Assembly: GCA_011364905.1 (NCBI GenBank)
Contig: RDNZ01000005.1
Span: 32,001-96,000, forward strand
From: Candidatus Thorarchaeota archaeon
GTDB lineage: Archaea; Asgardarchaeota; Thorarchaeia; Thorarchaeales; Thorarchaeaceae
Length of the DNA: 64,000 nucleotides
Direction: 5' to 3'
This document shows, in pieces, positions 1 through 64,000 of the stretch. Positions within the stretch are counted from its first letter, which is position 1, and every line of letters begins with the position of its first letter. The notes under the pieces are model-generated. The model was not told the origin of the DNA. It searched no databases and was given only the letters and a program-made list of their open reading frames with translations. Both the position numbers and the translations under genes were made by a program.

Positions 1-88
1 GATGAAGCCAAAAACCTACTAGGAACTGGCAGATCCGTCTTAAGTGGTGAAGAGATGATTGCCTTTAATCGTGGCGTCGCAGTCATGA

Positions 89-1249
89 TTAGGCATTCGA
101 GGAAGCCCTAGATGGAGCAGGTGCAAGTGCCAGCGGATGGCCTGGGACCTTTCTAAGAGCATCGACCCCACCAATTGGTAGGATCATCACCTCATCTTGT
201 GGTGCAAAAAGATGAATATCATCGCCTTCTGTCACTCCAGAATCAGGATCAAGTAAAGCTTCAGCTGAAATGTCTCCAATTCGGAAATAGGCTTCGAGGG
301 CATTTCCGACGTAGATGGTCCTTGTAACGGTGCCTATAATTTCGTTATCTGTGGCATTTTCCTGCACAGAATGTAGGTCTTCGGGTCTTATTGCCACCTT
401 CACCTTCTCACCTGACTCAAAGGGGTAATCATTAATTGTTGTCCGTCCAACTACTAACTGATTGTGTGGTATCCGTGCGGTCAGGGTTTCACCAACATCT
501 TCAATGGTTCCATCGATAAAGGTGCACTGACCAATAAAATCTGCAACGAATACTGTTTGCGGATTGGCGTAAATTTCACGCGGAGTGTCAAACTGCTGAA
601 CGTAGCCATGGTCCATGACTGCAACCTTATCAGAGATACTTAATGCTTCATGTTGGTCGTGTGTGACATAGACAGTTGTTATCGACAACTCTTTCTGGAT
701 TCTGATGATTTCTTCCCTCATATCAATCCTGAGCTTGGCATCAAGGTTTGAAAGAGGTTCATCCAATAACAAGACATCTGGTTCTATGGCAAGAGCTCTT
801 GCCAGCGCGACGCGTTGTTGCTGACCACCTGAGAGCTGGTGGATATGACGACCAGCTAGCTCGCCCATCCGAACCATCTCAAGTGATTCGTTCACTCGTC
901 TTGAGATAGCGCCCTTAGTGTATTTCATCCCACTGACACGTTTTAGCTTCAGTCCGTATGCAACGTTGTCAGCAACCGACATGTGCGGCCAGAGTGCATA
1001 GTTCTGAAAGCACATTCCAGTGTTTCTCTTGTACGGAGGAATCATTGTCACATCTCTATCATCGAAAAATACCTTTCCATGATCAGGAACGTAAAATCCA
1101 GCAATGATTCGTAGTAAGGTTGTTTTTCCGCAACCAGATGGACCCAGCAGAGTTGAGAGTTCACCCTCTTCCAAGACCATGGTCACTTCATCGGTCGCCA
1201 CAACATCACCGAATGTTTTGCGCAAGTTCTCTAATACAATCTCGACCAT
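89..1249 (-). CDS. ABC transporter ATP-binding subunit (PotA/FbpC class, C-terminal TOBE domain)
   Basis: Walker A GPSGCGKT, signature LSGGQQQRVALARAL, Walker B LLLDEP, H-loop VTHDQ. Confidence 0.95.
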   Translation of the reverse strand: MVEIVLENLRKTFGDVVATDEVTMVLEEGELSTLLGPSGCGKTTLLRIIAGFYVPDHGKVFFDDRDVTMIPPYKRNTGMCFQNYALWPHMSVADNVAYGLKLKRVSGMKYTKGAISRRVNESLEMVRMGELAGRHIHQLSGGQQQRVALARALAIEPDVLLLDEPLSNLDAKLRIDMREEIIRIQKELSITTVYVTHDQHEALSISDKVAVMDHGYVQQFDTPREIYANPQTVFVADFIGQCTFIDGTIEDVGETLTARIPHNQLVVGRTTINDYPFESGEKVKVAIRPEDLHSVQENATDNEIIGTVTRTIYVGNALEAYFRIGDISAEALLDPDSGVTEGDDIHLFAPQDEVMILPIGGVDALRKVPGHPLALAPAPSRASSNA

Positions 1250-1258
1250 CTAATCACC

Positions 1259-3313
1259 TCATATTCCAGTCATGGCTGAAGATCGCGCACCTAGAATCTT
1301 GTTAGTAATAGTGATGACTGTCATTTGCATTGCCATCATTAAAACTCCCAAACAAGCCGCGCTATTTGCAGCCGAATAGCTTGCTGAGTGAGATTCAAGA
1401 ACTTCTTTGGTCCAAAAAGTCATTGGAGCTTGTTCAGGACCTAGACTTCCTAATATCAGACTCGTACTCACCTCGCTAACCGAGTAAACAAATGATAAGA
1501 GGGAACCAGCAAGCACACTAACACCTATCAATGGTAAAGTGATTTTTGCAAATGTTTGATTCTTGCTGGCGCCCAGATTTTGAGATGCTTCTTCAAGCAC
1601 TACAGGCGTTGATACCAGCCCGGCATAGGCTGCTCTAACAGTGAAGGGGAATTTCCGAACAGTATATGACATTATTATTAGGAACGCTGGACCATCCAAA
1701 GGGAAGAAAGGAGTCCGGAAATACATAATGAAATATCCCGTAGCAATGACAATACCCGGAAGAGCAATCGGAGATGTCACAAGCAAGTCGAAGGAGGTCT
1801 TCCCTGGAATATCACGACGCGCAATGATATATGCCGCACTGGCTCCAAGAAGAACAATGAAAACAGTGGCAATCGCGCCATAGATTAAGGTAAATATTAT
1901 CGACCTCGTGACTGCGGGATACGTAGTGAATATGGAGTAGTTCTCTAGGGTCCAAGTGTTAGGCAAAGGTGAAGTGGTTGACCAAATGCCGGCGAATGAT
2001 AGAATTATGACGCTAATCTGGGGAATCAGAGCTAAAAACAACAGGGGAAGCAACAATATGTATAGCAGTAGTGTTGTACGTTTCGAGAGTTTACGAGTTC
2101 GAGGATTCCATTGACCGCCCTTAGTACCGGATTCGTATGATCTCACTCCAGCGTATTTTCGAATTGCCAAGAAACCTAGAAGCGCAAATAAAAGCAGAAT
2201 CATTCCGATAGCAGGTCCTTTAGGATCTATTCCTAGAGCTCCAGATCTGAAAGAATCGAAGACTTGGAAAGCAAGGGTGTTTTTGGCCTGTGGATCCTCT
2301 TGAAATACAATTGGAGTGCCTAAGTCTTCAATGCTGAGAATAAATGTCAGAATGGATCCAGCCTGGATTCCGGGCATTGCTAGAGGGAGGGTGATAGAAC
2401 GAAACAGCCTCGATCCTTTTGCACCCAGATTCTCTGCCTGTTCCTCTAAGGATGGGTCGATTGACATGAAAGAGGAATAGGCGTTGAGATAGACAAGCGA
2501 AAAGAGTGACAATGACTGCACAAAGATAATAGCAGCGAGACCCTTGATTTGTATCTGCATAGGAAAGATATGCAACGTGTCGTAGAATAGATTGTTAATA
2601 AAACCATTAAGACCGAGAAACGACTTGATTCCAATCGCGCCTATAAAAGGTGTAGCAAGAAGCGGGAATATCAGAATTGTTCGGATCACTGATTTTCCAA
2701 AGAACTCGTATCGCGCAACAATGAAAGCCAAGAAGACTCCAAGTAAAACCGAGAATCCGGTAACAATAATCGCTACATATATCGAGTTTATTACTGCACC
2801 GAGGTCCCAGCCCTGAATCACAACAGTCTGGCCAATAATCACCGTTCTGAGATCACCAAAGAAGTGCCAAGTTTTCGTGCCAATATCAAAGTACCATGGC
2901 CAGATGGTGGGATCCTGAAACAGTTGTGCAAAATGATATAATGAAGGCAAACCTGTGCTAGGGTCTGTAAAGGAGTATACTACCACGCTGATTAAAGGCA
3001 AAACAAGAAAGAGAGTGAACGTGATGAGAACGGCTGCCAATTGGATGGAGGTGAGTGTATCCAACTCTCGACGAAGCTTTTTCAATCCGCCTCGAAATCG
3101 ATCCCCAGGGTTTTGCAAGAAATCGCTAACACCATCTAGACGCCGCCCCGTCCAGGGTCCAATCCCTCGAATTCTGCCAATAAGACCATTCTTGAGTCTT
3201 CTTGGAAACGCTCTAATGGTCAGTTCAAGATTATATTGAAACGAATCAGGAACTAACTCGTCTTGTTCAATTGGCACCTCTTCTACCATTTCGTCAGCGG
3301 TGTCATCGTCCAT
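1259..3313 (-). CDS. ABC transporter permease, fused double TMD (FbpB/ThiP class)
   Basis: Many TM segments and two EAA-type loops (LEEQAENLGA, LEEASQNLGA); lies between SBP and ATPase genes. Confidence 0.92.
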   Translation of the reverse strand: MDDDTADEMVEEVPIEQDELVPDSFQYNLELTIRAFPRRLKNGLIGRIRGIGPWTGRRLDGVSDFLQNPGDRFRGGLKKLRRELDTLTSIQLAAVLITFTLFLVLPLISVVVYSFTDPSTGLPSLYHFAQLFQDPTIWPWYFDIGTKTWHFFGDLRTVIIGQTVVIQGWDLGAVINSIYVAIIVTGFSVLLGVFLAFIVARYEFFGKSVIRTILIFPLLATPFIGAIGIKSFLGLNGFINNLFYDTLHIFPMQIQIKGLAAIIFVQSLSLFSLVYLNAYSSFMSIDPSLEEQAENLGAKGSRLFRSITLPLAMPGIQAGSILTFILSIEDLGTPIVFQEDPQAKNTLAFQVFDSFRSGALGIDPKGPAIGMILLLFALLGFLAIRKYAGVRSYESGTKGGQWNPRTRKLSKRTTLLLYILLLPLLFLALIPQISVIILSFAGIWSTTSPLPNTWTLENYSIFTTYPAVTRSIIFTLIYGAIATVFIVLLGASAAYIIARRDIPGKTSFDLLVTSPIALPGIVIATGYFIMYFRTPFFPLDGPAFLIIMSYTVRKFPFTVRAAYAGLVSTPVVLEEASQNLGASKNQTFAKITLPLIGVSVLAGSLLSFVYSVSEVSTSLILGSLGPEQAPMTFWTKEVLESHSASYSAANSAACLGVLMMAMQMTVITITNKILGARSSAMTGI

Positions 3314-3334
3314 CTCTCTTTCCTCAAGTGCGGA

Positions 3335-4804
3335 CTACGTTTCTGCTTCAACCTGTGCTTGGATATTTGCATACTGTATATTGGCGGCCGCTGTCCACCG
3401 TGATTGAACACTATTAGCATACGCCGAATCGTAAATCATGTCGTTATTAATAGCGGTAGCGTACGCAGGAGTAAACGTTTCCATAGTGGAAGTCTTTGGA
3501 TCCTGAATGGTCATCATCTGACTCATAAGACTTGCATAGCTGTCCAACTCAGCGGCATTAATTCGACCTTCATGATAGGCAGTATAGATTGCGTACCAGC
3601 AGTTCACAAGCGCAGTATGAGCGTCCGTAAGCACAGACTCCCAATATTTGATGAATGCTCTGTTCATCTGCAGTGACATTGTGTCGTTGAAATCAATGCC
3701 TACCGTGTCAATTGTCTGATTGAAGGCGGTATAGAGATCTTCAACTCCTACAGCAGTGGGTTCATCAAAGGCGCATCTCATGACAGGCATTCTACGAATG
3801 TTATTGTTAAGCCAAAGAGACTGGCCATAGCAGCTAAGAATGAAGTCTACGAAGGCTTCAGCCGCGGCTTCCTGCTGAGTGTTGGCTGCAATAGCTATTG
3901 GATCACCATTCACGATTGATTGACCTTCCGGTACAAAATACTGACAGTCCGGATTTCTTGCCTGAGAAAGGTATCCGTAGAAGTCAATAGACATGGAAAT
4001 ACCAACCTCTCCAGTTTCTACGGCGTTTTGTGTTTCCACAGATCCGCTGTAGATACCTGCACTCCCCGCCATTCGGGACATAGTTGTCCAGCCTTCTTGC
4101 CAGCCAAGTGCTTGAGTAATAATCTCGTATATACGCGTGTTTGATGTCGTACCGGGAGCATTACCCATAGAAATTGTTGGGACTGTAGGCAGAAGAGAAG
4201 CGTAAACTGGATCAGCAAGGTCCGTCCAAGTACTGGGAGTGGGAAGTGAATAGGTGTCTAGAAAGGCATTATTAACAGTAAAGCCGAAGGTTGATATTGC
4301 TGCTGCAATCCACACGAGTTCGTCAGCAGTATTGTTTCGCTTCATATCAACTCCTGCGATAGTATCATTGACTCGAGCTGCCACAGTCTGCATCCTGGGG
4401 CTAGTAAGTGGATACAGTAGGCTATCCCTCATCAACTGATCGAACAAAGTCGGGCCGCCGCCCCAACAGACATCGATTGTTCCTTCATTAATCAAGTCAT
4501 CCCAGAATTCCTCGGCAGGGGCTCTGAACTTCAAATCAACAATATTGGCATCATGAGCGATATCACTAGCCAAGAATGCCGATTTGAAAACATTTTGAAT
4601 AGATATATCATGTCGTGTTAAAATGGTGAGGGTGATTCCGCTACTTGTTGTGGTAGTTGTGGTTCCGGTCGTTGTATTATTGGGACCGAATCCGCCTCCT
4701 AAGTAGAATATTGAAACACCAGCAACACCGATTATCACGATTACTATAACAGCACTAAGCATAGTTCTAGTTCTTCCAGCTGTTTCAAAATCACTCATTT
4801 GCAC
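3335..4804 (-). CDS. ABC transporter substrate-binding protein (Fe3+/thiamine/polyamine class), N-terminally membrane anchored
   Basis: N-terminal TM plus Thr-rich linker; DVCWGGG, PSTWTDLADP, SIDFYG, NGDPIAI motifs; operon context. Confidence 0.9.
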   Translation of the reverse strand: MQMSDFETAGRTRTMLSAVIVIVIIGVAGVSIFYLGGGFGPNNTTTGTTTTTTSSGITLTILTRHDISIQNVFKSAFLASDIAHDANIVDLKFRAPAEEFWDDLINEGTIDVCWGGGPTLFDQLMRDSLLYPLTSPRMQTVAARVNDTIAGVDMKRNNTADELVWIAAAISTFGFTVNNAFLDTYSLPTPSTWTDLADPVYASLLPTVPTISMGNAPGTTSNTRIYEIITQALGWQEGWTTMSRMAGSAGIYSGSVETQNAVETGEVGISMSIDFYGYLSQARNPDCQYFVPEGQSIVNGDPIAIAANTQQEAAAEAFVDFILSCYGQSLWLNNNIRRMPVMRCAFDEPTAVGVEDLYTAFNQTIDTVGIDFNDTMSLQMNRAFIKYWESVLTDAHTALVNCWYAIYTAYHEGRINAAELDSYASLMSQMMTIQDPKTSTMETFTPAYATAINNDMIYDSAYANSVQSRWTAAANIQYANIQAQVEAET

Positions 4805-4997
4805 ACCTCTTGGATTATTGAGTATCTAGTTGAGTCATGAGAGAGTAGATTGCAGTAATTAAGGTTTGTCACTCACGAGAAGATTGCGTACTCCAAACAT
4901 TTCATAGAACCTCTTGCAATTCGAAGTGTTCATATAGGGAGAGATTCTGCAATATGACTAAGCTGCTATCTTTTATAGATAGGAGAGGAACCTGAAA

Positions 4998-6035
4998 ATG
5001 AAAAACATCAACGGAAGACAAGCAGCATCACTTTTTGTGATTGCAGCTTTATTCGCATCCTTTCTTGCGTTTTCATCTGCGACTCCGGTCGCCGCAGCTT
5101 CTGGAACAATCGTCTTTGATTATTCCCATGGGCAAGCACCTTCGTTTGAGGAGGTCATAGCCTATGATGCACAGCTAGGAGCAAATCTGACGGCCATGGG
5201 TTATACTGTAGTGTGGGCGCGAGGAGGAATTAATGCATCAATCCTGAGCGGAGCTACGGGCTTGGTTATGGGTTCGTGCTATGGAGCCAATAACGGATAC
5301 ACGGCCGGGGAAATATCAGCAATAGGTGACTGGTTTAATGCTGGTAATAAGTTCCTATGGGTCGGCTATGACAGCGATTACACTTCCCTTCCCGATGCGG
5401 GTCAATGGATTGACAACAACATGACACTCATTCTAGAAGCAGTCCATTCAGATGTCTATGGTGAACCGACAGCAGTCGAGGATCCGGTGAATAATGGAGG
5501 CTCTGGATACCGTGTGGTTGCAAACAAAACGAGCACCAATCCATACGTCGCAGACATCGTTAGTGGAGTCACAGAAGTTCTTATGCATGGACCTACCTGT
5601 CTCTACGGCGCTAGTGGTAGTTCTATGGCATCTCCTGTAGCATTGGAAACAACAACAGTGACTGATGTCTACCCGATTCTATACACGGGTGGAAACGGTA
5701 CTATCAATGACGGCGATGCTACCGACCCAATCGTTCATACTAACGGACAGCAGGGAAGTTTCGTCATGATGGCGATGCAGATCAATGCCGGTGATGCTGG
5801 AACTGGAAACCTCATGGTATCCGGTGCCTCACCATATGGTGACTATCAGCCAATGTACGCCAGCTATTACAATAAGGTATTGGACGGCTACAACTTAGTA
5901 AAGCAAGCAATAGACTTTGGTATGCAAGCAGTCCAACCCGCAGGTGCGCCAATTAATTGGATACTAATAGCAGGTGTTGGCGGTGCTGCAGTCGTAGTAA
6001 TCATCATCGTTGTCTATTTCGTAAGGAAACGATAA
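4998..6035 (+). CDS. Secreted, C-terminally anchored protein with a GIFT/DUF4350-like (GATase-like fold) domain
   Basis: Signal peptide, IVFDYSHGQ and EISAIGDWFNAG motifs, C-terminal TM followed by RKR. Confidence 0.7.
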   Translation: MKNINGRQAASLFVIAALFASFLAFSSATPVAAASGTIVFDYSHGQAPSFEEVIAYDAQLGANLTAMGYTVVWARGGINASILSGATGLVMGSCYGANNGYTAGEISAIGDWFNAGNKFLWVGYDSDYTSLPDAGQWIDNNMTLILEAVHSDVYGEPTAVEDPVNNGGSGYRVVANKTSTNPYVADIVSGVTEVLMHGPTCLYGASGSSMASPVALETTTVTDVYPILYTGGNGTINDGDATDPIVHTNGQQGSFVMMAMQINAGDAGTGNLMVSGASPYGDYQPMYASYYNKVLDGYNLVKQAIDFGMQAVQPAGAPINWILIAGVGGAAVVVIIIVVYFVRKR

Positions 6036-6046
6036 GTCAATATCGA

Positions 6047-6083
6047 GTAGTCTGGGTTTTCCAGACTACACCTCTCTTTTTTT
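6047..6083 (+). terminator. Hairpin followed by T-tract
   Basis: GTAGTCTGG-gtttt-CCAGACTAC then CTCTCTTTTTTT, 12 nt after the stop codon. Confidence 0.6.
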
Positions 6084-6190
6084 GTTAGTAATGCGGATTG
6101 AGTGTGATTAGGATTCAGTCCTCTTACGCCAAAAAAAGCAAACTTTAAGAAACTGTTTCCACGGAGGTAATATCCCCAAACGGTGATTCT

Positions 6191-8596
6191 ATGAAACATG
6201 ATTCATTATCTAAATACTTAGCCTTGTCATTTCTTCTCTTACTAGTTGTGTCAGTCCTACAGACTAGTAATTCCTGGACAACAGTATCCTCTCAACCATC
6301 AGAGAATTACGTAAATGCTTCCTTTACCCCAAAGTCAATTCTATTTGATGAGTCACATTGTGATAACGGAAGCAGTCTTTGGGCACCAGGCAACGCTTCG
6401 TTGTTTAGTTGGATCTTGGGTGAAAGCGGGTATGACTCGGATACAAATTTTAACACAAGTCTGGATTCAGGAGTACTTGACCAGTATGATATCCTCGTCC
6501 TGTTCTTTCCAGTTATTCCGTTGACGAGTGGTGAAATAGGCGCTGTCCATGCGTTCGTAGATGCTGGAGGCGGTTTGCTTCTTGTTGGCGTAGATGATAG
6601 CAACTTTTGGGAATTTCGTTCGAATTATCTCAATCCGATCTCAAGTGGTTACGGAATCACCTTTCAATCAAACACTGTAGACGAAACAGTAACATCCTTT
6701 GCCACACACAACATCACATACGGAGTGACATCGATAAATACACGCGGAGATGACTTCAAATTCTGCACGATGTCTGTTTCAACACCGGCTGTTTCAGTCG
6801 TGGATTCAACATCAGGTCCAATCATCGCAACTTCTGAATCGGGCTCTGGCAGAGTAGTTGGCGTGGGAGGCCCAAGCATTTTCTATATGTATAGAAAGAA
6901 TGCAGGTAGCTTTGGAGATTCGCACTTTCAAATGTCAGTGAACATCATCGACTGGCTAGCGAGAAATCCAAAGAGAATTGCAAACATCCCGTCAGAGGCT
7001 GTGATTACAGTCGGTCCTGGACCCTCTTTGTCGCCATCTGCAGTTGAAGACTATGTCATGTTTACGGGAGCATACCATGAACATACGACTCACAGTGATG
7101 GAGCCAATACCCCATTGGAAATGCTTGAGAAGGGAATTAGGCTGGGCTATGATTTCTTTGTGATGACAGATCACTCTCATAACACTCCGGGTGACGTTGG
7201 CGGAATCACCGGAGCCCTTGCAATGCAAGATATAGTGAATGCGAATCACATCGACTTACCAATAATTGCTGGTGCGGAGCTGTCATCTGTCAAGCACACT
7301 ATTGGGTTCCCACTGACTGAAAACATCTGGACGGATAATCAACAATATGCAGTCGAGCAGATACATGCTCAGGGAGGAATTGCTATTCTGGCGCACCCAA
7401 CAATTGGATTTGATTACGCGCCCATCTATGAAAACCGAACTGCCTTGGGCTACGACGCAATTGAGGTGGACAACAGAGGCTTCTTCTTCGGCGGTGGAGA
7501 AGATGGCTTTTTTGACAACTTCATGGGTTCTGCGGATACACACACAGATTTGGAAGACGGACTTCGAGATGCCATATTCGTCGAGAATCCAAGTGGACCC
7601 AATGGAAGAGTGACCGCAGGGGACATCATCGATGCTGTTCTCAATAAAAGGGTTGTAATAATAGATCCATATAATGGCATGATCTATGGGCAGGAAGTAT
7701 GGGTCAACCGCTACATAGAGATTAGAGATCAAGCCGAATCAGCAATCCAGTCATGCAATGCATTACTTGACAGCTTGAAGGATTCGGGTGAAGAAGTCGG
7801 TCTGTCTGAGTTCTACCTCGCTGATGCTATGAAATCTCTTGACGCCTTGAATCCTGATAGAGCGCTTAGAATGGTCCAGAATGCAACCTCGGATGCAGTG
7901 CTTGGAGTCGACCTATCCATAACATCTCCAATGATTATGGAACCAGACACGGACCATGAAGTACCACTAGCATTGAAAAACAATCATACATATGGTGTCG
8001 AGATTGCCTCAACTTTGTTTGTTGGCAAGGGCATCTCTGTTACGTCGAATGATTTCAGCATTGTTGTGGCTGGAAAAAGCACTTCGACAGTGACACGGGA
8101 TTTCAGATCGAATAGTTATGGACTCACGACGTATTACTTGAATCTGTATGAATTCAATACTACGGGATTCATTAATCCCATCTTGATACCGATGAAGGGA
8201 ATCATTGATAATGTCACAGTAGAAGCAATCAAAGAGGGTGGTGACTATAACGCCGATGTGGCCTTTTGGATAGGAAGAGCTTCTGCCAGACAGATAGTAA
8301 CGGCCACTTTGTTCTACGACGATGGGACAGGTGAGCAACAAGTCGATATGAGCAGAGAGTTTAACCTGTTCCTCTATACGCTCGGTCCGTTTCCATCAAA
8401 CACAGAGCTGTCTATCCACATCATTGTGGTAACCTTCGAGGGAAACACGTACACGATTGGTGAGCAGGTTTTAACGCTAGGAGCAACTGGGCAGCCTCCT
8501 GAAATCGGTCCAATACTGCTTCTGGCGGCTGTCGGCGGCGCGGCTGCAATCATCCTCGTAATCGTAGTGGTTTTCTTAAAGCGGCGACGTGGATGA
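6191..8596 (+). CDS. Surface protein: GIFT/DUF4350-like domain + PHP-family metallophosphoesterase + Ig-like region + C-terminal TM anchor
   Basis: ILFDESH motif; PHP motifs HEHTTHSDG, TDH, GAE, AHP, SADTH; C-terminal TM followed by KRRR. Confidence 0.8.
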   Translation: MKHDSLSKYLALSFLLLLVVSVLQTSNSWTTVSSQPSENYVNASFTPKSILFDESHCDNGSSLWAPGNASLFSWILGESGYDSDTNFNTSLDSGVLDQYDILVLFFPVIPLTSGEIGAVHAFVDAGGGLLLVGVDDSNFWEFRSNYLNPISSGYGITFQSNTVDETVTSFATHNITYGVTSINTRGDDFKFCTMSVSTPAVSVVDSTSGPIIATSESGSGRVVGVGGPSIFYMYRKNAGSFGDSHFQMSVNIIDWLARNPKRIANIPSEAVITVGPGPSLSPSAVEDYVMFTGAYHEHTTHSDGANTPLEMLEKGIRLGYDFFVMTDHSHNTPGDVGGITGALAMQDIVNANHIDLPIIAGAELSSVKHTIGFPLTENIWTDNQQYAVEQIHAQGGIAILAHPTIGFDYAPIYENRTALGYDAIEVDNRGFFFGGGEDGFFDNFMGSADTHTDLEDGLRDAIFVENPSGPNGRVTAGDIIDAVLNKRVVIIDPYNGMIYGQEVWVNRYIEIRDQAESAIQSCNALLDSLKDSGEEVGLSEFYLADAMKSLDALNPDRALRMVQNATSDAVLGVDLSITSPMIMEPDTDHEVPLALKNNHTYGVEIASTLFVGKGISVTSNDFSIVVAGKSTSTVTRDFRSNSYGLTTYYLNLYEFNTTGFINPILIPMKGIIDNVTVEAIKEGGDYNADVAFWIGRASARQIVTATLFYDDGTGEQQVDMSREFNLFLYTLGPFPSNTELSIHIIVVTFEGNTYTIGEQVLTLGATGQPPEIGPILLLAAVGGAAAIILVIVVVFLKRRRG

Positions 8597-8788
8597 GCAT
8601 ACTCTGTCTGTGTGACAATATCAGGACCATATAATACACAGCGACGGTCAAAACACTCTTGAAGACATGTTAGACAATGGACTTTCTCATGGCCTTGATT
8701 TCAGGGCTATGACCAGCCACTCTCAAAAAAGTCCCAAGTCAATAGAGGGGGCATGCCCTCCAAGCATACCACTTAATACCGACAAGTC

Positions 8789-10771
8789 TTGAATATGGGA
8801 GTCATGAAAAAAGCAAGTGCAGTACTAATTATTTTGCTGTTGCCAATCTTCACCGCGGTTGTCTTCACACCGATGGTGACTACGGTGGATGCATGGGGAC
8901 ATGCAACCCACTTTTTCATAACGGAACAAGCCATGGCGGGGATTAGCAATCAGAGCTGGGCTGATGCCTTTGAATACTACTCCGCAGAGGTCATAGGTGG
9001 TAGTGTCTATCCTGATGTCGCATGGCAGGATTGGGACAATCATCTATACTATCCTGTAAATGGGACCCACCATGCACCAGAAGCTGCACAAAGATGGTAC
9101 AATTTTACAAGGACCAACTTTACAATTGGAAATTGGGAGGATGGTTTCTTCGCAGCAGGTGTCATGGCACACTATTTCAGCGACCCCTGTATACCGGTTC
9201 ACACTGACGTCTTCTGGGCAGGCCATTCGGCCTATGAAACGGATATCAACAATAATCTTGATCTCTTCACGATCTCGACTCCAACTGAATCGTACATCGC
9301 AAACGCTAGCCAATTAGTAGTCGATTCTGCAACTTACTCACACCAGTACTATGATGATGTGGTTTTTGCATATCCAACAGATAGCTCTCAAGCAATCCAA
9401 ACCAATGTGACAATCAAGAACTTGACTCAGGACTGTCTCAACTTGGCTATAGATGGTCTTCTTGATCTCTTCTATACTGCGACTTTAGGCATCAATGCAC
9501 CAGACGTAACAATCACCTATCAGTACAAAGCGATGATGGATGTTGCCCATGGTAATGACTATGCGGCTGCGGATTTGGATACGATTAACACGACTCTGTC
9601 GCAAAAGGGGTATCAGTTGACTGAACAGAGTACAGCAATAACGACTGAGAGTCTTGCAGGTGTTGACTTATTCATCGCCACGTGCGCTAGTTCACCTTAT
9701 ACTGCCAATGAACTCAATGCGATTTCCACATGGGCAGCCAGCGGAAATAAGGCGTTACTACTTACAGGAAGAGGTGATCATCCTTCAAGCCCGACGAACA
9801 CATCATATTCTGATGCCATCTTGGCAGCGATAGGCTCCAATATCAGAAATAATGATGACAATGTCTACATGGAAGGAACCTACAATCCATGGTATGATGA
9901 TTTGACAGTAATTCCTGATTCATCAGTTACCGTGAACCTCACAGCAGGTGTAAACACAGTGACGTTCTTCTCACCGAATAGTCTCTACTTCATAGACGAT
10001 GGTCCAGTTCTTCCCATAATCTATGCGGACGTTACAGGGTATCAAACTAACCAAGCCCCTCCCGCTCCTGCAGTCATCTATGATGATTCTATGGATGGCA
10101 TTTGGGGTAATCAGATCCCACTAGCTGCAGCTGAGGAAATAGGAAGCACGAGACTGTTGGTCACGGGAACGACATTCTTCAGCGACTTTGATTATAGTAA
10201 GCCTCAGTTTGATAACGTTCAATTGCTTGAGAATTTCCTAGATTGGGGAGTTGGGAACCGTTCTGAGTGGAACATCGCAAATGTGGATGAGGTTGGACCA
10301 AGAGTCAGCAATGTGGAGTGGAATCCAAGCAGCCCAGATGATGGGGAAAGTGTGACTGTTACAGCAACTGTAGCAGATCCAGGCGGCGTTGATGCTGTAT
10401 ATCTGAAGTACAACAATGGAACCGACTTGGTGACATTACAGATGGATGCAGGTGCTGGGGGAGTTTATTCGGGAGTCATCTCGGATGTGACCACTGGATC
10501 ACTCTCCTTCACTATTGAAGCGCATGACAACTCAGATAACATAGAAACACGAACACCGTTCACAATCACTTGGACACCTCCAGTCACAACTACTACCACT
10601 CCTCCAACTACCACAACAACGGCACCCACGACCGAAACTCCGACTACCTCTGAAACACCCACAGGCACAGGAACTGAACCTCCACTGCCAACGAACTTGC
10701 TGCTGATAGCAGGCATTGGAGTTGCTGTAGTGGTGTTGTTAGTTGTTGCGGTCTTAGTCCGGAAGCGGTAG
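8789..10771 (+). CDS. Surface protein: Zn-dependent phospholipase C/P1-nuclease-like domain + GIFT/DUF4350-like domain + Ig-like domain + Thr/Pro linker + TM anchor
   Basis: Signal peptide ending VDA|WGHATH, SVYPD, HYFSDPCIPVH, HSAYE; MMDVAHGND; C-terminal TM followed by RKR. Confidence 0.8.
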   Translation: MNMGVMKKASAVLIILLLPIFTAVVFTPMVTTVDAWGHATHFFITEQAMAGISNQSWADAFEYYSAEVIGGSVYPDVAWQDWDNHLYYPVNGTHHAPEAAQRWYNFTRTNFTIGNWEDGFFAAGVMAHYFSDPCIPVHTDVFWAGHSAYETDINNNLDLFTISTPTESYIANASQLVVDSATYSHQYYDDVVFAYPTDSSQAIQTNVTIKNLTQDCLNLAIDGLLDLFYTATLGINAPDVTITYQYKAMMDVAHGNDYAAADLDTINTTLSQKGYQLTEQSTAITTESLAGVDLFIATCASSPYTANELNAISTWAASGNKALLLTGRGDHPSSPTNTSYSDAILAAIGSNIRNNDDNVYMEGTYNPWYDDLTVIPDSSVTVNLTAGVNTVTFFSPNSLYFIDDGPVLPIIYADVTGYQTNQAPPAPAVIYDDSMDGIWGNQIPLAAAEEIGSTRLLVTGTTFFSDFDYSKPQFDNVQLLENFLDWGVGNRSEWNIANVDEVGPRVSNVEWNPSSPDDGESVTVTATVADPGGVDAVYLKYNNGTDLVTLQMDAGAGGVYSGVISDVTTGSLSFTIEAHDNSDNIETRTPFTITWTPPVTTTTTPPTTTTTAPTTETPTTSETPTGTGTEPPLPTNLLLIAGIGVAVVVLLVVAVLVRKR

Positions 10772-10787
10772 ACGCAAATTGAAGATA

Positions 10788-10825
10788 TGTGACCAGGACC
10801 TTCCTGGTCACACCCCCTATTTTTC
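10788..10825 (+). terminator. Hairpin followed by T-tract
   Basis: 11-bp perfect inverted repeat TGTGACCAGGA/TCCTGGTCACA, then CCCCTATTTTT. Confidence 0.6.
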
Positions 10826-10961
10826 GTTCTGTAATTTTGACTGGGAAAAAACAGCAGACCCTTCGATTTGAGCAAACCCTCATTCCAAAAATCGGATAGC
10901 TATATCTTCATATGTTTAGATGAGATATGAATTACGATATAATAGAGAGAGGGTTTGCAAA

Positions 10962-11606
10962 ATGACTTACGGGTTGGACGCCAACGACCTGGAAAGAGAG
11001 GTTGAGATAGGTGTAGTGAGCGCCTTTGGTTGGGCGGTCATTGAGTTTGAAGCCACGCTATTTCAGAAATATTTGTTAATGTCAGCACCCAGCTCCTTGA
11101 TTACTGAAGATATGTTTCGGAAATATCTGAAGGATATGGAGGCAAAGGGGTACCTTGCGCCGGTTGATTTTCAAGGAAAGAAAGCATGGAAACGATTGGT
11201 GATTGATTCAGAGATCCAAGAGCCAGCAATGACTCCGGAAGAAGTTAACGAGTTCATTGCAAAAGCGCAGGCGGCATCGCAAAAGAAAAAGAAGAAACGT
11301 GAAGTTTTTAGTGATCATCGATTTCGGGAGTCCAAGAAGGTTGCGGAAAAGATTATTCGTACTCTTGAGCAGGTTATGCCTAAGTCGAAAGCTGGTAGAA
11401 TGCCTTGGGAACCAAAACTAATAGGCCATGTTGAGGGAATGCACAAAGCCCTCGCGGAGTCGAAGGATGAGTTTCTCAAGTACCTGAAGAAGAATATACC
11501 GAGCGCATATGATCCAATGAAAAAGATACTCAAATCGGAAGGAGAAGAAATGCTTCTCCTAAGTCTAAGATTCATTGAGTCTGGACAACGGGCGTATCCA
11601 CCATAG
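10962..11606 (+). CDS. Hypothetical protein, possible N-terminal winged helix and a basic linker
   Basis: Long ORF; FRKYLKDMEAKGYL wHTH-like segment; start moved to the ATG at 10962. Confidence 0.6.
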   Translation: MTYGLDANDLEREVEIGVVSAFGWAVIEFEATLFQKYLLMSAPSSLITEDMFRKYLKDMEAKGYLAPVDFQGKKAWKRLVIDSEIQEPAMTPEEVNEFIAKAQAASQKKKKKREVFSDHRFRESKKVAEKIIRTLEQVMPKSKAGRMPWEPKLIGHVEGMHKALAESKDEFLKYLKKNIPSAYDPMKKILKSEGEEMLLLSLRFIESGQRAYPP

Positions 11607-11656
11607 CTGTAAATGGTGATCTATGAAAGCTATATCACTGTCTTCTGTTTAATTTG

Positions 11657-13051
11657 CTACTGTCCAACGAGCTCTGTTCCAGAGAATGCAATAGTAGGCA
11701 GTATGACACTCCCGTTAACTCCAATATCAGAAATGCCCTGGACTTGTATGTCGTTCGCGATGTATAGGTCGCCCTTGAGGCTCTCGTATAGATTGCCAAC
11801 ATGCAGCGCGTGTTTGATTTGACTGGTTAATTCACCATTCTCTATTAGCCGAGCGTTCCGAATCTCATTCGAGAAGGAACCTGAAGTTGGTTCAACTTGA
11901 GGCCATGCAAAGTGCTCTATGAATACTCCTTTGTCGATTTCACTTACCATATCATCGACGGTCTTCGTTGACGGAGTGATTTCAAGTGTTGTTATTCTGC
12001 AAGTCACTGGAGCTGCAAACGCACCGTTGATTTCACGGGCACCACGCCGCATTCCATTACTTGTCGATTCCAAGTCCAATTGGGCTGCATTATAACTATC
12101 ATTCAAATATGATGTGAGAATACCCTTTTCAATCACCGAGGTCTTCTTCATTGGCATCCCTTCATCATCGACAAGTGCACTGAGGAGACCCCTCTCAGAT
12201 AGACCATTGTCATATATGGTCAAGACCTCGTTTGCCACTGTGTCTCCAACCTTGTCGGTCCAAGGACTTGACTTCTTGTTGACATTCTCTCCTGAAGCTG
12301 AAAATTCAATAATCCGATTAAGTAGCTGTGCAGTTTCACTAGGTGCAAGAACAGCAATGACATTGTCCCACTTCTCCTTAAAGGCATCTGCCTTCAAGAC
12401 ACTCAATGCTTGCTCTTTCAGCTTCTCACCAACTTTATCAAATTCAATCTCAGAAACTTCACGCGACCAACATCTTTGAACACCCTCTCCAACAGCGCCA
12501 GAAACCTCAGCTTTCGCAGTGAAAAACCCATAGACCATCGTTGATTTTGAACCAGCGTCAACACCAAGCGAGTTCATCACTTTAAAATCGACAGAACTTG
12601 CTCGAAGGGTACCATTTGGAACAGTGACACTGTCAGAGGCTGCGCTCTCAACAACCAACATGGCTTTGTCTGTAAGATATTCGCTATCTAGATGTGCGGT
12701 GTTTTTGTCATAGAATCGCTCAGGACTCCCAGATACTTTCTTTGGGCTTGGTAGCGATTTGAATTTGAGATCAGGACTACTCACTTTTGCCATCGAACTC
12801 GCTCGAGAAACGAGGTCATCTACTGACTCTAAAGTGAGTGTGGAACTGGTATACCCTATTTTCTTGTCTATTATGAGTTTTAGCCCAAATCCCAACTCTG
12901 TTTGGGATGTACCCATCTTCGCAATATCATCATCGATATAGACGCCGGATGTTCTGACGATGATCCCAAATACCTCTGCCTGGGTTGCACCTGCTTTCTC
13001 TGCTAGATGGAGAATTTTACTATTGGTGGATTCTATGTCCATCTCAACCAC
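11657..13051 (-). CDS. pmbA: TldE/PmbA family protein
   Basis: Overlaps tldD; DDEG, IEKGILTSYL, SNG motifs; no HExxxH. Confidence 0.9.
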   Translation of the reverse strand: MVEMDIESTNSKILHLAEKAGATQAEVFGIIVRTSGVYIDDDIAKMGTSQTELGFGLKLIIDKKIGYTSSTLTLESVDDLVSRASSMAKVSSPDLKFKSLPSPKKVSGSPERFYDKNTAHLDSEYLTDKAMLVVESAASDSVTVPNGTLRASSVDFKVMNSLGVDAGSKSTMVYGFFTAKAEVSGAVGEGVQRCWSREVSEIEFDKVGEKLKEQALSVLKADAFKEKWDNVIAVLAPSETAQLLNRIIEFSASGENVNKKSSPWTDKVGDTVANEVLTIYDNGLSERGLLSALVDDEGMPMKKTSVIEKGILTSYLNDSYNAAQLDLESTSNGMRRGAREINGAFAAPVTCRITTLEITPSTKTVDDMVSEIDKGVFIEHFAWPQVEPTSGSFSNEIRNARLIENGELTSQIKHALHVGNLYESLKGDLYIANDIQVQGISDIGVNGSVILPTIAFSGTELVGQ

Positions 13052-14432
13052 CTCCCACTATAAGTTCGACACGCATGTTGGGGCCCCCGGACGAAACCGG
13101 AATGAAATCCTCTTCTCCTTTCCCACAAGTACCACCGCTAAAAGACAGAGTGTCACCCACTGCGTCTACAGTTTTTAATAGTTCGAGGACCTTTCCTGCA
13201 ATCGACAGTTGTCTGACAAGCTGTGTCTTTTGCCCGTTTTTTATGATATACCCTTTTAGAGCTGTACCTTGAACTCCGCCCCCAACAACATCTTCCATTC
13301 CAGATGTGAATTTTGTGATAAACAAACCTTCCTTTGTGTCCTCGACAATCTCTTCATCTTTCCAATCACCTTTGTCAAAAAACGTGTTGGTCATTCTAGC
13401 AAAGACGCGTCGGTTGAAATCCTGTGCCCTGCCATTGCCGGTCGGCTGAACACCCATCAGTATCGCTGTTTCAAGGGTGTGGAGGTATCCCTTGAACACA
13501 CCGTTTTCGATTATCACGTTTCGTGACGATGGAGTCCCCTCCGAATCATAGGGTACACTTCCCGATGGCCCCTTCAATGTTCCATCATCAACCATTGAAA
13601 CTAGTTCAGTGCCAATTGTCTTGCCAACAAGACCTGTCAGAAATGACCGACCCTTGACTACCTCGTCCGCCTCACTTGCATGACCACAGACCTCATGAAC
13701 TATCAGACCTGCAATATTCCCATCAATGACGGTCGTGAGTTTTCCTGAAGGTGGTTTCTCAGCTGAAAGGAGTTCTATTGCTCCCTTAGCAGTCTTTGAT
13801 CCAAAGGCTTCAGGGTCAACACTTCGGGCTAGCTCAAAACCAGCAGTGCCATCAACCACATCGAAGTCGAACTGAACATTACTCCCCTCCCTTGCAACAG
13901 CTTGAGTCACAACACGGATTCTTGATTCATCCCATTCAAGTTTTGACCCAGCTGTGTTGACCAGCTTGTAGATTCTTCTTGCATCACCATAGACTGAGTT
14001 TGTGTTGACTATCTTGTCATTTAGCTTCTGAGCCTTATCGAGATTCATGAGAAGCTCTATCTTCTCTTCAGTTGACACATCACCCGGATCCTCCTCAACC
14101 TGCTGGTGGACTGTCCTCTCAATGCCCTCTATTTCAGAAAGATCAATATCCTTTCTAGAGTGTTTCGAACAAGCCTTTGCCATTTTTGCGGCTTTTTCAA
14201 GAAGGCCCAAAAACTCCTTTTCAGAGAGGTGTCTTGATGATGAGGCAGTACCCCAGCATTCGCCGACGAGAGTGCGAGCAACAGCACCAGCAGTAGACCT
14301 TCTGTTGAATGAACGAAGCGAACCATTTGTCACATAAAGGTTCGTTGCATTCCGATCTTCAAGGCGAATGTCTGCAAAGGAAACCGCCTTATCGGAAAAT
14401 GAGTCAAGAGCCTTATCCATAATATCCAGCAT
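13044..14432 (-). CDS. tldD: TldD family metalloprotease
   Basis: HEVCGHASEAD, DSEG, TGNGR, RMTNT, GTCGKG motifs. Confidence 0.93.
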   Translation of the reverse strand: MLDIMDKALDSFSDKAVSFADIRLEDRNATNLYVTNGSLRSFNRRSTAGAVARTLVGECWGTASSSRHLSEKEFLGLLEKAAKMAKACSKHSRKDIDLSEIEGIERTVHQQVEEDPGDVSTEEKIELLMNLDKAQKLNDKIVNTNSVYGDARRIYKLVNTAGSKLEWDESRIRVVTQAVAREGSNVQFDFDVVDGTAGFELARSVDPEAFGSKTAKGAIELLSAEKPPSGKLTTVIDGNIAGLIVHEVCGHASEADEVVKGRSFLTGLVGKTIGTELVSMVDDGTLKGPSGSVPYDSEGTPSSRNVIIENGVFKGYLHTLETAILMGVQPTGNGRAQDFNRRVFARMTNTFFDKGDWKDEEIVEDTKEGLFITKFTSGMEDVVGGGVQGTALKGYIIKNGQKTQLVRQLSIAGKVLELLKTVDAVGDTLSFSGGTCGKGEEDFIPVSSGGPNMRVELIVGGG

Positions 14433-14507
14433 CTGGCTTCACTACTGCTCTCGGTTTTTGCAGTGGAGATAAGTCTTTGGAGAAAAGCAACTATAATGAC
14501 CAAAGGA

Positions 14508-15437
14508 TCAATCTTGGACGTAAAGAGTGCCCTTCATCATAGTCACTGCAGTACCACTCACTTTGACCTGCTCAATGTTTTCCTGGTTGCCACGAACCTC
14601 AACGAAAATTTTGCCAGGTCTATCTACATAGTGGCCTTGCTCGATGACGATGCTCGTTACTGGATATGTTGTTTCCATGATACCATATCTGATTAAGTAG
14701 CTACCAAGACTTCCAGCCGCTGAGCCAGATACTGGATCCTCATAGATACCAAACGCAGGACCGAAGTGACGGACTTGAGCATCTGATGTTGGCTCCCTTG
14801 TATCTCGAGTGAAAACACTAAGAGAAACATAGTCAGAGTTAGCCTGTAACTTCTTCAAGCACTCCCAATCAGGTTTGATTCTATCAAGAGACCTACTTGT
14901 TGAAACCGGCATCATTAGATGAGGCGTTCCAGTACTCACAGTCTGCAAAGGATTTGGTGAAAGAATATCTGCTAACGAGAGACCTAAAGCTTCAGCATAT
15001 TCTTTGGGATCATAAGTTTCTAGGAACTGAGGCTTTTTGTGAGTTATTTGAATCTCGGGATGTCCGGTCGATTCATTCCTCACAATCTCAATATCAAGGA
15101 TGCCCGTACTGGTTTCAAGACTTACCATTGTGACATCCTGGACTAATTCGATAAAGCCCTCTTCGACAAGTGCATGAAAAGCGGCAATAGTTGGATGTCC
15201 AGAAAATCCTATTTCCCTTTTGGGAGTCATGTATCGAAAATGGAAGTCAGCTACTTGTGATTTAGAAACAAACACTGTTTCAGTCACATTCATTTCACGA
15301 GCAATTTTATTCATCGTCTGCTCGCTGACACGATCTGCATCCAGAACGACAGCAGCAGGATTCCCTCCAAACGGCTTATCGGTGAATGCATCAACTTGAA
15401 TCACGTTGAGGGTATGGTTACTAAGCATGGACATCAA
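14508..15437 (-). CDS. PhzF family epimerase/isomerase
   Basis: QVDAFTDKPFGGNPAAVV, TETVFV, FSGHPT, EDPVSGSA, EQG. Confidence 0.92.
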   Translation of the reverse strand: MMSMLSNHTLNVIQVDAFTDKPFGGNPAAVVLDADRVSEQTMNKIAREMNVTETVFVSKSQVADFHFRYMTPKREIGFSGHPTIAAFHALVEEGFIELVQDVTMVSLETSTGILDIEIVRNESTGHPEIQITHKKPQFLETYDPKEYAEALGLSLADILSPNPLQTVSTGTPHLMMPVSTSRSLDRIKPDWECLKKLQANSDYVSLSVFTRDTREPTSDAQVRHFGPAFGIYEDPVSGSAAGSLGSYLIRYGIMETTYPVTSIVIEQGHYVDRPGKIFVEVRGNQENIEQVKVSGTAVTMMKGTLYVQD

Positions 15438-15501
15438 CTTGTGGGGAAACCGCTCAATGGTTAATTAAGAATTCCATAAGGACAGAGTAGCTGCCACACA
15501 T

Positions 15502-15771
15502 TCATTTACTCTCCATATGATGGGAGAATTGCTCTTTGTGTTGTGAATGATACAAGACTCTATCTGCAGGGATTATCTTAGCCGGTCCGAACCTGGCTTT
15601 AGCAGGTTCGTAGTCACAATCAAGTAGGGTTGCAGACCACATATCACGACCCTGCTTCCCAGTAGTTTCGTGAGCAGCGCTCGGTCTGTTCTTGGTTATC
15701 CTAACACTATAGGCATAGAATAGCATTGACAGTAATACGCCAAACCCAAGCAGATAGATTATGAACGGCAT
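15502..15771 (-). CDS. Small hypothetical membrane protein
   Basis: 89-aa ORF with N-terminal TM helix; TATA-like element upstream. Confidence 0.45.
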   Translation of the reverse strand: MPFIIYLLGFGVLLSMLFYAYSVRITKNRPSAAHETTGKQGRDMWSATLLDCDYEPAKARFGPAKIIPADRVLYHSQHKEQFSHHMESK

Positions 15772-15858
15772 TGTTAACTATTGTGAATTATATTGATTTA
15801 AGGTTTCTGTTAGACTGACAAACACATTGTTCAGATATGGAAGGCAATGGAAGAAGGT

Positions 15859-15940
15859 GGCGAGCACGTGGGAATCGTGGTAGGAGGGGGGAGTTTCGTA
15901 ATTGAGGGCATGTAACGAAAAACTAGCCCACACGCTCGCC
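15859..15940 (-). other. Candidate structured RNA element closed by a 14-bp stem
   Basis: On the minus strand GGCGAGCGTGTGGG pairs with CCCACGTGCTCGCC using two G-U wobbles; inner TTTCGT/ACGAAA stem. Confidence 0.45.
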
Positions 15941-16174
15941 TTTGCTTTTTACTTTAATAGGATTTATGCCCGGCTATTCCTACTTAGACTTGTATTAATT
16001 CTTTTCTCCACTTATTAAAGTTTGTTTTGGTACTAGGAAAATTCGCAAAATAATTGAGCCCTATTCATTGTATAAGCTCTATTTTTCAATAGCAAAAATT
16101 GTAATCACATCACCATTTCAGTGGATGAATTGTTCTTAAATTACGGCGAATTGTTCTAATGAGAAATTATAGTG

Positions 16175-16218
16175 GAAAAAGAAAAACAGAGGTGTGTGTT
16201 CATGATGAAACACACACA
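16175..16218 (-). terminator. Hairpin and T-tract downstream of tes
   Basis: GTGTGTGTT/AACACACAC inverted repeat followed on the minus strand by TTTTTCTTTTT. Confidence 0.55.
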
Positions 16219-16230
16219 TGTTAGCGATCT

Positions 16231-17883
16231 TTACTTTTCACTAGTATAAGGCGTTGAGATGCTTTCCTCTTCAACCTTGGTCGGTTTGTGGCCAGACCGC
16301 CATTCATCGATTGTCTTTGAGAACTTCTTCTCAATCCTCGAACGGTGAATAGTGTTCATCGTGCAGAATGGGATAATACGTCCATCTGGGACAGAGTAGT
16401 TGATGTCACAATGCTGGACACGTTCAAGGTCGAAGTTGTAGGGGTCTTGGAAGTGCATCATCCCTAGCATGATGATACGTCTCATGAGTTTGGCAAGTGA
16501 GTCATAGTCTCCACGATTGAGGAATGCACCAAGAAGGTCTTTGATGATGCCTTTCTTCTTGATATGACGAACACCAGCTGCAAGTTTCGCTTTTGCACGT
16601 GTGCTCGCACCTCTTGCTTGGTCGGCAAATAGATTCGCAATTTCCTCAAGCAAGACTAGGAATTTGTCAACATCGATGATGTCTGTGATTGGTCTGTAAC
16701 TGCCATCATCATCAATGTAAATGAAAGTGGCCATTCCGCATGCAAAGTGAGAACTCAACTCAAGATCAGGACCGCCCTTGATCAGACCAAGAGCACGACC
16801 AACTGGCATCATTGAGGGCACAGGGTACCATTCGGTATGAGGTATCTTGCCGCCTGTTTGCTCCTCGATGAGGTGAATGGCATCAGGAATAGTGATTCTC
16901 ATCTCGTTACGTGCAGCATAATCAATCCGACCAGTAATGCTCACCGGTTGGAAGTTCACGCAACGCACAACGTCACGGTTCTCTACAGCAAACTCGACTA
17001 TTCCACCAAGCTGGCCATCATTTACGCCTCGTACAACAGTTGGAACCAAAACTAAAGATTCCATTCCAACCTCACGAGCGTTCTGGATAGCTTGCTTCTT
17101 TAAAGGCAGGAGATTTGTACCGCGGGCCGCAAGGTAGGGCTCAGGAGTAATCCCATCGAATTGCATGTATATAGTTGAGAGACCAGCATCACGAAGTTCC
17201 TGCAAGTATTCTTTGCTTTTGCCAATGCGTATCGCGTTGCTAGCTATCTGTACGTGACTGAAACCAAGCTGCTTTGCCCACTTGATATATTGGGGCAGAT
17301 TCTTACTGACAGTTGGTTCGCCTCCAGCAAATTGGATCGCAGGAGCTGGAACAGGTAAATTGCTACGGAGGTTCTTCATCATATCAAAGACCTCCTGAGG
17401 TTCTGGCTCATAGACAGTTCCACCCTCAGCAGCAACAGCGAAGCAAATAGGACATCGAAGGTTACAGCGATTAGTCACATCAAGAAGAGCAAGAGCTGTG
17501 TGAGACTTGTGTTCAGGGCATTGGCCACAATCTTCGGGGCAGCCTTTCACAGTTTCAGTTCGCGGATTGTCAAGACCAACTGACTTGTACCACCACTTTT
17601 GGGCTTTCTTGAACATTTCAACATCACCCCAGTAAACATCCACAAACTCTCCATGCTTCTCACAGGTCTTCTTGTACATGACCTTACCATCGTCTTCATA
17701 GAGGGTTGCATCGATCACATGGACTTCATCATCAGTCAAGAAGCATTCAGGACAAATCGATTGAGTCGTATATGGTAATTCTTTGACTGGGTACCGTTCA
17801 ACATGATACCTTGATATTGGCCCACCATCTTCATGTTTTACGGGTTCTTCTGGTATTTTTTTAATATCATTATCAGTAGCCAT
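16231..17883 (-). CDS. tes: Radical SAM tetraether lipid synthase (Tes / GDGT-MAS, MJ0619 family)
   Basis: N-terminal CPEC...CEKHG, CPEDCGQCPEH, rSAM CNLRCPIC, C-terminal HFQDPYNFDLERVQHC...DGRIIPFC. Confidence 0.88.
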   Translation of the reverse strand: MATDNDIKKIPEEPVKHEDGGPISRYHVERYPVKELPYTTQSICPECFLTDDEVHVIDATLYEDDGKVMYKKTCEKHGEFVDVYWGDVEMFKKAQKWWYKSVGLDNPRTETVKGCPEDCGQCPEHKSHTALALLDVTNRCNLRCPICFAVAAEGGTVYEPEPQEVFDMMKNLRSNLPVPAPAIQFAGGEPTVSKNLPQYIKWAKQLGFSHVQIASNAIRIGKSKEYLQELRDAGLSTIYMQFDGITPEPYLAARGTNLLPLKKQAIQNAREVGMESLVLVPTVVRGVNDGQLGGIVEFAVENRDVVRCVNFQPVSITGRIDYAARNEMRITIPDAIHLIEEQTGGKIPHTEWYPVPSMMPVGRALGLIKGGPDLELSSHFACGMATFIYIDDDGSYRPITDIIDVDKFLVLLEEIANLFADQARGASTRAKAKLAAGVRHIKKKGIIKDLLGAFLNRGDYDSLAKLMRRIIMLGMMHFQDPYNFDLERVQHCDINYSVPDGRIIPFCTMNTIHRSRIEKKFSKTIDEWRSGHKPTKVEEESISTPYTSEK

Positions 17884-18000
17884 AATTATTCACTCCATGG
17901 CCAAATAAAACCACCACTGAACAGGGTGGTATTGTCTGATACGGTGCGCCAAGAATTTGAATATAAGTTTAATCCGAAGTTTCCGAATATGTAAAGTGAG

Positions 18001-18318
18001 CTACTCGTACCCTTCAGCTTCTTCAGATGAAAGAACATATCCCTTCGTGAATCCGCCTCGAGCAAGAAGTTTACTGTGTCGTTGGAGTTCAATGAGTGCT
18101 GTGTCTGCTTTTCTGAGTCTAAGTAGGGCATCGATAGCCTCTTGAATATCGACTAGTTCCTCAGTATCACCAGAGAAAAGAAACTCCTTTGCCTCTTCGA
18201 CAATCTTCTCGCGAAGCAGCACTTCAAGCTCATCAGGTCCGGCAACGCGAACCCTGGGATTTCCTCCATTTTCACGAATAATGTCTGGAATCTTATCTCG
18301 TACTAGTTTTTCTGCCAA
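18001..18318 (-). CDS. MazG/HisE-like nucleoside triphosphate pyrophosphohydrolase
   Basis: KLVRDKIPDII, KIVEEAKEF, EELVDI, RGGF; TTG start after a GGTGA SD. Confidence 0.85.
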   Translation of the reverse strand: MAEKLVRDKIPDIIRENGGNPRVRVAGPDELEVLLREKIVEEAKEFLFSGDTEELVDIQEAIDALLRLRKADTALIELQRHSKLLARGGFTKGYVLSSEEAEGYE

Positions 18319-18334
18319 GAGAATCACCCATTTC

Positions 18335-19009
18335 TTATCTGATTGCAAGCGCAACTTCTACTTGATATTTCGCAGCATCCAAGAATGCATCTGCAGCAAG
18401 TCTGACTGAATTGGGAAGTTCTGAGGTCCAAGGAGACTCAGCATCTCGTGGTGTAGATTCAGTCATAGCTGAGAATGCCAGATACTCGACATTCATTGCA
18501 TCATCAAAGGAAATCGTTCCCACCCATTGACCCTCTCCATCCACAACCTCGTACGTCGGGAGGAACTTCTTCATTCCTTCAGGAACAATGGCATTCCAAT
18601 AGATCGACATGTCATTGAATTGCTCTGGGTCTCCGAGACCTATGGTGTACGTGTCCATTGTCGCAGTTGCTGTCACTAGCTTATAGAGAATACCTATGTG
18701 ACAATTCAGACACTGATTGAACTCAAGACCATCGCCGCTGGGTTCGACATATGCAATTCCATTTTTCTCAATATTATCGTCATTGCAGTGAACACAGAGA
18801 TTCATGCCCCATCTCACTTCAAGGTGGTCGCTAAATGGCCCCTTGAGAAAACGGTCTTCAGCTCCTTCAAAAGCGCTTCTTACTGCTTCTTTCCCTTCGC
18901 CGTCCATTTTGGTCCGGATGGCTTTCCAGACTTGAAGACCATCTTGCCAAAGAATGTTGAAAATCATATCTGCAAGCTTGTCAAGAGACCTTTCTTCTAA
19001 TGCGCTCAT
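18335..19009 (-). CDS. Hypothetical protein with two CxxC motifs
   Basis: 224-aa ORF; CVHC and CLNC. Confidence 0.6.
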   Translation of the reverse strand: MSALEERSLDKLADMIFNILWQDGLQVWKAIRTKMDGEGKEAVRSAFEGAEDRFLKGPFSDHLEVRWGMNLCVHCNDDNIEKNGIAYVEPSGDGLEFNQCLNCHIGILYKLVTATATMDTYTIGLGDPEQFNDMSIYWNAIVPEGMKKFLPTYEVVDGEGQWVGTISFDDAMNVEYLAFSAMTESTPRDAESPWTSELPNSVRLAADAFLDAAKYQVEVALAIR

Positions 19010-19313
19010 AGCATCACGTCAATAGAATAAGGACTAGACATTTCAATTAAACATTGGTTGGACCTCCTGAAGGTCAACTATTGCTAGCCTAAGATTTTTA
19101 ACTAAGTCAGAATGAGATTCCAGAGGACGAATAGGTGAGAAAAGGATGGATTGCCAAATTCACTAACTCATATGAAAGTGAATGTAGTCCGTTCTCTGAT
19201 TGCATGCTTGTTCGATCTTTTATGGTGTATTCAGAGCAATATGTTAGACAACCATACTCCATATCGAGCTGCCATACTGCATTTGCAAGTTACAGATATT
19301 ATCTATTCCGACG

Positions 19314-22300
19314 TTGGTGATGGAAGTGTTCAAGCCAGTACCCAGTCAAGTTGATTTTGTTGCCCAAGAAAAAGAAATGCTCAAGCTGTGGAGTGATTCG
19401 CAGATTTTTGAGAAACTAAAGAGTCTCAGAGCAAATGGGCCAATCTGGTCATTCCTTGATGGCCCCATCACAGCCAACAATCCCATGGGAATCCATCATG
19501 GATGGGGACGCACCTACAAAGATCTATACCATCGTTTCAAAGGTATGCAAGGATACCACACCCGATATCAAAATGGATTTGACTGCCAAGGGCTTTGGGT
19601 GGAGGTCAATGTGGAACGGGACTTGGGATTCAAGGGCAAGCAGGACATAGAAGCATTCGGATTGGAGAAGTTTATCATTCTATGCAAGCAGCGTGTTTTG
19701 AAATACGCTGCAATCCAAATGGAGCAGAGTGTACGTTTAGGCTATTGGATGAACTGGGACAATCCAGAAACTCTTCAAAAATTGCACGATGCTCTTGGTA
19801 AAAACCCGTTAGCAGAAATGACAATCGAAGGCGTGAAAGGTCCGGTCACTGGTACAGTTGAACAACTTGTTGGAAAGCTTGGGACACCTGAGGTGGGAGG
19901 ATCGTATTTCACATTCTCTGAAGAGAACAACTATACGATTTGGTCTATGCTAAAATCCTGTCATGATAGAGGGTGGATATACAAAGGCCGGGACGTAATG
20001 CCATGGTGCGCTCGATGCGGAACGGGAATTAGTCAACATGAGATAGTAACCGAGGGCTATCGTGAGTTGACGCATCCTAGCATCACATTGAGATTTCCAT
20101 TGGTAGATCGACCTGGAGAAAGTCTTCTTGTATGGACCACGACGCCATGGACCCTGAGCAGCAACGTTGCAGCAGCTGTTGGTCCAGACTTAACATATGC
20201 AAAGGTGCGTCAGGGAGAGGAAATTCTGTACCTCAGTAACAAGACTTTACACATGCTGAAAGGAGATTTCCAAGTTGAGGAGGAACTCCTAGGTCTCGAT
20301 ATGGAGGGGTGGGTATATCATGGCCCTTTCGATGAGCTTCCGGCTCAGAAAGAGCATGACGTTGCAGGAAAGCACCGAGTGGTTGCTTGGGATGAGGTAG
20401 GTGAGGAGGAGGGTACAGGGATTGTACATATTGCACCAGGTTGTGGTGCAGAAGACTTCGAACTCTCAAAGGAGCTTAATCTTGCTGTAATTGCGCCACT
20501 TACGGAGAATGGAATTTTCCTGGATGGATTTGACTGGCTGACTGGGATGAATGTGAAGGAAGTTGCTCAGCCAATATTCGATAACCTCCGCAAGAAGGGT
20601 CTGGTGTACAGGATAGAGGACTATACTCACCGATATCCTGTGTGTTGGAGATGCCAAGAAGAGCTGGTCTTTCGGCTTGTAGATGAGTGGTTCATTTCCA
20701 TGGGTGCGAAACTAGACATTCCGTATGAAGATGTCATGGAAGAACAGAAAGAACATAATCTTCGCTACCAAATCATGGAGGTGGTTACCAGCGATACCAA
20801 TTGGTATCCTTCCTTTGGAAAAGATAGAGAGCTAGATTGGCTTCGAAACATGGATGATTGGATGATCTCCAAGAAACGCTATTGGGGACTCGCGTTGCCA
20901 ATCTGGGAGTGTTCGCACTGCGGCCACTTCGAAGTGATAGGCAGTAGAGATGAACTCAAGAAGCGAGCTGTTGCTGGATGGGATGCTTTCGAGGGGCATT
21001 CACCACACCGACCGTTCATAGATGAGATTGAGATAGAGTGCACTGAATGTAAAAAGAGAATGAAGCGAATACCTGACGTTGGAAACCCATGGCTGGATGC
21101 AGGTATTGTTGCCATGAGTACAATGAGGTACAATTCAGATAGAGAGTATTGGAACAAATGGTTCCCAGCAGATCTCATTAGCGAGAGCTTTCCGGGGCAA
21201 TTTCGAAACTGGTTCTATAGTTTACTCGCAATGAGCACAATCCTTGAGCGTCGAGCACCATTCAGGGATGTCTTCACCTATGCCACACTGAATGCTGAAG
21301 ATGGAAGGCCGATGCACAAATCCTGGGGCAACATGGTGGAGTTTGATGATGCAGCCGATTCGATGGGAGTTGATGTAATGCGCTTAATCTATTGCGCTCA
21401 TCGACCTGAGAAGGACCTTGCCTTTGGATACCACCGTGCTGATGAGGTGAGGCGACAGTTCCTGATTCCGCTATGGAATGTCTACTCATTCTTTGTCACA
21501 TATGCTTTGATAGATGGATGGGTTCCGCATAAGGAGAGGAGACTGACTCTAAGCCTATTGGACCGATGGATACTCTCAAGAATGAATGAGTTCACTCGCG
21601 AGGTTACAGATTCTTTGAATGCATATGAGCCGGATACAGCGACAGCGGCCATCGCTCGTTTCATAGATCATCTTAGTAATTGGTATCTCCGGCGAAGCCG
21701 AAGGCGATTCTGGGCTGAATCAGGAGCAAGTGACGATGTTGATGCAGATAAGAATGCAGCATATGATACGTTGTATCGTGTGCTCATCACTCTATCTCGA
21801 CTACTTGCCCCATTCGCACCGTTCGTATCAGAAGCTATGCATCAGAACCTAACACAGGGAGTTGAAACAGACACACCTGAAAGCGTTCATCTTTGTGATT
21901 GGCCTCAGAGCGAGTCCATCGATACAAAACTCAACTCAGAAATGGAGTTCATCTTACGTCTGGTTTCACTTGGACATGCAGCAAGAAACCAAGCGAATTG
22001 TAAACTTCGCCAACCATTGTCAGAGATCGCATTTGCTGTTACTTCTGATATGGAACAAGAAGTAGTTATGCGCTATAAAGATGTGATAGCAGATGAACTG
22101 AATGTAAAAGAAGTCCGGCTGCTAGATGTTACTGCTGAGGTGATAAGTTATCAGCTCAAGCCACTGCCAAAGCAGCTAGGTCAGAAATATGGCTCGCGTT
22201 TCCCTGAACTCAGAAAAGCCATATTGCAGCTAGACACACGAGATGCTTCAACCCAGTTTCTGAATGGCAATTCAGTTGATGTGACCTTAAATGGAGAGAA

Positions 22301-22682
22301 ATTCAGTATTCTGCCCGAAGAGGTCGAAGTAATCGTACAAGCCAAAAAGGGCTTTTCAACTGCGTCAGAAGGACCCTACCTTGCAGCCTTAACAACACAA
22401 GTGACGCATGAACTGAAACTTGAAGGCCTTGCTCGAGAGTTCGTCAGACGTGTTCAGAATTTGCGCAAGTCGGCGGACCTCAACGTCAATGACCAGATAG
22501 AAATCCAGTACTCTTCAAGCAAGATTATGGCTGAAGCAGTAGAGAATCATCAAGTGTATATCTCAGAGGAAACGCTGGCTGAAAACTTGAAACAAGTGCA
22601 AAAGCCTGCAGGCAAATTTCACGAGGAATATACATTCGCGGACGAAAAGCTGGTGTTAGCGATTACTCGTATTAAGAGCTAA
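19314..22682 (+). CDS. ileS: Isoleucyl-tRNA synthetase (type 2)
   Basis: DGPITAN, GFDCQGL, WTTTPWT, GTGIVHIAPG, DWMISKKRYWG, SNWYLRRSRRRFW; variant GIHH and PMHKS signatures. Confidence 0.97.
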   Translation: MVMEVFKPVPSQVDFVAQEKEMLKLWSDSQIFEKLKSLRANGPIWSFLDGPITANNPMGIHHGWGRTYKDLYHRFKGMQGYHTRYQNGFDCQGLWVEVNVERDLGFKGKQDIEAFGLEKFIILCKQRVLKYAAIQMEQSVRLGYWMNWDNPETLQKLHDALGKNPLAEMTIEGVKGPVTGTVEQLVGKLGTPEVGGSYFTFSEENNYTIWSMLKSCHDRGWIYKGRDVMPWCARCGTGISQHEIVTEGYRELTHPSITLRFPLVDRPGESLLVWTTTPWTLSSNVAAAVGPDLTYAKVRQGEEILYLSNKTLHMLKGDFQVEEELLGLDMEGWVYHGPFDELPAQKEHDVAGKHRVVAWDEVGEEEGTGIVHIAPGCGAEDFELSKELNLAVIAPLTENGIFLDGFDWLTGMNVKEVAQPIFDNLRKKGLVYRIEDYTHRYPVCWRCQEELVFRLVDEWFISMGAKLDIPYEDVMEEQKEHNLRYQIMEVVTSDTNWYPSFGKDRELDWLRNMDDWMISKKRYWGLALPIWECSHCGHFEVIGSRDELKKRAVAGWDAFEGHSPHRPFIDEIEIECTECKKRMKRIPDVGNPWLDAGIVAMSTMRYNSDREYWNKWFPADLISESFPGQFRNWFYSLLAMSTILERRAPFRDVFTYATLNAEDGRPMHKSWGNMVEFDDAADSMGVDVMRLIYCAHRPEKDLAFGYHRADEVRRQFLIPLWNVYSFFVTYALIDGWVPHKERRLTLSLLDRWILSRMNEFTREVTDSLNAYEPDTATAAIARFIDHLSNWYLRRSRRRFWAESGASDDVDADKNAAYDTLYRVLITLSRLLAPFAPFVSEAMHQNLTQGVETDTPESVHLCDWPQSESIDTKLNSEMEFILRLVSLGHAARNQANCKLRQPLSEIAFAVTSDMEQEVVMRYKDVIADELNVKEVRLLDVTAEVISYQLKPLPKQLGQKYGSRFPELRKAILQLDTRDASTQFLNGNSVDVTLNGEKFSILPEEVEVIVQAKKGFSTASEGPYLAALTTQVTHELKLEGLAREFVRRVQNLRKSADLNVNDQIEIQYSSSKIMAEAVENHQVYISEETLAENLKQVQKPAGKFHEEYTFADEKLVLAITRIKS

Positions 22683-22715
22683 GTCCGACACTAGAATTGC
22701 ATCTATCTAGAGGGA

Positions 22716-24044
22716 TCAGAGAGAACCGGATTTCCGTATGAGCACATCGATTAAGGTGTGATAGACTTCAGAAGTTGTTCGTAAGGACTCTATTGAAACC
22801 CATTCATTCACTCCATGAACGTTGTCGCCTATCGGACCAAAGTCGAAGAGGTCAGCGCCTTCGCCAGCAAAAAACCGAGAATCAGAAGCTCCAAACCCCT
22901 CAATGACTCTATATGGTATCCCCTCTTTCTCAAGAGCCCATCGCGCAGCTTTGATGAGCTGTGAATCAGGGTCGCAGTCCACGTAGCCTATACCTGGATG
23001 AACTTGAAGTGAGAACAGGTTTACTCGGTCCTTCAAGGCGTTTTCCATAGCCAACTTGATAGATTCATCGTCATTCGTCATTGAACGAATATCAATGTAC
23101 AGAGTCCAAAGGTCACCTTCCTTTGACAGGATGTTGGGACAAATGTTGGTCCCCATATCTGAAGGGTGCGTCGGAAATGCAATACGAGTAATTGGAAGCA
23201 AGGACCGCATCAGATTGGTCAGAGCTGAGTCATAGGTATAGTCTGAACCTGTTTCACTTGGATGAATAACCTCCATCTCAATCCAATCTGGTACAACATT
23301 ACCCTTGAGAAATGCACCTTTGACTGATTCTACCACGGCTTGAGGATTGAGATCAAGATACTTCGATGCGGCAATCATCGCGTGCCTATCTACGCCAAAT
23401 CGCAAGTAAGCACTATGTCGAGTGTTCGTACCATAGGTTTCAGTCTCCACTCGTATTGTTTCTTTAGTTCCTCGAATCTTCTGTTTCTCTTCTTTGACTT
23501 TAATGAATGTAGGAAGGATGTTGCGTCGGCGATGAATGATATTCTGCCCAGATCCATCTGCGACAACAACATGGTCCGGGAAGAGACCCTGCTTTATTAG
23601 ATACTCCTTCAAGAAACCTGCTCCTTGACGACCCCCTAGCTCTTCATCCCCAGATACGGCAATCATAACTGTACAAGGAAAATCGGATTCCGCAATCTTT
23701 TCAGCGAGGAGCAGAAGCGAAACAACATTCCCCTTATCATCACATGTTCCTCTTCCGTAAGCTCTGTCACCTTCGATTCTAAGCTTCAACGGATCCGAGT
23801 CCCAACCATCACCAAATGGGACAACATCAAAGTGAGCAAGGAAGAGGATTTTGAATGAACCATGACCTCTTCGAGCAAACACTGTGAAGTATCCATTGGA
23901 CTCTAGGATTTCAGAGTGAAAACCATAATTCTGAAGTACGCCACTAATGAATTCTGGGCACTCTTTTTCTGGCTTTGTGTTTCCATCATTTCTTGTGTCG
24001 AACGAAATCAGAGTTTCTAGAAGGTCGGTGGGGTCTAGTTTCAT
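22716..24044 (-). CDS. M20 family metallopeptidase/amidohydrolase (ArgE/DapE-like)
   Basis: AHFDVVP, GRGTCDDKG, GDEE, GASD, HGVNE. Confidence 0.9.
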   Translation of the reverse strand: MKLDPTDLLETLISFDTRNDGNTKPEKECPEFISGVLQNYGFHSEILESNGYFTVFARRGHGSFKILFLAHFDVVPFGDGWDSDPLKLRIEGDRAYGRGTCDDKGNVVSLLLLAEKIAESDFPCTVMIAVSGDEELGGRQGAGFLKEYLIKQGLFPDHVVVADGSGQNIIHRRRNILPTFIKVKEEKQKIRGTKETIRVETETYGTNTRHSAYLRFGVDRHAMIAASKYLDLNPQAVVESVKGAFLKGNVVPDWIEMEVIHPSETGSDYTYDSALTNLMRSLLPITRIAFPTHPSDMGTNICPNILSKEGDLWTLYIDIRSMTNDDESIKLAMENALKDRVNLFSLQVHPGIGYVDCDPDSQLIKAARWALEKEGIPYRVIEGFGASDSRFFAGEGADLFDFGPIGDNVHGVNEWVSIESLRTTSEVYHTLIDVLIRKSGSL

Positions 24045-24159
24045 CTCAATCAGTTGTAGACGTGCTTAAACGAGTCAAAAGTCTATCCTCTGGGGAAGCC
24101 GTTCTAAAAAAAGTAGGGTCGAGGAGCAATCAATGGACTGCTCCTGTCTTCAAACTGGA

Positions 24160-26373
24160 TTAAGTTCGTTTGTACATCCATCGACTCCAAGAACTCAGGC
24201 TTGGCATTTCCTCAGGCATACCTTTTCGAGCTCTAATCTCTAGGATGATCTCTTCCTGCATGTTGCTAGGTAGCGGTTCGAATCCTCTGAACTCATAGCC
24301 AAAGAAGCTCCGACCCGCGGTTGCACTCCTGAATTCATCTGCAATCCCTATGGTTTCTGCAGTCGGGAGTGTACCCTTCACAGTGACTGTGTCTTCTTCA
24401 CCTTCGATTGTCACGATTTGACCGCGATGTCCTGTCAGGACCTTGATAACCTGTCCCTGTGTATCGGTTGGAGTTTTGATATCAGTGTTCAGAACGGGTT
24501 CAAATAGTCCAGGTTTCCCTGTTAGAAAACTCATGTTAAGTGCAGCACTCACCATTGTGGCGACCTCGTTGTAACCAGTGTGAGCAGGGTCGGTATGGAC
24601 CGTTGCATCAGTGAGCACTACTCTAACACCCATCACAGGCTCTTTTGCGATTGGACCGCCTTCAATAAACTCTCTGAATGTAGTCTGAAGATATGAGAAT
24701 ATTCGCTCAAATCTCTGGACACCGCTCATAGCATCGACAAGTATGGAGGACTCGTAGATATCAAGGATCTTTCTGGCTTCCTTCGCATCCCATCCAGCCT
24801 CGTCTCGGAGAATAGCTGCACGCTCACGGTCCGGCATTTCAGCTGTAATCCTCTTCTTTCTGATGAGCTCCACAGTCTTTTCGTCAAGCGGTTCAAGATA
24901 CATTCGAATCCTGTTGTGTCCATTGGGAGACTTGGTGTGAAACTCGTCGCCCTTATCAGTCATCTTTTCTCTGTACACAATGATTGGCTCAGATACCTTG
25001 ATCTTGACTTGCTCGTTGATTCTCTTTGTCAGAATCTCAATCTGAAGTGGGTCAATACCATCAAGTCGGTACTCACCGGACTCCTTGTCGTGAACGAACC
25101 GTGCAGTGGGGTCAGCCATGATCCACTTTGAAACGACCTCACCGAGCTTAGCGATTTCTTGTGGATCGACTGGTTTAATGCTTCTACTAACAACAGGTTC
25201 ACTGACATATTCAATGGCCTCAAAGCCCTTCATATTGGAACCCGGCATAACGAATGACTCACCACTTGGACACATGAACCCAAAGACAGAGAAGAGGTTA
25301 CCAGCAGGCACTTCATCCATGTCAAGAATGTCGGTGATCTCTTGGACACCCAAACGTTTCACCTTTGCATTCTGTTTCATGTTGACTAGTTGAATCTCCT
25401 GTCCAGACTTGATTGTGCCTGAGAAAACCCGTCCAATGAGTGTAGGTCTCTTGCTTTTGGGATCAATGAAAATCTTGGTAATCATTCCGAGCAGAGGTCC
25501 ATTCGGATCACATTGTACAAGCGCCTTACCCTCCGGACTGTCAAGTTCTCCAGACCAGATTCGAGGTATCTTGTACTTTTGAGCCTCTTTTGGACTGGGC
25601 AAGTGTTTTACAATCATCTCGAGGAGTGCATCATCGAGCGGTAGATTCTCTCGTAGCCAGCGCTCGTCACCCTCGTTGTATTTCTCGAAGACAATGAGAG
25701 GTTTGATATCCTTCTTCTCTAGGGTCTTCATAGTGAAAGCCCAACCAGTCTTCGCGCTTCCGATTGCAACACTTCCCTCTTGGAAACTCACTCTCCAGTT
25801 TAGGGCATACTCCTTTGGAGCGACCTTCTTGATGAGTTCGTTCACCTTTGCGATGATGATGTCAATACGCTCATAGACCTTAGCTGGTGGGAGCTTCAAC
25901 TCGTTGATGAGTCGGTCCACTTTGTTGATGAACAGGACTGGCTTGCATGCTTCGCCGCCCACAGCAAGACGTATGTTAGTTTCCGTCTGAGTCATCACTC
26001 CCTCTAGAGCATCGACAAGAATGACCGCGCCATCGCTGGCACGCAGTGCTCGGGAAACCTCTCCAGTGAATGAGAGGTGTCCAGGAGTGTCAGACAGCTG
26101 AACGAGATACTCCTCGCCGTCGACCTCGAAGTTCAACAGCACGACTGAAGTGAATATAGTGATACCGCGCTCCTGTTCCTCTTCGTCACTGTCTGTCATC
26201 AGTGCCTGTCCAGCAGCGGCATCACTCATCAGACCAGCGCGACGCATCAGATAGTCAGTTGTTGTGGTCTTTCCATGATCGATGTGAGCGCTAATGGAGA
26301 TGATTCTCTTGTGCTCGAAATCGTTTGAAAGGATGAGCCTTTTGATTGCATCTGGCTCTTTGATTTTAACCAT
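24160..26373 (-). CDS. Translation elongation factor 2 family GTPase, probably the Asgard paralog aEF-2p
   Basis: AHIDHGKT, ERGITI, DTPGH, NKVD, SPNGHNR; non-canonical diphthamide loop HTDPAHTG. Confidence 0.9.
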   Translation of the reverse strand: MVKIKEPDAIKRLILSNDFEHKRIISISAHIDHGKTTTTDYLMRRAGLMSDAAAGQALMTDSDEEEQERGITIFTSVVLLNFEVDGEEYLVQLSDTPGHLSFTGEVSRALRASDGAVILVDALEGVMTQTETNIRLAVGGEACKPVLFINKVDRLINELKLPPAKVYERIDIIIAKVNELIKKVAPKEYALNWRVSFQEGSVAIGSAKTGWAFTMKTLEKKDIKPLIVFEKYNEGDERWLRENLPLDDALLEMIVKHLPSPKEAQKYKIPRIWSGELDSPEGKALVQCDPNGPLLGMITKIFIDPKSKRPTLIGRVFSGTIKSGQEIQLVNMKQNAKVKRLGVQEITDILDMDEVPAGNLFSVFGFMCPSGESFVMPGSNMKGFEAIEYVSEPVVSRSIKPVDPQEIAKLGEVVSKWIMADPTARFVHDKESGEYRLDGIDPLQIEILTKRINEQVKIKVSEPIIVYREKMTDKGDEFHTKSPNGHNRIRMYLEPLDEKTVELIRKKRITAEMPDRERAAILRDEAGWDAKEARKILDIYESSILVDAMSGVQRFERIFSYLQTTFREFIEGGPIAKEPVMGVRVVLTDATVHTDPAHTGYNEVATMVSAALNMSFLTGKPGLFEPVLNTDIKTPTDTQGQVIKVLTGHRGQIVTIEGEEDTVTVKGTLPTAETIGIADEFRSATAGRSFFGYEFRGFEPLPSNMQEEIILEIRARKGMPEEMPSLSSWSRWMYKRT

Positions 26374-26647
26374 CAGGGTGTCTCCTTGCTACTTACTTTG
26401 TGTCCCCTCGTGATATTGTACGATAGCATGTCCCCAACTGTCCATTATCACACGAGAGAACTCGTTGGGAGCACCAGCAATCTCACTGGTGGCTTGCGCG
26501 ACCTCGCGAGCAGATGATTAAAAGTATTTCTACAGGGGAATTCCAAATTGCTGAAGAATTGAAGACGACTCCTTCGGTTATGAAACTTCAGCTTGACAAA
26601 TGCGTTTCAAACGTCGAGTTAGACGACTCAATGCTCAAATATCAATT

Positions 26648-27427
26648 CTAGCGATGAGCAATCACAACCATGCGTTCAGAATTAGAAGCATACGGAAGTC
26701 GGGGAAGAAAGTGCTGGCCGTAGAATTCCACTTTTGAGAATCCGACCTCTTCAAGCATCTCTCGAATCTCAAGGGCAGTATACACTCGGGTGTCATTATT
26801 TGAGAGCGCGTCTTTATCCATCAGGACAAGTCGATCCTCTTCCGTGTCGATAAACACAGCAGGACGACCGATGAGGACACCTGCATGTGCATCCAGAACA
26901 TGAGGCTCATTCAATAGAAAACCCTCTTCCAGTTGGGTCCAAGTCTTCTGGAACTTTGGCAAGTTGTAAGGATTCATTAGGTCAAGCAGAAGGCAGCCAC
27001 CCTCAAGCAATGCGTCATAGGTCTCTTTCAGCACATGCTTATTCATCTCATGATCAAAGAATCCAAAACTATGACTGAGCATGACTGCAGCTTTGAACTG
27101 CGATTTGAAGGACATGTCCCTCATATCGCCGGCATAGAAGTTGGTATCTACCTTGGCATCCTTTGCGCTTCTCTTTGCAAATTCAATCAAAGACTGCGCT
27201 ATGTCAAATGCTGTTACTTTGAAACCCTGCTTGGCAAATTCAATAGACTGGTATCCTGCGCCACAAGCGATATCCAGTATTTCATTGCCTTTCTTAAGAT
27301 TCAAGACCTCAATGATGAAGGATACAACGAGCTTGTCATACTGGTCAATCCCTTGAATTGATTGGCGGTGTCGTACACGAATGATTTCAGCCCAGAACTC
27401 ATCCCAGCCAAGTTCGACCTTCTCCAT
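26648..27427 (-). CDS. Class I SAM-dependent methyltransferase
   Basis: ILDIACGAG, AFD, GDMRD, SFGFF motifs; start moved to MEKVEL. Confidence 0.9.
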   Translation of the reverse strand: MEKVELGWDEFWAEIIRVRHRQSIQGIDQYDKLVVSFIIEVLNLKKGNEILDIACGAGYQSIEFAKQGFKVTAFDIAQSLIEFAKRSAKDAKVDTNFYAGDMRDMSFKSQFKAAVMLSHSFGFFDHEMNKHVLKETYDALLEGGCLLLDLMNPYNLPKFQKTWTQLEEGFLLNEPHVLDAHAGVLIGRPAVFIDTEEDRLVLMDKDALSNNDTRVYTALEIREMLEEVGFSKVEFYGQHFLPRLPYASNSERMVVIAHR

Positions 27428-27610
27428 TGATTTGCACTTCCAATCGATGCCCTGCATTGACTTGGATATGAAGATTGTCATGGTGAAACTAGTTGTCATG
27501 AAAAGATCGGTTTCACCAATATAGGAACAGACCTAACCTATCATTGTGGATGCTGCAGTGCGTTAGAGGTCGATGAGATTATGTTCACGAACGAGAAGAA
27601 AATTAGAAAA

Positions 27611-27698
27611 TGGAGAGTCCGCATTTTTCCTTTCTCCGCCGGGAGGGACGCAGTACAACAGGAAAACTCGAAATGAGCATAACCTGCGGGCTTCTCCA
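27611..27698. other. Candidate multi-stem structured RNA element
   Basis: Outer stem TGGAGAGTCCGCA/TGCGGGCTTCTCCA; inner TTTTCCT/AGGAAAA, CTCC/GGAG and CTC-GAAAT-GAG. Confidence 0.45.
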
Positions 27699-27919
27699 CC
27701 TGAAACGAAGGTAAGTTATCTAAAAAACCTTTAGGTTGTCTACAAAAGTATCACTTTTGACTAATTTTCGTCAAGTCTTTCTAATTTTTGGACTGTTACT
27801 AAAAGATGAGTTGCGTATGGGAAAAAACCGGTCTTTGAACGAAATGAACAGCAAAAAATGAGGATTGCGTACCCAAATATGTGAATCAACGATATGAAAA
27901 AGGCAAATCAAGAAGTGAT

Positions 27920-27995
27920 TGGTAGCCCCGCCAGGATTTGAACCTAGGTCCGGTGGGCCAGAACCACCGATGCTGGACCACTACACCACGGGGCT
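27920..27995 (-). tRNA. tRNA-Gln (anticodon CUG), CCA encoded
   Basis: Reverse complement folds as a 76-nt cloverleaf: acceptor AGCCCCG/CGGGGCT (A1-U72, typical of archaeal tRNA-Gln), anticodon arm GGTGG-TTCTGGC-CCACC, T-loop TTCAAAT, 3' ACCA. Confidence 0.97.
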
Positions 27996-28101
27996 ATGTG
28001 TGGCTCCGAAGTCTGCTAGTGTATTTTTCATCTTTTCGGTTCGAAGGCAAACTAGACGCTTCTTTTATAAAAAGACTCAGCTAAGCCATCACGATTTAGA
28101 A

Positions 28102-28848
28102 ATGCCACTCTGGTCGGAACTCACTCACGGAAACTTCAAAGAAATAGCTTGCAAAACTGAAGTTGTAGTCATGGTGACTGGAGCTCTCGAAGCTCATGGA
28201 AAGCACCTTCCTCTTGGGACAGATACAATACTTCCTGAGTCTCTCGGAACCCAGATAGCTAAGAGAACAAACGCACTAGTCCTTCCAGCAATCCCATTTG
28301 GTGAGAGCTGGTCGTTTGATCAGTACGATGGGACCATCTCGATTCAGTCAGATGTTTTGACAGGATACTATGAGTCAGTCATGACAGCCATATTCAAACA
28401 TGGATTTCATTATATTGTGGCATTGAATGGCCACGGAGGAAACGACCCGATTCTACGCCAAGCCGCGAGAAAGGCAACTCAAGAGGGGGAAAGGACAGTC
28501 GTTATCGTGAACTGGTGGAGAGATCTGGCAAAGTCTGTGCGAGAACTAGTAGAAGAAACTCCAGGAGGCCACGCGGCGGAGGATGAGACTTCTGAAGCCA
28601 TGCATGTACGCCCTGACCTCGTTGACATGACTGTTGCTGAGGCACATCGCATCGAAACGAAGTTCACCATTGTATCTGGGGCTTATCGAAAAGACCTTCT
28701 CCCATCCGCGGTTTATGGAGACCCAAGAAAAGCATCAGGGGAAAAAGGCAAAGCCATCATGGAACAGGCTGAGAAAGAACTCCTTGAGCTGATTAATCAA
28801 TTAGAACAGGGACAACTCCCTGTTGAAAAAACTAGATTCCAACCTTAA
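28102..28848 (+). CDS. Creatininase / mycofactocin MftE-like amidohydrolase family
   Basis: GALEAHGKHLPLGTD, NGHGGN, GHAAEDET; true start MPLWSEL because the longer ORF overlaps the tRNA. Confidence 0.9.
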   Translation: MPLWSELTHGNFKEIACKTEVVVMVTGALEAHGKHLPLGTDTILPESLGTQIAKRTNALVLPAIPFGESWSFDQYDGTISIQSDVLTGYYESVMTAIFKHGFHYIVALNGHGGNDPILRQAARKATQEGERTVVIVNWWRDLAKSVRELVEETPGGHAAEDETSEAMHVRPDLVDMTVAEAHRIETKFTIVSGAYRKDLLPSAVYGDPRKASGEKGKAIMEQAEKELLELINQLEQGQLPVEKTRFQP

Positions 28849-29644
28849 AGATTAGGGCATCTCGAAGGACCCGTTGAAACATGCGTAGAAGGTTCTTTCC
28901 TTCAGTGGCGATAGTGTCAAATACCGGATATCCCTCCAAATCCAACATCTGGACCATATAGTCAAGGGGCAGTGCGTTTGGAAGGTCCCTCTTGTTCAAC
29001 GCCACAATGATAGGGAGTGTTGCCATCCTATCGGTACCTAATGCAATTCTGAGCTCTTGTATCGATGCAAGATTCTCATTCATCTGTTCAGGCGTAGAGT
29101 CTGCCATGAAGATTAAGCCATCACAATCTCGTAACACTTTGATTCGCTGGCTTGCATGTCGTCTCTGTCCAGCCACAGTAAAAACATCAAACACAACCAT
29201 CTCGCTCGCTGAAACCGGAACGAAGTCGAAGAAGGTCGTTCGACCGAGCTCATCATGAATCTCAATTATCTTTCCCTTGGCGAGCGAGCGAACATTAGCA
29301 AACAACCATCGGAGAGCAGTGGTCTTCCCAGAGAGAGATGGCCCATAGAAAACAATCTTGATGTGAACCCTTCCTACTTCGTCGCGTTTCAAGATATGAC
29401 CTGGTACAATCTCAGCCGCGCTTTGAGGCTTAATACTAGCCCGTCGAGCATACGCAGCGGTTGCTTCGGGATCAAAACGAACCTCCTCTGAAGAAGCGAC
29501 TAGCGTACCCATAGGTGCAGGAGTTGACTCAGGAACGGGTGGAGTTTCAACCGCAGGTTTGGCATCAACACTAACTTCTACTGATACTTCCTCTTCATCT
29601 TCAGGCTTCTTGGAGCGCCCGGTCAACCTGCGGAACACAGACAA
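28832..29644 (-). CDS. MglA-family small GTPase with an N-terminal extension
   Basis: KIVFYGPSLSGKTT, GRTTFFDF, TVAGQ, NKRD match MglA signatures. Confidence 0.88.
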   Translation of the reverse strand: MSVFRRLTGRSKKPEDEEEVSVEVSVDAKPAVETPPVPESTPAPMGTLVASSEEVRFDPEATAAYARRASIKPQSAAEIVPGHILKRDEVGRVHIKIVFYGPSLSGKTTALRWLFANVRSLAKGKIIEIHDELGRTTFFDFVPVSASEMVVFDVFTVAGQRRHASQRIKVLRDCDGLIFMADSTPEQMNENLASIQELRIALGTDRMATLPIIVALNKRDLPNALPLDYMVQMLDLEGYPVFDTIATEGKNLLRMFQRVLRDALIFKVGI

Positions 29645-29745
29645 ACGCCTCTCCAGAATTTAGGATACTCAATCACCGTTTAAATCTTAGGGGGCTTTCA
29701 TCCGCAGTAGGCTTTATCAACTAAAAGGCTTTGGAGAGATTCATA

Positions 29746-30870
29746 ATGACAGATTTGATTGAATCAGAGTTCATCTCTAAGACATGGCCTACACTCAGTC
29801 AGATGACTTACCTGAATAATGCCTCGACTGGGATTCCACCAGTCAACGCTTTCAAAGCAATGAAGCAGTATTTGGACAATAGTGCAAATGCAGCTGGTAA
29901 AATCGAAGACACACTCAAGGCATTCAAAGAGATTCGACAGAATCTTGCTACGCTTCTTGGTGGAGATTACAACCAATATGCATTCGTGCCAAGTACTAGT
30001 GAGGGAGTCAACACAATCGCGCATAGCGTGGAATATCCTCCAGGCTCAAACGTTGTGCTCTGCGACCTCGAATTTCCAGCCAATTATGTTCCTTGGCAGA
30101 ACGCAAGCAAGCTGTACGGTTTTGACCTTCGAGTTGTAAAATCAGATGAGGGCGCGGCTCCCTTGGAATCATTCAAGGACAAGGTCGATGAAAATACAAA
30201 GGTCATTGCTGTAAGCCAGATTCAGTTTGGTACGGGATTCAGATCAGATTTGAGTAGACTCTCAAAACTTGCGCATGACAACTCTGCCATTCTATCTGTT
30301 GACGTGATTCAGGCTGCAGGATGCATCGATACAGACTTGGTGAAGTCAGGCGTAGACTTCGCAACCGGACAATCAGCGAAATGGTTGCTAGGACCTATCG
30401 GAGCAGGGTACATCTTTGTTGGGCAGTCAGTACTAGAGAAACTGCGACCTCGGTTCATTGGATGGTGGGGAGTTGAAGAGCTCATGGAGTTCGAATACCG
30501 TGAACGGACACCACTACCTGATGCACGAAAATTTCAGGTAGGATCACCATCAATGGTATCATATGTTGGATTGTTGGAATCATTGAAGACCCTACTTCAG
30601 ATTCCTGGTAAAGTTAGAGAGACAGCGGCTCTAAGTAATTCAGATTATCTCCGTAAGCGGCTCTCAGAGCGCGACATTCCATTCTATGACTTCGGTCCGG
30701 AGAACAATTCAGCTATTGTTTCCTGCAAACCCCAAGATGTTGAAAAGCTCCATGAAGAATTGTTGAAGAACAAGATTCATTGCTCTGTAAGGAATGGCAG
30801 ACTACGAATATCACCTCACTTGTATAATAATCAGGATGAGATTGACAAAATTGTCGATAATTTGAGGTGA
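29746..30870 (+). CDS. Class V PLP-dependent aminotransferase family enzyme
   Basis: YLNNAS, STSEG, EFPAN, DVIQAAG, KWLLGP, RISPHLYN. Confidence 0.9.
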   Translation: MTDLIESEFISKTWPTLSQMTYLNNASTGIPPVNAFKAMKQYLDNSANAAGKIEDTLKAFKEIRQNLATLLGGDYNQYAFVPSTSEGVNTIAHSVEYPPGSNVVLCDLEFPANYVPWQNASKLYGFDLRVVKSDEGAAPLESFKDKVDENTKVIAVSQIQFGTGFRSDLSRLSKLAHDNSAILSVDVIQAAGCIDTDLVKSGVDFATGQSAKWLLGPIGAGYIFVGQSVLEKLRPRFIGWWGVEELMEFEYRERTPLPDARKFQVGSPSMVSYVGLLESLKTLLQIPGKVRETAALSNSDYLRKRLSERDIPFYDFGPENNSAIVSCKPQDVEKLHEELLKNKIHCSVRNGRLRISPHLYNNQDEIDKIVDNLR

Positions 30871-30874
30871 CTCG

Positions 30875-31561
30875 ATGCTAGATCAAATCGCAGACTCAAT
30901 CTATTTCATAGAGAGTAGGTCATTCGATTCAAACATCACCTACATCAAGTCAGGAAACCATGAGATTCTTGTGGACACAGGCACGGGGCTCTATTCATCG
31001 GCGCTTGATAGAGATTTGCAGACGCAGGGTTCATCATTGGAGTCGATAACTGACGTGGTCCTTACCCACTGCCATATCGATCATATCGGTGGCGTAGTAC
31101 CGCTCTTGGAAGTAGGATCACCAAAACTCTATCTTCACAAGGCAGAGGCCGAGTCTATTAACAGTGGCGACATGAGCCCTACGCTTAGTGACACCTTTGG
31201 AGCAGACCTCCCACTATTCAAAATTGATGTCATACTTGAAGAGGGGAGCTTGATTGACTTCGGAGATATTAGACTCAAAGTGTTCCACACACCAGGACAC
31301 TCAGCCGGGAGTATCGTGATGAGAGTGGAAGGCTCAGGAATCCTATTCACTGGAGACACGCTATTCCCCGGTGGTAGTTTTGGCAGAGTTGACTTCCCAA
31401 CTGGTGATCCGCTCAAACTTGTGGAGTCGCTTAGACGGATCTCTGAGATGGAGTTTGAGATTGGTTTGCCTGGACATATGAGTGCCATGAAGCATGACGC
31501 TCGTCGGTCTGCACTTACATCGTATCAGATGGCGAAGAATTGGTTCAATGTGAGTGGTTGA
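30875..31561 (+). CDS. Metallo-beta-lactamase fold hydrolase (glyoxalase II-like)
   Basis: THCHIDHIGG, HTPGHS, FTGD, PGH. Confidence 0.92.
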   Translation: MLDQIADSIYFIESRSFDSNITYIKSGNHEILVDTGTGLYSSALDRDLQTQGSSLESITDVVLTHCHIDHIGGVVPLLEVGSPKLYLHKAEAESINSGDMSPTLSDTFGADLPLFKIDVILEEGSLIDFGDIRLKVFHTPGHSAGSIVMRVEGSGILFTGDTLFPGGSFGRVDFPTGDPLKLVESLRRISEMEFEIGLPGHMSAMKHDARRSALTSYQMAKNWFNVSG

Positions 31562-31756
31562 CAAGAACAAAATCATCATTGTAATACGGGGATAATGTGG
31601 GGTATTCTACTAAGCAAAGAATATATGAGATAAATCGTTTGAGCGTGAGTGTCGATGATGACACCATCAGTGGAAAAGCCGTCGGCATTAATGCTCAAAA
31701 CAGACTCTCAGACCATCTTGATGGCCTTGAGGGGATAAAGAATAAACAATCCATCA

Positions 31757-32605
31757 GTGAGTGTGGAATATTTGACTGACCCTCCTCGTGACTTGGAAGA
31801 ACTACTAAAAGAGTTCAAGCCCGAGAAGAAGGCTCGTTTTCAAGCATTCGACAGGGTAATCAGTGCACTCAATACACCCAGCCAATCACTCTTTGTCACA
31901 GACAACGATAACGAGGTCGACACATTTCATCGAGAATTCGACCAATTCTTGGTTTTAACAGGAAGAATGGAGGAAGGTGGAGAACGACCATATCATATGG
32001 TGCGAATCGGATACGACGGCGATATGTTAGATGATATGTTTAGAATCGTTGTTTCAGAGGAAGCCGCAAACTTCAAACCATCCTCCTTAGATGTCAACAT
32101 GCTCTATTCCAAGCAAGCCATCTTTCAACACCTCTATGAGATAATCACCAAAGACAAGTTCATCATTTTCCATATCCCCGAGTTCCCCTTGGCATACTAC
32201 TTTGAAACTGCGGTCGTCGTGGATGTGGAGGAACTCTCAGATGTCATGGACCCATCTGTCCACGATGATACTATAGTCCGATACCTTAATGACCTTCGTG
32301 AACAAGGAGCAGAGGAGCATAGAAAAACATACAGCTTCTTCTACAGGATCAGTACCTCTTTGTTAATGGAGTTCTCCAATGTCTTTCTTGTTGCCCCAAC
32401 TGCGGGCATGAATCGACATCTTTGTGTGACCAGTTGGCGGACTCAGACACTATTGCTTGGATTCGCCCCGCTCACATGGTCATCTGGGAGTTTCCGAGTG
32501 TTTGATTTAAGCGGCAGAGATATCGATGCTAGATGGGCATACCCCGCACCTCCATCAGATGATCCACGAGTCAAACAATACACACGAATTGTTCCAATGG
32601 AATAG
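31757..32605 (+). CDS. Hypothetical protein
   Basis: 282-aa ORF with no recognised motif. Confidence 0.65.
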   Translation: MSVEYLTDPPRDLEELLKEFKPEKKARFQAFDRVISALNTPSQSLFVTDNDNEVDTFHREFDQFLVLTGRMEEGGERPYHMVRIGYDGDMLDDMFRIVVSEEAANFKPSSLDVNMLYSKQAIFQHLYEIITKDKFIIFHIPEFPLAYYFETAVVVDVEELSDVMDPSVHDDTIVRYLNDLREQGAEEHRKTYSFFYRISTSLLMEFSNVFLVAPTAGMNRHLCVTSWRTQTLLLGFAPLTWSSGSFRVFDLSGRDIDARWAYPAPPSDDPRVKQYTRIVPME

Positions 32606-32656
32606 TAGTCCGGGATAAACGCATGTGAGAATTAAGTTTCGTAGAGATATTGATTG

Positions 32657-32672
32657 TATATACATGTATATA
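32657..32672. promoter_or_regulatory. Perfect 16-bp palindrome upstream of the CoA operon (candidate operator)
   Basis: TATATACATGTATATA, about 55 nt upstream of the pantoate kinase start. Confidence 0.4.
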
Positions 32673-32725
32673 TGCATGATTGAATGTATAAAGAATATTT
32701 AATACTCGACCTGATAGGATAAGAC

Positions 32726-33667
32726 ATGACTGACACTTTGAGACCGCAACAAAACGCAGCAAAGTCTGCAAAGGCATTCGTGCCAGGACATGTCACGGGA
32801 CTCTTCAGAATCTTCGATGACAATGAAGATCCTCTTCGTTGCGGTTCGATAGGTGCAGGGTTCTCAGTGACCATCGGAACAGTCACTTCTGTGTCTGTGG
32901 TGGATCACCCGTCACTAGTAGTCAAAGTAGATTACAACAATGAACGAGTAGATGCAAAAGTAACAAATGCGGTGATACAGAGGTTGACAGACGAATATGA
33001 GAGGACACTCAAGGTACACGTGGAACATCAGTCCTCTCTTATTTCAGGCGCCGGAATGGGAGCTTCGGGAGCTGGCGCGCTGGGTACAGCCCTTGCTCTG
33101 AGTCATCTGCTTGATCAGGATATCGAATATGAAAAAGCCGCAAGCTATGCACATGTGGCCGAGATTATTAACCACACAGGTCTTGGAGATGTTCTCGCCC
33201 AGACAAAGGGAGGAATCGAGGTACGAGTGAAGGCTGGGGGACCAGGAGTTGGAAAAATAGAGAACATATCATATCATGATTCTTTACGTGTAGTGTTAGC
33301 GGGTGCACCAGGACTAGAAACATCTGAAGTTCTGACCAATCCAGTTTCAAGAAAGAGAATCAATTCAGCGGGCGACAGATTGGTATCAAAGATTATTGGC
33401 GACCAGAGGATTGAAACATTCGTGGAGTGCTCCCGCGAATTCGCAGAAGAGGTGGGGCTACAGACCACTCGGGTTAAGAATGCTCTTATTGAGCTCAAGA
33501 ACGCGGGGCTTGGTTCCTCTAGCATGATTATGCTCGGTGATTCCGTCTTTTGTCTCTGTGATGAAGCTGAAACAGGTAGGGTTCAGAGAATCCTGTCGAA
33601 ATATTGGAACTCAACTGATGTTCGTGTTGCAGGTATTGCACCCGAAGGTGGGAGGCTGTTCAAATGA
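32726..33667 (+). CDS. pok: Pantoate kinase (GHMP family)
   Basis: FVPGHVTGLF, GSIGAG, GMGASGAGALG, AHVAE...TGLGDV, MIMLGDSVF. Confidence 0.92.
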   Translation: MTDTLRPQQNAAKSAKAFVPGHVTGLFRIFDDNEDPLRCGSIGAGFSVTIGTVTSVSVVDHPSLVVKVDYNNERVDAKVTNAVIQRLTDEYERTLKVHVEHQSSLISGAGMGASGAGALGTALALSHLLDQDIEYEKAASYAHVAEIINHTGLGDVLAQTKGGIEVRVKAGGPGVGKIENISYHDSLRVVLAGAPGLETSEVLTNPVSRKRINSAGDRLVSKIIGDQRIETFVECSREFAEEVGLQTTRVKNALIELKNAGLGSSSMIMLGDSVFCLCDEAETGRVQRILSKYWNSTDVRVAGIAPEGGRLFK

Positions 33668-34476
33668 CAAAAACTGAAATCCCTCCCGACCATCCCCGAA
33701 GAGTATCTTTGGAAACCAGGGAAGCAATAATTGAAGGGCATGAGGCCCATATTGTTGCAACAGCTGGTCTGCTAGCTCATGGCAGAGGCGAAGCATTTGA
33801 CTATCTCATTGGCGAAACAACAACAGATCTAGCCAGAAATGCAGCCCGAGCTGCAGTTGCTGCGTTACTTTCTGCGAGCCATCCAGTGTTGAGCGTCAAT
33901 GGGAATGTATGCTCGTTGGTGCCAGAAGAATTAGTGGAGCTGTCAGAGCTCTGCAGAGCGCCACTAGAAATCAACCTGTTCTACTACCGAAAGGAAAGAG
34001 AGGATGCCATTAAAGATGCTCTTTTTGCAGCCGGCGCCAAGGAAGTGCTAGGAACTCATGATCGTCCATCAATGACAATCCCAGAGTTGAGTAGCAACCG
34101 TCGAAAAGTTGATCCTGAGGGAATTGGATCTGGCGATGTTATCCTTGTTCCATTAGAGGACGGTGACAGAACTGAAGCACTGAAAGCCATTGGCAAATTC
34201 GTCATTACCATTGACCTGAACCCAATGAGTAGAACTGCAGTGTTTTCTGATATCACCATTGTTGACAATGTGGTAAGAACTCTTCCACTCATGACCGAGC
34301 TTGCCAGAGAGATGAAGGAACTGCCAAAGGAAGAACTTCATCGAATAGTGGAGAGTTTTGATAACACAAAGAATCTTGCTATGGCAGTAGAGGTAATAAT
34401 CAAGCACCTTGAAGCGACCGCCAAGGACATTGGCAAAATCAGAGAAAGGAAGAGAACTGGAGTGAAAAAGATTTGA
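33664..34476 (+). CDS. pps: 4-phosphopantoate--beta-alanine ligase
   Basis: HPRRVSL, AHGRGEAFDYLIGE, SVNGN, VPLEDGDR, IDLNPMSRT. Confidence 0.95.
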   Translation: MTKTEIPPDHPRRVSLETREAIIEGHEAHIVATAGLLAHGRGEAFDYLIGETTTDLARNAARAAVAALLSASHPVLSVNGNVCSLVPEELVELSELCRAPLEINLFYYRKEREDAIKDALFAAGAKEVLGTHDRPSMTIPELSSNRRKVDPEGIGSGDVILVPLEDGDRTEALKAIGKFVITIDLNPMSRTAVFSDITIVDNVVRTLPLMTELAREMKELPKEELHRIVESFDNTKNLAMAVEVIIKHLEATAKDIGKIRERKRTGVKKI

Positions 34477-35459
34477 AGATAGTTGTAGTGGGATCTGGAT
34501 CCATTGGGAGTCTATATGGAGCCTTTCTGAGCCAACTAAAGGATACTGAAGTTATTCTGATTGGTAGAAATCCTCATATTTCCGCCATCCAGAAGAAGGG
34601 CCTCAGAATAAAGGGCATTCTCGGAGACCGTCTCTTCAAGCTAAAAGCTATGAAATTCGCTTCCGAAGTGGATTCTGCAGACCTCGTTATTATAACAACA
34701 AAGACCTATGACACTCTGGAAGCAGCCAAGAGCGCTAAACATCTCATCGATGCAGGTGCTTCAGTGCTGCTGATTCAGAATGGTCTTGGAACTGAAGAGG
34801 TAGTAGCCAAAGCCCTAAACACTACTAAAGTCCTTAGGGCAACCACTTGCATGGGTGCACTTCGGACTTCGCCCGGAGTTGTTACTGCGACGGGGTGTGG
34901 TCTGACGGAGATAGGCTCGAGATACCCAGAGAACAGGGAACTTGTAGAAAGGCTTGTCAAGATGATGAAAGAAGTGGGATTCAAAGTCAGATCGAGCGAA
35001 AACATCGAAGGAGTCGTGTGGACAAAAACACTCGTAAACTGCGGCATAAATCCTGTTGGCGCCCTGACTGGTCTTTCTAATGGTGAGGTTTACAAAAATC
35101 ACATTCTTCGAGGTTTGATTGTAAGACTTGTGGAAGAAGCTGTTCAAGTAGTCGATGCCCTTGGTGTGGAACTTACAACCGACGACCCGATTAGGTATGC
35201 ACTTGGTACTGCAAAAGCGACTGGAGACAATATTAACTCAATGCTGCAAGACCTTCAAGCAGGAAAGAGAACTGAAATTGATGCAATAACCGGTGAAATC
35301 ATTCGATTGGCCAAAGAGCATGGCATCGAAACACCCTCAAATGAGGCAGTCTATGCTCTTGTGAAAGCTTTAGAGTCTAGGAATCTCAAGGAAGGTAAGA
35401 AACTAGCTGAAGTTGACGTTCTGAAGGTAGCTGACCTCGTTGAGGCAATAACCGGGTGA
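34473..35459 (+). CDS. panE: Ketopantoate reductase
   Basis: GSGSIG, QNGLG, WTKTLVN, NSMLQD...TEID. Confidence 0.95.
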   Translation: MKIVVVGSGSIGSLYGAFLSQLKDTEVILIGRNPHISAIQKKGLRIKGILGDRLFKLKAMKFASEVDSADLVIITTKTYDTLEAAKSAKHLIDAGASVLLIQNGLGTEEVVAKALNTTKVLRATTCMGALRTSPGVVTATGCGLTEIGSRYPENRELVERLVKMMKEVGFKVRSSENIEGVVWTKTLVNCGINPVGALTGLSNGEVYKNHILRGLIVRLVEEAVQVVDALGVELTTDDPIRYALGTAKATGDNINSMLQDLQAGKRTEIDAITGEIIRLAKEHGIETPSNEAVYALVKALESRNLKEGKKLAEVDVLKVADLVEAITG

Positions 35460-35464
35460 AGTAG

Positions 35465-36706
35465 TTGGTAGAGCACACATCAAAGCTCATCAAGGGCAGT
35501 CTGAGTAATCTGTTAGAGGGAAAGACTATTGCCTTGGGCATCACAGGAAGTGTGGGAGCTGTAGAATGTGTAGCTCTTGCTCGAAAACTGATGAGACATG
35601 GAGCAGATGTAGTCACTGTTATGAGTCAAATGGCACAAACCATCATCCACCCTTATCTTATGGAGTGGGCAACAGGGAATAGAGTGATAACTGAACTAAC
35701 GGGTCAGATTGAGCATGTGACCCTAGCAGGAAAACACAAGGACCATGTTGATCTCCTTCTGATTGCTCCTTCCACAGCCAACACAATTGGAAAGATTGCC
35801 AATGGCATAGATGACACGCCAGTGACGACAACGGCATCGTCTGCCATTGGTGCTGGAATCCCAGTTATCATTGTGCCTGCCATGCATGAGTCGATGTATG
35901 ACCATCCCGCAGTCATACGAAACATTGGTCGACTGAAAGAGATGGAAGTCACAGTAATTGCTCCACGCATGGAAGAAGCAAAGGCGAAAATTCCAGAAGT
36001 GGACACAATCATAGAGCACGTCCTATTAGTATTGGGACCTAAAGATCTTCAAGGGAAGCATTTCGTTGTCACAGCTGGGCCGACAAGAGGGTGGGTGGAT
36101 AGAGTACGGTTCATCACAAATCCTTCAACTGGTAAGATGGGAATAGCTGTGGCTGAAGAACTCATTCGACATGGTGCTTCTGTGACTCTGGTTCTGGGTC
36201 CAACATCCGAACAAGGTCCAGCCCTTGCAGAGATTCTTAGAGTGACGACCTCAAAGGAAATGCTTGACACTGTGATGTCACAACTCTTAGCTCGGAGGAC
36301 AGATGGATTTGTGTCAGCAGCGGCAGTTTTGGACTATACACCATCCAAGAAAGAGGACGTCAAGCTGGCTTCTGGTTCAGAAAGTCTGACGGTAGAGCTT
36401 GTGCCCACAAAGAAAATCATAGAAGAGGCAAGAAAAGCTCACCATGATCTATTCATCGTGGGATTCAAGGTGGAGTCTGGAGTATCAGATGAAGAGCTTG
36501 CATCAAAATCACGGGTGAAAATCGATGCGGGAATCTGTGACCTTGTGATTGCTAACGATGAACAAAGAAAAGGTGTAGCATTCGGTACGGACACCAACGC
36601 GGTTCTGATTGTCGGACCGCAAGGCTACACTAAAAGCATCAACCTAGCACCAAAGCGAGAGATTGCACGTCACATAGTCAGTGAAATCGTTGAAAGGATG
36701 AAGTGA
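35465..36706 (+). CDS. coaBC: Phosphopantothenoylcysteine decarboxylase/ligase
   Basis: GITGSVGA, APSTANT, PAMH, TAGPT, RFITNPSTGKMG, GFKVE, IAND. Confidence 0.96.
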   Translation: MVEHTSKLIKGSLSNLLEGKTIALGITGSVGAVECVALARKLMRHGADVVTVMSQMAQTIIHPYLMEWATGNRVITELTGQIEHVTLAGKHKDHVDLLLIAPSTANTIGKIANGIDDTPVTTTASSAIGAGIPVIIVPAMHESMYDHPAVIRNIGRLKEMEVTVIAPRMEEAKAKIPEVDTIIEHVLLVLGPKDLQGKHFVVTAGPTRGWVDRVRFITNPSTGKMGIAVAEELIRHGASVTLVLGPTSEQGPALAEILRVTTSKEMLDTVMSQLLARRTDGFVSAAAVLDYTPSKKEDVKLASGSESLTVELVPTKKIIEEARKAHHDLFIVGFKVESGVSDEELASKSRVKIDAGICDLVIANDEQRKGVAFGTDTNAVLIVGPQGYTKSINLAPKREIARHIVSEIVERMK

Positions 36707-36716
36707 AAACCGACAT

Positions 36717-37079
36717 TCAGAGTATCTCTAGAAGAGACTCGGCCATTCTTCTCATGTCAACAAAAATCAGTCCGATCTGAGCGTCAGATTTTGCCAGGAC
36801 CAAGAAAAGAGCGTTCTCTCCAACTGAAGTCAACAGGGTGTATCCTCTGTCGCTTTTGACATAAATTTCTATCAAGTTGCCGCGGTCCAACTCATTTGCA
36901 GCCTTCTCGCCCAGAGATAGCAGCGCCGCACTTATCGCCGCAACTCTCTCTTGTTCTGCTTCCGGGAGTGCGGATGAAATCATCAAGCCATCAGCTGAAA
37001 CGAGAGCCGCGCCTTCCACCCCTGGTACTGTTTCAAAATCACGAATTATTTTGTTGATGTTGTCCACACGACCAGACAT
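36717..37079 (-). CDS. Roadblock/LC7 (MglB-like) domain protein
   Basis: GVEGAALVSADGLMISS, ERVAAISAALLSLGE, GLIFVDMRR. Confidence 0.92.
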   Translation of the reverse strand: MSGRVDNINKIIRDFETVPGVEGAALVSADGLMISSALPEAEQERVAAISAALLSLGEKAANELDRGNLIEIYVKSDRGYTLLTSVGENALFLVLAKSDAQIGLIFVDMRRMAESLLEIL

Positions 37080-37181
37080 TCTTGCACCCTCTGGCAATCC
37101 AAACAGGCGTTAGTCAGTGGCCATTCTATAATAACTTATTGCATTACTAGGTTTCTCGGCCTTCTGGGTGCCTTACCTGGA

Positions 37182-40100
37182 CTAAATGCCGAAGTACTCC
37201 TTTACATCAGACTTGCTGTCCTTTTTTCGTTGCTCAGCTTCCTTCTTCTTTTCCTGAGGGGTCTTGCCACGTTTCCAGGATATATTGTCACCCCGCCTTT
37301 TCTTCCAGTATAGCCAACCACCTACTATAATGGCAGCGCCGCCTCCTATAATTCCAATCAATAGGATTGGGAAGGGTCTGATGAGCATGAACTGTTCTAG
37401 TGTGAGAGTGAGGGTGTCATATCCTGCCTTGGAAGCAACTATGTGGATATCGAAGTCACCAATATTGTTCCTCGTCCAAGCACCATTTAGGGTAACAGTA
37501 TAGTACCCACCGCCGGCATCAGAAGTGCTAGTTTGACTGGAGTTAATCAGCACAGACAGACTTGCTGAGTCTATTCCATTGCCGACAAGGTCAGTCAGCC
37601 TAAAGCGAATTGTAACCTGATCTCCAGCCCAAATTATCCTTTGACTGAGCGAGATTTCATTAAGCGTTATTGATGGGTATTCAGCCCATGTGATTGCATT
37701 CTCAATGGTGTGGACCTGTTCTACTCCGGTTGGTGATGTTGTCGTGAGTGCTAGTTTTCCTGAACCGATAACGCCAGCGACAACGATAGGATTTAGTCCG
37801 TCAGTCGCAATAACAGAGAAATTAGCCCACACTGACGAAAAGTGGCCAGCAAAATCAACGGTTGAATTCAGCATGTTCGGAGAACTCAACAACGGATGAG
37901 ATGAGTCTTCGATTGTAATAGATGTTCCAGATCCTACTGACTGATAGATAATCGGCCACGGAAGCCAGTCAATTGGTTCCGTCACCCCTAATATTACTAA
38001 GACGCCACCATTTTCTATGAAAGACTTCAGTTGATTGCTGGTTGATGCAAGATTCGAACCAAGGTTGGACAATGTACCAGGTTCAATAAGTACTACCTTC
38101 CTCAGCGGGAGAAGCTGAACGAACTCAGTGTAGTTCGTGGATTCATAGTATCTAAAGTCAGCGCCTAAAGAGGACAATGAAGAGGGGAGATAGGATGAAG
38201 CACCAAGGGCTGCAATCCAACGAATGCCATGTCCTGGAACATGGGAGCCGAATCCTGTTTCTAGAGGATTAACAGAATCAATGTAGGGAGATGAAGTGGG
38301 TTCAAAGAGTCTAATGGATGGATCACCAAAGAGAACTTGTTGATTGGCATAGTCACGAGGGTCTCGCCCAAGAGGGTCTGAGTAGTCTATTGAGGTAAGA
38401 GCAAGACCAGAAGAGAGCGCCTCTGCCACCGTTGATCCCCCACAGAGAGACTCCGTGAGAAGAACTGAAAGCATCCCTGCGGGTTGGAAATAGACTGTCC
38501 GTGGCGATGCAGTAACTGCAACAGCTCCATGCTCCATGAGCATGAGGGGCATTTGTGTCCCGCCCAGGAGACACGCAGTCAGAATCACGATTGGACTGCC
38601 AATGTTGCCTACTGCAGCATCCAAGTCATGGGAAGATTTGATGACATGATTAACAACATCTGGAAAAGCTACCGGATTTACCAGTAGATTCGCATCTGAG
38701 GGACTTTCTCTAACCTCTAAGCTGTCCTCAAATCCATAAGGTGCGTCAACACTTCTCATTGAGAAATAACCCACGCCATTTGGGCGGTCAGGCGGGTCTC
38801 GTGGTAGCTCTGTCAAGGTTCCGTGTGTACTGAGTGACCAGAAAGCCACCTGACTGCCAAGGGTTTCAAAGACCTCGTTTTGTCCAACATGACTTTCAAT
38901 TGAGAAGCCGAGGTCCTCAAGAGGGCCTGTTGTGTCTTCAATCTGAAACAGAACGTGAGAGCCATAATTGTTGTCGACAAAAGTTGCACCATCAGTATAT
39001 GCATACATACTCACCAGAGACGTGTCTGCATGGTCAGCCTCCAGAAACAGGAACCGATGGAGAAGGCCTCTGTTAATGAGAATGGAAGCCATAGTTGGCG
39101 ATGCCGCGGGAATTCTTCCCGGGTTGAAATGGCTCTGAAGTGACCTATCGAAACTCAACGGAACCAACGAATCTGGAGAAACAACAACAACAGGTTGAGA
39201 GGACGAGGAATTGTAAGCGCCTCTGGATGTGAGGAATGTTTCAAACTGCGCTTCGGAAGCCATCATTGAGAACTTATTTGGAATGCGTTCGTCATACCAC
39301 CCGTTTTCAGCCCTGTTCTCATATTTGTGGATGACATAGATGTTATTTATCTCAGGACCAATTAGGTATGGAGCCCATGTTTCTTCAGCTCGTGTCGTGA
39401 GCACATTTGTGGTGCCGCACAGAGAGAATACAGGGCTACCATGTGCAGCTGCTGAGAATGCTGCAGGAGCGAAGAACTCGCTTCCATTACCCACGGGAAC
39501 AGTGACAACAATATCCTGAGAACCTGAAAGGGATTTAATCAACGAAGTCACATCAGAGTGGTTCTGTATGTTGTAGAGTGCGCCGTGCGTTTCTAGCAGG
39601 GTTGAAAGTCCGGCCCCCTGCTGATTGTATGGATCGACAAGATAGATATCATTCACACCAAGCCGATTGAGTGCCCATTCTGTATCAGTGGGAATCTCGT
39701 CCTCAAGCACGTAGAGGAGAGGACAATTGAGGAGGGAGGCCAGTACTGCTGCGTTAGCCGCAGACTCCATGTATGCTTGGAGGTCTGCGGGTATTCGAGA
39801 TATCTCCCATGAGAGGTTGATGTTGTTTTGTTCCTCACTTGCATCCATCCAAGCGGCAATAATTGTCCAATCACCTGCCATCGGGTATGGTAAGTTTACC
39901 ACCTCATGTCCAGGATTCGACAAGATACTCCCCGCAGGAGCCCACATGACAAGTCGACCATTGGGATCTACAAGAGCCAAGTTAAGGTCGGTGGCCGCAT
40001 TATCCCAGAGAAGAGAAACATTGAACCATTTCGCATTTGTCGGGACATTGACCGTCTGTCTGTACCCCGGATGAGAAATAACCTCATTGACCATGGTCGT

Positions 40101-40985
40101 AGTGGTGTCAGTGTCGCTAGTTATATTCATGGTCCAAGTTCCGTCAACTGTCTTTGGCAACCAGAAATTCAGAGGTACGGGGGTCACAACATAGCCCACC
40201 TGTCGGGAGAAGTAGACCTGATTAAACACTGAGTAATCTACCACTTCTCCATTGGGATCTATTAGTTCATGTGTCAATAATTCATTTCCAGTCCAATTGA
40301 ATCGACCTTCTATCCAACCAGCCCAAGTAGGAGGAGTGAAGGTGATGCTTGAAGGAGCGCCATATGTAACAGTGCCTCCAAACTCTGATACCTCAGATGG
40401 TTGATTCTGAAATGTGTGAGAAGCGCTTCCTGTAATCAATGCAGGAGTGTTGAAATCCTCCTTTAGAAGTGCGACCACTGCTGTCGCACTAGTACTCCAT
40501 CCATTCAAAGCAAGCAAGGATGCAATACTCGTAGCTGAATCACCAGTAATCCGAGGATAAATTTTGGCGCCAGTCTCATGCTGGAGTTGAGTCAGATAGC
40601 TCTCAGAGAAATCTCCAATTGCGACAGCTTGCGTGATCCCATTATTGCGTCCAAGATACCCAGACCAGTCATCCAAGAGCCAATGTTCACTATCTGAACC
40701 ATCGCTATAGATGAGTGGCGATATAAACTGCGTGTCATTGAAGTAAAAAACTGATGTAGGAACTGCAGCCATGTAGGCGAACTCATCAACATATGAGGTT
40801 GGATCTGGTGCGACAAATGCGACCCGCGAAAGAGGAATTTGATTTGCTGCAAGGTCACTCGGAACAAAATCATTCACTTTGGAGTCTAGTCCAGAGTTAA
40901 TGAAAGTGGTTGTTATTGGAGCCATAGCACCCAGCATTAATACCACAAATAGAACAGAGAGTGTTTTGTTCTTGGATTTGACCAT
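37182..40985 (-). CDS. Large membrane-anchored surface protein with PPC-like beta domains and a putative C25 (gingipain-like) peptidase domain
   Basis: Signal peptide; DLNLALVDPNG PPC-like motif; STHG, ILTACLLG, LFGDP; C-terminal TM and charged cytoplasmic tail. Confidence 0.7.
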   Translation of the reverse strand: MVKSKNKTLSVLFVVLMLGAMAPITTTFINSGLDSKVNDFVPSDLAANQIPLSRVAFVAPDPTSYVDEFAYMAAVPTSVFYFNDTQFISPLIYSDGSDSEHWLLDDWSGYLGRNNGITQAVAIGDFSESYLTQLQHETGAKIYPRITGDSATSIASLLALNGWSTSATAVVALLKEDFNTPALITGSASHTFQNQPSEVSEFGGTVTYGAPSSITFTPPTWAGWIEGRFNWTGNELLTHELIDPNGEVVDYSVFNQVYFSRQVGYVVTPVPLNFWLPKTVDGTWTMNITSDTDTTTTMVNEVISHPGYRQTVNVPTNAKWFNVSLLWDNAATDLNLALVDPNGRLVMWAPAGSILSNPGHEVVNLPYPMAGDWTIIAAWMDASEEQNNINLSWEISRIPADLQAYMESAANAAVLASLLNCPLLYVLEDEIPTDTEWALNRLGVNDIYLVDPYNQQGAGLSTLLETHGALYNIQNHSDVTSLIKSLSGSQDIVVTVPVGNGSEFFAPAAFSAAAHGSPVFSLCGTTNVLTTRAEETWAPYLIGPEINNIYVIHKYENRAENGWYDERIPNKFSMMASEAQFETFLTSRGAYNSSSSQPVVVVSPDSLVPLSFDRSLQSHFNPGRIPAASPTMASILINRGLLHRFLFLEADHADTSLVSMYAYTDGATFVDNNYGSHVLFQIEDTTGPLEDLGFSIESHVGQNEVFETLGSQVAFWSLSTHGTLTELPRDPPDRPNGVGYFSMRSVDAPYGFEDSLEVRESPSDANLLVNPVAFPDVVNHVIKSSHDLDAAVGNIGSPIVILTACLLGGTQMPLMLMEHGAVAVTASPRTVYFQPAGMLSVLLTESLCGGSTVAEALSSGLALTSIDYSDPLGRDPRDYANQQVLFGDPSIRLFEPTSSPYIDSVNPLETGFGSHVPGHGIRWIAALGASSYLPSSLSSLGADFRYYESTNYTEFVQLLPLRKVVLIEPGTLSNLGSNLASTSNQLKSFIENGGVLVILGVTEPIDWLPWPIIYQSVGSGTSITIEDSSHPLLSSPNMLNSTVDFAGHFSSVWANFSVIATDGLNPIVVAGVIGSGKLALTTTSPTGVEQVHTIENAITWAEYPSITLNEISLSQRIIWAGDQVTIRFRLTDLVGNGIDSASLSVLINSSQTSTSDAGGGYYTVTLNGAWTRNNIGDFDIHIVASKAGYDTLTLTLEQFMLIRPFPILLIGIIGGGAAIIVGGWLYWKKRRGDNISWKRGKTPQEKKKEAEQRKKDSKSDVKEYFGI

Positions 40986-41083
40986 ACGGGACGCACTCCG
41001 GTAGAATTCAACAAGACGAAGAATTCTATGTAAATAGAGTTTTCCTGTTGGGAACACAGATTCTAACTTAACCCGCGAGACCT

Positions 41084-41947
41084 CTATTCATCATCTTGAA
41101 ACTCAAGAAGGTCCTCATCAAAATCATCATCGCCATCTTCATCAGATTCATCTTCTTCGGGCAATGCATCAATCAGCTCATCAATCACCCTTCGAAGCCT
41201 ACGGCGAGTACTTTTGGGAACATCCCACATTTTTTGCTCTGCGCGCTCAAGTACTTCGCGAGCTATATCAAAAATCTCAGATTCGTAGTAGTTTTGTGCA
41301 GCCTCTACAAAGAATTCTGCCGCCTTCTTTTGATTTCCTTTAGTTTCAGCAATATCACCAAGAAGCGAGAGAGCATCAGCCACTCCGGACTTGTCATCAA
41401 TCTCACGATAGACTTTCAAGGCTTTCTTGATTGTAGTTTCAGCAGTAGTCCAATCCTCCTTGTCAACGTAAGCGGCTCCCATGTCCATTATTACACTCGC
41501 AACACCTTGATCGTTTTTGAGCGAGCCGTAAGCACGTTGCGCTTTTTTGAAATAGTCCATGGCAGTATCAAAGCTCCCTTGACCCAGACTTGCCAATGCT
41601 AATCCATAAATCGCATCGGCAGCACCACTGGAGTTAGAAGATTTCTCAAACATGTCTTTTGCAGATTCTAGAGTTGAAATTGCTCCATCCCACTGCTCCA
41701 AATTAATCTGAGCCACACCTAAGTTGTACATCGTGTCGCAGATACCTGTTTCATCTTTCATTTCTTTGTAAATTTTCAAAGAGTCTTCAAAGCACTTGTG
41801 AGCCTCTTCAAATTCAGCGACAGCCATGTAAAGATTACCAACAGCATTGAACATCTTTGCAGCAGTATCCTTGTCACCAGCCTCAAGTGCAGCATTAGCT
41901 TGCTCCAAGACTTCAGCCGGGTCCATATCTTCAATGTCATCACTCAT
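41084..41947 (-). CDS. Tetratricopeptide repeat protein with acidic tail
   Basis: About five 40-aa TPR-like repeats (GNLY...A..F..SL, NLGVA, GLALA, MGAAY, LGDIA). Confidence 0.9.
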   Translation of the reverse strand: MSDDIEDMDPAEVLEQANAALEAGDKDTAAKMFNAVGNLYMAVAEFEEAHKCFEDSLKIYKEMKDETGICDTMYNLGVAQINLEQWDGAISTLESAKDMFEKSSNSSGAADAIYGLALASLGQGSFDTAMDYFKKAQRAYGSLKNDQGVASVIMDMGAAYVDKEDWTTAETTIKKALKVYREIDDKSGVADALSLLGDIAETKGNQKKAAEFFVEAAQNYYESEIFDIAREVLERAEQKMWDVPKSTRRRLRRVIDELIDALPEEDESDEDGDDDFDEDLLEFQDDE

Positions 41948-42072
41948 TTGGCTCACCTGCAAATATCAACGATGGCGGCCTATATCGCTTTTGATTCTTT
42001 CTGAACGACCTCTTCTAGTTACTAAGTGTTTCCAAAGAGAGCGCGCACCTGATAATAAAGCGGAGTTCGTGA

Positions 42073-42774
42073 CTAGTGAGGCATGAGTAGTACCGGATTC
42101 TCAAGAAGTGGCCTGACACTATCCTTAACGATAAACTGCTCGTCACCTACTTGGACCTCCAAGAGCTTACGGAGTTCAAATCTGCGAAGATAGCCGACGG
42201 CTTGATCTCTTTCTAGGTTTAAGTCCTTCATCATTTTGCTAAGACCCTTCTTATCGCCGCTGAATTCAGCAAATTTACTGAAGACCGAGCTCCATTGCAT
42301 CATTACAAGATACAAGAGTGTTCGAAGCATACTATCCACATTTTCTCCAGTCTTAGCTGACACAGGAAAAACTGGAAGACCTGCAAGGAAACGAAGGTTC
42401 TTTCGCAGTTGATCAATTGGTCTGGATTCTGAGAGGTCCTGTTTGTTCGCAGCCACCACACAAGGGACTCCTGGGAGGAAAAACGCAATCTCCCGGAAGA
42501 ATAGCTTTGCCCTAGCATCTGACTCTGGATCAACTGAGTCTACCACAAAGATAATGCCGTCTGCGCCTGCGCTTAGAATCTTTCGCATTGTTCGAAACCG
42601 TAACAGCCCGGGAGTACCGAACATGAAGACATTCAAGCCATCTACATTAGCTAGACCATGGTCCATCGCAATTGTAGTACCCCTGCGTTCCACATTGATG
42701 CAGGCACCATTGGTGATGTGATGAATCATCAGGCTTTTTCCAGCTTCATATGGACCTGTCACGACTATCTTCAT
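42073..42774 (-). CDS. Small GTPase (CvnD/GPN/MglA-related) with a C-terminal wHTH-like extension
   Basis: GPYEAGKS, TTIAMDHG, FGTPG, NKQD, SAK. Confidence 0.88.
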   Translation of the reverse strand: MKIVVTGPYEAGKSLMIHHITNGACINVERRGTTIAMDHGLANVDGLNVFMFGTPGLLRFRTMRKILSAGADGIIFVVDSVDPESDARAKLFFREIAFFLPGVPCVVAANKQDLSESRPIDQLRKNLRFLAGLPVFPVSAKTGENVDSMLRTLLYLVMMQWSSVFSKFAEFSGDKKGLSKMMKDLNLERDQAVGYLRRFELRKLLEVQVGDEQFIVKDSVRPLLENPVLLMPH

Positions 42775-42939
42775 TCGACCACCAAACTCTGAATTCGAAT
42801 CACTGTGTTTCCAATATTCTGATGCTCATTATAAGGTTTGTAGTGCTATTATCGTTAATGCTTCTTCAGGCGCCACCTATAAAGAATGCATTTCTAAGGC
42901 ACCCAGATTGCACAATTTGGAAGAATTGGTTTGTGAGGA

Positions 42940-43018
42940 GAGACCGGCCGCTCGCGACGGCAATCCTCAAACACGGGCTCCAACGGATTTACCGATGTTC
43001 TCATGGGAAATCGGTCTC
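42940..43018 (-). promoter_or_regulatory. Eukaryote-like (type II) SECIS element overlapping the selD stop codon
   Basis: Minus strand A-UGAG-AACAUCGGU-AAA-UCC-GUU-GGA-GCCCGUGUU-UGAG; outer helix GAGACCG/CGGUCUC. Confidence 0.85.
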
Positions 43019-44035
43019 AATGAACTGAACCTCTTGTGCAAGTCTTGCACAAGGTGATCCTTTAGCTTCCACAACTTTGCCAATAGTCCAGCAGGGCAGA
43101 TTCTTCTTTGCTAGGAAATTTCGAAACTCATCTGCCTTACTTGAATCCAAGAACACAAGCATTCCACCTGCAGTTTCAGACCCAAATCCAGACGAGAGTT
43201 TATGTCCAAAGAACTCTGCAAGTCGGAGGGTTCCCCGAATTACAGGGATTTGATCAATGACAACATCAACTCCGCTGAGAAAACTGACATTTCCAGCATG
43301 TCCAAGTAGGCCAAAACCTGTTACATCAGTTGCAGCATGGACTCCAACTTCTTGCATTGCTTGTGCAACTTCAAGATTGCTGAATGTCATTAGTCGAACT
43401 GCATTATCCTGCATATTCTTCAGGTCTGCTTCATCGAACTTGGACAAGAGGACATCGCGTTTCTCATCCTTGAGGTCTCTATAGGATCTCATTGCTGGTT
43501 GGATACCCAATGGTTTTGTTAGAAGAACTACATCACCTGCTTTTGCACCATGTGAATATACAATATCACGAGGATGTGCAGTACCCAGAGCAATCCCTCC
43601 GAAGACCGGAACAGGATTTTTGATTGTCTGACCACCAGCGAGTTTTGCATCATGTCTTTCCATGAAATTCTTCATGCCCGTGAGAACACCAACAACAATC
43701 TCCTCGGGTAAATCCTTGGGATAAGCAAGAAATGCTTGAAGTGATAGGAGCTTGGTAGCACCCATCGCAAAGACATCATTGGTAGCATTGCAAGCGACAA
43801 TCTCCCCTTGTATCTGAGGGTCATCATGTATAGGTGTGAAGATATCCACATTTTCTACAATTGCTACATCATCGTTGATAATGCGGATCACAGCATCGTC
43901 GCCAATTTCCTCAGTTGTGCATTCACCTAGAGGAAGTAGATTAGCTGTTTGTAGAAGGTGAGTGAGATCCTCCTGCTTGACCTTGCAGCTTCAGCCGTGA
44001 GAAGTTACCATTGCAGTCAAACGCACATCAGGCAC
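43001..44035 (-). CDS. selD: Selenophosphate synthetase, selenoprotein form (Sec15 at in-frame UGA 43991-43993)
   Basis: Frame extends upstream to GTG at 44035 after an AGGAGG SD: MPDVRLTAMVTSHG-U-SCK; DDA, NVDIFTP, NDVFAMG, TKPLG, TDVTGFGLLGH, ETAGG. Confidence 0.95.
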
Positions 44036-44186
44036 TTAGTGACTCATCCTCCTGTTCTGTTTTAGGCATTGCAGCCTCGTCCATGTTTAGTGATAGCCTG
44101 TAATAAGATTCTGGGTCAAGTTCACTTCACAAGCCTTATAGCCATGCCAACGAAGCGATGCGTCATTATAGGAGCGTGCATACTAG

Positions 44187-45632
44187 TTGGATATCAAGAA
44201 GGTATCTGAGAACATCCACGAGATTCCCAAGGGTACACAAGCCTGCATGAGAGTACCTGTCAAGATATTCGCTTCTGATAAACTGGTCGAGAAGATGAAA
44301 CAAGATGCTACCTTCACACAAGCAACAAACGCAGCATGTTTGCCAGGTATCTATAAACACAGTATTGTACTGCCTGATGGTCACCAGGGCTATGGATTCC
44401 CTATAGGGGGAGTTGCAGCCACGGATTATGAATCAGGAGTGATTTCACCAGGTGGAGTTGGCTATGATATCAACTGCGGTGTCCGCATTTTGAGGACCAA
44501 TCTTGATGAAAACGATGTACGGCCTAAACTCAAAGATCTCATTGATCAACTCTTCACGAATGTGCCTACTGGAGTTGGAAGACAAGGAAAGATCGACTTA
44601 CGAAACCAAAAAGGTGTAGATGAGGTCTTGGCTGGTGGAGCAGAATGGGCCACAGAGCAAGGTTATGGTTGGCAGGAAGACCTTGACCATCAAGAGGCAA
44701 ATGGAAAACTCAGTATTGCAAATCCGGATGACGTTCCTGTTTCAGCGAAAAACCGCGGACTTAAACAAAGCGGTACACTTGGTTCTGGCAATCATTTTCT
44801 AGAAATTCAAGTCGTGGATGATATCTATGATGAGGCGGCTGCAAAAATCATGGGTATCACTCGAAAGAAGCAAGTAATGGTTATGATTCACAGTGGGTCA
44901 AGGGGTCTTGGGCATCAGGTATGTTCAGAGTTCATAAAGACAATGACTCAAGCGATGAGGAAGTATAACATTGAGGTTCCAGATAGGGAGCTATGTAGCG
45001 CCCCCACCACGTCTCCTGAGGGGCAGGCATATTTGGGAGCAATGAGCGCAGCCGCAAATTACGCATTCGCCAACCGGCAAGTGATGATGCATTGGACAAG
45101 AGAGACTTTTGGTAAGGTTTTGGGCAGTTCTCCTGAAGATTTGGATATGAGTCTAATCTATGATGTAGCCCATAACATGGGTAAGGTGGAGTATCACGAT
45201 ATAGATGGCAAGAAGACCAAGGTAGTGGTTCACAGAAAAGGTGCAACTCGCGCTTTTCCGCCTGGTAATCCTGATGTGCCCTCCAAATACCGTGATGTTG
45301 GACAACCGGTGATAATTCCGGGTACAATGGGGACAGCGTCGTATATACTTATTGGGAATCAAAAAGCAATGGATCTCACCTGGGGATCAACCGCTCACGG
45401 TGCTGGTCGATTCATGAGTCGCTCAAAAGCCAAGAAACGCTTCTTTGGCAAGGAGGTTCAGGAAAAACTAGCCACTGAAGGTATCATTGTAAAGGCGACC
45501 AAGGGAATTGTCATCGCAGAGGAGGCACCAGGCGCATACAAAGATGTGGATGAAGTAGTGAAAGTGTCGGATGCAGTCGGAATTGCCACAAAGGCTGTCA
45601 GATTACGACCCATTGGTGTCATCAAGGGTTGA
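44187..45632 (+). CDS. rtcB: RtcB 3'-phosphate/5'-OH RNA ligase
   Basis: PDGHQGYGFPIG, GVGYDINCG, GTLGSGNHFLE, HSGSRG, HN, HRKGAT, HGAGR, EEAPGAYK. Confidence 0.97.
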   Translation: MDIKKVSENIHEIPKGTQACMRVPVKIFASDKLVEKMKQDATFTQATNAACLPGIYKHSIVLPDGHQGYGFPIGGVAATDYESGVISPGGVGYDINCGVRILRTNLDENDVRPKLKDLIDQLFTNVPTGVGRQGKIDLRNQKGVDEVLAGGAEWATEQGYGWQEDLDHQEANGKLSIANPDDVPVSAKNRGLKQSGTLGSGNHFLEIQVVDDIYDEAAAKIMGITRKKQVMVMIHSGSRGLGHQVCSEFIKTMTQAMRKYNIEVPDRELCSAPTTSPEGQAYLGAMSAAANYAFANRQVMMHWTRETFGKVLGSSPEDLDMSLIYDVAHNMGKVEYHDIDGKKTKVVVHRKGATRAFPPGNPDVPSKYRDVGQPVIIPGTMGTASYILIGNQKAMDLTWGSTAHGAGRFMSRSKAKKRFFGKEVQEKLATEGIIVKATKGIVIAEEAPGAYKDVDEVVKVSDAVGIATKAVRLRPIGVIKG

Positions 45633-46550
45633 ATGATTTCTTCTTTCACGCACAGCAATATCTGCGAGCACTAATGCAATTCCAGATAAGATGACTATAA
45701 ACCCAATCACCGTTGTTAGACTAGGTATTTGAAAGAAGATTATTGCTGCTAGCAATGCGGCGCCTATAGGCTCACCAAGAACGGCTGATGAAACAACATA
45801 TGCAGGTACTTTGGTTAAGAGGTAGTTGTTTACAGAGTGCCCAAGAACCGTGGGAAAGATTGCTAACGCAATAAAAATCGCAACCTCTCTAGGCTCAAAG
45901 ACTACTAAGTTCAGGTTGAAAGCAATACAGATTGGTGCAGTTGTAATGGCTGCTATAAAATAGATGGCTGTTGTGTATACTGTTATTGGCAACTCCTTGG
46001 CAAACCGTCGACCGCCTATGAAGTAAAGAGCCAAGAACACAGCACCTGCGAGAGCAAGAAGATCACCACTCAGTGCGATCAATCCACTTCCTCCGAAGTC
46101 GCCCCAGGCAAGAAAAACTGCTCCAATGAGCGCGATTAAAATTCCTATCCAAGACCGTCTTCTCAGAGATTCTCCTAGAAAAAGAGTTGAGAGAACAGCT
46201 GTAAAGATAGGCGATGAATCCACAAGTACGACACTTGCAGCCACAGTTGTCATGGTGAGAGATTGAAACCATGTACAGAAGTGGAGCGACAAAGTGACAC
46301 CGATGGCCACCAACCAATGCCAGTTCGCTTTTATGACGGATCGGGTAATTCTTTTGAAATCACCATTCACGATTCCAATGGACCCCATGAATATTGCACC
46401 ATAGAATGTTCTCCAAAAGACAATCACAAATGGGTGAGAAGAACTGAGAAGAATCAGAATACTCGCGCTCGATACCATTGAAACTGATAAAACAAGCAGA
46501 GGAATTACTTGGCGCTTACTACTTGAGGAATCAACAAGGGATTCTGCCAT
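45603..46550 (-). CDS. DMT/EamA family transporter
   Basis: Ten TM helices in two repeats; LHF, PIF...LGE, GDLLAL, GH, EP motifs. Confidence 0.9.
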   Translation of the reverse strand: MAESLVDSSSSKRQVIPLLVLSVSMVSSASILILLSSSHPFVIVFWRTFYGAIFMGSIGIVNGDFKRITRSVIKANWHWLVAIGVTLSLHFCTWFQSLTMTTVAASVVLVDSSPIFTAVLSTLFLGESLRRRSWIGILIALIGAVFLAWGDFGGSGLIALSGDLLALAGAVFLALYFIGGRRFAKELPITVYTTAIYFIAAITTAPICIAFNLNLVVFEPREVAIFIALAIFPTVLGHSVNNYLLTKVPAYVVSSAVLGEPIGAALLAAIIFFQIPSLTTVIGFIVILSGIALVLADIAVRERRNHSTLDDTNGS

Positions 46551-46553
46551 TTT

Positions 46554-47054
46554 TTACACCCATGTTCGATGACCACCAGATCCACATCCAAGACATCTTA
46601 ATCCTTCTTCATTAGCTTCTGCGACCTGGGAAGAGCAAACTGGACATTTCTGGACAATCAAATTCTCAAGATTGTGAGCTTGAATCTTTTCTTCAACCTC
46701 ACTGAGATCAGAATACTCTATGAGCACTTTTCCATCTGCTCCACGAACCATCTTCGATAACGATTCGATATCGCCTTGGAAAAACATCAAAACCGGTTTC
46801 ATGTGCTCAATTGCGAGCATGATCTCCATTCCCACGCCTAAGGAGGAATTTGATACTTCGGCAATTAGAAAGTCAGACATTAGGACTTTATGGACGTCTC
46901 GTCTATAAACCTCTTCTGAGTCAGCTGGAGCGAGAAACTGGGGAGCAAAGACAGTAAATCCTGAATCCTCAAGCGTTGCCACAACTCGCGTGCAAAAATC
47001 GTTCTTCCTTGATGCTTTCTTGATGATTGGAGCTGAAAGATAAACTAGGACCAT
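46554..47054 (-). CDS. Nucleoside 2-deoxyribosyltransferase / RCL-like hydrolase with a C-terminal zinc ribbon
   Basis: VYLSAPI, RD...SDFLIAEVS..SLGVGME, SKM; CPVC...CLGC. Confidence 0.8.
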   Translation of the reverse strand: MVLVYLSAPIIKKASRKNDFCTRVVATLEDSGFTVFAPQFLAPADSEEVYRRDVHKVLMSDFLIAEVSNSSLGVGMEIMLAIEHMKPVLMFFQGDIESLSKMVRGADGKVLIEYSDLSEVEEKIQAHNLENLIVQKCPVCSSQVAEANEEGLRCLGCGSGGHRTWV

Positions 47055-47082
47055 CGTTGAACCTCTAGCAGTTTCTCAATCC

Positions 47083-47439
47083 CTATTGCTCACCGGTAGA
47101 CTCTCTTGCAGCACCCAACTCGGAAATTGATGGAACTGAACCATCATCTACAAGTATCTCATATTTCCCAGAGCGGCCAAGAGAGAGTTGAATCTTCCCC
47201 CGCCATTCTTTGGCCCAGCCATCAATAATTCTAATCACCTTTCCAGCAGATAGATCAGTTCCTTCATTGAATCCCCAAAGCGAGAGGATCGTAGATCCAG
47301 TATCATCAGCTACGAGAACTTCAATGAGTTGGGTTTTCCGCCCGGTTCTAGTGCTTATCATTTTAGGTGGGGCCATGGAAACAACACGGACAACCAAGTC
47401 GGTCACATTCTTTTCTGGTTCGACATCGGATAGTTTCAA
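47083..47439 (-). CDS. ssb: Single OB-fold ssDNA-binding protein (SSB/RPA-like)
   Basis: VRVV, VADDTGS..LSLW, KEWRGKIQLSLGR; TTG start after a GAGGA SD. Confidence 0.85.
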   Translation of the reverse strand: MKLSDVEPEKNVTDLVVRVVSMAPPKMISTRTGRKTQLIEVLVADDTGSTILSLWGFNEGTDLSAGKVIRIIDGWAKEWRGKIQLSLGRSGKYEILVDDGSVPSISELGAARESTGEQ

Positions 47440-47499
47440 GAAGATTCCTCTATCTTGATGACGCACATACTAGCAAATCAGTTTTTCCGATTATCGAAA

Positions 47500-49329
47500 C
47501 TATTCGGATTCCGTTTCGTCATCGTTGGAATCCAGAAGTTTATCGAGTTCTGCGAGTGTTTCTCCATTAAGCGGAAGATATGGAGTATCTTCATCCTCTT
47601 CTTCATCCGCAGTGGTTTTGGATTCGGCTGTCCCTGTACCACCTACCGAGCGATCTAGGGGCCCCAGAAAAGCCTCAAGCTCTTCAAGAGATTCAGCATC
47701 TATCTCACTGGGTTCCTCAGGTTCATGCAAGAAGGGAATAGTTTCATCACTCCCAATTGCCTGAAGCGCTGTGTCAAGGTCCTCGTCAGAAGCATGGTCA
47801 ATCTCCTGCGCAATCATATTGTCAAAATCATCTGCTTCAAGAGCTTCAAAGATGATGTCTTTGGCCATCTGTGCTGCATCCGTAATTTCTTCCACGAGAG
47901 CAGGGCCTAGGTCTTCAGAAGCTACAACGGTGGTTTCCATATCAAGCTCTATTGGTTCATGCTCTTGCACAGATTCAATTGCGGGTCCGGACTCTGGCTC
48001 TTGTTCAATTTGGATGGCTATTTCTTCTGTGGCATCGCCTATTAGAGCCTCTATCTCAATTTCCTCTTCTAACATTGGCTCTTCTACCTCCTCAGCCTCT
48101 GTCACTTCAGATTCCAATTGAGCGGCTTCGACCTCAGGTTCCACTAGTGATGCTTCGGCCTCCTCAGCAGGTGTTTCTTCAATCTCTGCGGGTTCTTCCT
48201 CTACTTCGAACTCCTCTTCTACTATCTCCTCTTCCCCTTCCTCGATAATCTCATATTCCTCAAGATTCTCGATTACGTGGCCTTCTTCATCAACATAGAC
48301 TTCTTCGTATTCTTCTGCCTCTTCGTATTCTTCTTCAGCTTCTGCCTTTTCCACCTCGACCATCTCTGCGTGTGAAGTTTCAGCTATGGCCTCTTCAGTA
48401 GCGGCTTCTGTAAACTTAAGCAGTTCCGAGGCTGGTAGGTCAGGCAGGGCGACTCCCACATATTGGGCAGCAGCATTCATGAGGATTCGAAGCATTTCAT
48501 CTCGGCGTTCTTTGTCAATGGCCACCATTGGATAGGTGGGTATTCCCAGCACCTTTTGGACCACCTCAGGTTTCATCGCATTTGGTTTGTCCTGTTTATT
48601 CGCCATGGCAAAGACTGGGACCTTAGGAGCATCCCTTTTGATCAGTTTCAATATGTCCTTACTAATGATGACATTCCTCAGCGTAGAGTCACACACTAGA
48701 AAGATGACATCGGCACCATGAAAATAAAATCGCCATAAAGTTCTGAAACGCTCTTGCCCTGCAAAGTCCCACAGAACCAGAGAGTAATTACCAAATCGAA
48801 TATTCTCAACAGTTTCCAGATTCAAAGCGATTGTAGGCACATATTGAAGGGGGGGAGTGTCACCAAGGAGCAAATGCAGTGTGGTTGTTTTACCAACACC
48901 TCCTTCCCCAACCAAAGCGATCTTGAGACGAGTAGTCACAGATGGTTCAATTAGAATTGCATAATTCTTTACAGCGCCTTCAATGCCCTCCTTTTTGAAC
49001 TTCGTTCGGAGAGCTTTGAGAGCCAAATCAATTTTCTCGAATGTACTGCCTTCGTCTTCACCCTTATCGGTAACAAAGACCAGAACTGAGTCCTCTATCC
49101 AATCTTTCCCGAGAAACTTATGGTCACCAACCACCAAGGGCAATTCTGAAACTTGACCGGGTTCCGTTCTGAGCTCTTCTCTGGTTGAGATGAATTCATT
49201 CAGCTCATCTCTATCCACATCAACAGGCCAGTATTGAGTCGCAGCGATTATCTGCCGCGTGGAAATGCGAACGAGGAAGGTGTTGTGGATCACTTCAATA
49301 TCACCAGTTTCTATCACATCAAGAGGCAA
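47500..49329 (-). CDS. Arf-related small GTPase fused to an N-terminal longin-like domain and a ~300-aa acidic tail
   Basis: GEGGVGKT, YVPTI, WDFAGQERFRTLWRFYF, NKQD; Glu-rich C-terminal half. Confidence 0.88.
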   Translation of the reverse strand: MPLDVIETGDIEVIHNTFLVRISTRQIIAATQYWPVDVDRDELNEFISTREELRTEPGQVSELPLVVGDHKFLGKDWIEDSVLVFVTDKGEDEGSTFEKIDLALKALRTKFKKEGIEGAVKNYAILIEPSVTTRLKIALVGEGGVGKTTTLHLLLGDTPPLQYVPTIALNLETVENIRFGNYSLVLWDFAGQERFRTLWRFYFHGADVIFLVCDSTLRNVIISKDILKLIKRDAPKVPVFAMANKQDKPNAMKPEVVQKVLGIPTYPMVAIDKERRDEMLRILMNAAAQYVGVALPDLPASELLKFTEAATEEAIAETSHAEMVEVEKAEAEEEYEEAEEYEEVYVDEEGHVIENLEEYEIIEEGEEEIVEEEFEVEEEPAEIEETPAEEAEASLVEPEVEAAQLESEVTEAEEVEEPMLEEEIEIEALIGDATEEIAIQIEQEPESGPAIESVQEHEPIELDMETTVVASEDLGPALVEEITDAAQMAKDIIFEALEADDFDNMIAQEIDHASDEDLDTALQAIGSDETIPFLHEPEEPSEIDAESLEELEAFLGPLDRSVGGTGTAESKTTADEEEDEDTPYLPLNGETLAELDKLLDSNDDETESE

Positions 49330-49440
49330 TGCCCAGAGGCCTTAACGCCAGTAGGTTAATTTCATTGAGTATAGATTAAGATGTCCCGTGTGTATATTTC
49401 GATATTCTGTATATCCATTCTTGGTATTAGAGAAGGAAAA

Positions 49441-49650
49441 CGTTGGAGCGGCGGGTTCGCCGAGGCGAACCTTCCGCATCCGTGGAGCTCTTCGCAACAG
49501 GATGCATGGTAAAATCAAATTACATGCGCAAGACTGCCCAGTTATGGGCAATAGGGACCTAGAACTCACTTTGGGACCGTGTTTGCTGCGAGTTCCTGAC
49601 GGGGGAAGCCATGCAACCCTGTCATGAAGATTCACAGGTCCGAAGGGCAA
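49441..49650. ncRNA. Unassigned highly structured intergenic RNA candidate
   Basis: At least seven contiguous stems, including a multi-way junction closed by GGACCT/AGGTCC; GC-richer than its flanks. Confidence 0.55.
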
Positions 49651-49818
49651 AATACCATATGAAGCTTTCTAGGTTTTCAAAAGGCGTTTCTTAGTCGGAA
49701 TTCACTGGAATTATCGCAGTATTATTAAAGACTGATTGAGGAAATCGCAGAGGTTTGGAACATGCGTTTTCCATTTTAGTTTCAGCGAAGTATGAGTTAT
49801 CAAATCCAGTGATTGCAT

Positions 49819-50958
49819 TCAGCGCGGGAAGTTGTCTCTGAGTAATCGCAGGTGATGATGTACCATTTCCATCTGTTTTGGATCATCAGGTGTTTTCTCA
49901 AGGTCAGTGACGAGTGTTTGCAGGAAATACTCAGGGAAGAAGAGTCTGACACGGATGTCGTTCAAGAGGAACAACCATTTGTCGTAATCACCTGATGCAC
50001 CCTTGCGTCGCTTCTCAGATATTATTCTGAACTTCTTGAGTGTCTGAATCGCAGACTTCAACTCTTTTGGTGGGATGGCGAGGGTCGCTTCTAGTTCAGA
50101 GATATTTACAGGTCTCCTTCGTAATTCACTAAGAGTATCATAGCAGTCAGGGTCTGCCAATACTTGTGCTACGGAAACAGTGTCTTCTGGGGTCTTCTGC
50201 CACTCTGTCAAGAACTCCAGAACTTCGGCTTTATATTCGGCAGCAAGCTCAGGGTCCAAAACACTGCTAGCGGCTTCCATGGCCACTAACGGCGGAGCTC
50301 GGAAAACCTCCAAATCCTTAATCATGAAGACACAGGTTCGACCAATCTCATCAACCCACTCTGTCTTTACAAGACCCAATTCTTCGAAGGGAGCGATTAC
50401 AGAATCAACGCTTACACTTGGTAGTCCTGTAACCATCTTGAGCCACTCCTCAAGCTCCTCCTTAGAGATTCCGCCTTTCCAGAGCTTGGGAAAAACAGCT
50501 CGTGAAATCTCATCAGAAAACAGTCGTGCTAAACGCGACTCATCAGTCATTCCTGCAAGCCGAATGATTCTGCGATAGGTATTGTCGAGCTCAACCTTCA
50601 GTTCAGCATCAGTCATGGCTACGACAGCGTTGGTGAGTGGCGTCACGATTGAGGTTATCGCGGCCTCGTAAGTCTTCGGATCCTCAGAAGGTGTGAGTAA
50701 CAAGGAAACGCAATACTGTTCCTCTTCTCTGACAATCCCTGTGTAATAAGAAGCCACACCATACTCTTCACCCCCAATTCTAACACTTAGTGATGAGAAT
50801 CCAGCTGTGGCGTCACCCATAGCATGTGACGTGAAGATACGCATGATCTCCGTATTGAGATCCTCTCTGTAGTAGTCCGCAAAGTCCGCAGGAACTTTCG
50901 CCTTTAGGACAGCGCCAATCTTTGAGTCCCAGTCTATTAGCAGCATCGCAACGGGCAT
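49819..50958 (-). CDS. Longin/uDENN-like domain plus tandem winged-helix protein (NPRL2-like architecture)
   Basis: N-terminal LLIDWDSKIGAVLKAKVP resembles the uDENN/NPR2 FDxxxGP hairpin; two wHTH-like segments. Confidence 0.7.
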   Translation of the reverse strand: MPVAMLLIDWDSKIGAVLKAKVPADFADYYREDLNTEIMRIFTSHAMGDATAGFSSLSVRIGGEEYGVASYYTGIVREEEQYCVSLLLTPSEDPKTYEAAITSIVTPLTNAVVAMTDAELKVELDNTYRRIIRLAGMTDESRLARLFSDEISRAVFPKLWKGGISKEELEEWLKMVTGLPSVSVDSVIAPFEELGLVKTEWVDEIGRTCVFMIKDLEVFRAPPLVAMEAASSVLDPELAAEYKAEVLEFLTEWQKTPEDTVSVAQVLADPDCYDTLSELRRRPVNISELEATLAIPPKELKSAIQTLKKFRIISEKRRKGASGDYDKWLFLLNDIRVRLFFPEYFLQTLVTDLEKTPDDPKQMEMVHHHLRLLRDNFPR

Positions 50959-51123
50959 TTTACTTCGCTCCCAGTCCCTGGAGTATGGTAAGTATAAAGC
51001 CAGATTATTATTTGATGCATGGGGCCAGCCTAAAAAACCTTGTCTTATTTGGCTCCGACTATTAGAAATATCGAACTGTTCAGCGCTTTTTAGATGGGCC
51101 TTTTTTAAGCCCGAAAAGTAGTT

Positions 51124-51807
51124 CTATTCACTCATTATCAGGGTGTCTGTTATTATATCGTATATTTCATCAACCACTCGCTCAAGTGACTGCTCAGAAT
51201 TAATAATTCTGAATGTCCCCACATCGTTTTCAGCTATCTCAAGATATGCTTGACGAACCTTGACAAGACGATCGAGCTTCTCAAACTGTAGATTAGCTTT
51301 CCCAGTCCGACCAGTAGCTCGTTCCAAGCCAATCTTTGCTGGTACATCGAGAATGAACACAATATCAGGTTCTGGTGAAGAGATCTCTTCACGGTTTCTT
51401 CTGAGGATTTCTTTCCAGGAGAGATTTGTGACTGTTGATTGATAAGCTCCCGTAGCAAAGAAATACCTGTCTAGAAGAACCACTTTGCCTTCCTTAAGAG
51501 CTGGGAGAATTCTATTTGCAATATGCCATTCACGGTCTCGGATGAAAAGTTCAAGCTCCTCCTCCGGAGTGAGTTCTCCTTTTGGAGACCGCTCTCTAAT
51601 TTCCTTTCCCCACTGACTTTCATTGGTGGGCTCTCGAAGATGAATAACGGTATAACCATCTGACGTGAGCCGCTTTAGCAATTCCTTGCAAGCACAAGTC
51701 TTGCCTGAACCGTCAATTCCCTCAAGGACGAAGAGAAAGCCACTGTACTCTTTTTTAGCTTCATCAACCAAGACGGAAATCCCCGCTGTGTAAACAGGAT
51801 TTCTCAA
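51124..51807 (-). CDS. tmk: Thymidylate kinase
   Basis: EGIDGSGKT, REP, DR, DRY..ATGAYQ, PD; true start may be the TTG at 51771. Confidence 0.95.
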   Translation of the reverse strand: MRNPVYTAGISVLVDEAKKEYSGFLFVLEGIDGSGKTCACKELLKRLTSDGYTVIHLREPTNESQWGKEIRERSPKGELTPEEELELFIRDREWHIANRILPALKEGKVVLLDRYFFATGAYQSTVTNLSWKEILRRNREEISSPEPDIVFILDVPAKIGLERATGRTGKANLQFEKLDRLVKVRQAYLEIAENDVGTFRIINSEQSLERVVDEIYDIITDTLIMSE

Positions 51808-51897
51808 ACTCGAGTACGTATTAGATGCTTCGGTAAGGTCCCAAAAAGCAAAGCTTAAATTATTGATGTTGTAGGACAGGTTGACCTATCCTAGGGT

Positions 51898-52401
51898 GTG
51901 AATGCCACGCGGCGACAAGGATATTCTCTCGCTCTTACACTCATTGTGGTTCTGATGATGACTCTAGCTATCACAATAGACGCGCAGGGTGATAATGAGA
52001 ACATCGTTGCAGCGCAGGGAATCACACTCAGTATAGACTTTGGAAATGGAACAACCAGAGAATATGACAACCTCAATGGATCAACTGTTCTCGATGTCAC
52101 ATCGTCAGTTCTTGATGTTCAAGTGCAATGGTATGGATCATTTGCATATATCAGAGGAATAGAAGGGCATGTTGGCGCGGGAGATACTGGGTGGGAGTAT
52201 TGGGTGAATGGAGAATTCGCATCAATTGCGGTAAATCTCTATGTGCTTCATGATGGTGACTCAATATTGTGGAGGTATACAAATCCTCAACCACAAACGC
52301 AGTATGACCCAACATTCATCCCAGGATTGATTGTTGTATCGCTATCTGGCATGGGATTCCTAGGTATTGTCTACATTCAAACATCGAGGAGAATAAAATG
52401 A
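51898..52401 (+). CDS. DUF4430 (transcobalamin beta-domain-like) membrane-anchored protein
   Basis: Signal peptide, TVLD, YIRGIEG, GWEYWVNG, L.DGDSILWRY, C-terminal TM. Confidence 0.85.
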   Translation: MNATRRQGYSLALTLIVVLMMTLAITIDAQGDNENIVAAQGITLSIDFGNGTTREYDNLNGSTVLDVTSSVLDVQVQWYGSFAYIRGIEGHVGAGDTGWEYWVNGEFASIAVNLYVLHDGDSILWRYTNPQPQTQYDPTFIPGLIVVSLSGMGFLGIVYIQTSRRIK

Positions 52402-53138
52402 AACACAGTTTTGCCACTATGCTAGTTATTGCAGTGCTTCTTTTTCCAATCAGTGTTCAAGCACAAACAAGCGATTTTGGCGTAAGTAAAGGAAATTCGG
52501 TAATTTGGGACGTCGAAATTGGCACTAACTTCACGCTATGGTATACTGGCGGTGGATATTGTGCAATTGAAAACGGGAGTACTATGAGTTTCGATGTATC
52601 AGAAGTGAATCAGGAGGTTTTCGGCATATTGAATATCGGAAATGTGACTGTGCCAGCAAATGACACCGCGGTTGCCCTTGATTTGACCCTGGGAATCTGG
52701 CCAAGTTGGTTGACTGGGTTATTCGTTGAGGTTGGTCAACAGAATATCCATAATCTCAATGAATCAGCTTATGCGGCAGCGGAGAGAGTATCAGGAAACT
52801 GGATGAATGGAACAATCACCTCACGATATGAGAACATCTCAGTGGGTGAGGGCCTTCAGGAATGCATTGTGTTTGATTATCAACAAGACCCGCCTGGAAC
52901 TCAGATCACTCATCTTGCATATTCCTTAGCCTTTGGCGTGCTTGTCGAAGCTAATACAAGTGTGACATTCGGAAGCACCTACAAGCTTGTCCTTTCACTC
53001 AGGGGGGATCAAGGCTACCCAACAGTAGTTGACTTCAGTGCGAACTTGGGGAGATTGATTGTGTTTGGAGGGGTTGTGGGAGGCGGATTGCTTGCTGTGA
53101 TAGTCATTGTATATGTACAATTAAGCCGCAAGAAGTAA
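52398..53138 (+). CDS. Secreted, C-terminally anchored hypothetical protein
   Basis: Signal peptide, beta-rich body, TM followed by RKK. Confidence 0.65.
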   Translation: MKHSFATMLVIAVLLFPISVQAQTSDFGVSKGNSVIWDVEIGTNFTLWYTGGGYCAIENGSTMSFDVSEVNQEVFGILNIGNVTVPANDTAVALDLTLGIWPSWLTGLFVEVGQQNIHNLNESAYAAAERVSGNWMNGTITSRYENISVGEGLQECIVFDYQQDPPGTQITHLAYSLAFGVLVEANTSVTFGSTYKLVLSLRGDQGYPTVVDFSANLGRLIVFGGVVGGGLLAVIVIVYVQLSRKK

Positions 53139-53156
53139 TGCAGAAGGGATGGTTGG

Positions 53157-53795
53157 GTGGAAACCGAGAAGTCACAGAGAAAGATTAGCGACAGTAGATG
53201 GATTTCCATTACTGCCATCATGACTGCTTTGGCGTTGGTTGGCAACTACGCTCTGGTAGCTATACCAAATCTAGAGTTGGGATCAACTGTACTGTTTGTA
53301 ACAGCATATATCTTTGGAGCAGCGATGGCCATCTGGTCAACGCTCATCATGTCCGTACTCTTCGGCATCATCAATCCGTGGGGAGCATTTATTCCGCAAA
53401 TATGGATCTCTCAGGTGATTGGGTGGTTCTACATAGTCGCAATCGGGTCAATCATGGGAAGGCAGGGTAAGTCAGGAAAACGACTGCAGCCAAAAGGATG
53501 GGAACTTGCTGTCACTGGAGCTTTCGTGACGTTCATTTTTGAGCAAATCACTAACCTTGGATATTCGGTCACTTTTGCTGTTCCGTTCATAATAGCAGTA
53601 ACAGCTGCGATTCCATTCTCGGTCATTCACATTGTTTCCAATGCTGTAATCTTCGCTCAAGTTGTTCCTATGATGGATACCGCTTTGAGGAAACAGTTCA
53701 AAGACCTTATCTGGAATGCCGAATCAAGCATAAAAGTCGAAACATTGGAGTATGTGCAATTTGACATGGAAGGAAGAGTTCATCAGGCTCTCTGA
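53157..53795 (+). CDS. ECF transporter S component (CbrT-like)
   Basis: AxxxAL in TM1, IPNLE, about six TMs, HIVSN. Confidence 0.8.
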   Translation: METEKSQRKISDSRWISITAIMTALALVGNYALVAIPNLELGSTVLFVTAYIFGAAMAIWSTLIMSVLFGIINPWGAFIPQIWISQVIGWFYIVAIGSIMGRQGKSGKRLQPKGWELAVTGAFVTFIFEQITNLGYSVTFAVPFIIAVTAAIPFSVIHIVSNAVIFAQVVPMMDTALRKQFKDLIWNAESSIKVETLEYVQFDMEGRVHQAL

Positions 53796-54399
53796 AGCTG
53801 CAGATGGTCGTGTCGCACCAGCTTTCAAGCCACATCACGCTGCAGTTGGTCTGATTATGATTGCCAGAGAGCAACCTCTCGGGAGATATGAACTCTGTGA
53901 AAAGATGTCGATAGGGGAGGGAAGTGTAAGAACCCTGCTGAAAAGACTCACAGAGGCGGAATACATTGAACCTGAAGGAAAGCAGGGACAACGCTTGACA
54001 GCCAATGGAAAGAGGCTGTTCGAGGAGATGTCTCGCGACGTCCCGATTGGATTGATGCTAGACATTCACAGACTTGTGATGTACGAATACGCATATGCGA
54101 ACTTGGTCAGAAACAAGGCATCGGAGGTAACCGATGGTGTTCGACAAAGAGATGAGGCAATCATCCAAGGGGGCTACGGTAAAGCAGGTGCGACAACCTT
54201 AATCCAAAGGAACATTCGTTTGGTCATGCCTCCTGACGATTTTCACATTCTTGTTGCCTACGAGCCTGAAACACTTCTTATCATTGAGAGCCTTAGACCA
54301 GAGAACAACGACGTTGTTGTCATTGGCTCTGCGGATGATCCAAACTTGGCCAGGGAGGTCTCAATGGCCGCAGTCATGACACTCTTTGATGAGGGGTAG
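53752..54399 (+). CDS. wHTH + DUF4443-type putative transcriptional regulator
   Basis: PLGRYEL...IGEGSVRTLLKRL, QRDEAI..G..GATTL. Confidence 0.75.
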   Translation: MCNLTWKEEFIRLSEAADGRVAPAFKPHHAAVGLIMIAREQPLGRYELCEKMSIGEGSVRTLLKRLTEAEYIEPEGKQGQRLTANGKRLFEEMSRDVPIGLMLDIHRLVMYEYAYANLVRNKASEVTDGVRQRDEAIIQGGYGKAGATTLIQRNIRLVMPPDDFHILVAYEPETLLIIESLRPENNDVVVIGSADDPNLAREVSMAAVMTLFDEG

Positions 54400-54401
54400 G
54401 T

Positions 54402-55235
54402 ATGCAATCAGACCTTTTCGGCAATGTACCGGAGATTGTCATTGATGTACATGAAACTGGCGGAAAACGGAAGAATGCTGTGAAGCACCTCATGTCCATG
54501 TTGGACAAGGAGCAAATCACATACTCCGTTCAGAAAATCCCCATCGGAGACATCCTTGGAGTTGACGGCATCGCAATCGAGAGAAAGACCGTTAGTGATC
54601 TTGTGAACACACTGAAAGGCAGCGCTTCAGGCGTACCGAGGCTAACCAAGCAACTGGATGCGCTTGTTTCATATGACAAGCCCTATGTCTTGATTGAGAA
54701 CATTCTTGCGATTCGGAGAGACCCCGTAAAGAGTTGTATCTACATTCCATTCTCGACCAAACAGACCAAGGGAAAACCATACTATGTGACAATGGAACGC
54801 GCCAGCTTCATTCATCCAAATTCATTAGATGCCCTAATAGATAGCATAGGTGAGAGAGGAATCACGATTCTCAAAGGTTTCAATGCGCTCCATTCAGCAG
54901 GATTGCTCTACGGAGTCCTAGTGGGTGAAGAGGCGAAAAGAGAGCAAAAAGGACAACGTCTTCCCGTGATAAGAACAAGGAAAGGACTGGACTCTATGAA
55001 TGATGAACAGGAATTCTTCATCGCTGGCTTTCCTGGCATTAATGTCGTTCGTGCAAAGAGTATTCTCGAACACTTTGGATCACCTCAAGAGGCGATCCTT
55101 CAGATTGATGACTGGGGTAAAATACCAGGGATAGGTCCAAAAACTATAGCTTCAGCAAAGAAGCTCCTCTACTCGGACTATGAAGTCGCAGAAGGAGAGA
55201 CTTCTGAGACTAATGATGATCCAGTGAACTCTTGA
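54402..55235 (+). CDS. XPF/ERCC4 structure-specific nuclease, short form with HhH
   Basis: IVIDVHE, GD, ERKTVSDL, PGIN, IPGIGPKT. Confidence 0.88.
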   Translation: MQSDLFGNVPEIVIDVHETGGKRKNAVKHLMSMLDKEQITYSVQKIPIGDILGVDGIAIERKTVSDLVNTLKGSASGVPRLTKQLDALVSYDKPYVLIENILAIRRDPVKSCIYIPFSTKQTKGKPYYVTMERASFIHPNSLDALIDSIGERGITILKGFNALHSAGLLYGVLVGEEAKREQKGQRLPVIRTRKGLDSMNDEQEFFIAGFPGINVVRAKSILEHFGSPQEAILQIDDWGKIPGIGPKTIASAKKLLYSDYEVAEGETSETNDDPVNS

Positions 55236-55302
55236 TATTGCCAGCTCACAAGTTTTAAAAGAAGTAACTATTCTATGACTATAGAATACTTGACAAGGTG
55301 AA

Positions 55303-56397
55303 ATGACTATGGGAGATGTCCGAATAGCAATCGCAGGACTCGGAAACTGTGCGTCTGCACTCATACAAGGCACACACTATTATAGAAACGCCAAGGCAGA
55401 TGAAGAAGTTCCTGGTCTAATGCATGTTGATTTTGGAGGTTATTTTCCTAAGGACCTAAAGGTCGTGGCAGCTTTTGAGGCAAACAGGAAGAAGATTGGA
55501 CTCGATGTTGCCGAAGCTATGTGGGCGGAACCCAATTGCTGCGCTGCGTTTGCCCCCGACTTCCCAAAAACGGGTGTTAAGGTATTGCCCGGACCCATCT
55601 CGGATGGTGTAGCTCCTCACATGCGAGAATCTTTCTTCGCATATGACGAGAAGGAAGTAGAACCGGTAAATGTTGCGGAAGAGCTGAAGAAAGCAAAGGC
55701 AGACTTGCTTGTCACATACCTCCCGGTTGGGAGTGCTGATGGCACTAGGATTTATGCTAAGGCCGCATTAGAAGCCGAGATTGGATACATTAATGCCATC
55801 CCAGAGTTCATTGTTTCTGACCCCAAATCACCGATTGCGCAAGCATTCGAAAAGAAGGGACTTCCTTGTGCAGGCGATGACATCAAGAGCCAACTAGGTG
55901 CGACAATCTTGCATCGTGTCCTAGCTCAACTATTTGACAAAAGAGGGCTTATTCTGAATAATACATACCAGCTCAACATAGGCGGAAATACTGATTTTGA
56001 AAATATGCAGGTTGAGAACAGATTGACCTCAAAGAGGATTAGTAAGACCGAGGCAGTCACAAGCTGTGTTGATTACGAACTCCCAACCAAGATTGGTCCA
56101 AGTGACTATGTGCCATTTTTGGGAGATAACAAAGTTTGCTACATTAGTATGCGTTCGAGAGCCTTTGGAGACTTACCAATAGACCTCGATCTGAAATTGT
56201 CAGTCCAAGACTCACCGAACAGTGGTGGCGTTATTATCGATGTTGCCAGAGCCGTTAAAATCGCTCTGGACCGAGGCATAGGAGGAGAACTATCCAGTAT
56301 CAGCTCCTATAGTTTCAAGCACCCAAGATATCAGATAGACGACTTCGAAGCAAGAAATCGCGTAGATGAGTTTATCGAGGGCAAACGCGAACGGTAG
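55303..56397 (+). CDS. ino1: myo-inositol-3-phosphate synthase
   Basis: GLGNCASALIQG, YLPVGS, GDDIKSQLGAT, QLNIGGNTDF, SKRISKT, DSPNSGG. Confidence 0.96.
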   Translation: MTMGDVRIAIAGLGNCASALIQGTHYYRNAKADEEVPGLMHVDFGGYFPKDLKVVAAFEANRKKIGLDVAEAMWAEPNCCAAFAPDFPKTGVKVLPGPISDGVAPHMRESFFAYDEKEVEPVNVAEELKKAKADLLVTYLPVGSADGTRIYAKAALEAEIGYINAIPEFIVSDPKSPIAQAFEKKGLPCAGDDIKSQLGATILHRVLAQLFDKRGLILNNTYQLNIGGNTDFENMQVENRLTSKRISKTEAVTSCVDYELPTKIGPSDYVPFLGDNKVCYISMRSRAFGDLPIDLDLKLSVQDSPNSGGVIIDVARAVKIALDRGIGGELSSISSYSFKHPRYQIDDFEARNRVDEFIEGKRER

Positions 56398-56419
56398 TAA
56401 ATATCAAAAAAAGAAGAGC

Positions 56420-56441
56420 CAGCCTAGAAGTAACTAGGCTG
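56420..56441. terminator. Hairpin between the convergent ino1 and M42 genes
   Basis: CAGCCTAG/CTAGGCTG flanked by an A-tract and a T-tract. Confidence 0.55.
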
Positions 56442-56452
56442 CTTTTAATTCT

Positions 56453-57601
56453 CTAAAGAGTTGTGAAGCTCTTGACTGTCTTTTCATCGAGTTTCTGGAG
56501 TACTTCAACTAGAAGTTGGACTGCATTCTCAACATCGCTAAGATCCAGCATACCATGATGAGAGTGGATGTATCTTGTCGGAATCCCAAGATACAAAGAT
56601 GGAGCACCCATTCCTGCAAGATGGATTTGACCTGCATCAGTCCCGCCGGCCTTGATAAATGATGGTTGATACCGTATACCCTTCTCTTCAGCGATTTCCA
56701 AGACGAATCTTCGCAGCTTTGGATTTGGAATCATGGATGAATCACCAGCGGAGATTGAAACGCCTTTGCCCATCTTTGCAACGATGCCCTCGACTTCAGG
56801 CGAGTCTCCAGAGATGTCCACATCGAGAGCGAATCCAATGTCAGGTTCAATCATTTGAGCAGATGTCTTCGCACCTCTAAGACCGACTTCCTCCTGAACG
56901 GTTGAACAGAAAAAGACAGTGTTTGGAAGTTCGATGTTGTTTTCGGAAATGCGTCGTAATGCCTCAAGGACAATGAACACGCCAATTCTGTCATCGAAGG
57001 CTTTTGCAACAGCGAGAGTGACTTCGCGAGTTTCCCCTTTTGCATCTTTGCTATCTTCATCCTTCTTTTCCTTTCTCTTTCGTTTCATTGTACGAAAGGA
57101 AGAAAGAGGTACTGCAGGGTCTCCCACGCGAATCCCAAGCTCCTTTACATCAGCTACTGATGAGCAGCCAATATCGATATACATCTGGTCTTTTGTGACT
57201 ACTTTGCCACGCATCTCAGGGGTAAGAACATGCGGTGGTGGTGCACCAATAATGCCTACTAGTTTTTCTCCCTTGAAAGATTGAATCACCACCTCTTGGG
57301 TCAACAAAGTCTGATCCCACCAGCCCCCTAGCTGATGAAACTCCAAATAGCCCTCTTTCTTAATGTTGGTTATCACAAAACCAATCTCATCGACATGCCC
57401 AGCTATCATGATTTTGGGGCCTTTGCTTCCCTTCTTGAAAATCACAGACCCCAGTCCATCATGCAATATCTCATCAGCGTATTTCTGGCCATGTTTCTTT
57501 GCGACTTTCTGCGCCTCTTCCTCGTGCCCACTTGGTCCGAAGGCTTCGCAGAGTTCTTCTAATAATTTCAGGTCAAGATCTATCTTGGTCATGAAACCCA
57601 C
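56453..57601 (-). CDS. M42 family (TET-like) aminopeptidase
   Basis: GPSGHE, AGHVDEIG, KAFDDRIG, QEEVGLRGA, GGTDAG, RYIHS. Confidence 0.95.
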   Translation of the reverse strand: MGFMTKIDLDLKLLEELCEAFGPSGHEEEAQKVAKKHGQKYADEILHDGLGSVIFKKGSKGPKIMIAGHVDEIGFVITNIKKEGYLEFHQLGGWWDQTLLTQEVVIQSFKGEKLVGIIGAPPPHVLTPEMRGKVVTKDQMYIDIGCSSVADVKELGIRVGDPAVPLSSFRTMKRKRKEKKDEDSKDAKGETREVTLAVAKAFDDRIGVFIVLEALRRISENNIELPNTVFFCSTVQEEVGLRGAKTSAQMIEPDIGFALDVDISGDSPEVEGIVAKMGKGVSISAGDSSMIPNPKLRRFVLEIAEEKGIRYQPSFIKAGGTDAGQIHLAGMGAPSLYLGIPTRYIHSHHGMLDLSDVENAVQLLVEVLQKLDEKTVKSFTTL

Positions 57602-57678
57602 TCATTTATCTTGAATCGATATCGACCTTAAAATTCGCCTCTTTAGTGGTTTTGGTTTGAGGACTAAAAGAGAAAAGT

Positions 57679-58221
57679 CTAGGAAATTGATAGAGAACTT
57701 TTCGCAAGTATACTGAATGCTTCTTCAACGTTCTGCCCAGTGAGTGCACTTGTTTCAAGATAGCCAACCAGATTCTGCTCACGAGTGAATTCTTCACCCA
57801 TCTCCCGGGTTATCACTCGGTGTTCAGCCAAGTCCACCTTGTTCGCCAACAGAATGATAGGGATCCGCTCACCCAACGCATCTTCGGTTTCCTTAATCCA
57901 TTTTGGCAATTCCAGCCAAGTGCTCTTTCGTGTTGTGTCATAGACAAGCAGAGCACCTTTAGAGCCACGATAGTAGCTTCCTCGAATGAAGTCGAACCTC
58001 TGCTGTCCAGCAAGGTCCCATACGAGAAGTTTAACTACAATATTTCGACCATTTGCAGCTTCGACAGCGACTGTCTTGACTGCAAATTGCGACCCGATGG
58101 TCACAATATACTCTTCCGAGAACTTGTGTGTAAGAAAGCGGTTGACTAAGGCGGTCTTTCCACTGCCTCCTGCGCCAATCATGACGACCTTTCGCATGTA
58201 GTCAAAACCACCGCTACTCAA
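57679..58221 (-). CDS. Rab-like small GTPase without a C-terminal prenylation motif
   Basis: FDYMRKVVMIGAGGSGKT, TIG, WDLAGQQRF, YYRG, NKVD, ETSA; TTG start after GGTGA. Confidence 0.92.
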   Translation of the reverse strand: MSSGGFDYMRKVVMIGAGGSGKTALVNRFLTHKFSEEYIVTIGSQFAVKTVAVEAANGRNIVVKLLVWDLAGQQRFDFIRGSYYRGSKGALLVYDTTRKSTWLELPKWIKETEDALGERIPIILLANKVDLAEHRVITREMGEEFTREQNLVGYLETSALTGQNVEEAFSILAKSSLSIS

Positions 58222-58454
58222 GTACTCACCTTTCCGCTCTATTAAGGGATTCACATAGGGGGTGCTTGATTGCTTCCACCCGCAGGTTTCCTTATTCGAA
58301 CTTCGCTCCTCTGTATTTAGCCTTTTATGGGTCGAATGTATTAAAGTCAAAAGGCTCTTTGCCATATCATGAGTGGTTGGCGCGGAGTTTCTAAGGCGTA
58401 GTATCGACTTATATCCGGTATTACCCGGTTAACACCAGTTGAGAGGAATTACAT

Positions 58455-58634
58455 GTGCAGCTTGTTACTGTTAAGATGAGTGATATCTACGTAAAGGGTC
58501 TTGACAAACTAGTGGAAATTGGCATGTATCCGTCGAGAAGCGAGGCTATTAGGGTAGCTATAAGAGATCTTCTTCGCAGGGAGCTGTGGCCCGCTGAAGG
58601 AAGTCCTATAAACATGGAACAGGAAACTGGATAG
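58455..58634 (+). CDS. Ribbon-helix-helix regulator, CdrS/CopG-like (59 aa, below the ORF-track cutoff)
   Basis: MQLVTVKMSDIYVKGLDKLVEIGMYPSRSEAIRVAIRDLLRRELW...; GAGG SD upstream. Confidence 0.88.
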   Translation: MQLVTVKMSDIYVKGLDKLVEIGMYPSRSEAIRVAIRDLLRRELWPAEGSPINMEQETG

Positions 58635-58716
58635 AACAGTGCTAGATGCACACAAGACACATTAAGATATATGAGTTGAATTTGCTAACTACCCTTGCTT
58701 TAAGGAGGACAATTGA

Positions 58717-59232
58717 TTGAACTTCAGGGTATTCTTCAAAAGCGTGAAATTCGCATTCAGAGCTAGAATTCGAGTGCTGGCATTCATTCTAATCTATGCG
58801 ATTCTTTTCATTATAGTATCGAAAGGTATGACAAATAATCCCAGTGAATGGCTCACATATTTTGGAATGGCGTTTATTGTTGCAACAATTTATGCGATTC
58901 TAATCTCACAATTTAGAAGAAGAGATATTTCAATCTTCAAATGTATTGGATGGGATAACAATAACGTAATGCTATTGATGGTGGGAGAGGTCGTACTAGT
59001 TTCATTCAGCGCATTTCTACTGGTCTTTCAAGTCAGCATTGAGATTATTGGTTTCATAGGCTACTTTGGATCATCAGCACTACTAACTAGTATTCGGGAC
59101 TTACTCTTCATAGACCTGAGCTCAATGGCTGTGACACTATTGGTGATAATTGTTTGTCAAATACCGGGGCTGCTTCTGTCCATGTATAGAGCAACAAAGA
59201 TACCTCCGATGAGGGCACTAAGGGAGGAATGA
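58717..59232 (+). CDS. Minimal FtsX/LolE-like ABC permease
   Basis: RRRDISIFKCIGW, E in the following TM, C-terminal RATKIPPMRALREE. Confidence 0.85.
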   Translation: MNFRVFFKSVKFAFRARIRVLAFILIYAILFIIVSKGMTNNPSEWLTYFGMAFIVATIYAILISQFRRRDISIFKCIGWDNNNVMLLMVGEVVLVSFSAFLLVFQVSIEIIGFIGYFGSSALLTSIRDLLFIDLSSMAVTLLVIIVCQIPGLLLSMYRATKIPPMRALREE

Positions 59233-59235
59233 GAT

Positions 59236-59922
59236 ATGGCAGGACCAATAATTGAACTTGAAGATGTCAATAAGGAATTTGGAAAAGGGAAAAACACTGT
59301 AGCAGCTCTCAAGGATGTCAATTTACAAATTGAGGCTGGAGACTTCGTAGCAGTCCTTGGACCCAGCGGATGCGGAAAGTCTACGCTTCTACATGTCATG
59401 TCGGGTCTTGAAGCACCTTCATCAGGTCGCGTGCTTGTTGATGCTGTTGATGTCACACTCATAAGTGAACGAGATATGCCTAAGGTTCGTGCTCAGAAGA
59501 TTGGCTTTGTCTTTCAATCATTTCTCTTGGTGGAACACCTCACAGCGTATGAAAATATCGAGGCTGTCCTCTGGCCTAGAACAGATATGACTAAACAAGA
59601 ACAAGAGGAAAGAACCTTGTCAGTCCTCCGTGAGGTAGACATGCTTGAGCGAAGAGACCACTTTCCAAGACAGCTTTCTGGCGGAGAGCAACAGAGGGTT
59701 GCCATAGGAAGAGCACTTGTTAATGAGCCCCCAATCCTGTTTTGCGATGAGCCTACCGGGAACCTCGACTCAAAGACAGGTGAGAACATTCTCAAAATCA
59801 TCGCTCAACTCAATCGTGAGAAGAGGATGACAGTTGTTCTTGTCACACACAATCAGGATATCGCTAAGTTTGCTAAAAGAACACTCAGCATGAAAGATGG
59901 AGTAATAAGAAGAGCAACATAA
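59236..59922 (+). CDS. ABC ATP-binding protein, LolD/FtsE/MacB class
   Basis: [35 protein letters not shown]. Confidence 0.95.
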
Positions 59923-59945
59923 TCCAACACGAGGACCTGATAGTC

Positions 59946-60779
59946 ATGGGTCAGTCAGAGTGCCAGAAACTGGAGAAGCTGGCTGAAGAAATGGCAGACT
60001 CGGGGAAGAACAAAGAAGCGATGACGCTCTTTCAGAGAGTAGGCGATTGCTGGAAGAATTGGGAATCATTCTCAAGATCTGCTCAGGCATACGAACGCGC
60101 ATATGAGCACGGTATGCTGGCGCATGAGTATAATGAAGCAGCTCTGATAATGACAAAAGCTGGTTCCTCGTGGATCAAGCAGGGGGAACATGAGAAGTTC
60201 GAGATTGATTGTCAGATTGCAGCACAAGCCTATGTGTCAGCAGCTAAGGAGAAGAAGAACCCATACCTGCTTTTGGACGGGGCATTTTGTGCCATCACTG
60301 GTGGAGATTTGGATCTTTCAAGACAACTGATAGATGGAGTAATTCAAGTAACAAAAGGCGAAGTCACTGGTTTCATCGACCTCGCCTTGATGCTCACAGA
60401 GTATCGTTTTGGCGATGCGAACAAACTGATTGAAACAGTTCTAGCTGATGAGGTAGATAGGGAAGAGCTGGGAAAACTCAGGCATTCTTTTGAGTTGGTC
60501 CTAGCAGGTTTTGTCAGAACCTCTATTGAGTCCGAGGCAGCTGTGACTCTCGCAAGTCTTGAAGAGAGTACCGGACTTGAACGTAGACAGCTGAAGAAAC
60601 TCATTCTCAGACTGATCGAGAATGGATACATACCAGCCTATTTAGACGAGGTTTCTGAAGAACTGATTGTCGACAGCGACCGGTTCGATGTTTCATCTCT
60701 TGAAACTAGAAAACGACCTATACTAAGCAGAGATTTGGAGGACCCGGGTGCATGGGATATCGACCTTGATGAAGACTAA
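59946..60779 (+). CDS. Helical-repeat protein with a C-terminal PCI-like winged helix
   Basis: SNAP/TPR-like N-terminus; [12 protein letters not shown]...[21 protein letters not shown] matches the PCI wHTH pattern. Confidence 0.7.
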
Positions 60780-60883
60780 TTGAATGAAGGTACTCATGCC
60801 GCGTGTGGCCCCTAGAAAACGTTTTTAGTACCATTGTTGAAACTCACAATAGCCTGCCCACTTACACACAGGTGATACTACTA

Positions 60884-61099
60884 ATGGCTGAAGGGCTGAA
60901 ATGGATGCAATGTCCTGTCTGCAAAGAATCGATCTATTGGGAGGTTCCAAAAGACAGTTTGAAGGACGTGAAACGTTTCCCAGTCCCCGTTGTTGTGAAG
61001 CACAAAGACCATTATCTTGTCTGCTATTTGGATAGCCATTTCCAGCTTGCTGACACCGAGATTGCCATTGCTGGCGTTGAGGGCAAAGAAAAGAAATGA
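60884..61099 (+). CDS. Small putative zinc-binding protein
   Basis: CPVC and H..H, FP, YLD motifs; ATG after a GGTGA SD. Confidence 0.7.
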   Translation: MAEGLKWMQCPVCKESIYWEVPKDSLKDVKRFPVPVVVKHKDHYLVCYLDSHFQLADTEIAIAGVEGKEKK

Positions 61100-61122
61100 T
61101 ACATAGAATTGCTGGTTTTCAA

Positions 61123-61659
61123 TCACTCGATACCATTATCCATAGCCCACTCTAAAACTCGTGCAGCTTGAGCACTAGCCATTCCCCACGAGCGGAGATT
61201 GAGAATCAGGTTTCGGATCCCCGCAATCCAATCATCCAGAAGGTCCTTTATGCGTTCCCTAATTGCAGGGTCTGGATCTTGTCTGTATATGGGGAGAATC
61301 ATGTCAACGAGGCTCTGAGAGAGAACAAGAATGGTTTCCAATCTTGCGATCCACTCCTCCCGAGGTAGACCAGATAATGTTTGAGCCACAGCAAGATGAT
61401 AGTCATATTGGGCTGTGAAGTATCTGAGTCGCCAGCTCAGCACCTCAACAAGTAAGGTCTTATGAGCTGTGCTTGGCGCGGTCTTGATGAGTAGGCTGAG
61501 GAATCGTTGGGTCATCTCATCTGCAGACTGGCTGGCATCGAAATAGAGCGCCATCGCCTGCTGGTACTCCTCATTGGTAAGACACTCGTCAGCGCGGCCT
61601 ACTGCATGCTTGAAGCGGTCAAGCAGTGCTTTTGTGGATGCGCCTTCGATATCTTCCAT
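61123..61659 (-). CDS. Hypothetical all-helical protein
   Basis: 178-aa ORF with a GGTGA SD. Confidence 0.65.
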   Translation of the reverse strand: MEDIEGASTKALLDRFKHAVGRADECLTNEEYQQAMALYFDASQSADEMTQRFLSLLIKTAPSTAHKTLLVEVLSWRLRYFTAQYDYHLAVAQTLSGLPREEWIARLETILVLSQSLVDMILPIYRQDPDPAIRERIKDLLDDWIAGIRNLILNLRSWGMASAQAARVLEWAMDNGIE

Positions 61660-61778
61660 TAGAAGTTCACCTTGTCTTCATACCATTGGGAGCGACCATG
61701 ATGACCCTATTGAGCGTATCCTCTTGGTCCGAGTCTTGCTCAGAGTTCCTACACTTCCAATATGATGTTTTGCTGTTT

Positions 61779-62768
61779 CTATTCTTCTAGATACATGACA
61801 GGGGCAGGATGCTTCAATTTGAACTCTTCTGTGGCCTGTGTCCATGCTAAAAACTCCTCAGTTGGTGGGCTGGTTCGATATAACTCCTCACGTTCTGCTT
61901 CTAGAGTGATGTTCTTCACGCCTGAAAGCTCAGCCATTGTGAGCACTTTGTTACCAGCTTCTTCACCTTTTTCCCGTATAGGTTGCATCCAATCGTTCCA
62001 GGATTTGTCTCTCATGAGGTGATGATCCACCACGAGAATCGGAACAGTCGAGGCGAGGACAACTAATGAGTTATGTGCTAGCTCTCTTTCGTGGTCCGTA
62101 AACTGTGACAAGTAGAGAGGAGGACCACCGACAATAAGAAGGTCTGGAGACAATAGCAGAATATACTGGAGGGATTTCTCGACAATGGGTCCTTGGACAT
62201 CTGGTGCAAACATGAAACGACTGTCCCCATACTCGACACTTGTTGCTAGAACATAGCCCAGAAATGAGTTGACAGGACCGTGAGCCAGTGGCAGTGAGTA
62301 AGTCATCTTCGTGTCATTGAATTTGAATGTTCGATTATCCGCCCACTCAATCCTACTGGCCACTTCTTGAATGTCCTTCTCGAAATAGAAACCACGCTTT
62401 CTCTGAGAGGGATTTATGTTGTCCCGATTATCCTTAGTCAGGACCACCTTGCCAGCAAACATTTCACGACGCTCATTTCCTGTACTCAGGTTGTATAGGC
62501 AGTTCTCAAAACCCGGTCGAACATGATCATAGTGATAATGTGAAAGGGATAAAATGTCAGACTCCGCAGCAGTTTTAGTGATTGCCTGCAGGGACTTTTT
62601 GAGCGCGATGTACTCTGTTGGATGTGGCTCTAATTTGAACCGCTTTGCCAAGGCAGCTGATGGATCAAAAAGAATACTGACATCGGGTGTAGAAACATGC
62701 GTGCACAATGAACGAGTGCCGAGACTCTCTGCAGCCAGGGGAGTGATCTCAATCTCTCCTATTTTCAT
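61779..62768 (-). CDS. UPF0282-type metallo-beta-lactamase fold protein
   Basis: AAESLGTRS, DPSAAL, SHYHYDH, INPSQRKR, HG, DVQG, GGPP, DHHLMRD; start moved to MKIGEI. Confidence 0.85.
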   Translation of the reverse strand: MKIGEIEITPLAAESLGTRSLCTHVSTPDVSILFDPSAALAKRFKLEPHPTEYIALKKSLQAITKTAAESDILSLSHYHYDHVRPGFENCLYNLSTGNERREMFAGKVVLTKDNRDNINPSQRKRGFYFEKDIQEVASRIEWADNRTFKFNDTKMTYSLPLAHGPVNSFLGYVLATSVEYGDSRFMFAPDVQGPIVEKSLQYILLLSPDLLIVGGPPLYLSQFTDHERELAHNSLVVLASTVPILVVDHHLMRDKSWNDWMQPIREKGEEAGNKVLTMAELSGVKNITLEAEREELYRTSPPTEEFLAWTQATEEFKLKHPAPVMYLEE

Positions 62769-63270
62769 TCTCAGACTCCCTATAATAGACCAACTGATAC
62801 CCATCTTTGTCATGAAGTAGCTCAGCTTCATAGATTGCTTGATGCGAACTAGGACTCTTGAAACACCTGAACATCTGGTAATCTGATGGCAAGAACTGAC
62901 GTTTCATAGAAGGTAATTCCTCTTCTGTAATCAATCTAAGGACCCCTTCACGATGATTCTCATTGAAAGTCGAAATCTCAGCGTGTCCTACGAATATGAG
63001 AAAGTATGCGGAGAGCTGTCCGTTTGTTTCAACTAAACGTTCAGATACTAGACCACGATACTCATAGTTTTGGACTCTAGACGCACCAGTTTCTTCTAGG
63101 ACTTCTCTAATTGCTGCACTTCGAATGTGCTCCCCAAGTCTTATTTTCCCTCCCACCATACTCCATAGTTTCTCATAAGGGGGGTTTCGTCGCTGGAGGA
63201 ACAAATAGCCATTTCCACATCTGAGAATCGTGATAGCGATTGGGATCATCTTCGTCATTGATTCCGCCAA
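62749..63270 (-). CDS. NUDIX hydrolase
   Basis: Nudix box GGKIRLGEHIRSAAIREVLEETG. Confidence 0.92.
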   Translation of the reverse strand: MAESMTKMIPIAITILRCGNGYLFLQRRNPPYEKLWSMVGGKIRLGEHIRSAAIREVLEETGASRVQNYEYRGLVSERLVETNGQLSAYFLIFVGHAEISTFNENHREGVLRLITEEELPSMKRQFLPSDYQMFRCFKSPSSHQAIYEAELLHDKDGYQLVYYRESENENRRD

Positions 63271-63374
63271 TAGATGGGTTGCATCGCGACTCCTTTAAAG
63301 ATAGATGCTTTCCGAATTCTATCGAAGCTAACATTCATAGCAATCAATAAGATTCTGATTCATAGGTCTGTACT

Positions 63375-64000
63375 GTGGAACCGATAATTTCGAATAACAT
63401 TAGAAAACGGATACTTGCAGAGATCACACCCTCAAAGGAAGAGATAGACCTACAGAAAACGACCATTGATAGTCTCAAAAGCGCTTTGTCTAGTCATCCA
63501 AGCTCACATGAGTATAGATACTCCTTCATAGAAGCCCAAGGGTCTACAGGTAGAAAACAGACACAACTTCGAGGCACTGCTGACATTGACCTCTTTGTTG
63601 GATTAAGTCCTGAAGATTACAGTGCAATCCTTGAGAAACCTCCACAAAGCAGACATCGTGAGATTGACAATCTGATGAATAGGATGATCAATGATTGGTT
63701 TGAACCAGCGTTAGCAGGGTTGGATACAGCAGATGTTCAGCTTGCGTTCTCGCAACACCCATACCTTTCATTGAAGATGAGGGGATTGGATATTGATATA
63801 CTAGGCTGTTTCGACATTAATCAGGACCAACTTTCCAAGAGAGGACCCTTCACAGCTGTTGACAGGACAGTTCATCATACACAATATGTTGCAGACCGCC
63901 TAACAGAAGAGAAAAGGGAAGATGCTAGAATCCTAAAGTCCTTTGTGAGAGCCTGCCATGCCTATGGAGACCGTTGCGCAGTTGGAAGAATGGGCATCAC
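63375..64000 (+). CDS. cca: Class I (archaeal) CCA-adding enzyme, truncated by the window end
   Basis: Manual translation from GTG: ...ITPSKEE...QGSTGRKQTQLRGTADIDLFV...SQHPY...AVDRTVHH...ARILKSF...AYG. Confidence 0.85.
   Translation, partial: MEPIISNNIRKRILAEITPSKEEIDLQKTTIDSLKSALSSHPSSHEYRYSFIEAQGSTGRKQTQLRGTADIDLFVGLSPEDYSAILEKPPQSRHREIDNLMNRMINDWFEPALAGLDTADVQLAFSQHPYLSLKMRGLDIDILGCFDINQDQLSKRGPFTAVDRTVHHTQYVADRLTEEKREDARILKSFVRACHAYGDRCAVGRMGI

Follow-up and report, generated by a model that had tools for sequence, protein, structure and literature searches.

On the minus strand of the window (the whole 64,000-nt stretch of DNA that was analysed, from a Candidatus Thorarchaeota archaeon) lies a selD gene, coding for selenide, water dikinase, whose 3′ end runs into a predicted RNA structure that includes the stop codon (Table 1). 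The catalytic G-U-x-x-K position of SelD is occupied by an in-frame UGA (motif HG-U-SCK), which is kept in 62 other Thorarchaeia genomes. The product matches two SelD equivalogs of NCBIfam above cut-off, NF010705 with 296.5 bits (cut-off 291) and TIGR00476 with 218 bits. There is one selD in the genome (3.08 Mb in 95 contigs, 81% complete), and both tRNA-Sec (anticodon UCA) and SepSecS are present. Since the in-frame UGA is found together with SelD matches, tRNA-Sec and SepSecS, selD is a selenoprotein gene and hence needs a SECIS.

Downstream of selD, on the same strand, there is a gene for a small GTP-binding protein (42073-42774, 233 aa, TIGR00231 with 55.6 bits), which carries a C-terminal extension of ~80 aa and may be one of the Asgard small GTPases. 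A 481-aa ORF (44187-45632, plus strand) diverges from selD, with a 150-nt upstream spacer common to both; judged by eye, it presumably resembles an RtcB-type RNA ligase. Further away, a 1291-aa ORF (37182-41057, minus strand), which begins with a signal-like segment and near its C-terminus has a hydrophobic anchor and then a tail rich in Lys/Arg, probably codes for a large surface protein.

Table 1. Features of the selD locus (window coordinates) and the vhuU gene (contig C15) of the same genome.
Feature	Position	Strand	Basis and remarks
selD (selenide, water dikinase)	43001..44035	minus	translation with TGA=U; 344 aa + stop
selD GTG start	44035-44033	minus	translation
selD Sec codon UGA (codon 15)	43993-43991	minus	in-frame, translation with TGA=U
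selD stop codon UGA	43003-43001	minus	final codons CCA-UGA at 43006..43001
Outer helix P1, 5′ arm GAGACCG	43012..43018	minus	MFE fold; pairs with 42940-42946; coding, codons Glu-Thr-Asp
Helix I (K-turn C stem), 5′ arm UCC	43006..43008	minus	pairs with GGA 42964-42966; Phe and Pro codon bases
K-turn bulged strand C-A-U-G-A	43001..43005	minus	L1-L3 = CAU; GA in sheared pairs
Helix II, 5′ arm GAACAUCGGU	42991..43000	minus	MFE fold; covariation
Unpaired AAA (AAR motif)	42988..42990	minus	starts 11 nt past the A of UGA, directly 5′ of ministem
Ministem UCC/GGA, loop GUU (type II apical stem, 3 bp)	42979..42987	minus	MFE fold, per-ortholog folds
Helix II, 3′ arm GCCCGUGUUU	42969..42978	minus	MFE fold, RNAalifold, covariation
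3′ GA of SECIS quartet (K-turn non-bulged strand)	42967..42968	minus	at least 90% conserved
Helix I, 3′ arm GGA	42964..42966	minus	MFE fold, RNAalifold, covariation
Accessory hairpin GCCGU-CGCGA-GCGGC, 5-bp G+C-rich stem	42947..42961	minus	adjoins P1 3′ arm without spacer
Outer helix P1, 3′ arm CGGUCUC	42940..42946	minus	MFE fold, RNAalifold, covariation
vhuU mini-gene, 50 codons	C15:164714-164866	minus	found downstream of NiFe-hydrogenase large-subunit gene

Structure and conservation of the selD 3′ element

The element spans positions 43018 to 42940 of the minus strand, as seen in an unconstrained MFE fold of 43025..42930. P1 begins 15 nt ahead of the selD stop codon, the coding part of the element amounts to 18 nt, and the 5′ arm of helix II is formed by the 10 nt directly past the stop. 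An asymmetric loop (5′ strand CAUGA, 3′ strand GA) has the layout of a K-turn with its C stem, 3-nt bulge and tandem G·A/A·G, in which the selD stop codon provides nucleotide L3 plus both sheared purines. Helix II is composed of 9 bp and one C.C mismatch (GAACAU.CGGU with GCC.GUGUUU), and the accessory hairpin is flanked on its 5′ side by GGAUU. A reading made earlier from the sequence alone (the sequence-only reading) had proposed an AUGA core drawn from the terminal CCA-UGA codons of selD, followed by a helix, AAA, a 3-bp mini-stem and a 3′ UGAG; the core lies on the minus strand exactly where that reading had placed it, and the MFE fold reproduces the rest. The extra GCCG/CGGC hairpin inside a GAGACCG/CGGUCUC outer helix, also proposed there, appears in the same fold and covaries among orthologs. 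The folding energy is unremarkable on its own (z = -0.99), so that thermodynamics alone proves nothing and the comparative evidence is decisive.

For this comparison the 87 available genomes of the GTDB class Thorarchaeia, nearly all of one family, were taken as the class set. A selD gene with one in-frame TGA occurs in 63 of the 86 other genomes, and the 3′ ends of 62 of these genes, together with the gene of this genome, constitute the 63 orthologs considered below. In all 63 the stop codon is a UGA located within an [A/G/C]UGA core, and the whole architecture is the same; an absence of the structure from orthologs would have spoken against the sequence-only reading. The core is AUGA in 36 orthologs, GUGA in 26 and CUGA in one, its U, G and A being invariant, and the codon before the stop is CCA (33), CCG (26), CUA (2), CCC (1) or CGA (1). 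The predicted K-turn layout in sequence and secondary structure, UCC / CAU / GA ... GA / GGA, is likewise kept in the 63 orthologs. Past the 3′ GA, which is at least 90% conserved, there follows GGA, in which the first G is invariant and conservation of the second G and the A is likewise at least 90%. The AAA motif is also at least 90% conserved and the ministem has the consensus AAACC...GG, a layout encountered almost everywhere in per-sequence folds; in these folds the run of A starts 10-11 nt past the UGA (9-10 intervening nt) in 48 of the 63 orthologs.

The helices are supported by compensatory changes. From a plain MAFFT alignment, RNAalifold recovered P1, helix I, the lower part of helix II and the second hairpin, with double changes in 12 of 18 pairs. 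When the sequences were re-aligned to a covariance model, double changes were seen in 22 of 27 pairs, and the covariation score, 0.053-0.096 for slid partners, reached 0.383, a value attained by none of 500 shuffles; this alignment is fitted to the structure and includes three rows from outside Thorarchaeia and one spurious reverse-strand row, which are noise, not support. In P1, double compensatory changes occur in four of seven pairs though its 5′ arm is coding (variants GAGGCCG/CGGCCUC, GAAACUG/CAGUUUC and GAGACUG/CAGUCUC). Helix I is paired in 99.5% of cells, and in one ortholog UCC/GGA is replaced there by a compensatory UUC/GAA that alters the last amino acid. The lower six pairs of helix II covary strongly (16-37 sequences with double changes each); its upper part is less regular, many orthologs having a mismatch or bulge there, and only 71% of all helix II cells are paired in the model-fitted alignment. 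Double changes were found in all three pairs of the ministem and in all five of the accessory hairpin, where 96% of cells are paired and the loop has the consensus YGCRA, being mostly CGCAA, CGCGA or UGCGA and thus GNRA-like.

The strands of P1 and helix I (43004-43018, minus strand) code for the C-terminal E-T-E/D-F-P of SelD in Thorarchaeia, so the protein tail and the RNA structure constrain each other.

A covariance model built from the orthologs has its sole match in the 3.08-Mb genome at the selD site (E = 4.7e-26), the next hit having E = 2, and it weakly matches the selD 3′ regions of three other Asgard archaea (E = 5e-4 to 0.045). In a cmscan of 42500-44300 against Rfam with E <= 10, no SECIS family was reported and one chance match to a lncRNA was obtained. 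This null result agrees with the failure of SECISearch3 on Asgard elements, which was reported in two studies (Mariotti 2016, PMC4989117; Huang 2024, PMC11227280). A hand-written SECIS descriptor, run over the whole genome, gave 183 matches, of which 36 were near ORFs with an upstream in-frame TGA; among the best matches, which were inspected, there was no convincing selenoprotein besides selD. The descriptor missed one gene, vhuU, because its AAA begins at loop position 4.

Overlap of SECIS cores with the stop codons of selD and vhuU

How widespread is the arrangement among Asgard archaea? Outside Thorarchaeia, 27 selD genes of nine Asgard families use UAA (18), UAG (4) or UGA (5) as the stop, and the [A/G]UGA core is located 0-24 nt past it, with overlap in none. 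The specific conservation of UGA as the selD stop, which the sequence-only reading had suggested as a check, therefore holds for the 63 Thorarchaeia orthologs and fails in these 27 genes. Compared with these 27 genes, the overlap of core and stop in selD is specific to Thorarchaeia, which is apparently a new observation.

Many SelD proteins of the other Asgard archaea are shorter by three residues at the C-terminus and finish with ...IEV or ...LEV, whereas those of Thorarchaeia end with ...IET-EFP. From these sequences the Thorarchaeia frame is apparently three codons longer, passing through P1 and helix I before it ends at the K-turn UGA. Since the frame ends in the K-turn, this UGA is required twice, to form the G·A pairs and to terminate translation, and under such a double constraint conservation in 63 of 63 orthologs needs no extra adaptive explanation. 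The Thorarchaeia-wide fusion of reading frame and RNA structure fixes the stop codon and the C-terminal Phe-Pro.

Other positions of the structure relative to the frame were also noticed. In one family (f17, gene L073) the 5′ arm of P1 is coding and a UAA stop stands immediately ahead of the AUGA core, and in another (f4, genes L070 and L072) the 5′ arm of P1 starts within the UGA stop codon. These arrangements look like steps between a free-standing and an overlapping selD SECIS.

The second gene with the overlap is vhuU, in which Sec is located in CYDC-U-LSCGAH and the terminal codons are GGA-UGA. DPUxxC regex searches did not find it, because the motif is DCULSC here. Past its stop there is a 9-bp stem, a 12-nt loop with AAA and a 3′ GA, that is, a type I SECIS whose AUGA core comprises the stop codon. 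The gene was recovered in 39 of 40 other Thorarchaeia loci, and all 40 genes, including that of this genome, end alike with A-UGA; the vhuU overlap in Thorarchaeia (this genome and 39 others) is a new addition. An enclosing helix is present as well (GUGACC/GGUCGC, and CAGACCG/CGGUCUG in one ortholog), and directly past the 3′ GA of the Thorarchaeia vhuU SECIS there is a hairpin, CACCC-CGCAA-GGGUG. RNAalifold on vhuU instead paired GCGG of the Gly codons with CCGC of this hairpin, a competing fold. The accessory hairpin is the preferred prediction, because ortholog L149 retains it with a wholly different sequence while the alternative is broken.

Two further motifs flank the vhuU SECIS. AAGGAG, formed by Lys-Glu codons and invariant, is located ~20 nt ahead of the stop, and CUCCUU(C), which is near-invariant and resembles the anti-Shine-Dalgarno end of 16S rRNA, lies past the enclosing helix; the two could pair as a further outer helix. 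A pyrimidine/T-rich tract past the vhuU element may be a terminator. Seven FlpD/MvhD genes (Pfam FlpD; MvhD/VhuD) were also detected in the genome, on contigs C15, C7, C30, C6 and C16, several of them fused into ORFs of 700-1160 aa, and none has a Sec codon or a downstream SECIS. The HdrA/MvhD family appears to be of the Cys type in this genome, unlike in Lokiarchaeota.

Function of the element and competing explanations

The AUGA...AAA...GA layout, the covariation, the Sec codon and the fit to the published pattern together identify the element as the putative SECIS for Sec insertion into SelD, belonging to the Asgard "eSECIS-like type II" kind, with a probability of about 0.9. It is proposed that the folded element recruits the Sec-specific elongation factor (EFSec) with Sec-tRNA(Sec), either directly or via a K-turn binder, possibly L7Ae standing in for SBP2, which is reported in the literature to be absent from Asgard archaea. 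The recruited complex would then recode the UGA at codon 15, 990 nt upstream, at pausing ribosomes. When the terminal UGA occupies the A site, all four 5′ strands (those of P1, helix I, K-turn and helix II) would be in or at the mRNA channel. From this geometry the whole junction should be unwound at that moment, so that there would be no SECIS and the codon would be left to the release factor; after termination the element would refold. We infer in this way the SECIS activity, the binding partner and the melting at termination. That a ribosome melts the SECIS and so stops the terminal UGA from being read as Sec was already put forward by the sequence-only reading; it follows from the geometry and repeats the published argument that proximity precludes SECIS action on such UGA stops (Mariotti 2016, PMC4989117). 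The stop overlap naturally illustrates the minimum-distance rule for SECIS action, and this is not new.

In the predicted fold the selD SECIS arm is one branch of a three-way junction, which is closed by P1 and has the YGCRA-loop hairpin as its third branch. For most of the 27 selD 3′ regions from the nine other Asgard families the MFE folds are likewise Y-shaped, with entirely different P1 sequences and a second hairpin whose loop is often UGCAA, UAGCA or AGCA; single-sequence folds were used for these families, as RNAalifold on the mixed-family MAFFT alignment, being misaligned, gave no pairs. Searches in the running text of two studies of Asgard SECIS elements (Mariotti 2016, PMC4989117; Huang 2024, PMC11227280) turned up no description of the enclosing helix, the accessory hairpin or the junction, and the SECIS passages of a 2026 review do not describe the junction either. 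It was stated, moreover, that the regions around the key parts are without highly conserved nucleotides (Huang 2024, PMC11227280). The conserved junction of P1 and YGCRA hairpin is therefore apparently new, and an earlier depiction in figures or supplementary drawings may exist. A tentative further proposal, for which the odds are rather against than in favour, is that Asgard SECIS elements are in general three-way junctions, with the hairpin (GNRA-like YGCRA/AGCA loop) as a functional part of the recoding signal. The hairpin might dock on helix II and so keep the K-turn kinked without SBP2; alternatively, it might be the binding site of an archaeal SECIS-binding factor or of EFSec. If it is functional, it could serve to track down the missing archaeal SECIS-binding factor and to improve the search models for Asgard SECIS elements.

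One may ask if the overlap itself has a role. Terminating ribosomes could unfold the SECIS and thereby make Sec insertion at codon 15 depend on the flow of ribosomes at the 3′ end, or a protein on the K-turn could tune termination at the stop, and in both cases SelD would be autoregulated. This fits the fact that SelD synthesis depends on SelD's own product, and the retention of the overlap, over 16-17 genera, in every selD ortholog and each of the 40 vhuU genes recovered. Such retention is, however, explained by constraint alone, as the G·A pairs and the end of the frame both depend on this UGA; the overlap also occurs in vhuU, a gene outside the Sec pathway; and the 27 selD genes of the other families, most of them with the same junction, have the core past a UAA, UAG or UGA stop. 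The other Asgard classes, being without the overlap, show that it is not required for the putative SECIS function of selD. An adaptive overlap is thus considered rather doubtful, and the coupling to ribosome traffic, which the sequence-only reading had also raised, stays a speculation.

The structure could also be a 3′ element other than a SECIS, either an L7Ae-bound K-turn acting in stability or translational repression or a component of a signal for transcription termination. L7Ae would bind a K-turn of this consensus, no Rfam SECIS was matched, and the vhuU element is followed by its pyrimidine/T-rich tract. Against this, the AUGA...AAA...GA layout and its spacing are typical of SECIS elements, the element is present past both Sec-containing genes found in the genome (selD and vhuU), and the published Asgard SECIS models match exactly such a structure. 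In the 226-nt spacer between selD and the GTPase gene there is neither an alternative conserved structure nor a T-tract past the selD element; an intrinsic-terminator role for this element was rejected. A function of this kind is considered quite improbable, and the assignment as a selD SECIS is preferred. Least probable of all is an occasional decoding of the terminal UGA as Sec to give a C-terminally extended SelD: although UGA is a Sec codon and here stands inside a SECIS-bearing mRNA, the SECIS should be unable to fold while this codon is in the A site, and the next in-frame stop comes 0-76 codons downstream in the 63 orthologs, so that a conserved read-through extension was rejected for want of a common length.

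Comparison with known systems

Stop-overlapping Asgard SECIS elements are already known in kind and, effectively, in instance. The SECIS of Lokiarchaeota SPS (selD) was described as resembling eukaryotic type II, many of the stops being UGA, and in VhuU.1 the AUGA motif was stated to double as the stop codon (Mariotti 2016, PMC4989117). A subsequent Asgard survey described type II as the main form for selD, with frequent stop overlap, and reported GUGA_GA cores in Thorarchaeia selD (Huang 2024, PMC11227280). The guess of the sequence-only reading that the overlap had been noted before was therefore right. Its frame of reference was only in part appropriate, since the SECIS is eukaryote-like as supposed, and the source clade is Thorarchaeota rather than Lokiarchaeia. 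The value added here is modest and consists of the clade assignment, the fixation of the overlap throughout Thorarchaeia, and the conserved junction with its hairpin.

The type II reading itself holds, as is indicated by the published Asgard pattern together with the covariation of 22 of 27 pairs. The element lies at the end of selD, in which a Sec UGA stands in frame; it has a core of [A/G]UGA ... GA, and by hand it fits the type II PatScan pattern of Huang 2024 (PMC11227280), i.e., an upper stem of 6-14 bp, an A-rich bulge of 3-6 nt, a ministem of 2-8 bp and the return strand. With the SPS lokiSECIS and the Asgard eSECIS-like type II elements it shares the gene, the AUGA/GUGA...GA core, a short covarying upper stem, the A-rich bulge and the ministem; it differs in that the Thorarchaeia core overlaps the stop in every ortholog, while in the 27 others it lies past the stop. 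The VhuU.1 lokiSECIS is alike in that the core UGA is the stop codon of the gene, as is also true of Thorarchaeia vhuU. Unlike the selD element it belongs to a different gene and is of type I, with a 9-bp stem, a loop of ~11-12 nt and no ministem.

Eukaryotic type II SECIS elements (e.g., those of SEPHS2 mRNAs; Rfam RF00031) have in common with the selD element the AUGA/GA K-turn quartet, AAR ~10 nt from the core and the ministem. The selD element, in contrast, does not match the Rfam model and is placed inside a three-way junction, and its helix I is composed of 3 bp with a 3-nt bulge, as in a canonical K-turn, where the eukaryotic elements have a long helix I and an internal loop. Moreover, the eukaryotic SECIS is confined to the 3′ UTR and has SBP2 as its binding protein, whereas 18 nt of the selD element are coding and its host lineage reportedly has no SBP2. 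The methanogen-type eaSECIS is also located at the 3′ end of the gene and has a G+C-rich stem, yet it consists of two stems with a GAA_A bulge and three S-S pairs in the upper stem, while the core of the selD element is a K-turn; with no GAA before either stem and no opposing A bulge, a methanogen-type SECIS was rejected. Finally, box C/D and other L7Ae-binding K-turns share the C stem, the 3-nt bulge ending with U and the tandem G·A/A·G, but the selD K-turn differs from them in being situated in a putative mRNA recoding signal.

Follow-up and report, generated by a model that had tools for sequence, protein, structure and literature searches.

Comparative evidence for a structured non-coding RNA gene beside p379 in one family of Thorarchaeota

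By mode of action, the described RNAs that may stand closest to the element reported here are the antisense small RNAs of Firmicutes acting through C-rich loops and the sponge RNAs with a repeated motif. RsaE/RoxS and Staphylococcus RNAIII expose unpaired C-rich motifs (UCCC in RNAIII) in the loops of stable folds, and the RNAs of the RsaE/RoxS type are directed at a G-rich site beside the ribosome-binding site and possess their own promoter and terminator. In the sponges CsrB and RsmZ, one short motif is repeated in loops and single-stranded joints, with a copy number that varies by hairpins. Two further groups offer themselves for comparison: orphan RNAs of the raiA, OLE and HEARO type, defined by covariation only and marked by conserved joints, a narrow range and a conserved neighbourhood, and the Sm-class snRNAs, in which a single-stranded U-rich tract is flanked by helices. 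In the Asgard archaea, the prokaryotes most closely related to eukaryotes, the non-coding RNAs known to us besides the universal set are very few. A literature search found no description of the RNA presented below, and none of any Thorarchaeota non-coding RNA beyond the universal ones.

The RNA element is located in a 489-nt gap between two minus-strand ORFs of a Thorarchaeota genome; the window, i.e. the whole stretch of DNA that was analysed, comprises 64,000 nt. One neighbour is an Arf-like GTPase gene (47500-49329, minus strand; 609 aa, Pfam Arf match with E = 6e-21), lying about 105 nt downstream of the RNA on the same strand. The other is an ORF of 379 aa without a Pfam match (49819-50958, minus strand), for which the name p379 was coined in this analysis. 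The former is a longin-Arf protein and the latter a longin/winged-helix protein, both of the “eukaryotic signature” type. An earlier note, made from the sequence of the window, had placed a structured RNA at 49441-49650; the element itself proved real, with an extent of about 49432-49635, but neither the fold given there nor its view of the strand could be retained. The RNA gene is about 200 nt long and runs on the minus strand; its 5' end probably lies at G 49635 and its 3' end within a U-rich tail, as placed from promoter spacing and the U tract, respectively. The element gives a single-copy DNA match in 25 of the 27 species of the genus. Every match is flanked by orthologues of p379 (93-98% identical at the protein level within the genus) and of the Arf-like GTPase (75-92% identity over the N-terminal 300 residues), and the spacers between them fall into two sequence groups, A and B, and one outlier. 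Five genomes (G028, G031, G062, G064 and G066) also carry 2-3 further p379 paralogues each, with 24-32% identity.

The spacer very probably contains a real minus-strand gene of about 200 nt whose product is a folded non-coding RNA. It folds more stably than shuffled sequences on both strands (MFE z = -4.0 for the plus and -3.2 for the minus strand). In the genus alignment A4 (22 sequences), 95.8% of the cells are paired and 37 of 46 pairs have changed on both sides; slid controls give 8-12 such pairs, and none of 500 shuffles reaches the observed values; in the family alignment A6 (21 sequences) the figures are 92.2% and 36 of 46 pairs, against 12-17 in slid controls, both alignments having been fitted to a covariance model and thus leaning towards it. 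The same helices are visible in sequence-only alignments, with compensatory changes at P1, P2, P3 and P4. It is these compensatory changes, rather than a conserved reading frame, that characterise the spacer. In 25 homologous spacers the longest frames, of 41-149 codons, change from one spacer to the next in strand, frame and length, and no conserved small ORF was found. A small protein was also considered for a minus-strand frame of 102 codons that covers the RNA (49342-49650) in frame with the GTPase ORF, from which it is split by a TAA at 49342-49344; since it is not conserved in the relatives, it is regarded as a chance frame and not as an N-terminal extension of the GTPase.

The evidence for the strand, described in the earlier note as mixed, becomes clear once homologues are compared. 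The minus-strand reading yields 76 G.U cells versus 7 A.C cells, and the RNA has been placed on that strand for this reason. Wobble pairs in an alignment made from sequence only point the same way. U.G pairs on the minus strand, where the plus strand has C.A, occur in the inner arm of P4 in 9 of 15 group-A sequences, in the outer arm of P4 in three group-B sequences, and in P1c of group B. The RNAalifold energies calculated per sequence group do not separate the strands (-49.4 vs -49.0; -52.7 vs -50.6), and the strand call rests on wobble pairs and context. A plus-strand RNA with a pseudoknot, GCAUGG/CCAUGC crossing ACGGGG/CCCUGU, was considered and rejected: 1-2 nt is too short for its connecting loops, and when read on the minus strand these bases make up a single uninterrupted helix in which G.U replaces A.C.

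In the fold supported by these alignments, a long irregular helix, P1, closes a junction holding the hairpins P2 and P3 and a doubtful P5, and a long 3' hairpin, P4, followed by a U-rich tail, completes the molecule. For the RNA of the window the model structure has -67.6 kcal/mol, compared with an MFE of -78.1, at a base-pair distance of 15. The 5' strand of P1 (49609-49635, minus) contains GUG, UCUUC, ACAGG and GCAUGG with internal loops between them; its 3' strand (49482-49509, minus) contains CCAUGC, CCUGU, GAAGA and CAC. As helix 1 of A4, P1 has 95% of its cells paired and 16 of 17 pairs changed on both sides. Its inner part, P1d, covaries (GCAUGG/CCAUGC, GGCGG/CCGCC, GGCACGAA/UUCGUGCC, GCACGG/CCGUGC), and the helix runs on through ACAGG/CCUGU and UCUUC/GAAGA to the 5' end of the RNA. 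This key long-range pairing, GCATGG (49504-49509) with CCATGC (49609-49614) together with ACAGG/CCTGT, was absent from the earlier fold.

P1 is followed by J1/2 (49597-49608, minus), an unpaired C-rich junction, CUUCCCCCGUCA, whose CCCCGUC is nearly invariant across the family and into which an extra hairpin is inserted in five members of the genus. The P2 hairpin (49561-49596, minus; GGAACUCGC/GUGAGUUCU) is paired in 100% of the cells, with a nearly invariant stem GAACUCG/CGAGUUC that is compensated in L028 (GGAAACUC/GAGUUUCC) and in L131 (GAAACCUG/CAGGUUU). The conserved loop motif of P2 is ACACGGUCCCA, and the loop contains a first copy of GGUCCC at 49573-49578. A second copy stands at 49554-49559 in J2/3 (49550-49560, minus; AGGUCCCUAUU), where GUCCC is kept in all genera, being shown in some of them on the loops of extra hairpins. 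The variable hairpin P3 (49536-49549, minus; GCCCA UAAC UGGGC) has all five of its pairs changed on both sides, with the variants GCCC/GGGC, GCAG/CUGC, UUGC/GCAA, UGUC/GACA and GCCU/AGGC. The tentative P5 (49513-49535, minus) would pair AGUC with GAUU around the invariant CUUGCGCAU box at 49524-49532; it is paired in 95% of the cells within the genus and in 76% across the family, and the latter value makes it doubtful. After this box, just 5' of the 3' strand of P1, comes a U-rich tract (49510-49514, minus); all genera have kept this tract as well as CUUGCGCA.

The long 3' hairpin P4 (49445-49481, minus; GGA-U-GCGG-AA-GGUUCGC CUCG GCGAACC-C-G-CCGC-UCC) has 9 of 13 pairs changed on both sides and carries an extension hairpin in some genera. 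The tail (49432-49444, minus) consists of AAC, GUUUU and a pyrimidine-rich run, probably a termination tract. Nearly invariant unpaired parts of the molecule are CCCCGUC, ACACGGUCCCA, GGUCCC, CUUGCGCA, the U tract and ACGGAUG, and the unpaired invariant bases number about 60. Two tertiary pairings, one of CUUGCGCAU with the 5' strand of P4 and one of CCGU in J1/2 with ACGG of the linker, received no support from covariation, L025 providing a counter-example, and both were left out of the model. A K-turn was looked for by eye; no 3-nt bulge with tandem G.A pairs was seen.

Three of the eight stems proposed in the earlier note thus survive the comparison with homologues. GGTTCGC/GCGAACC with its extension GCGG/CCGC corresponds to P4, TGCCCA/TGGGCA to P3 and GAACTC/GAGTTC to P2, all three being kept with compensatory changes. 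The others are not conserved: GCATCC/GGATGC, GCATGGTAA/TTACATGC, the supposedly junction-closing GGACCT/AGGTCC, the trivial TGAA/TTCA, and TGACGGGG/CCCTGTCA, which could form on the true strand only with C.A mismatches and is in competition with P1.

Distribution was followed with two covariance models. R1 was built on a structure set by hand for nine sequences of group B, and recovers the copies of group A, on the minus strand, with E values around 1e-14 (49438-49629 in the window, minus strand, 59.5 bits). R2, derived from the 22-sequence genus alignment, matches the window at 49438-49630 (minus strand, 167.4 bits) and gives one full-length copy in 49 of the 61 genomes of the family, representing 12 of 16 genera. 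R2 matched none of 124 genomes from 26 other Asgard families, a result to be read with the model's origin in a single genus, as weak relatives outside the family could be missed. Five “negative” genomes were sampled; four of them were searched unfiltered beside p379, and diverged copies were seen in three. Among 80 loci fetched with p379, all from metagenome-assembled genomes of Candidatus Thorarchaeota (or labelled Promethearchaeota), the RNA stands just downstream on the same strand in 69, most misses being truncated contigs; the RNA is missing from a lineage whose p379 has only 65% identity. By these searches the RNA appears as one copy per genome throughout one Asgard (Thor) family. In one genus, g32, the copy is degenerate (L131 3694-3902, plus strand, identical to L155): it has a perfect 12-bp P1 and a compensated P2, but shows GGUUCC in place of GGUCCC and lacks both CCCCGUC and the usual promoter box.

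The search of Rfam 15 (4227 models), as recommended beforehand, gave no family over the element in the window, either at the gathering threshold or at E<=10, and the only match in the window at the gathering threshold is a tRNA elsewhere. Eight diverse homologues compared with Rfam gave nothing relevant at E<=1. The earlier suggestion of a novel non-coding RNA agrees with this result, with the strong covariation and with the presence of SRP and RNase P RNAs at other loci in relatives. The RNA is uncatalogued, and its covariation-supported structure and its strand, together with a probable promoter and terminator, suffice for the definition of an Rfam-style family. As a side observation, a weak SNORD110-like C/D-box match at 49780-49845 (plus strand; 16.5 bits vs a gathering score of 64, E = 3) was treated as a chance hit.

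The RNA is probably transcribed independently, from its own promoter, and would end in the U-rich tract after P4. A BRE/TATA-like box, CTAGAAAGCTTCATATG, occupies 49656-49672 (minus) and is placed upstream of the first base of P1, G 49635, by 20 nt in group A, 22 nt in group B and 21 nt in L026. This spacing is fixed in all members of the genus and the sequence of the spacer varies. The conserved box of 15-17 nt also precedes the RNA in other genera, the structured part starting 21-24 nt after it. It most likely represents a BRE plus a TATA element, with a start about 21 nt downstream; alternatively, an A/T-rich element about 10 nt further upstream may be the promoter, which would add a 20-nt leader to the RNA. 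At the other end, C(C/U)AAC follows P4 in all genera and is succeeded by a U- or pyrimidine-rich tract. Upstream of the promoter box, two direct ATCGCAG repeats (CUGCGAU on the minus strand) occur in the window at 49713-49719 and 49744-49750 and are kept within the genus, while in one further genus a GCGATTCATGAATCGC palindrome occupies this place; these elements may be an operator. Operator-like repeats at this position were not consistently conserved across genera.

The association of the RNA with p379 holds in 20 of 20 family loci. The RNA is always on the p379 strand and always downstream, typically 110-250 nt away and up to about 900 nt. The GTPase gene falls inside the 1.5-kb flank of the RNA in 18 of 20 loci; in genus g9 it is not within 1.5 kb, and genera g6 and g10 have an ORF of about 310 aa, encoded on the other strand, between the RNA and the GTPase gene (L028 495-1415, plus, in g6; L027 1698-2642, minus, in g10). 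Since the RNA stays with p379 and the downstream neighbour varies, it travels with p379 and not with the GTPase gene.

A possible clue to the function of the RNA is found in the p379 leader. In the window, a AGGGACUGGGAG box lies 10-21 nt before the ATG (50968-50979, minus), and is proposed as a pairing target of the RNA. A box of the form (A/U)GGGAC(C/U)..GGAG, situated 10-24 nt before the p379 ATG, is recognisable in 45 of 48 loci, five of them with a shortened core, and in 40 of 48 loci it complements GGUCCC next to the GGAG, which is Shine-Dalgarno-like. In the genome to which the window belongs, the box did not prove to be a general motif. On the side of the RNA, GGUCCC is present in 2-4 copies (P2 loop, J2/3, extra hairpins), without exception unpaired and on the RNA strand; in every genus the unpaired C-rich motifs GGUCCC and CCCCGUC lie outside the covarying helices. 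The longest complement between RNA and leader, 7-13 nt, falls at the box in most genomes, as exemplified by UUCUAGUCCCUA with UAGGGACUGGGA, and genus g32 has lost both GGUCCC from its RNA and the box from its leader. The repeated, unpaired GGUCCC and the conserved complementary GGGAC(C/U) beside GGAG suggest antisense control.

We tentatively favour, at somewhat less than even confidence, a reading in which the exposed GGUCCC pairs with the p379 leader to control p379. According to this scheme, a minus-strand RNA of about 200 nt would be transcribed from the BRE/TATA-like box and end in the U-rich tract after P4. P1 and the hairpins would hold the C-rich single strands open in junctions and loops, allowing GGUCCC to pair with the GGGAC(C/U) that abuts the GGAG ribosome-binding site of the leader. 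Such pairing would change the translation of p379 or the stability of its mRNA, and the conserved U-rich tract could recruit an Lsm/SmAP chaperone.

Several points speak against this reading. When the bases flanking the RNA motifs and those flanking the leader box were tested for co-variation, each box class being represented once, the cognate mean was 8.77 nt and the non-cognate mean 8.37 nt (1532 of 20000 permutations, not significant). The duplex energy of the whole molecule with the leader was no better than with shuffled leaders (113 of 500). In one g5 genome the motifs of the RNA are retained, yet the 80 nt that precede the called start contain no box. The GGGACC box could also lie in promoter DNA rather than in the p379 mRNA, and the RNA, with its approximately 60 invariant unpaired bases, is more elaborate than a simple antisense seed needs.

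Two side observations concern the leader and the seed. In the p379 leader of the window (50968-50990, minus), CUCC pairs with GGAG around the 7-nt loop AGGGACU; this hairpin would hide the Shine-Dalgarno-like GGAG and display the GGGAC box. Other genera also keep an (A)GCUCC element, some 25-30 nt upstream of GGAG. A strict motif-cluster scan of the genome that carries the window (G000) for a second RNA with the same seed returned about chance numbers; one site on its contig C89 (4838-4907, minus) has GGUCCC, AGUCCCUAG and GGUCCCUUU within 70 nt, and may be a second RNA or a chance occurrence.

The exposed motifs may serve a protein instead of an mRNA. As the scaffold of a ribonucleoprotein particle or as a protein decoy, the RNA would offer the GGUCCC loops, the CUUGCGCAU box and the U tract as binding sites for the winged helix of p379 or for Lsm/SmAP. 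The repetition of one motif in 2-4 copies over loops and junctions, with extra hairpins adding copies in some genera, speaks for this reading, as do the many unpaired bases that are invariant across genera, the conserved U-rich tract and the tight linkage to p379. In the AlphaFold model of p379, the sole confident part is a winged helix at residues ~270-335; the remainder is poor (mean pLDDT 52). Two sources automatically name the protein “ArsR family”, its profile matches to SmtB and TFIIE are weak, and it is otherwise an Asgard protein without assigned function. With a winged helix and an ArsR-like name in p379, GGGACC/GGTCCC could itself be a protein site, and together with the SmtB and TFIIE matches these features make protein binding of the motif a serious rival. 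A pure protein-site model does not predict that the leader of the neighbouring gene should contain an exact complement to the motif, and the winged helix is the only part of p379 whose model can be relied upon. On balance, a scaffold or sponge is considered possible but rather unlikely.

Antisense pairing could also take place in cis, if the element were a structured and perhaps processed 3' UTR of the p379 mRNA, with GGUCCC motifs reaching back to the 5' leader of their own transcript. The constant position downstream of p379 on the same strand, and the complementarity of the motifs to the p379 leader, would fit such an arrangement, and in the window there is no long T tract from the p379 stop to the RNA. 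However, the BRE/TATA-like box keeps its distance from the first helix in all genera, T5-T7 tracts occur between the p379 stop and this box in several of them, and the sequence separating p379 from the RNA shows little other conservation and extends to about 800-880 nt in some genera. These features favour a separate transcription unit and make a 3' UTR distinctly unlikely.

If the GGUCCC/GGGACC complementarity were a coincidence, the element could be a catalytic or ligand-binding RNA acting in trans. Conserved joining regions and variable helices with insertions are typical of RNAs with a three-dimensional fold, and the leader co-variation test was not significant, as such a coincidence would have it. 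On the other hand, the RNA is unlike any known family of ribozymes or riboswitches, its sequence offers no logic of a cleavage site or a ligand, and no tertiary pairing is supported by covariation. We regard this explanation as quite improbable.

Still less probable, and very much so, is a cis-regulatory leader or riboswitch of the Arf-like GTPase gene, the second function that the earlier note had put forward. The gene lies close by on the same strand, the junction fold with its conserved joining regions is aptamer-like, and the last hairpin with the U tract could be an expression platform. But the GTPase gene has a TATA-like box of its own, AAATATACACAC, outside the RNA (49388-49400, minus), in a conserved block between the RNA 3' end and the GTPase start, and other genera have clearer TATA boxes at the same place. 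Together with the box that precedes the RNA itself, the linkage to p379, the intervening ORF of g6 and g10 and the distant GTPase gene of g9, this argues that the RNA is not a GTPase leader.

A divergent copy of a universal RNA, which the lack of any SRP or RNase P RNA match in the genome's own assembly might suggest, has a negligible probability and is excluded because the relatives carry both RNAs elsewhere: Archaea_SRP (RF01857) matches over its full length at another locus in 26 of the 27 other species of the genus and RNaseP_arch (RF00373) in 24 of 27 with up to 170 bits, always on contigs other than that of the RNA element. Neither model matches in the window at E<=10, in agreement with the earlier note. 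The gap in this assembly, which is 81% complete, is most likely an assembly gap.

Returning to the preferred antisense reading, a wider proposal would join it with protein binding: the RNA and p379 would form a dedicated regulatory pair of Thorarchaeota, in which the GGUCCC loops both pair with the leader and bind p379 or an Lsm ring. As a composite this is unlikely. If true, a eukaryote-like longin/winged-helix GTPase regulator would be controlled by, or would assemble with, a structured RNA of a class unseen elsewhere, and an RNA-based layer of control would act on a GTPase module of the membrane-trafficking type in Asgard archaea. The RNA lies between two genes of the “eukaryotic signature” type and has a concrete, testable link to one of them; should the link to p379 hold, it would offer these archaea's first point of entry into the control of modules of this kind by RNA. 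For annotation, the result improves the description of a spacer of about 490 nt that is now blank or miscalled as an ORF.

Compared with the known systems, the RNA shares with RsaE/RoxS-type sRNAs the C-rich motifs displayed in the loops of a stable fold, the G-rich site beside a ribosome-binding site, and an own promoter and terminator, which are predicted here. There are major differences: no sequence or structure homology exists (Rfam negative), the host is an archaeon, and the molecule has roughly double the length, a junction of several helices and many bases in that junction that do not vary. One candidate target is seen, the adjacent gene, with predicted pairing. With CsrB and RsmZ it has in common the repetition of a short motif in loops and joints and a copy number varying by hairpins; in contrast to these sponges, it has only 2-4 copies, of GGUCCC and not of GGA, and a rigid conserved core instead of a string of hairpins. 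We know of no CsrA-like partner in archaea. The U-rich tract (GAUUUUA), single-stranded between helices and constant in character across genera, resembles that of Sm-class snRNAs, a loose comparison already drawn in the earlier note, but is situated inside a junction and not between terminal hairpins; no snRNA model matches, and a spliceosomal function is not implied for the RNA. The definition by covariation, the conserved joints, the narrow range and the conserved neighbourhood are those of the orphan RNAs raiA, OLE and HEARO, and alongside these families, to none of which it belongs (Rfam negative), the RNA stands as one confined to a single Asgard family.
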